Source of the DNA: Chloroflexia bacterium
Lineage (GTDB): Bacteria; Chloroflexota; Chloroflexia; QHBQ01; JADMIH01
Assembly: GCA_039920445.1 (NCBI GenBank)
Contig: JBDSDS010000242.1
Coordinates: forward strand, 1-28,627
Length of the DNA stretch: 28,627 nucleotides
Reading direction: 5' to 3'
The first letter of the stretch is position 1, and the number at the start of each line of letters is the position of its first letter. Positions 1 to 28,627 of the stretch are shown one piece after another. The translations under genes and the position numbers were made by a program. The notes beneath the pieces are model-generated. The model saw nothing but the letters and a program-made list of their open reading frames with translations. It was not told where the DNA came from and searched no databases.

Positions 1-8978: not shown

Positions 8979-9189
8979 TCCCTTACCCTTCTTTCACAAG
9001 CCACAACCGGATGAGACTCGCTTGGCGTAGCGGCTAGATAAAACTAGCTACACCGTCTGTAAAAATCCCTCTGCAGAATAGAAAAAACTAGTCATGCGAG
9101 GAAGGACTTGCCTCCGCTATAGTCTGCACATGACAAACACCCAATCGCGGGTACACGAAGCAGACTTTAGTGAAAACAAGGAGGCAACA

Positions 9190-9771
9190 ATGAAGGTTCT
9201 ATTCTCTCTCATCGTCCTGGTAGCTGCCGTTGTAAGCACAGGCACTCTACAAGCATACGCCCAGGCGAAAGACCCCGCGTCGGTCATTGCCTATGGGACC
9301 GCCCAGGTGAATGCTCATAACCTCGATGCGTTGATGTCCATATTCGCAGACGATGCGGTAGTCAACAACGATGGAACTTTGTTCGCCGGCAAGGAACAGG
9401 TACGTGGATTCTTGAAGGCAGCACTTGACGATTTTATCAGCACCACCATCGTGGGCGAGTTCACAGTAAACGGTAACAAGGTAACCTGGCGGGAAGAAGA
9501 TCGCATCAAGTCACTCACGCAGATAGGCGTCCCCGTGATTTATAGCAGCGGCGAGGCTGTCGTAGAGGACGGTCTGATCAAATCGATGGTATTCACGACC
9601 GAAGCTGCCTCGATAGCCGAAATAGAGAGGGCCATGGCTGCTGTTCCCAGCGGCATGCCATCGACAGGCGCTAATGAGGTCTTGAACTTCATAATGATGG
9701 CAGTTGTTGGAGCCATTCTAGTTGTCGCGGGCCTTATGGTGAGGACACGAAGGGCTGGCATAACACACTAA
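9190..9771 (+). CDS. Secreted NTF2/SnoaL-like protein with a C-terminal LPXTG-type (MPSTG) sorting signal
   Basis: ATG 9190 follows AAGGAGG; signal peptide ending AYA-QA; SnoaL-like VNAHNLDALMSIFADDAVV...GKEQVRGF; C-terminal MPSTG, hydrophobic helix and RTRR tail. Confidence 0.8.
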   Translation: MKVLFSLIVLVAAVVSTGTLQAYAQAKDPASVIAYGTAQVNAHNLDALMSIFADDAVVNNDGTLFAGKEQVRGFLKAALDDFISTTIVGEFTVNGNKVTWREEDRIKSLTQIGVPVIYSSGEAVVEDGLIKSMVFTTEAASIAEIERAMAAVPSGMPSTGANEVLNFIMMAVVGAILVVAGLMVRTRRAGITH

Positions 9772-9788
9772 CAACACTTAGAAAGCAC

Positions 9789-9830
9789 AAAAGAGTAGCA
9801 GTTCCCACCATCGGGGATGCTGCTCTTTTT
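9789..9830 (+). terminator. Rho-independent terminator, probably bidirectional
   Basis: AAAAGAGTAGCA...TGCTGCTCTTTTT stem with an inner TCCC/GGGA, a T-tract and a mirrored A-tract, 17 nt after the stop at 9771. Confidence 0.85.
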
Positions 9831-9882
9831 GACGCTCTGTATGTCAGGCTGAATACGTCGAACAGAATACGGTAGCCTTCTA

Positions 9883-9921
9883 TGCTATACTTAAATGTGC
9901 TATTTCAGGGGAGGACTCCAG
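9883..9921 (+). promoter_or_regulatory. Extended -10 promoter and RBS of the hisS 5' stub
   Basis: TGcTATACT at 9883-9891; GGGGAGG RBS at about 9908-9914 ahead of ATG 9922. Confidence 0.6.
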
Positions 9922-10056
9922 ATGCCAGAAGAGTTAGAGCAAAGAAGCAAATCGAGGATATATCCTCAGCACCTCATGGGCTTCCGCGATCTAATGCCTG
10001 CCAGCATATCTGTGCTTTCAGCCTTGACATTTGAGCTTCCCTGTTCTACAATCTAG
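9922..10056 (+). pseudogene. Orphan 5' fragment of a histidyl-tRNA synthetase gene (44-aa ORF; the first 26 codons are hisS-like)
   Basis: MPEELEQRSKSRIYPQHLMGFRDLMP versus hisS ISKITPQRLKGFRDLMP: 12/16 aa identical and 35/45 nt identical (9955-9999 versus 10815-10859). Confidence 0.85.
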
Positions 10057-10070
10057 ACAGACTAGACAGG
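10024..10070 (+). promoter_or_regulatory. Sigma70 promoter of the TA-hisS operon with a tandem operator-like repeat
   Basis: TTGACA (10024-10029), 17 nt, TACAAT (10047-10052), followed by CTAGACAGA/CTAGACAGG direct repeats (10053-10070). Confidence 0.85.
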
Positions 10071-10093
10071 TTAGCTAGAAAGATTGGGTTTGC

Positions 10094-10348
10094 ATGGCCC
10101 GTATATGGCAACTTCAAGAGGCAAAGAATAAGCTGAGTGAAGTCGTTGAGGAGGCCTTGAAGAGTGGTCCGCAAGTCATAACCCGGCGCGGTGTTGAGAC
10201 GGCGGTTGTTCTCTCTATCGACGACTACAAGAAAATGCTGCTCGGTCAGAAGAGGCTCTCTGATTTCTTCCGAGAATCTCCACTCGCCGGTGTAGATGTT
10301 GATATAGCACGCGATACCAGCCCCATACGCGATGGCGGCGTCATGTAA
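10094..10348 (+). CDS. Type II TA antitoxin, Phd/YefM family
   Basis: WQLQEAKNKLSEVVEEA...GPQVITRRG...AVVLS; 84 aa; directly upstream of a PIN gene. Confidence 0.92.
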   Translation: MARIWQLQEAKNKLSEVVEEALKSGPQVITRRGVETAVVLSIDDYKKMLLGQKRLSDFFRESPLAGVDVDIARDTSPIRDGGVM

Positions 10349-10353
10349 ATGCT

Positions 10354-10773
10354 GTGAGGTATCTGCTGGACACTAACGTTATCTCAGAGCTTGTTGCCAG
10401 GAAACCAAATGCGCAGGTAATCGAGTGGATTGATGCGCTGGACCCCAGCAGCGTTTACCTCAGCGTTATCACCATAGGTGAGTTAAGTAAGGGTATCGAG
10501 AAGCTGGTAGAGTCGCCCCGGAAGGACAGACTTCGCGCCTGGCTGAGTGATGATTTGCTGGTTCGCTTCGATGGGAGGCTGTTGTCACTCGACGTAGAAG
10601 TAATGCTAACGTGGGGTCGCCTGGTAGCACAGTTGGAGCGTACTGGTAGAAGCCTGCCGGCAATTGATTCCCTGATTGCTGCGCTGGCGATCCATCACCA
10701 TTGCAGTCTGGTCACACGGAACCAGGGAGATTTCATGGATACAGGCGTGACAGTCGTTAACCCATGGACGTAA
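10354..10773 (+). CDS. vapC: Type II TA toxin, VapC PIN-domain ribonuclease
   Basis: YLLDTNVISE, LSVITIGEL..G, IDSLIAALA, LVTRNQGDF; the acidic PIN residues are present. Confidence 0.93.
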   Translation: MRYLLDTNVISELVARKPNAQVIEWIDALDPSSVYLSVITIGELSKGIEKLVESPRKDRLRAWLSDDLLVRFDGRLLSLDVEVMLTWGRLVAQLERTGRSLPAIDSLIAALAIHHHCSLVTRNQGDFMDTGVTVVNPWT

Positions 10774-10784
10774 AGGAGACCTGA

Positions 10785-12152
10785 GTGGGCCAGGATCAAC
10801 CAGAGAAGATTAGCAAGATAACTCCACAGCGCCTCAAAGGCTTCCGCGACCTCATGCCCGAAGCCATGTTCGTGCGCCAGCATGTGGTGGACACGCTCAG
10901 GGGCATCTTCGAGATGCACGGCTTTGCTCCTCTTGAGACGCCTTCCCTCGAATACGCCACCACCCTCGAAGGCAAGTACGGCGACGCCGAGCGGCTTATC
11001 TACAAGTTTGAGGACAAGGGCGGGCGCAAGGTCGGCATGCGCTATGACCTCACCGTACCCCTCGCCCGCGTGGTGGCGATGCACCTCAACGACATACAGT
11101 TGCCCTGGAAGCGCTACCAGATCAGCCCAGTGTGGCGCGGCGAGAACCCGCAGTATGGGCGTTACCGCGAGTTCTACCAGTGCGATATCGACATCGTAGG
11201 CTCAGCCTCGATGGTGGCCGATGCTGAAATCCTCTCTATCTACGGCGAAGTGATGCAAAAGCTTGGCTTCACAGGCTACCGCGTGCTGATCAACAACCGC
11301 AAGCTGCTGGCGGGGCTGGCTCGGAGCGCGGGCGTGCCTTCCGACCAGGCGGGCACTATCTTCCGGGCCGTCGACAAGCTCGATAAGCTAAGTCCCGAAG
11401 CTGTGAGGGCCGAGATGGTGCGCAACGGCATAGACGATGGTGTGGCCGGGCGCGCGCTCGGCCTCTTTCTCACAGGCAAGGATGTTCGCACCTTCAACGA
11501 CAATATGGCCCTGCTGGGCGAACTTTCCGGCCCCCTCAAGAACGACCCACAGGCTACCGAAGGCATACAGGAGCTAAGCCAGATACTTGAGGCGCTTGGC
11601 AGCATGGGCGGCGACCTGGACCGCTTCAGGGTTGACATAGCCCTGGCGCGCGGCCTTGACTATTACACCGGCCCCGTCTACGAAATAGTGGTTGACGAGC
11701 CAAAGATAGGCTCGCTGGGCGGGGGCGGGCGCTACGACGAGCTTATGTCGCTCTTCTCAGGCCGCAACCTGCCTACCACCGGCGCATCGTTCGGCATGGA
11801 GCGCATCGTCGACGTGATGATAGACCTCAACATGATCGCCCCACGCTCGACCCCTAGCCGCGCACTCATCACGGTCTTCGACGCCACTCCCCAGAGCACG
11901 GGTGCTTCTCTCAGCCTCGCCTCCGAACTGCGTGGCCAGGGTATTCCTTGTGAAGTGTATCTTAACCCAGGCGACAAATTAGGTAAGCAATTCGCCTACG
12001 CCGACAGGCTGGGTATACTGTTTGCTATCGTACTTGGGCCAGACGAAATCTCTAACGGCACCGCAACCGTAAAAGAGCTAGGAGCGCCGCCCCCCAACCA
12101 ACAGACGGTCGAGAGGGCATCACTGGCTAAAGTGTTAGTAACGAGGGGTTAG
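10785..12152 (+). CDS. hisS: Histidine--tRNA ligase
   Basis: GFRDLMP, MRYDLTVPLAR, WRGENPQYGRYREFYQCDIDIVG, LARGLDYYTG, GGGRYD, GASFGMERI and the anticodon domain KLGKQFAYAD. GTG start after AAAGGAG. Confidence 0.98.
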   Translation: MGQDQPEKISKITPQRLKGFRDLMPEAMFVRQHVVDTLRGIFEMHGFAPLETPSLEYATTLEGKYGDAERLIYKFEDKGGRKVGMRYDLTVPLARVVAMHLNDIQLPWKRYQISPVWRGENPQYGRYREFYQCDIDIVGSASMVADAEILSIYGEVMQKLGFTGYRVLINNRKLLAGLARSAGVPSDQAGTIFRAVDKLDKLSPEAVRAEMVRNGIDDGVAGRALGLFLTGKDVRTFNDNMALLGELSGPLKNDPQATEGIQELSQILEALGSMGGDLDRFRVDIALARGLDYYTGPVYEIVVDEPKIGSLGGGGRYDELMSLFSGRNLPTTGASFGMERIVDVMIDLNMIAPRSTPSRALITVFDATPQSTGASLSLASELRGQGIPCEVYLNPGDKLGKQFAYADRLGILFAIVLGPDEISNGTATVKELGAPPPNQQTVERASLAKVLVTRG

Positions 12153-12192
12153 GAGTTAGAAACGTGAAACGTGAAAACCGACCCCTGATCCC
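12146..12192. repeat. Nested heptamer hairpin between hisS and the MATE gene
   Basis: GGGTTAG GAGTTAG / AAACGTG AAACGTG / CCGACCCCTGATCCC; the outer arms pair with G-U wobbles. The first heptamer supplies the hisS TAG. Confidence 0.7.
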
Positions 12193-12209
12193 AGAAAGAG
12201 CAACCCGAC

Positions 12210-13886
12210 TTGAAACGCAGCCCCAATGCCGCACCTGCCGGACCCACCGCGCCGGTCAAGCATAAAGATAACGGACACATCTCAGATGAAATAGCAGCGG
12301 AAGAAGCCGCACAACAGGTGGCCGCAGCGACCGACAGCGCGGTGATGGGCGGCTTCTCGATTGAGCCTGCGGCTCAGGCCGAAGCGGTGGTCGAGGGTGA
12401 GGAGCAGGTCGGCGACGTACTTACTCCCGAAGCGCGCAAAGAGGTGGGGCGCAAAGTCTTCAGGCTCGCCTGGCCCGCTATCGCCGAGAACGCCCTCCAG
12501 ACCCTCCTCGGCATCGTAGACACGGCAGTCGTGGCCCGCCTGGGCACAGCCGCGCTTTCCGGCGTGGGCGCATCACAACAGTTTATCTGGGTGCTTACGA
12601 CAGGTCTCATAGCCGTCAGCATGGGCACAACCGTTTTGATTGCGCGGTTTACGGGTGCGAGCCAGCCGGAGCGCGCAAACGCAGTCCTGAAACAGTCGCT
12701 GATGTTGGCTGCGGTGGTCGGCCTGTTACTTGCCCCGGTCGGCTTCTTCGCTCAAGACCTGATGAATACGCTCGGCCTATCGAGTGCGGCGGCAAAAGAA
12801 GGCGCAACATACCTCAGCATAACCCTCTTCACAGCCGTGCTGATTGTGATTATGTTCGTGGCGGGTGCGGCGCTCAGAGGCGCGGGCGACGCCAAGACCC
12901 CGATGTACGTTACTGGCTTCATCAACATCATCAACGCGGTGCTGGCGGTGGAGCTTGTCTTCGGTGGCGCGAAAGCGAGCGGCATCCTGGGCGGTTGGCT
13001 AAGCGGCCTCGTCTCGATATTCGTGCCGGGAGCGCAGGTAGACGTGCCTGGATTGACCTGGATACCGGAGATGGGCGTGGCGGGCGCGGCCTGGGCTGCG
13101 GTAATAGCACGTGCCATCGGCTCCCTGATCCTGTTGAGCTTCTTCCTCATGCCCAAATCGGCGCTCCAATTCTGGCGAGGCGGTTCGTGGCGACCCAACC
13201 TGAGCCTCATCGGACGCATCCTGAAGGTGGGCATCCCCGCCGCGCTGGAGCAGATGCTGATGTCGGTCGGTATACTGGTCTATAGTTTCCTCGTCATCGG
13301 CATGGGGGAGGTGATATTCGCCACATCTCGCCTCGCGCTCAATGCCGTCTTCCTGTCACAGATGCCCGGCTTCGGCTTCTCGATGGCGGCCACTACTCTC
13401 GTGGGGCAAAGCCTGGGTGCACGGCAGCCAGAAAGAGCCAAACTGGGGTCGCAACTCGCCACCCGCTCGGCACTCATCTGGATGAGCGTAATGGGCGTGG
13501 CTTTCTTCTTCTTCGGCGAGCAGATTCTGCACATCTTCACCGACGACCCGGAACTACTGAGGCTCGGCAACGACGCAATGAAGGTAATTGCATTCAGCCA
13601 GCCGCCGCTTGCCCTCGCGTTCGTGCTGGCAGGCTCGTTGCGTGGCGCGGGCGACGTGCACTTCCCGATGGTGGTCACGACGGTGGCGGTCTGGCTAGTC
13701 AGGCTGCCGACCGGGGCCTTCCTGGGGCTGCAAACCGTCTGCATACCCTTTACAAGCGTTTGTATGCCGGGGCTTGGTTGGGGCCTGCCTGGCATCTACG
13801 CCGCGCTCATCGTAGAGGCAAGCTTCCGGGCCATCCTAATGTACAGGCGCTTCAAGGCCGGCAAGTGGCAGACGATGAAGGTGTAA
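12210..13886 (+). CDS. MATE-family efflux transporter with an acidic N-terminal extension
   Basis: LAWPAIAENALQTLLGIVDTAVVARLG, ALRGAGDAKTPM, MGVAGAAWA, VGQSLGA, GSLRGAGD, YRRFKAGKW; about 12 TM segments. Confidence 0.93.
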   Translation: MKRSPNAAPAGPTAPVKHKDNGHISDEIAAEEAAQQVAAATDSAVMGGFSIEPAAQAEAVVEGEEQVGDVLTPEARKEVGRKVFRLAWPAIAENALQTLLGIVDTAVVARLGTAALSGVGASQQFIWVLTTGLIAVSMGTTVLIARFTGASQPERANAVLKQSLMLAAVVGLLLAPVGFFAQDLMNTLGLSSAAAKEGATYLSITLFTAVLIVIMFVAGAALRGAGDAKTPMYVTGFINIINAVLAVELVFGGAKASGILGGWLSGLVSIFVPGAQVDVPGLTWIPEMGVAGAAWAAVIARAIGSLILLSFFLMPKSALQFWRGGSWRPNLSLIGRILKVGIPAALEQMLMSVGILVYSFLVIGMGEVIFATSRLALNAVFLSQMPGFGFSMAATTLVGQSLGARQPERAKLGSQLATRSALIWMSVMGVAFFFFGEQILHIFTDDPELLRLGNDAMKVIAFSQPPLALAFVLAGSLRGAGDVHFPMVVTTVAVWLVRLPTGAFLGLQTVCIPFTSVCMPGLGWGLPGIYAALIVEASFRAILMYRRFKAGKWQTMKV

Positions 13887-13898
13887 ACACGCTTTCCT

Positions 13899-13959
13899 GA
13901 ATTATGAATTATGAGTTTTGAATTATGAATTGATTTCTCGTCCATCTAATTCATAATTC
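13899..13959. repeat. GAATTAT-heptamer palindromic element between the convergent MATE and YfhO genes
   Basis: 13906-13931 matches 921-946 at 25/26 nt; 12-bp arms (13920-13931 and 13948-13959) with a 16-nt loop; it supplies the YfhO C-terminus and TAA. Confidence 0.92.
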
Positions 13960-16826
13960 GGGAAGGGTAGCGGCCACCCAAGCAGGCCAATCACCACAAG
14001 CGAGATGAGCGACACAATAGCGCCCAGCGTAAACGACAACGGCCTATAGACGAACTTCACAGTATGCTCACCAACAGGCAGGTACACTGCTCGTAGCGCG
14101 TGGTCAGCGGTCAGAATAGGCACGGGTTGCCCGTCTACTTCCGCTTCCCAGCCCGGAAAGGCCAGATCACTCAAGACCAGCAGAGAAGCGCTACTGCTGA
14201 CGGTTTTTACTTCCACGTATTCAGGTTCATAACGAGTGATCGTTGCGCTGTCTGATTCCGAAACCGGAGAGCCGGGCAAAACCGACGAAGCGGATAACGG
14301 CTGGGAAAGAAGCGCAGTGCCCGCTATATAAAAGGTCGGATCGTACAGCCGCTTTATGCGCTCGCCAGCATCCGGCTGAACTTCTACCTGGTAGGTCAGC
14401 CAGGCACGGGGGAGCACTCTTCGGTTCTCGTAGACGCCGGGGCTATTGAAGCCGCCGCCTAGCACGCGCCTGAACCTCGGATTTTCAGAGCTGATTGCGG
14501 TAAGCGTGCGAAATACCAGGTCCCCTCCAACGGCACGGTCTCCTTCCCTGCGTGTGCCGCCGGGATAAGCGTCCTTCTGATTGTACCAGAGGGTTGCTGC
14601 ATGCCCGGGTTGGGCTTCCGGGGCGGAAAAGTAGAAGTAGAAGCGCCTGCCCTGCGTCGCGCTTATCGGTGGAAAGGTGATGGTCCAATAGCTGTTGTCG
14701 GGAAGTCGAGAGGCATCAAGCTCCTGAGTAACCAGTGTGGCGGCGGGGCCTTCCTTCAAGGTAAAGATAAGACGGCTGGCGGCCTGCTTGCCATAGGTAG
14801 CGCCCAGCACCTGGATACCGGCAAGGTTGTCGGCCTGTGCAATAAAGTCCTGCCCCGGCCTCAACTCGCCCGCGATCTCACCGACAGGCGCTGTATTGAT
14901 CTCCTGGCGCACGTCAGGCGCGTAGTTGGGGTCATCGCCCGGCGCGGTGATGATATAGCGCACGTTCAGTAAGTCGAGCGCACGCGAAAGATTGAAGCCT
15001 CCTGTAGTTAGCTGTTTGCGCGAAGGGTCGCCCCGGACGGCAAGCTGGTAGTAAAGCTGCGACTCCACTGCGTCGTAGCCGCGCAGGTCGGCGAGGCCAT
15101 AAGCCATGTTTGTAGTGGGTGTGAGTATCCCCTGGCTTGCGCTGACGCGGTAAGGGCCTTCCTTACCGCGCAGGAAATCGGTGGTCGAGGTTTGAGGGAA
15201 ATAGTGCTCAGGGCGAGTGGTGGGCAGGTACGTGATATGCGCTTGCCAGAGGTCAGCAAGCAGGACCAGGGGAATGAGCCACAGCACGGTGGACATGCGG
15301 CGCGACGACTTCCAGAGGATACCAATGAGCGCCAACACGCCACCACAAAGAAGCACGAGCAGGCCAGCCCGCCAGATCGCTTCGCCCCACACGCGATTCG
15401 CCAGTTCAGACTCCGTGGGCACGCCGAAGAAACTGTGAGCGAAGAATAGAGGCGCGAGCACGCCGAGGAGTAGAAGTGCCGCGACCCCGCCACCGAACGC
15501 CCAAACGAAAAGCCGCCTCTGCTCAGGTAGCGCGGAGAGCAGACCATGTACCCCCAGAGCCGCAAGGAGAGCCAGCGCAAACTCTACCAGCATTACCAGC
15601 CGGTTGTTCAGCACCAGTCGCATACCGGGCAGCGCCAGCGCGACATCCGAAATGCCCGGCCAGTTGTGTATTACGCCGAGGGCGAGAAGGATGGAGGCGG
15701 CAAGGAAGAGAGCCAGCCGCTTCTGGGCACGGTCGCGTAGTAGGAGAGCGAAAGGGGCAAGTAGCAGAGGGAAGATACCACTGTAATTGTTCGCCTCGTT
15801 ATAGTTAATGGGCGCGCCCCACTGCATCTTGAGGGCGGGATTGCCGAACAGGTCGGGGCTGAACGCGGTCCAGGCGTAATGAAAAGGCACAAAGAAGGGG
15901 GTCATCTGCCGCTCGGTGCGGCGCAGCATTGCCATGCTCATCTGAGAGTATTCAAGGAAAGGCAGCAGTTGCACCGCCGACACAAGCGCTCCGAGCAAAT
16001 AAGCGCCCGCCCACCAACCGAAAATGCGAATAAGCCTCTTTACGTTCAGAGGACCTGTTTGCCAGGCGTGAAAGAGCATGAACAGAGTTGTCGCCTGCCC
16101 CATGTGGTAGGCGGTCTCAGGGTGGCCCGCGAGCATATGCAATCCGACGAACACCGCCAGCAGAGCCGCACGCCGCGCACCGGGACGCTCGACCAGCCGC
16201 GCCGTTCCCCACCAAAGCCAGGGCAGCCAGATGACCGTCGCTGTGTGAGGATGGAGCAGCCATACAGTCATGAACGCGCCGAAGGTGAACGTGATGGCAG
16301 CCACGCCTGCTGCCAACGGGCCTATCTTCAACACCTCGCGTACCAGCACGTACATTCCAAGCGCTACAATGAAGAGCTTGAGCCAGCCACGCACAAGGAG
16401 CATCCAGGGGTCGGGCCAAGCGAAGTAAGGCCAGTTGAGTGGGTAGAATATACCTGACTGCATGTTGCCGAGAAACGGCGCGCCCAGCATATTGTTCGGA
16501 TTCCAGAGTGGGAGAGAGCCTTCTCTCAACCTTTTGGCGCTGTAAGCCAGCCACGGCTCAAACTGCACTGCGCTATCGACCAGCAGATTGTTGCTCGGAC
16601 CTTCCCAATCGCCGGGCCGCACTTCTCGCCAGGGATAGGAGTCGAGCAGCATGTCGACAGAAGAAAGGTAACGTCCGGTCAGCAGCGCGGGACTGAGGAA
16701 GAGGACTGCGAGCAGACCAAACAGAAGGGCTGCCCTTGATATTTCTGGCCGAGCCATGTTTGCTGTAGGAGGCATAACGTCTACAACTCTACCTAAGGTA
16801 AAAAGACTAGGCGTTATACTCAGCAA
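13923..16826 (-). CDS. YfhO-family (GT-C-like) polytopic membrane protein with an inserted extracytoplasmic beta-sandwich; start may be 16775 or 16757
   Basis: PLWNPNNMLGAPFLG...FYPL, LLHPH...WLP, AGHPE, DLRGYD, and the C-terminal YfhO-type LVLSDLAFPGWEAEVDG...LRAVYLPVGEHTVKFVYRP. Confidence 0.85.
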   Translation of the reverse strand: MLSITPSLFTLGRVVDVMPPTANMARPEISRAALLFGLLAVLFLSPALLTGRYLSSVDMLLDSYPWREVRPGDWEGPSNNLLVDSAVQFEPWLAYSAKRLREGSLPLWNPNNMLGAPFLGNMQSGIFYPLNWPYFAWPDPWMLLVRGWLKLFIVALGMYVLVREVLKIGPLAAGVAAITFTFGAFMTVWLLHPHTATVIWLPWLWWGTARLVERPGARRAALLAVFVGLHMLAGHPETAYHMGQATTLFMLFHAWQTGPLNVKRLIRIFGWWAGAYLLGALVSAVQLLPFLEYSQMSMAMLRRTERQMTPFFVPFHYAWTAFSPDLFGNPALKMQWGAPINYNEANNYSGIFPLLLAPFALLLRDRAQKRLALFLAASILLALGVIHNWPGISDVALALPGMRLVLNNRLVMLVEFALALLAALGVHGLLSALPEQRRLFVWAFGGGVAALLLLGVLAPLFFAHSFFGVPTESELANRVWGEAIWRAGLLVLLCGGVLALIGILWKSSRRMSTVLWLIPLVLLADLWQAHITYLPTTRPEHYFPQTSTTDFLRGKEGPYRVSASQGILTPTTNMAYGLADLRGYDAVESQLYYQLAVRGDPSRKQLTTGGFNLSRALDLLNVRYIITAPGDDPNYAPDVRQEINTAPVGEIAGELRPGQDFIAQADNLAGIQVLGATYGKQAASRLIFTLKEGPAATLVTQELDASRLPDNSYWTITFPPISATQGRRFYFYFSAPEAQPGHAATLWYNQKDAYPGGTRREGDRAVGGDLVFRTLTAISSENPRFRRVLGGGFNSPGVYENRRVLPRAWLTYQVEVQPDAGERIKRLYDPTFYIAGTALLSQPLSASSVLPGSPVSESDSATITRYEPEYVEVKTVSSSASLLVLSDLAFPGWEAEVDGQPVPILTADHALRAVYLPVGEHTVKFVYRPLSFTLGAIVSLISLVVIGLLGWPLPFPNYELDGREINS

Positions 16827-16905
16827 GGAATTGACAGAGCAAAGTTATAGATAAGACCTAACCTATCCTGACCGTGACAGCAATTATACAACAGGGAAAA
16901 GATTC

Positions 16906-18201
16906 TCATGAGACCTGAGCGTCTATTGGTGCGGTCTGGGAATAATCGGTCGCGTATGGGCTGCTTTTATCGGTAGCCTCTCGGCGGCGATGTTTGCCTG
17001 CGCGACGCGCAAATGCCTCCTCGTAGATTGCCTCGATTCGGTCGATTGCGCTCTCCCAATTCAGGTCAACGATGCACTTATGCCTCAGTTGAACCCCTAT
17101 ACCGATGTACTTTGCACGGTTATCGAGCACTTCGCGCAGCTTCTCGGCAAGGGAGCGGGAATTGCCCCTTTGAGCATACACACCGAGCGACCCGAGGAAC
17201 TCCCGGCTGACCGGCGTCTCGAACGTAACTACCGGCAGACCCATCGCCATGTAATTGCCGATCTTGCCCGCGCCCTCGGTGGTAGACAGTTTGGGCGCGA
17301 CCGCCACATCTCCCACCGCAAGGTATCTGGGCACGTCCGCATAGGGTATTCTACCGGGAAAGCTAACGTAGCCGTTCAAGCCAAGCCTGTCTGCCTGGGC
17401 GCGGTAGCTGTCGACGCCGGGGAAGCCCATGATGAGGAAATGCGCGTCCGTGCGACCCCACTCATTGACCAGTATCGAGGCTGCTTCGAGAAGCAGGTCG
17501 GTGCCCTGATAAGGCGCAAGCAAGCCGATGTACGCTACGACACTCCGCTCCGCCGGTATGCCAAACGATTTCTTCAGGGCCCGGGATGCGTTGTGCTCCA
17601 TGCTCGTTCGCGGAGGAGCAAACGTCTTCGTATTCACGGCGTCTATCACAGTGGAAATGCGCCTTGAGCGGTCGCCTGTACGCGCCCTCAGCCCTGCCTC
17701 GGCGTTATGTGATGATGTAATCACCGCATCCGACGAGCGGTCGATGCGTGACTCGATCAAACGCAGCGGTGGAAGAAAGGGCGACCGCTCGCCGATAAAG
17801 TGGTGGTCAAGCATCTCGGCGGTGAGGCTTCCCTGGTAATCGAACACGAGAGGCACGCCCCGCGTCTGACGTACAGTCCAGCCGAGAAGCGCCCCTTCGT
17901 GCAGGTGGGCATGAACTATGTCGGGCTTGAACGTGGCAGCCACCCGTTGCACGGTAAGAGCAAGCGCCACGTCGAAATAGAGCTTGTGCCGCGATGAGCC
18001 GACCATAACGCCCTGATTCCAGGGCACATCGAGCGACCGCCTTATCTTTATGCCGGGTACGTTATTGCCTGTATGGTAAGTGCAGACGAGGATGTCATGC
18101 CCGCGCCCCTGGAGGTGGGTGATCTCCTCCAGTATACGCACGTGCGCCCCATAATCCGAGAAGAAGGAAGTTGGGGCTATTGTTAATATGCGATAGGCCA
18201 A
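16906..18201 (-). CDS. Glycosyltransferase family 4
   Basis: GT-B fold; DIVHAHLHEG, YIGLLAPYQG, FPGRIPY, EGAGKIGNYMAMGLPVV (E-x7 motif variant). TTG start with an AGGGTGAG RBS. Confidence 0.92.
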   Translation of the reverse strand: MAYRILTIAPTSFFSDYGAHVRILEEITHLQGRGHDILVCTYHTGNNVPGIKIRRSLDVPWNQGVMVGSSRHKLYFDVALALTVQRVAATFKPDIVHAHLHEGALLGWTVRQTRGVPLVFDYQGSLTAEMLDHHFIGERSPFLPPLRLIESRIDRSSDAVITSSHNAEAGLRARTGDRSRRISTVIDAVNTKTFAPPRTSMEHNASRALKKSFGIPAERSVVAYIGLLAPYQGTDLLLEAASILVNEWGRTDAHFLIMGFPGVDSYRAQADRLGLNGYVSFPGRIPYADVPRYLAVGDVAVAPKLSTTEGAGKIGNYMAMGLPVVTFETPVSREFLGSLGVYAQRGNSRSLAEKLREVLDNRAKYIGIGVQLRHKCIVDLNWESAIDRIEAIYEEAFARRAGKHRRREATDKSSPYATDYSQTAPIDAQVS

Positions 18202-18217
18202 TAATCTCTCACCCTGC

Positions 18218-18265
18218 CCTGTCTAGTCTGCCTGCCATTATATTCCTGGGTGTTAAGGGTGTCAA
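18218..18265 (-). promoter_or_regulatory. Consensus sigma70 promoter of the GT4 gene (probably also YfhO) with CAGACTAGACAGG at the start site
   Basis: Minus strand TTGACA (18265-18260), 17 nt, TATAAT (18242-18237); the 13-mer lies at 18230-18218. Confidence 0.88.
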
Positions 18266-18367
18266 ATTACGAACTAGATATCAGATGCCAACTCCAAACT
18301 AAACCAAGAATAACTTTGCGTTCTCTGCTACCTTTGCGTCTTTGCGTTTCATCCGTAATTCGTAATT
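18265..18367. repeat. GAATTAC-heptamer palindrome with a nonamer-repeat element nested in its loop
   Basis: AATTACGAA (18265-18273) pairs with TTCGTAATT (18359-18367). The internal segment 18314-18351 is CTTTGCGTTCTCTGCTACCTTTGCGTCTTTGCGTTTCA. Confidence 0.75.
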
Positions 18368-18451
18368 CCCGCAGGGTTGCGCCCCCACGCAGCCCCGTTG
18401 TACAATTCCGCATACTCGTACCGATATTCACCCCGCGAGGTCGCCCGCGCT

Positions 18452-19492
18452 ATGGACTTCACGTCACTACTCATACTGGCAGCCATGCTTGCCTTCGTGC
18501 CGACCATCATCTATGCCCTGATGATATGGTGGCTCGACAGGTATGAGAAAGAGCCGGTGCCTCTCTTGCTGGTGGCGTTCGTGTGGGGCGCGCTGCCCGC
18601 CATCATCCTGGCCCTCATCCTGGAGATTGGCCTCGACATACCGCTCCAGCAATTCATACCGGGCGACGCCGAACGGGATATCACGACCGCCAGCCTCGTC
18701 GCGCCTATCGTGGAAGAGGCGGTCAAGGCGATCATCCTTGTCGTCCTGTTCATCGCCTATAAGCGCGAGTTCGATAACGTGCTTGACGGCGTGATATACG
18801 GCGCGATGGTTGGGCTTGGATTCGCCTTTGTCGAAAACGTGCTTTATTTCTCCTCGGCTGCGAGCGTAGACGAAATGATCATGCTATGGGTCTTGCGGGC
18901 GGGTATATTCGGTCTGAACCACAGTATGTTCACGGCCTTCACCGGGGCAGCGCTCGGCCTGGCGCGTTCTCTTCGCGTAGGGTGGCAGAAAGGGCTTGTA
19001 CCTTCGCTTGGGCTAGGCGTGGCTATGATATTCCACGGACTGCATAACGCCCTGGTAAGTGCAGTGGGGCTACTCTCGAACGATGAGAGCAACAGCGGGC
19101 TTGTGCTAGGGGTCTGCCTCGGCGCGCTGGTCAGCGATTACGGGGGTGTTCTGCTCATCCTGGGGGTGGCGATAGGCTCGAGTGTGCGGGAGGGCCGCAT
19201 TATACGCGAAACCCTGCTGGAGGAGGTGAAACTCGGACGCTTCACCCACGATGAGTACGACATCCTCATATCAGGCCGCAGGCGATGGGGAGCAAGATGG
19301 AAGACTCTGACCTCCTGGGGCTTCAAGCGCTGGCGGCAGACCGGTAGGTTCTTCGACCTGGCAACCGAGCTTGCCTTCCGCAAGCATCGCATGCACGATG
19401 GCGACCCTATCCACCAGAACATATCGGCCCGTGACATCGCCCGCATCCGCCAGGAGATAGACACCCTCCGGTCGGTGATACTAGCTGCGTGA
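18452..19492 (+). CDS. prsW: PrsW-family intramembrane glutamic/metalloprotease with a C-terminal soluble extension
   Basis: DRYEKEP, APIVEEAVK (EExxK), DGVIYG..VGLGFAFVEN, HSMFT, HGLHN. ATG 18452 is preferred over the TTG at 18377. Confidence 0.9.
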   Translation: MDFTSLLILAAMLAFVPTIIYALMIWWLDRYEKEPVPLLLVAFVWGALPAIILALILEIGLDIPLQQFIPGDAERDITTASLVAPIVEEAVKAIILVVLFIAYKREFDNVLDGVIYGAMVGLGFAFVENVLYFSSAASVDEMIMLWVLRAGIFGLNHSMFTAFTGAALGLARSLRVGWQKGLVPSLGLGVAMIFHGLHNALVSAVGLLSNDESNSGLVLGVCLGALVSDYGGVLLILGVAIGSSVREGRIIRETLLEEVKLGRFTHDEYDILISGRRRWGARWKTLTSWGFKRWRQTGRFFDLATELAFRKHRMHDGDPIHQNISARDIARIRQEIDTLRSVILAA

Positions 19493-19539
19493 GACGTGAT
19501 TACGGGATCGCCAAGAGCGACAAGAGTTTTAATTTGTTT

Positions 19540-19671
19540 TGAAACGCAAAGGCGCAAAGGAAGCAGAGAACGCAGAGGGATTTAGGGCATGGGGGTTAGT
19601 AGTCGTCAATCATCTACATTACAAAACCCATAATACCCTCCGTGCTTCCTGAGTCCTTTGTGCCCTCTGTG
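19540..19671. repeat. Facing nonamer (CRCARAG-type) repeat arrays downstream of prsW
   Basis: 19540-19577 is the reverse complement of 18314-18351 at 35/38 nt; an oppositely oriented 9-nt-period array CCCTCCGTG/CTTCCTGAG/TCCTTTGTG/CCCTCTGTG lies at 19636-19671. Confidence 0.8.
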
Positions 19672-19718
19672 ACTCCGTTCATGTTCATGGCTAATAGTTC
19701 CATCAGGAGTAAAGATAT

Positions 19719-20711
19719 ATGCCAACACTACCCAGACATTCCAACCTGGCAATCGCACTAGTCTCCGGGGCGGGAATCTTTTATGCAGCGCGCCGTGTAG
19801 CATATGCCCCCGCAGACCCTGGTGTGACTGCTCGTGCCAATGCTGCCGCGCATTCGGGTCCCTGGATACATGGTCACGCCGATCTCGACGGGGTACGGCT
19901 TCATTATGCCGAGATGGGCAGTGGGCCTCTAGTCGTACTGCTGCACGGCTTCCCCCAATGTTGGTATGCGTGGCGCAATGTCATGCCCCGGCTGGCGCAG
20001 CATTTCCACGTGGTCGCGCCCGACATGCGTGGCTATAACGAGAGCAGTAAGCCCAGCGGCGTATCCTCCTATAACATCGAAAAAGTGAGCGCGGATATAG
20101 TCGGGCTAATTGGCGCCCTGGGGGAGGAGAAGGCTCATATAGTGGGCCACGACTGGGGTGGCAGCGCCGCATGGTATATGGGCGCGCACCATGCCAACCG
20201 CATAAACAGGCTGGCGGTGATCAACGCGCCCCACCCTGCAGCCTTTCAGCGAGAACTTCGCCGGTCCAAGCAGGCGTTGCGAAGTTGGTACGTTTTAGCC
20301 TTCCAACTCCCGGTCATAGCAGAAGCGGTACTACGGCTGACGCTGCGCCGCAGTTTACTCTCATCCGCGCCCTCGCCGGGCACATTCAACGATGAAGCGC
20401 TAGACGTATACGAGAACGCTGTTTCTCAGCCAGGCGCAGCCACCGCCATGCTCAACTACTACCGCGCCGCCGTTCGCCAAGCCCCTAGCCTGATGCCCCA
20501 GGCTACCCTCCCTATCAGTCTCCCGACGCTCCTCATCTGGGGCATGAAAGACTTCGCGCTGGTTCCCGAACTGATTGAGGGCCTAGAGCCATACGTGTCC
20601 AACCTGCACGTCGAGCGGGTAGAGGAGAGCGGCCACTGGGTTCCCGAAGAGAAGCCACACCTGGTAGCGGACGCCCTGGTGGACTTCCTCTCTGAAGGCA
20701 ATAACCTATAG
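19719..20711 (+). CDS. Alpha/beta hydrolase, epoxide-hydrolase-like
   Basis: LLHGFPQCWYAWR, APDMRGYN, GHDWGG (Asp nucleophile), MLNYYRA, WGMKD, SGHWVPEE. Confidence 0.93.
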   Translation: MPTLPRHSNLAIALVSGAGIFYAARRVAYAPADPGVTARANAAAHSGPWIHGHADLDGVRLHYAEMGSGPLVVLLHGFPQCWYAWRNVMPRLAQHFHVVAPDMRGYNESSKPSGVSSYNIEKVSADIVGLIGALGEEKAHIVGHDWGGSAAWYMGAHHANRINRLAVINAPHPAAFQRELRRSKQALRSWYVLAFQLPVIAEAVLRLTLRRSLLSSAPSPGTFNDEALDVYENAVSQPGAATAMLNYYRAAVRQAPSLMPQATLPISLPTLLIWGMKDFALVPELIEGLEPYVSNLHVERVEESGHWVPEEKPHLVADALVDFLSEGNNL

Positions 20712-20725
20712 TTACCGATGGAAGT

Positions 20726-22597
20726 CTACCGCCCGACCTGCTTGTTCGAATAATAGACCTCTTTGTTGCCGTCGCGGTCGGTGTTGAAGGCTATGTGCAG
20801 CCAGCCCCGACTGTAGTCTATGGTGGGCGCTTTCTGCCAGCCACTGCCCACTCCCCAGTCCGCGAACGGCACGGTGGGTACGCTGAATGTGCTGCCTGAG
20901 CCGCTTATGTAGGAGATGCGATAGTTGCCCCGCCTCCCTACATAACTATCACTCTCGTACACTATATGAGCCGTACCCGACATATCAACCACCATGGCGC
21001 TGGTGTATGTTTCACCTGTATCGCGCACTATCCGCGCCAGCCCGCTAAACCAGCCCCTACCAGGCAACCATTCGCGGTAATAGAGGTCCGTGAGCCTCGG
21101 ATCGGCGCGAGGGTCGCACTGTTCGTCTGACCAACTCATGCGTATACCGCCGCTGCCCGATGGATCAGCCGCAAGCGCGGGAAGGTAAGTTCTGGTATTG
21201 CCGGGGCAGCCGTCGCAACAGTCCGAGGATACATTCTGCACCTCCCACGAGTTTGGCCCCTTGCGGTGGGCGGCATAAACATCCGTGTTGCCGCCTGGCC
21301 CCGCGGCCCTGTATGCGGCCATCACTGTGCCCTGCGTCCCAACCTCCAACGCTACTGATGTAGGCGCGCCCGACGAGACAATAGACTCACCCTGCACCGT
21401 CCATGTGCCATTCTCAACCCTCTGGTAATAGAGCACATTGATGTTATTCTCGCCAAACAGCACATGCACACTGTTGTCCGGCCCAATAGCAAGTGCCGTG
21501 CTCTTCAGCCCCCTGCCGCACGTATTGGGCACCGTTTCCACAGGCGACACGCTTCCATCCACCTCGATACGGGCGTAATAATCACACACCACATCGGCGG
21601 GCTGCTCCCACCAGATCAAGTGGCGGCGGCCTAACGAGTCATGCCTGACCTTGACCCCACCCGCGCCCTTGAAAACAGTGCTACGTAGTTTTATCGAGCG
21701 GAAGGGGTCGGCAGGCGAATTGATGCTGGACACGCGGATGAAGTTGCTGTCGGTCGGGTCATCGCGCTGCTCCCAGGCTATAGTCATCCCTCCGTTGATG
21801 GGAGAAGCAGCAATAGATGGGTTGTTGTCATACATAGGGTTGTTCGATACATTTACGGGCGTAATCCAATCGCGTAGAGGACCGGAAGCGGTAGGGAAAG
21901 GAGCAGGCGCAGGAGGTGGCGGCGCGGGTGGAGGTGGAGCGCCTCCCGCCTGGGCATACTTCGCCTTGTGGCGGAAAGTGCCAAGCTGGGACAGAAGCAC
22001 GTTATAAGGCGGCTTGTTGTCAGGGTGGAACTCGAACACTGCGCGCTCGAAATACTGGACAGTATAAGTCTTACTGTCGAGGTCGCTTTTCTCCTGGAAC
22101 TCATCCGAGATCGGGTAGCCCTGCTGGGCGACGCTGCCGCCTGTCTTCCAGTACGCCAGGAATGCCCCACCTACTTTCTTGCCGGTTTGCGGAAAGAGCG
22201 CGGTGCCGGGATCGCTATTGGCCTTCTGGTTAGGCGCGCCCGCGGGATATTTTTCCTTGTAGCGTGTCACCCCGACGAGTGAGAGCAAGACATTATAGGG
22301 CGGTTGGTTCTCAGTATGCAGCTCAAACACTGCTCGCTCAAAGTACTGTACCAGGTAAGTCTTACCGTTGATCTCGCTCCGTTCCTGTATCTCACCTGAT
22401 ATAGGATAACCCTGCTGAGCCAGGCCGCCATGCTCTTGCCAGTACTTCCAGAACCAGCCCTTGACACTCTGCTTGGTCTCAGGGAAATAGCGAGACTCGG
22501 GGGTTCCCTGCGCCTGTGCCAACCCCAGAGGAGAGGGACCTGCGGTCGAAAGCAACAAAAAGACCAGGGCTAAGAAAAGCCGTACTATCACGCGCAT
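20726..22597 (-). CDS. Secreted protein: two Chloroflexota-type YFPET/FERA repeats, a Pro-rich linker and a probable beta-propeller domain
   Basis: Signal peptide MRVIVRLFLALVFLLL...AQA; repeats GGLAQQGYPISGE..VQYFERAVFELH and GSVAQQGYPISDE..VQYFERAVFEFH; linker APPPPAPPPPAPAP; repeated P.ia.D..G..Hi.W/Y blades. Confidence 0.78.
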   Translation of the reverse strand: MRVIVRLFLALVFLLLSTAGPSPLGLAQAQGTPESRYFPETKQSVKGWFWKYWQEHGGLAQQGYPISGEIQERSEINGKTYLVQYFERAVFELHTENQPPYNVLLSLVGVTRYKEKYPAGAPNQKANSDPGTALFPQTGKKVGGAFLAYWKTGGSVAQQGYPISDEFQEKSDLDSKTYTVQYFERAVFEFHPDNKPPYNVLLSQLGTFRHKAKYAQAGGAPPPPAPPPPAPAPFPTASGPLRDWITPVNVSNNPMYDNNPSIAASPINGGMTIAWEQRDDPTDSNFIRVSSINSPADPFRSIKLRSTVFKGAGGVKVRHDSLGRRHLIWWEQPADVVCDYYARIEVDGSVSPVETVPNTCGRGLKSTALAIGPDNSVHVLFGENNINVLYYQRVENGTWTVQGESIVSSGAPTSVALEVGTQGTVMAAYRAAGPGGNTDVYAAHRKGPNSWEVQNVSSDCCDGCPGNTRTYLPALAADPSGSGGIRMSWSDEQCDPRADPRLTDLYYREWLPGRGWFSGLARIVRDTGETYTSAMVVDMSGTAHIVYESDSYVGRRGNYRISYISGSGSTFSVPTVPFADWGVGSGWQKAPTIDYSRGWLHIAFNTDRDGNKEVYYSNKQVGR

Positions 22598-22617
22598 TCG
22601 TATACCCTTTCTCACAC

Positions 22618-22673
22618 TACGAATTACGAATTACGAATTGATTTGCTTCCCCGTAATTCGTAATTCGTAATTC
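22618..22673. repeat. GAATTAC-heptamer palindromic element (19-bp perfect arms, 15-nt loop)
   Basis: GAATTACGAATTACGAATT (22621-22639) and AATTCGTAATTCGTAATTC (22655-22673). Confidence 0.93.
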
Positions 22674-22870
22674 CCGATGTCTGCCCCGCTCCCTATATAT
22701 AAGCGGCTACTATAATATTACCAAAAATATTAGAGAAATGCGCCCTCTGGAGATAGGAAAATCGGGCTAGCATTCCCGTGAGACAGTTATACCGAATTCC
22801 CCTCGTTCAGTTATAATATAGAGTACCAGTGATGATCTGGCTGCACTATGACTTCGGAGGCATATTATAG

Positions 22871-24058
22871 ATGGCACACTCTGAGGCCGAGCATAAGCAC
22901 GTGCGAGACATGCTCAGTCGGAATGATACGCGGCTTCTAGCCGTGTGGGAGCATTCGGCCGACGCGATGTCTCTTAGTGACTCCGAAGGTGTGGTACTGG
23001 CGGCTAACCTTGCCTATTATCAACTATACGGATATTCGGCTGAACAGGTAATAGGCGAATGCTTTGCAATCATATTTTCTCCTGAAGAACAAGCCTCAGT
23101 TGTGGAGCGATACAAGCAGATCTTCCAGAGTGTCGATGATGTATATGCCTTCGAAACTGTTGTCCGCCGGGCTGATGGCACGGTACGTATCGTCGAGTCC
23201 CGAATCGGTTTCATACAGGAGGATGGTCGTAGAACCGCCATGCTCTCTATCATCCGCGATATAACCGAGCGCGTGCGATTGGAGGAGGAGCGAGACGAAC
23301 TTCTGGCGAGAGAGAGACAGGCGCGGGCCGATGCGGAAGAAGCAGTACGCAGCCGTGACCTCTTCCTGTCGGTGGTGTCGCACGACCTGAAGAACCCTCT
23401 TGCGATAATCAAAGGCAACACGCAGTTATTGCAGCGCCATATCAAGAACTCGACCGTGCCGAGGATAGAGCGCTTGAATGATGGACTGTCGAGGATCGAT
23501 GAGACGGTGAACAGGATGAACCTCGTGCTCGACGACCTGATGGATTTCGCGGGCGTCCAGTCGGGACAGCAACTCTCGTTGCAGCGTAAGGTGGTCGATT
23601 TGGTGGGGCTTATGCGCCGGATTGTCGTAGATCGCCAGGGGACCACGGAGTTGCATCAGATTCGCTTTATCGCAAATCAAGGGAGGCTAACAGGCGTCTG
23701 GGATGCCAACAGGTTGGAGAGGGTAGTCGAGAATATCCTCTCCAATGCTATCAAGTACAGTCCTCAGGGTGGCGAGATTGAGGTGAGTGTATCGCAGGTC
23801 GAGGGTATATCAGGTCGGAGAGCTGTGATTACAGTAAGGGACAAAGGGCTAGGGATTTCAGCCGAAGACCTCCCGTACATTTTCGAATGGTTCCGCCGGG
23901 CGGGAAATGTCTCCGGCAAGATAAGTGGCGCCGGAATAGGGTTGGCGAGTGCCCGCCACACCGTCGAGCAGCATGGGGGTACGATAGAGGTGGAGAGCGA
24001 GGTGGGGGAAGGCTCCACCTTTACCATTACCCTGCCGTTGAATGCCCCAGGGCCGTGA
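22871..24058 (+). CDS. Cytoplasmic PAS-domain sensor histidine kinase (no adjacent response regulator)
   Basis: PAS (NLAYYQLYGYSAEQVIG...RRADG...IIRDITER), H-box VSHDLKNPL, N-box NILSNAIKYS, D.GLGI, F-box IFEWFRR, G-box GAGIGL; GGAGG RBS; no TM segments. Confidence 0.95.
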   Translation: MAHSEAEHKHVRDMLSRNDTRLLAVWEHSADAMSLSDSEGVVLAANLAYYQLYGYSAEQVIGECFAIIFSPEEQASVVERYKQIFQSVDDVYAFETVVRRADGTVRIVESRIGFIQEDGRRTAMLSIIRDITERVRLEEERDELLARERQARADAEEAVRSRDLFLSVVSHDLKNPLAIIKGNTQLLQRHIKNSTVPRIERLNDGLSRIDETVNRMNLVLDDLMDFAGVQSGQQLSLQRKVVDLVGLMRRIVVDRQGTTELHQIRFIANQGRLTGVWDANRLERVVENILSNAIKYSPQGGEIEVSVSQVEGISGRRAVITVRDKGLGISAEDLPYIFEWFRRAGNVSGKISGAGIGLASARHTVEQHGGTIEVESEVGEGSTFTITLPLNAPGP

Positions 24059-24081
24059 GCACGGAGAGATGTCCAGCTTGA

Positions 24082-24306
24082 TATGACCTGAGTTTCCTAA
24101 ATATACGCCTTCCGTTCCTATGTGCTAAGGGACATTCTCGCGTTGGAAGTTGTTGCTTACCTCATCGCCTGCACTCTGAATGGGGTAGCTACTCTTTATG
24201 CGATCCCGTGATGGTAGAGTGTGCCAGGGAGATACGCCGTATGCAGAAGGAACGGCTGTCGATTGCAGAGATACTTAAAGCGCTTGCTGCCCGCATGACA
24301 CAGTAG
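24082..24306 (+). pseudogene. Possible decayed MerR-type HTH gene
   Basis: The open frame ends GSYSLCDPVMVECAREIRRMQKERLSIAEILKAL, resembling MerR GYRLY...IRxLQxxGLSLxEI; the 5' part appears frameshifted (FRSYVLRDIL in another frame). Confidence 0.35.
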
Positions 24307-24321
24307 AAAGGACCAGCACCC

Positions 24322-24405
24322 ATGACCTACCGCAAGAATCTGATCAAAGTGGCCCTACACCTGAAAGTTAGCGACGCGGTCACAAGCAGGAGGAGCACAA
24401 TATGA
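24322..24405 (+). pseudogene. 5' stub of a DUF1156-family adenine DNA methylase gene
   Basis: AGAAAGGA RBS, then MTYRKNLIKVALHLKV, resembling the recalled DUF1156 N-terminus MTYxKKLIEVALPL; stops after 27 aa with an ATGA overlap to the next ORF. Confidence 0.65.
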
Positions 24406-25069
24406 ACTCGCCACAGCCCATGGTTGACCAACTCTATAAACCGTATGCACTCGCCGCTATAATGGCGCGCTTCAAGTTGACCTATGCCACTTTCGATAAC
24501 CCCAAGTTCGTCGAAGAGGAGCCTGCCTATAAGCGCAAGGCCCAGCAATGGGTTCAGGAACTGCTCGCCCAACCGCGCCTCGACAAATTCAAAGACGAAG
24601 GGCACTTTGAAGAGGCCAAGACCGAGATAAACGAGCCTGCTCCGGCACCTTCGACGGCATAGCAAATAACCTCCTCAACAAGTTTGATATGCTGTCCATA
24701 ACTAACGCGCCTGCGGAAGAGCTGGTGAGAACCCTTTATAATCTGCTCTACGGCACAGGCTCTTTTGGCCCTCGATTCGAGGCCTGGGTAGATGTCCTCG
24801 CCAGAGACAAACCGAGCGTATAGCCTACGGCCACTTACTTCCTGATGATGCACGACCCGACCATGCATATCTTCGTCAAGCCCGAACCTTTCAAGAAACT
24901 CCTAAGCGCTCTACGCAGCAAGATCGAGTGGCAAACTCAACCTACCGCAGCCAAGTACACCGAGATACGGCGGCTGGCTGCCGCCCTGCTGGACGAGCTT
25001 GCTCCCCTTGGAGCGCGCGACATGATCGATGTGCAGTCGTTTGTATGGGCCATGTTTCCGACAAAGTGA
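24402..25069 (+). pseudogene. Disrupted gene of the RDMIDVQSFxW family (restriction/McrB-N-terminal-like domain)
   Basis: ORFs 24402-24662 and 24845-25069 join into one protein if one A is restored in the 24629-24631 run (EIKRAC...NNLLNKFD...LLYG..RF) and TAG 24821-24823 is read as TGG (W-PTATYFL..DP..HIFVKP...RDMIDVQSFVW). Confidence 0.75.
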
Positions 25070-25074
25070 TTTAG

Positions 25075-25182
25075 ATGAATAGACCTATCGTTACACAGTA
25101 CAGGGGCTGCATGTTTGGCCTGGCTATCGGAGATGCCCTCGACCTGCGAGAAGAGCATACGCCACAACCCCAGCGAGTCTAA
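25075..25182 (+). pseudogene. 5' stub of an ADP-ribosylglycohydrolase (DraG/ARH family) gene
   Basis: MNRPIVTQYRGCMFGLAIGDAL matches the ARH N-terminal motif (R.RGCL.GLAIGDALG); similarity ends at 25140 and the frame stops at 25182. Confidence 0.8.
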
Positions 25183-25192
25183 TAAAAGCTAA

Positions 25193-25732
25193 GTGCCCTC
25201 TAATCCCCCCATCGAGATAATCCGCTCGCCCAACCGCACCAGGACCGCCACCGCCCGCATGGTGGATGGCAAGCTTGTTATCCGCGTACCTGCCAACCTC
25301 TCGCCCGAAGAGGAGCGCGACCTGGTCGATAAGCTCGTTCCTCGAGTGTTGAAGAAGGAAAGGCGGCGTGCAGTCGGTGAGGGAAAGCTGCCCAACCTCA
25401 AGCGCCGGGCGGCAGACCTCAACGAGAAATACTTCGGCGGCAGGCTACAGGTACGGGAGATAAAGTGGGTCTCCAACCAGGAAAAGCGCTACGGCTCGTG
25501 TACACCCGCGACGGCAACGATACGCATCTCCGACCGTGTTGCGACACTACCATTGTGGGTGCTCGACTACGTGCTGGTTCACGAGCTATCCCATCTGGTA
25601 GAAGCCAACCACTCGGCGAGGTTCTGGAAGCTGGTCGCCAAATATCCCCTGGCAGAAAGAGCGAGAGGGTATCTCATGGCTATAGGGTTGGAAGGGGATG
25701 CGGGGCCGGATGACGAGGATGTGATGGATTAG
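25193..25732 (+). CDS. M48/YgjP-like (DUF45) zinc metallopeptidase-family protein
   Basis: IEIIRSPNRTRT, RYGSCT, IRISDR, LDYVLVHELSHL (HExxH), NHSARFWKLV. Confidence 0.9.
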   Translation: MPSNPPIEIIRSPNRTRTATARMVDGKLVIRVPANLSPEEERDLVDKLVPRVLKKERRRAVGEGKLPNLKRRAADLNEKYFGGRLQVREIKWVSNQEKRYGSCTPATATIRISDRVATLPLWVLDYVLVHELSHLVEANHSARFWKLVAKYPLAERARGYLMAIGLEGDAGPDDEDVMD

Positions 25733-25796
25733 GGGTTAGCAAAAATTTTGCCCACTGAGGAAGCAACATCGGACTCTAAGGACAGGAAGTGATGGT

Positions 25797-26648
25797 ATGA
25801 GTAAAGCACCAAGATGGAAAACAATGAAGTTCAGCGCCCAGAGCATCTTCGAACTCCAAGAATCCGAAGATGAGAAAGACTGGGGAGGCGTGGAGCGTTT
25901 GGTAAAACGGGCTAAAACAGCAGAGATCATAGCTGTTCTAGCGGAAACAGATCACCCTGATGTGCGCGCTGTTCTGTGCTATGGATTAGGTAGGCGCTGT
26001 GCTATCGAAGCCGTGCCAGTGCTTATTGACTGTCTTCACGACCCAGACGGAAGGGTATGTACAGAGGCTGCGGAAGCATTGGGAAATATCGGTGATCCTC
26101 GCGCTGGCCCAGTACTATTTGAGCAGTTCTGTGGACCGACAAAGTGTAGTGAAAATCTGCTGGCTTATGCTTTAGGTGCTGTGGGATACCGGCCCGCAAT
26201 TCCGAAGCTCATTGAAGCACTTGCAGATCCCGATCTACGTGGATCAGCTACCATATCTCTTGGCAGCCTCGGTGTTGTAGAAGCAAAGGCAGCTTTGCAG
26301 GACGCCCTGAACAATGAAACAGATTCTGAAAGCGTAAGAAAACTCATAAAGCGAGCTTTATCGGCTATTGAGGTAGTTACTAACACACTTGATGCGAAGA
26401 GTATACAATCAGTATTGCCCTCTATCATTGAGGCACTCGAAGCCTCTGATCCCCTACCCAATCGAGCTGCAGTCCGGGCACTCACTATAATGGGAAATAT
26501 CGAAGCTGAAGATATACTCCGAGATAAGCTTTCTCGGAGTATGGACGAGTGTGGATTGACACAACGCATACAGGAGGCCTTAAAGGATATAGAGCCACGT
26601 AATTCCCAAGGGGCGTACCCTGCTGATGAGGCTGCGGCTGATCTATAG
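25797..26648 (+). CDS. HEAT-repeat (PBS lyase/HEAT_2-like) protein
   Basis: Repeated AVPVLIDCLHDPDGRVCTEAAEALGNIGDPRA, AIPKLIEALADPDLRGSATISLG, IIEALEASDPLPNRAAVRAL. Confidence 0.85.
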   Translation: MSKAPRWKTMKFSAQSIFELQESEDEKDWGGVERLVKRAKTAEIIAVLAETDHPDVRAVLCYGLGRRCAIEAVPVLIDCLHDPDGRVCTEAAEALGNIGDPRAGPVLFEQFCGPTKCSENLLAYALGAVGYRPAIPKLIEALADPDLRGSATISLGSLGVVEAKAALQDALNNETDSESVRKLIKRALSAIEVVTNTLDAKSIQSVLPSIIEALEASDPLPNRAAVRALTIMGNIEAEDILRDKLSRSMDECGLTQRIQEALKDIEPRNSQGAYPADEAAADL

Positions 26649-26677
26649 TAGGCGCAAATAGAGCGGTAAATCTAAGT

Positions 26678-27157
26678 CTATAGCAGGGACAAATAGCGTA
26701 CTTGTCCCTGCCACTCGCTTTCAAAGCTGGCAGCTATCATCAGGAGTATAGCATCTATAGCTGGTCCAATCCGAACAGAGCGACTCACCTCCAGGACGCC
26801 CGACATCGGCTTGTTTGTACGAACGCGCTGGTATGCATAACCAGCCATTGTTGTCACATCGTGCGTGAGTAGTATTCTGTCCCCTTGCGCGGCCCACTCA
26901 AGCACCTCCGGATCACCCACGCCGCTCAAACCCACATCTTGAGCCCGAAGGATGTCTAAATTCGGCATCTGGCGCAACAAGCCTCTAAGAACGCCTAACA
27001 AAACCTGTAGGGGCAGGCGCGGGGGCATGCCCTTTTGGGTATGCATTCAGCCTGGGCAGGCACGGGGCCTGCCCCTATAGAGAATGTCGTTGAAGGTTTT
27101 GTTAGGCGTTCTAAGTATGTCATTGTTGAAGTTCTCATCAGCCAGGAATTGAGGCAA
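26678..27157 (-). pseudogene. DUF5615 PIN-like toxin interrupted by a MITE
   Basis: TTG 27157 gives (M)PQFLADENFNNDILR, then the insertion, then GLLRQMPNLDILRAQDVGLSG..DPEVLEWAA...ILLTHD. Removing 126 nt restores a 117-aa ORF. Confidence 0.9.
26989..27111. mobile_element. 123-bp MITE with 18-bp perfect TIRs and a TAA target duplication (IS5/IS1031-like ends); internal REP doublet
   Basis: GAACGCCTAACAAAACCT (26989-27006) and AGGTTTTGTTAGGCGTTC (27094-27111); TAA at 26986-26988 and 27112-27114. An alternative boundary gives a CTAAG 5-bp duplication. Confidence 0.88.
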
Positions 27158-27484
27158 CTACCGGCTCTCACGGGCGATCAGGCGCTCGCGCAACTCCTGC
27201 AGGTCAACAGGGGAAGCATATCGTCTTCTTGCGGCGTCCGCCCGTGCCTCTCGCTCACTCAGGTACGCTTCGACCTCCTCCCGTCGCCGTAAATAATATC
27301 CTATTGCAAAGTAGATGTCGGCCAACTTGAGCGAAGGGTATTGCTGCATAATCTCTTCAGCGGTCGCACCTTCTTTGAAGGCCCCTACAACTGTGTTGAG
27401 AGTTACCCGTGTGCCACCAACACGTAGAGACCCGCCTGTATCCATCTTTAGCGGTATTGTTTCCTTTGTAATTGATAATGCCAT
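27158..27484 (-). CDS. DUF433-family antitoxin (partner of the DUF5615 toxin); alternative TTG start at 27505
   Basis: LRVGGTRVTL..VV.AFKEGATAEEIMQQYPSLKLADIYFAIGYY; its TAG directly abuts the toxin TTG. Confidence 0.9.
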   Translation of the reverse strand: MALSITKETIPLKMDTGGSLRVGGTRVTLNTVVGAFKEGATAEEIMQQYPSLKLADIYFAIGYYLRRREEVEAYLSEREARADAARRRYASPVDLQELRERLIARESR

Positions 27485-27523
27485 CTTTGTGCCCTTCCTA
27501 ATCAAGATACATCCTCCATATGG

Positions 27524-28627
27524 CTACTGCAACCCCTGCACTAACCCCGAATACTTGTCCACCAACTGCCTTGCTTCCGCATCCGTGTCGGCTTCGGCTA
27601 TGACGTGGAAGAGAGGGCGGTCGGCATCTGGCAGGATAAGCGCCCACTCGCCATTGCCGAGGTTGATCTTCACGCCGTCAACCTGCTTGGCTGTGTTATC
27701 GCGGTACTGCTCGTTCAGGATACGCATCACGCGGCCCTTGTCTTCCCACCGGCACGGCACTCGCGTGGAAGCCATTGCGTATCTGGGCAGGTTCTCGATG
27801 GCCTGCGTAAATCTGGTCTTGGAAAGCGCCGTCAGCTCCATAAGCTTGGCTATGGCGAACAGGCCATCTGCGGTCGGTTGGAAAGGCGGGAAGATAAACG
27901 ACCCCTGCCCATCGCCCGCTACCACCACTCCCTGCTTGAGCGCCGCCGACATGAGCGCATAGGAGTTGAAGCGGGTGCGCACGATCTCCGCGCCGTGCTT
28001 CTTTGCTATTTCCTCGAATATCGACGGGGCGTACACAGGCACCACTATCGATTTTGGGTTTTGGGTTTTGGGTTTTGGATTAGTGGAGTCGCCATCAACG
28101 GAGTCCTCATTCTGCGCCTGGGATTTGGCATCTTCGTTCGCCTGCGACAGCGCGAGGTCGCACACCACCGCGAGGGCCGTCATGCCTGTTACTTGCTGGC
28201 CTTGCTCGTCAACGAAGTATATGCGCTCGCCAGCCGTATCGAGGCGCACCCCGAAGCCTGCCTGTAGCGTCTTGGTTATCGCGCCCAGCCGCTCCATTGC
28301 CTTCTCGAATTGCTCTGGCGTCTGGTAAAGCTGCTGCTCCTGTACCACAGCGTTGATAGCCACCACGTCTGCATGCAGCTTGCCGAGCAGAGCGGGCAGG
28401 ATGAAGCTGGGCGAGGAGTGCGCGTAGTCAACCGCGATACGGCTATAGCCCTCACCATCTCGAACCGCTTCAATATTCAATTGCGACAGGTAATCCTTTG
28501 CATAAAGCTGCTCGACATCGTTCGCATAATCAATCCTTCCAACATCTTCCAGGTAGACGCGGCGGAAGTCCTCTCGGAAGAAAAGGCCCTCTACTTTGCG
28601 CTCGGTCGCCTTGTCGAGGTCGAGGCC
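27524..28627 (-). CDS. C-terminal phosphomannomutase-like part of a mannose-1-phosphate guanylyltransferase/PMM-type protein; 5' end is outside the window
   Basis: The frame is open to the window edge: ERKVEGLFFREDFRRV, IAVDYA, LDTAGERIYFVDEQG, GDGQGSFIFPPFQP.ADG, VPCRWEDKGRVMR, DGVKI, LILPDADRP. Confidence 0.85.
   Translation of the reverse strand, partial: GLDLDKATERKVEGLFFREDFRRVYLEDVGRIDYANDVEQLYAKDYLSQLNIEAVRDGEGYSRIAVDYAHSSPSFILPALLGKLHADVVAINAVVQEQQLYQTPEQFEKAMERLGAITKTLQAGFGVRLDTAGERIYFVDEQGQQVTGMTALAVVCDLALSQANEDAKSQAQNEDSVDGDSTNPKPKTQNPKSIVVPVYAPSIFEEIAKKHGAEIVRTRFNSYALMSAALKQGVVVAGDGQGSFIFPPFQPTADGLFAIAKLMELTALSKTRFTQAIENLPRYAMASTRVPCRWEDKGRVMRILNEQYRDNTAKQVDGVKINLGNGEWALILPDADRPLFHVIAEADTDAEARQLVDKYSGLVQGLQ
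28052..28079. repeat. TTTTGGR heptamer array translated inside the PMM-like gene
   Basis: TTTTGGG x3 plus TTTTGGA; encodes NPKPKTQNPK within a low-complexity loop. Confidence 0.9.

What the first reader, a model, noticed from the sequence alone, without database searches (positions are those of the whole stretch)
9883..10859. TA module wedged between an orphaned hisS 5' end and a diverged replacement 5' end
Seen: a promoter, RBS and ATG 9922 encode a HisRS N-terminus (SRIYPQHLMGFRDLMP). Similarity stops at 9999, 24 nt before the TA promoter, and the real hisS restarts 11 nt after vapC. The two copies are 35/45 nt identical, with 4 of the 10 differences synonymous. Inference: this is not a recent tandem duplication. 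A phd-vapC cassette probably recombined into the 5' end of an essential synthetase gene and brought or regenerated an allelic 5' end, as elements that integrate into CDSs do. No integrase is present in the window.
Basis: partly seen in the sequence, partly recalled or inferred. Interest (0 to 1): 0.7.

Follow-up and report, generated by a model that had tools for sequence, protein, structure and literature searches.

The report
Orphaned hisS start beside toxin-antitoxin
A decayed copy of the first 31 codons of the essential histidyl-tRNA synthetase gene, still carrying the gene's usual promoter, sits upstream of a toxin-antitoxin pair that is wedged against the working gene. Comparison with related soil Chloroflexia suggests it is a scar of recombination at an integrase-free hot spot for accessory genes.

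Summary
Bases 9922-10016 are a decayed copy of the first 31 hisS codons. The genus-typical extended -10 promoter (9883-9891) and a ribosome-binding site still precede it (nhmmer E 1.5e-9 in the whole 2.27-Mb assembly).

A complete Phd/YefM-VapC (PIN, FitB-like) module with its own promoter and operator follows at 10024-10773. The working hisS starts at GTG 10785, 11 nt after vapC, with no recognisable promoter of its own.

In 24 other genomes of this uncultured soil Chloroflexia genus, the gap between a conserved DnaE-like gene and hisS is variable (0.6-6.1 kb where both flanks were found). No recombinase was found there. It holds toxin-antitoxin genes of five kinds in 11 genomes including this one.

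The phd-vapC module is orthologous in two sister species, so it is old. The closest relative lacks it.

The stub and the working 5' end belong to different hisS 5' allele classes, so they are not a local duplication. Two other species carry hisS stubs one gene upstream of hisS.

Best reading: a scar of recombination between relatives, with one crossover inside hisS and one illegitimate join. Which side was the incomer is unresolved. The mechanism is known but the location is unusual; interest is moderate.

The parts
979..4722 (-). DnaE-like gene (PHP, Pol III alpha, HHH, OB domains); conserved left flank of the variable slot
   Evidence: Pfam. Homologues lie divergently upstream of hisS in 13 fetched relatives of the genus.
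4864..9771 (.). Accessory genes of the island: DUF5946, an unknown ORF, a methyltransferase, a STAND/LuxR regulator and a SnoaL-like protein
   Evidence: Pfam. Only 4804-6520 is shared with the closest relative G020. No orthologue of the SnoaL region was found by DNA search in the genus. GC is 50-57% against 60-64% in hisS and MATE.
9797..9830 (+). Terminator-like hairpin plus T run after the SnoaL-like gene
   Evidence: One search reports a stem at 9801-9818 followed by a T-rich tail; read from the sequence.
9883..9891 (+). Extended -10 promoter (TG-n-TATACT), the usual hisS promoter type of this genus; predicted transcription start near 9898
   Evidence: It is the only such motif in 9700-10800. 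The same TGnTATAAT/TATACT motif lies roughly 35-100 nt upstream of hisS in many relatives, including the outgroup genera. Promoter activity is inferred.
9910..9914 (+). Ribosome-binding site of the stub ORF
   Evidence: GGAGG lies 7 nt before ATG 9922.
9922..10016 (+). hisS 5' stub: 31 hisS-like codons, of the 'Met-Pro-acidic-acidic' allele class, decayed
   Evidence: nhmmer E 1.2e-10 and 1.5e-9. Class assignment. Two replacements in the QRLKGFRD box, which is otherwise nearly invariant.
10017..10056 (+). Out-of-homology tail of the stub ORF; it runs through the TA promoter to stop codon TAG at 10054-10056
10024..10069 (+). TA promoter (TTGACA, 17-nt spacer, TACAAT) with a tandem CTAGACAG operator-like repeat; left edge of the conserved cassette
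   Evidence: Promoter scan gives 11 of 12 matches. It is conserved in most cassette copies elsewhere in the genus, and homology among copies begins at the -35 box.
10094..10348 (+). phd/yefM-type antitoxin gene (84 aa)
   Evidence: PF02604, E 1.9e-16. 78% identical to the G003/G005 orthologues; dN/dS about 0.1.
10354..10773 (+). vapC (PIN) toxin gene (139 aa), FitB-like; right edge of the cassette is its stop codon
   Evidence: PF01850, E 4.8e-18. Matches FitB 2H1C at E 2.5e-24, with Asp6, Glu43 and Asp105 aligned to FitB Asp, Glu and Asp. Homology among cassette copies ends at the stop codon.
10774..10784 (+). 11-nt spacer with AGGAG; no promoter or terminator
   Evidence: The spacer and the following variable codons resemble the G023 hisS start (about 82% over 60 nt by my own count).
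10785..12152 (+). Working hisS (455 aa, GTG start). The 5' variable part is of the G023/G019 class; from about 10836 onward the gene is closest to G020.
   Evidence: Pfam tRNA-synt_His plus the anticodon-binding domain. It is the only hisS match in the assembly. Mosaic pattern.
12210..13886 (+). MATE efflux gene; conserved right-hand neighbour
   Evidence: Pfam MatE. Found downstream of hisS in most relatives.

Best explanation
The stub is a recombination scar at the right edge of an integrase-free hot spot for accessory genes, which lies between a conserved DnaE-like gene and hisS.

Origin. Island content, together with the non-conserved first 15-30 codons of hisS, is exchanged between related lineages. 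The right-hand crossover falls in or just after the conserved QRLKGFRD-coding box. In the G000 lineage one such exchange had one homologous crossover in hisS. Its other end was joined illegitimately at about 10016-10023, as in homology-facilitated illegitimate recombination. This left an older hisS start (promoter, RBS, 31 codons) stranded upstream of the phd-vapC module and of a hisS start of another allele class.

Present function (inferred). hisS has no promoter of its own. It is made as the last cistron of a stub-phd-vapC-hisS transcript. That transcript is driven by the retained housekeeping promoter at 9883-9891 and by the autoregulated TA promoter at 10024-10052, and hisS is translated from its own AGGAG/GTG.

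Shown: the anatomy, the allele classes, the hot spot, the age of the TA and the absence of a recombinase. Inferred: the join mechanism, the direction of transfer and the transcripts.
For: 1. The stub is real and decayed.
2. The stub and the working start are different alleles. The working start is G023-like, while the rest of the gene is sister to G020 (99% support).
3. Against the closest relative G020, homology breaks at 6520 and resumes at 10836, inside hisS at the conserved box.
4. The slot is variable, 0.63-6.1 kb in the 13 fetched relatives where both flanks were found plus this genome. It holds Pfam-confirmed TA genes of five kinds in 11 of the genus genomes examined. PIN genes number only 3-17 per 5-6 Mb genome.
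5. No recombinase family was found among the island ORFs scanned.
6. Two more species carry hisS stubs with the same layout, 'stub, one gene, working start': G024 at L078:5481-5529 (E 4e-6) and G020 at L032:4776-4833 (z 7-10 to the G006 start).
7. phd-vapC is old and under purifying selection: its tree is congruent with hisS, dS is 1.1-1.65 and dN/dS is about 0.1.
8. Island GC is 48-56% against 60-64% in the core genes.
9. [quoted passage not shown] One-sided homology with an illegitimate join is a described process (PMC3240628).
Against: - No donor sequence is known, so microhomology at the 10016-10023 join cannot be checked.
- Under the simplest one-step model, the working gene should be donor-like at least to the position matching the stub's end (about 10879). 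Codons 26-31 of the working gene instead match G020, not G023. More than one event, or a donor that shared those codons, is needed.
- G003 and G005 carry the same TA without a stub and keep a promoter between vapC and hisS, so the order of events is not simple.
- The allele classes rest on 30-60 nt segments.
- All genomes are metagenome bins, and no reads were available to verify the joins.
- No transcription data exist.
Confidence: 0.55

Rival explanations
1. Same mechanism with the opposite direction. The phd-vapC module and the working hisS start are the residents. The stub arrived as the right-hand tip of an imported left segment (STAND/LuxR, SnoaL, hisS promoter and 31 codons) taken from a donor where that segment abutted hisS. 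It was joined illegitimately just upstream of the TA promoter.
For: The TA has been next to hisS since the common ancestor with G003 and G005. The LuxR and SnoaL genes are specific to G000. The last six codons of the stub resemble neither G000 nor G020 (8 of 18 nt differ) and are closer to the G003 type (5 of 18), by my own count on the sequences.
Against: All three stubs found (G000, G020, G024) lie exactly one gene unit upstream of the working start. That fits an incoming 'gene plus new start' better. The working start itself is not of the clade's own type but G023-like. No genome was found with a SnoaL gene next to hisS.
Confidence: 0.22
2. A local tandem duplication of the hisS 5' region (or of TA plus the 5' region), followed by deletions and divergence of the unconstrained copy.
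For: Tandem duplications are common. 35/45 identity over the conserved box. Neutral decay over the time since the G000-G020 split (hisS dS 0.68) could give about 25% divergence.
Against: In the variable segment the two copies are no more alike than unrelated alleles (z 1.7), while each has a clear partner class elsewhere in the genus. Several two-base codon differences occur in the last six shared codons. Extra deletions are needed to remove a second promoter and a first TA copy.
Confidence: 0.1
3. A site-specific element: a cassette that targets the hisS 5' coding region through a dedicated recombinase and carries a replacement start, like integrative elements that restore the gene they enter, or an integron-like array.
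For: TA units and small ORFs are stacked in one orientation next to hisS in several species. The cassette has sharp edges, from the -35 box to the stop codon. The G020 and G024 stubs share about 20 nt beyond the break.
Against: No integrase, transposase or resolvase family appears among the island ORFs scanned. The unit has no flanking repeats. Only 11 nt separate vapC from hisS, which leaves no room for an attC-like site. The break points in hisS differ: after the Val codon at about 10016 in G000, and at about the Gly-Phe-Arg codons in G020 and G024. Cassette copies at other loci carry no hisS piece.
Confidence: 0.08
4. An assembly artefact: two strain variants of the locus joined into a chimeric contig.
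For: G000 is a fragmented metagenome bin (374 contigs, 58% complete).
Against: The join at 10016-10024 is not at a sequence shared by the two putative variants. The stub carries disabling changes in an invariant box, so it is not a working allele of a co-occurring strain. Similar stubs occur in two independent bins.
Confidence: 0.04

Closest known systems
Hot spots of horizontal transfer without mobile elements, diversified by recombination in the flanking core genes (Oliveira et al. 2017, PMC5635113)
   Same: A variable slot lies between two conserved genes. There is no recombinase, gene turnover is rapid between close relatives, and the flanking core gene shows mosaic ancestry.
   Different: Here the right-hand boundary lies inside the coding region of an essential gene, in its non-conserved N-terminal extension. 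As a result the gene's start is swapped with the island and truncated starts are left behind. The content is dominated by toxin-antitoxin pairs.
Homology-facilitated illegitimate recombination (one homologous anchor, one illegitimate join; summarised in PMC3240628)
   Same: It explains a foreign segment that is joined by homology on one side (hisS) and without homology on the other (10016-10023), close to the anchor.
   Different: HFIR has been shown experimentally in transformable bacteria and in E. coli conjugation. Here it is only inferred from the product. The donor, any microhomology and the uptake route are unknown.
Integrative elements that enter a gene and carry a replacement end, e.g. 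e14 in icd of E. coli (from my own knowledge, not checked here)
   Same: A displaced gene fragment and a working allelic end flank the inserted DNA, and the essential function is preserved.
   Different: Those elements encode an integrase, use a defined att site and usually replace the 3' end. Here there is no integrase and no repeat, and the 5' end with its promoter is displaced.
FitAB / VapBC type II toxin-antitoxin modules (FitB, PDB 2H1C and 2BSQ)
   Same: The toxin is a PIN protein aligned end to end with FitB (E 2.5e-24). A small antitoxin gene lies upstream, and the promoter carries a repeat-containing operator-like site.
   Different: The antitoxin is of the Phd/YefM type, not the ribbon-helix-helix FitA. 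The module is followed, 11 nt later and without a promoter, by an essential tRNA synthetase gene.
Integron cassette arrays rich in toxin-antitoxin cassettes
   Same: Small units in one orientation, often TA pairs, are stacked at one site.
   Different: There is no IntI, there are no attC-like sites, and the units carry their own promoters.

Membership tests
Type II toxin-antitoxin, Phd/YefM antitoxin with VapC (PIN) toxin | Two small adjacent genes, antitoxin first, with matching Pfam families | tested here: met
   PF02604 at E 1.9e-16 (84 aa) followed 5 nt later by PF01850 at E 4.8e-18 (139 aa).
Type II toxin-antitoxin, Phd/YefM antitoxin with VapC (PIN) toxin | PIN acidic active-site residues | tested here: met
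   Asp6, Glu43 and Asp105 align with Asp, Glu and Asp of FitB 2H1C. At the fourth position the protein has Thr-Arg-Asn followed by Asp in Gly-Asp-Phe. From my own knowledge this resembles the enteric VapC pattern.
Type II toxin-antitoxin, Phd/YefM antitoxin with VapC (PIN) toxin | Own promoter with an operator for autoregulation | tested here: inconclusive
   A near-consensus promoter with a tandem 8-nt repeat just after the -10 box is conserved in most copies across the genus. Binding was not tested.
Type II toxin-antitoxin, Phd/YefM antitoxin with VapC (PIN) toxin | Toxicity that is neutralised by the antitoxin | not testable with these tools
   Purifying selection (dN/dS about 0.1) suggests that both genes are functional.
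Class II histidyl-tRNA synthetase (working gene 10785-12152) | Catalytic core and anticodon-binding domain, full length | tested here: met
   PF13393 at E 4.8e-48 and PF03129 at E 4.9e-13. 90% identical to the G020 protein, and the only hisS match in the assembly.
Product of homology-facilitated illegitimate recombination | One junction within homology to the recipient, the other without homology | tested here: met
   Ancestry switches inside hisS near 10836-10860. There is an abrupt loss of homology at 10016-10023.
Product of homology-facilitated illegitimate recombination | Microhomology of a few bases at the illegitimate join; identifiable donor | not testable with these tools
   No donor or closer relative was found.
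Site-specific integrative element or integron cassette | Recombinase gene in or beside the element | tested here: not met
   No recombinase Pfam family among the island ORFs scanned, in G000 and in the relatives whose islands were sampled.
Site-specific integrative element or integron cassette | Direct repeats (att) or attC-like sites at the unit ends | tested here: not met
   Flanks of nine cassette copies are unrelated right up to the -35 box and the stop codon. Only 11 nt separate vapC from hisS.
Tandem duplication | The two copies derive from one allele | tested here: not met
   The variable segments score z 1.7 to each other, against 3.8-6.2 to their respective classes.
Hot spot flanked by core genes | Conserved flanks, variable content, and recombination signal in a flank | tested here: met
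   The DnaE-like gene and hisS flank the slot in 13 fetched relatives plus this genome, with sizes of 0.63-6.1 kb. hisS 5' classes are incongruent with the core tree.

The most novel reading that the evidence does not exclude
The start of hisS serves as a landing pad for serial, recombinase-independent capture of single-gene units. Each unit arrives with its own replacement hisS start and pushes the previous start upstream as a stub, so the stubs form a fossil record of the captures. The layout 'stub, one unit, working start' is seen in three species. A further possibility is that RNase-type toxins are kept there because co-transcription with a tRNA synthetase is useful.
Probability: 0.15. Interest if true: 0.7.

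Novelty: new variant of a known kind. Interest (0 to 1): 0.45.

Why it matters
The locus shows that the boundary of an accessory-gene hot spot can lie inside an essential gene. The dispensable N-terminal extension of HisRS is traded along with the island, and truncated gene starts record earlier junctions.

It also places an essential synthetase gene with no recognisable promoter of its own, so that it probably depends on read-through across a toxin-antitoxin operon. That is a testable case of a housekeeping gene coupled to a TA promoter.

For annotation, it warns that short 'genes' with good promoters upstream of TA modules can be displaced gene starts. It also shows that HisRS start codons in this lineage (GTG or TTG a few bases after a toxin gene) are easily miscalled.

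Tried and rejected
- **Closer relatives.** Scans of genome contigs and metagenome contigs with HisRS returned nothing closer than the genus genomes already in hand.
- **Second hisS or hisZ as the source of the stub.** There is only one match in the assembly. A genome-wide profile search finds only the gene and the stub.
- **RNA element in the leader (T-box or other).** No Rfam match in 9700-10900 at E up to 1.
- **Long recombination tract in hisS.** Sliding identity shows that the gene is uniformly closest to G020 after about the first 50-70 nt.
- **SnoaL or LuxR neighbours as a marker of the stub's origin.** No orthologue next to hisS in the fetched loci; the DNA search found only LuxR paralogues elsewhere.
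- **hisS pieces beside cassette copies at other loci.** None.
- **The operator-like repeat as a dispersed promoter element.** The 23-nt site is unique in the assembly. Only a 13-mer recurs, at 18218-18230.
- **Literature on TA modules upstream of hisS.** Nothing relevant found.
Full report
**Anatomy**

Downstream of a SnoaL-like gene and its terminator-like hairpin (about 9797-9830), the + strand of the window carries the following features in order.
- An extended -10 promoter motif at 9883-9891, then GGAGG at 9910-9914 and ATG at 9922.
- A 44-codon ORF. Its first 31 codons are HisRS-like. The remaining 13 are unrelated and end at a stop codon (10054-10056) inside the next promoter.
- A near-consensus sigma-70 promoter at 10024-10052 (11 of 12 matches, the only one found in 9000-12400), followed by a tandem 8-nt repeat.
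- An 84-aa Phd/YefM antitoxin gene (10094-10348) and a 139-aa PIN toxin gene (10354-10773).
- An 11-nt spacer with AGGAG, then hisS from GTG 10785 (455 aa, complete domains), then a MATE gene.

The toxin aligns end to end with FitB (2H1C, E 2.5e-24), with three acidic active-site residues in place. Between 10053 and 10785 I found neither a promoter of either type nor a terminator.

**Checking the observation**

One point needs correcting. Similarity to hisS runs to about 10016, not 9999, so the break is 8 nt before the TA -35 box.

A profile built from the first 120 nt of hisS in the genus finds the stub at E 1.2e-10 among the fetched loci. It finds it at E 1.5e-9 in the whole 2.27-Mb assembly, and nothing else apart from the gene itself.

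The stub has His and Met where the QRLKGFRD box has Arg and Lys. That box is intact in 78 of 79 homologues that include the N-terminus. The stub is therefore a decaying fragment, not a second working allele. This also argues against an assembly chimera of two strains.

**Context in relatives**

The window comes from a 58%-complete metagenome bin of an uncultured soil Chloroflexia/Chloroflexota genus. Twenty-five other genomes of the genus are held, and 24 of them have a hisS locus that I could examine.

In 13 of the 20 relatives whose upstream region was fetched, as in this genome, the same DnaE-like gene lies divergently upstream of hisS. The stretch between the two genes ranges from 0.63 to 6.1 kb.

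Pfam confirms toxin-antitoxin genes in that stretch in 11 genomes, counting this one:
- Phd plus PIN in G000, G003 and G005.
- BrnT plus CopG, and DUF433 plus DUF5615, in G020.
- BrnT plus CopG and a HicB fragment in G024.
- HicA in G010.
- DUF433 plus DUF5615 in G006, G008 and G014.
- PIN_3 in G007 and G021.

Classical PIN genes number only 3-17 per 5-6 Mb genome in this genus, so the concentration at this one slot is not a density effect. None of the island ORFs that I scanned matched a recombinase family. Island GC is 48-56%, against 60-64% in hisS and the MATE gene.

The tool flags G021 and G022 as unpublished. The claims that rest on them are:
- the PIN_3/DUF433 content of G021, without which the count is 10 genomes;
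- the statement below that two nearly identical hisS cores carry different 5' classes.

**Age of the TA module**

G003 and G005 carry the same module (74% nt, 77-79% aa identity) directly upstream of hisS. A tree of nine cassette copies from the genus puts G000 with G003 and G005 (99% SH-aLRT). This is the same relationship as in the hisS core tree, where (G000, G020) is sister to (G003, G005).

Synonymous divergence of phd and vapC between G000 and G003/G005 is 1.1-1.65. That is similar to hisS at 1.0-1.4, and dN/dS is about 0.1. The module has therefore most likely sat beside hisS since the ancestor of these four species and has been kept functional. G020, the closest relative (hisS 90% aa identity, dS 0.68), has lost it.

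G003 and G005 have no stub. They keep about 95 nt between vapC and hisS, including a hisS-type -10 motif. So inserting the TA did not by itself create the stub.

**Allele classes of the hisS start**

The 10-20 codons before the conserved box vary greatly in this lineage, but they fall into recognisable classes.
- The stub belongs to the widespread class that starts Met-Pro-acidic-acidic (z 3.8-4.1 to G022, G011, G010 and G020).
- The working start, together with its 11-nt spacer, resembles G023 and G019 (z 6.2 and 4.1; about 82% over 60 nt). Those two genomes sit in a distant, well-supported clade of the core tree and have no TA there.
- The stub and the working start score only z 1.7 to each other.

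From about 10836 onward the working gene is uniformly closest to G020. Against G020, homology is lost at 6520 and regained at 10836, inside hisS. At least one island replacement since that split therefore included the hisS start.

G021 and G022 (unpublished) have almost identical hisS cores but different start classes. The start of hisS thus travels with the island rather than with the gene.

**More stubs**

The same profile finds a second hisS start in G024 (L078:5481-5529, E 4e-6). It lies between a HicB fragment and a 127-aa ORF, about 520 nt upstream of the working start.

G020 has one at L032:4776-4833, right after its DUF5615 gene. A 198-aa ORF and then the working start follow it. This match is weak by profile (E 0.49), but the sequence clearly belongs to the G006/G008 class (z 7-10).

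The two stubs resemble each other, including about 20 nt beyond the break. In all three species the order is stub, one gene unit, working start. Copies of the phd-vapC cassette at other loci in the genus carry no hisS piece.

**Interpretation**

The data fit the published picture of hot spots without mobile elements that diversify by recombination in their flanking core genes (PMC5635113). The particular feature here is that the crossover zone lies in the first codons of an essential gene.

A stub is expected when one end of the incoming DNA pairs within hisS and the other end is joined without homology a short way upstream. Homology-facilitated illegitimate recombination yields exactly that product (PMC3240628).

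I cannot tell which of two versions applies:
- the TA with the working start came in and displaced the older start, which the repeated 'stub, one unit, start' layout favours;
- the stub came in as the tip of the left-hand segment, which the age of the TA at this site favours.

Neither one-step version explains every detail. Codons 26-31 of the working gene match G020 rather than G023, so more than one event is likely.

I rate the other readings lower. A local duplication is disfavoured by the allele classes. A site-specific element is disfavoured by the lack of a recombinase and repeats and by the differing break points. An assembly artefact is disfavoured by the decayed state of the stub and by the independent bins that carry stubs.

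**How the locus probably works now (inferred)**

The only promoters upstream of hisS are the retained housekeeping promoter at 9883-9891 and the TA promoter. No terminator intervenes. hisS should therefore be the last cistron of a transcript that begins at about 9898 or about 10059.

The promoter, RBS and ATG of the stub remain intact while its coding part decays. That is what one would expect if the promoter is still needed to express hisS independently of TA autoregulation, but this is a hypothesis.

**Limits**

- All genomes are metagenome bins and no reads were available.
- The allele classes rest on short segments.
- No expression or toxicity data exist.

Noticed in passing
L039:1490-2230 and L058:1490-2230 (G012, two loci on one contig): Two copies of the same phd-vapC cassette are about 99% identical exactly from the -35 box to the last sense codon. 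Their flanks are unrelated and even their stop codons differ. This points either to gene conversion between old paralogues or to movement of a promoter-to-stop unit by an unknown route.
   Followed up: partly
Slot between the DnaE-like gene and hisS in 24 genus genomes (loci L032-L034, L065-L081): The slot is a hot spot for toxin-antitoxin genes of five kinds (Phd/PIN, BrnT/CopG, DUF433/DUF5615, HicAB, PIN_3). No recombinase was detected among the ORFs scanned.
   Followed up: yes
L032:4776-4900 and L078:5462-5570: The hisS stubs of G020 and G024 are alike and share about 20 nt beyond the point where hisS homology ends, although the genes on both sides differ. This could reflect shared ancestry of the junction or a preferred join sequence.
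   Followed up: partly
hisS start in relatives (loci L002-L024; proteins P0001-P0091): The N-terminal extension of HisRS before the conserved box is hypervariable in length (about 3-45 residues in the called proteins). Where a toxin gene lies directly upstream, hisS starts with GTG or TTG from a few nt to about 100 nt after that gene's stop. Such starts are easy for gene callers to miss.
   Followed up: partly
window 10058-10070 and 18218-18230 (- strand): The 13-mer noted earlier in this scan recurs just after the -10 box of a second strong promoter. The full 23-nt TA operator-like site is unique in the assembly.
   Followed up: partly
window 979-4722 (- strand): The conserved left flank is a DnaE-like gene with weak Pfam scores for the polymerase domains. 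An earlier follow-up of this scan called it catalytically dead. I did not examine its active sites.
   Followed up: no
window 10771-10787 compared with G023 (L015) and G019 (L012) hisS starts: The 11-nt spacer after vapC aligns with the last codons and stop codon of an unrelated 136- to 205-aa ORF that precedes hisS in G019 and G023. It may be a remnant of that gene's end, but it is too short to test.
   Followed up: no
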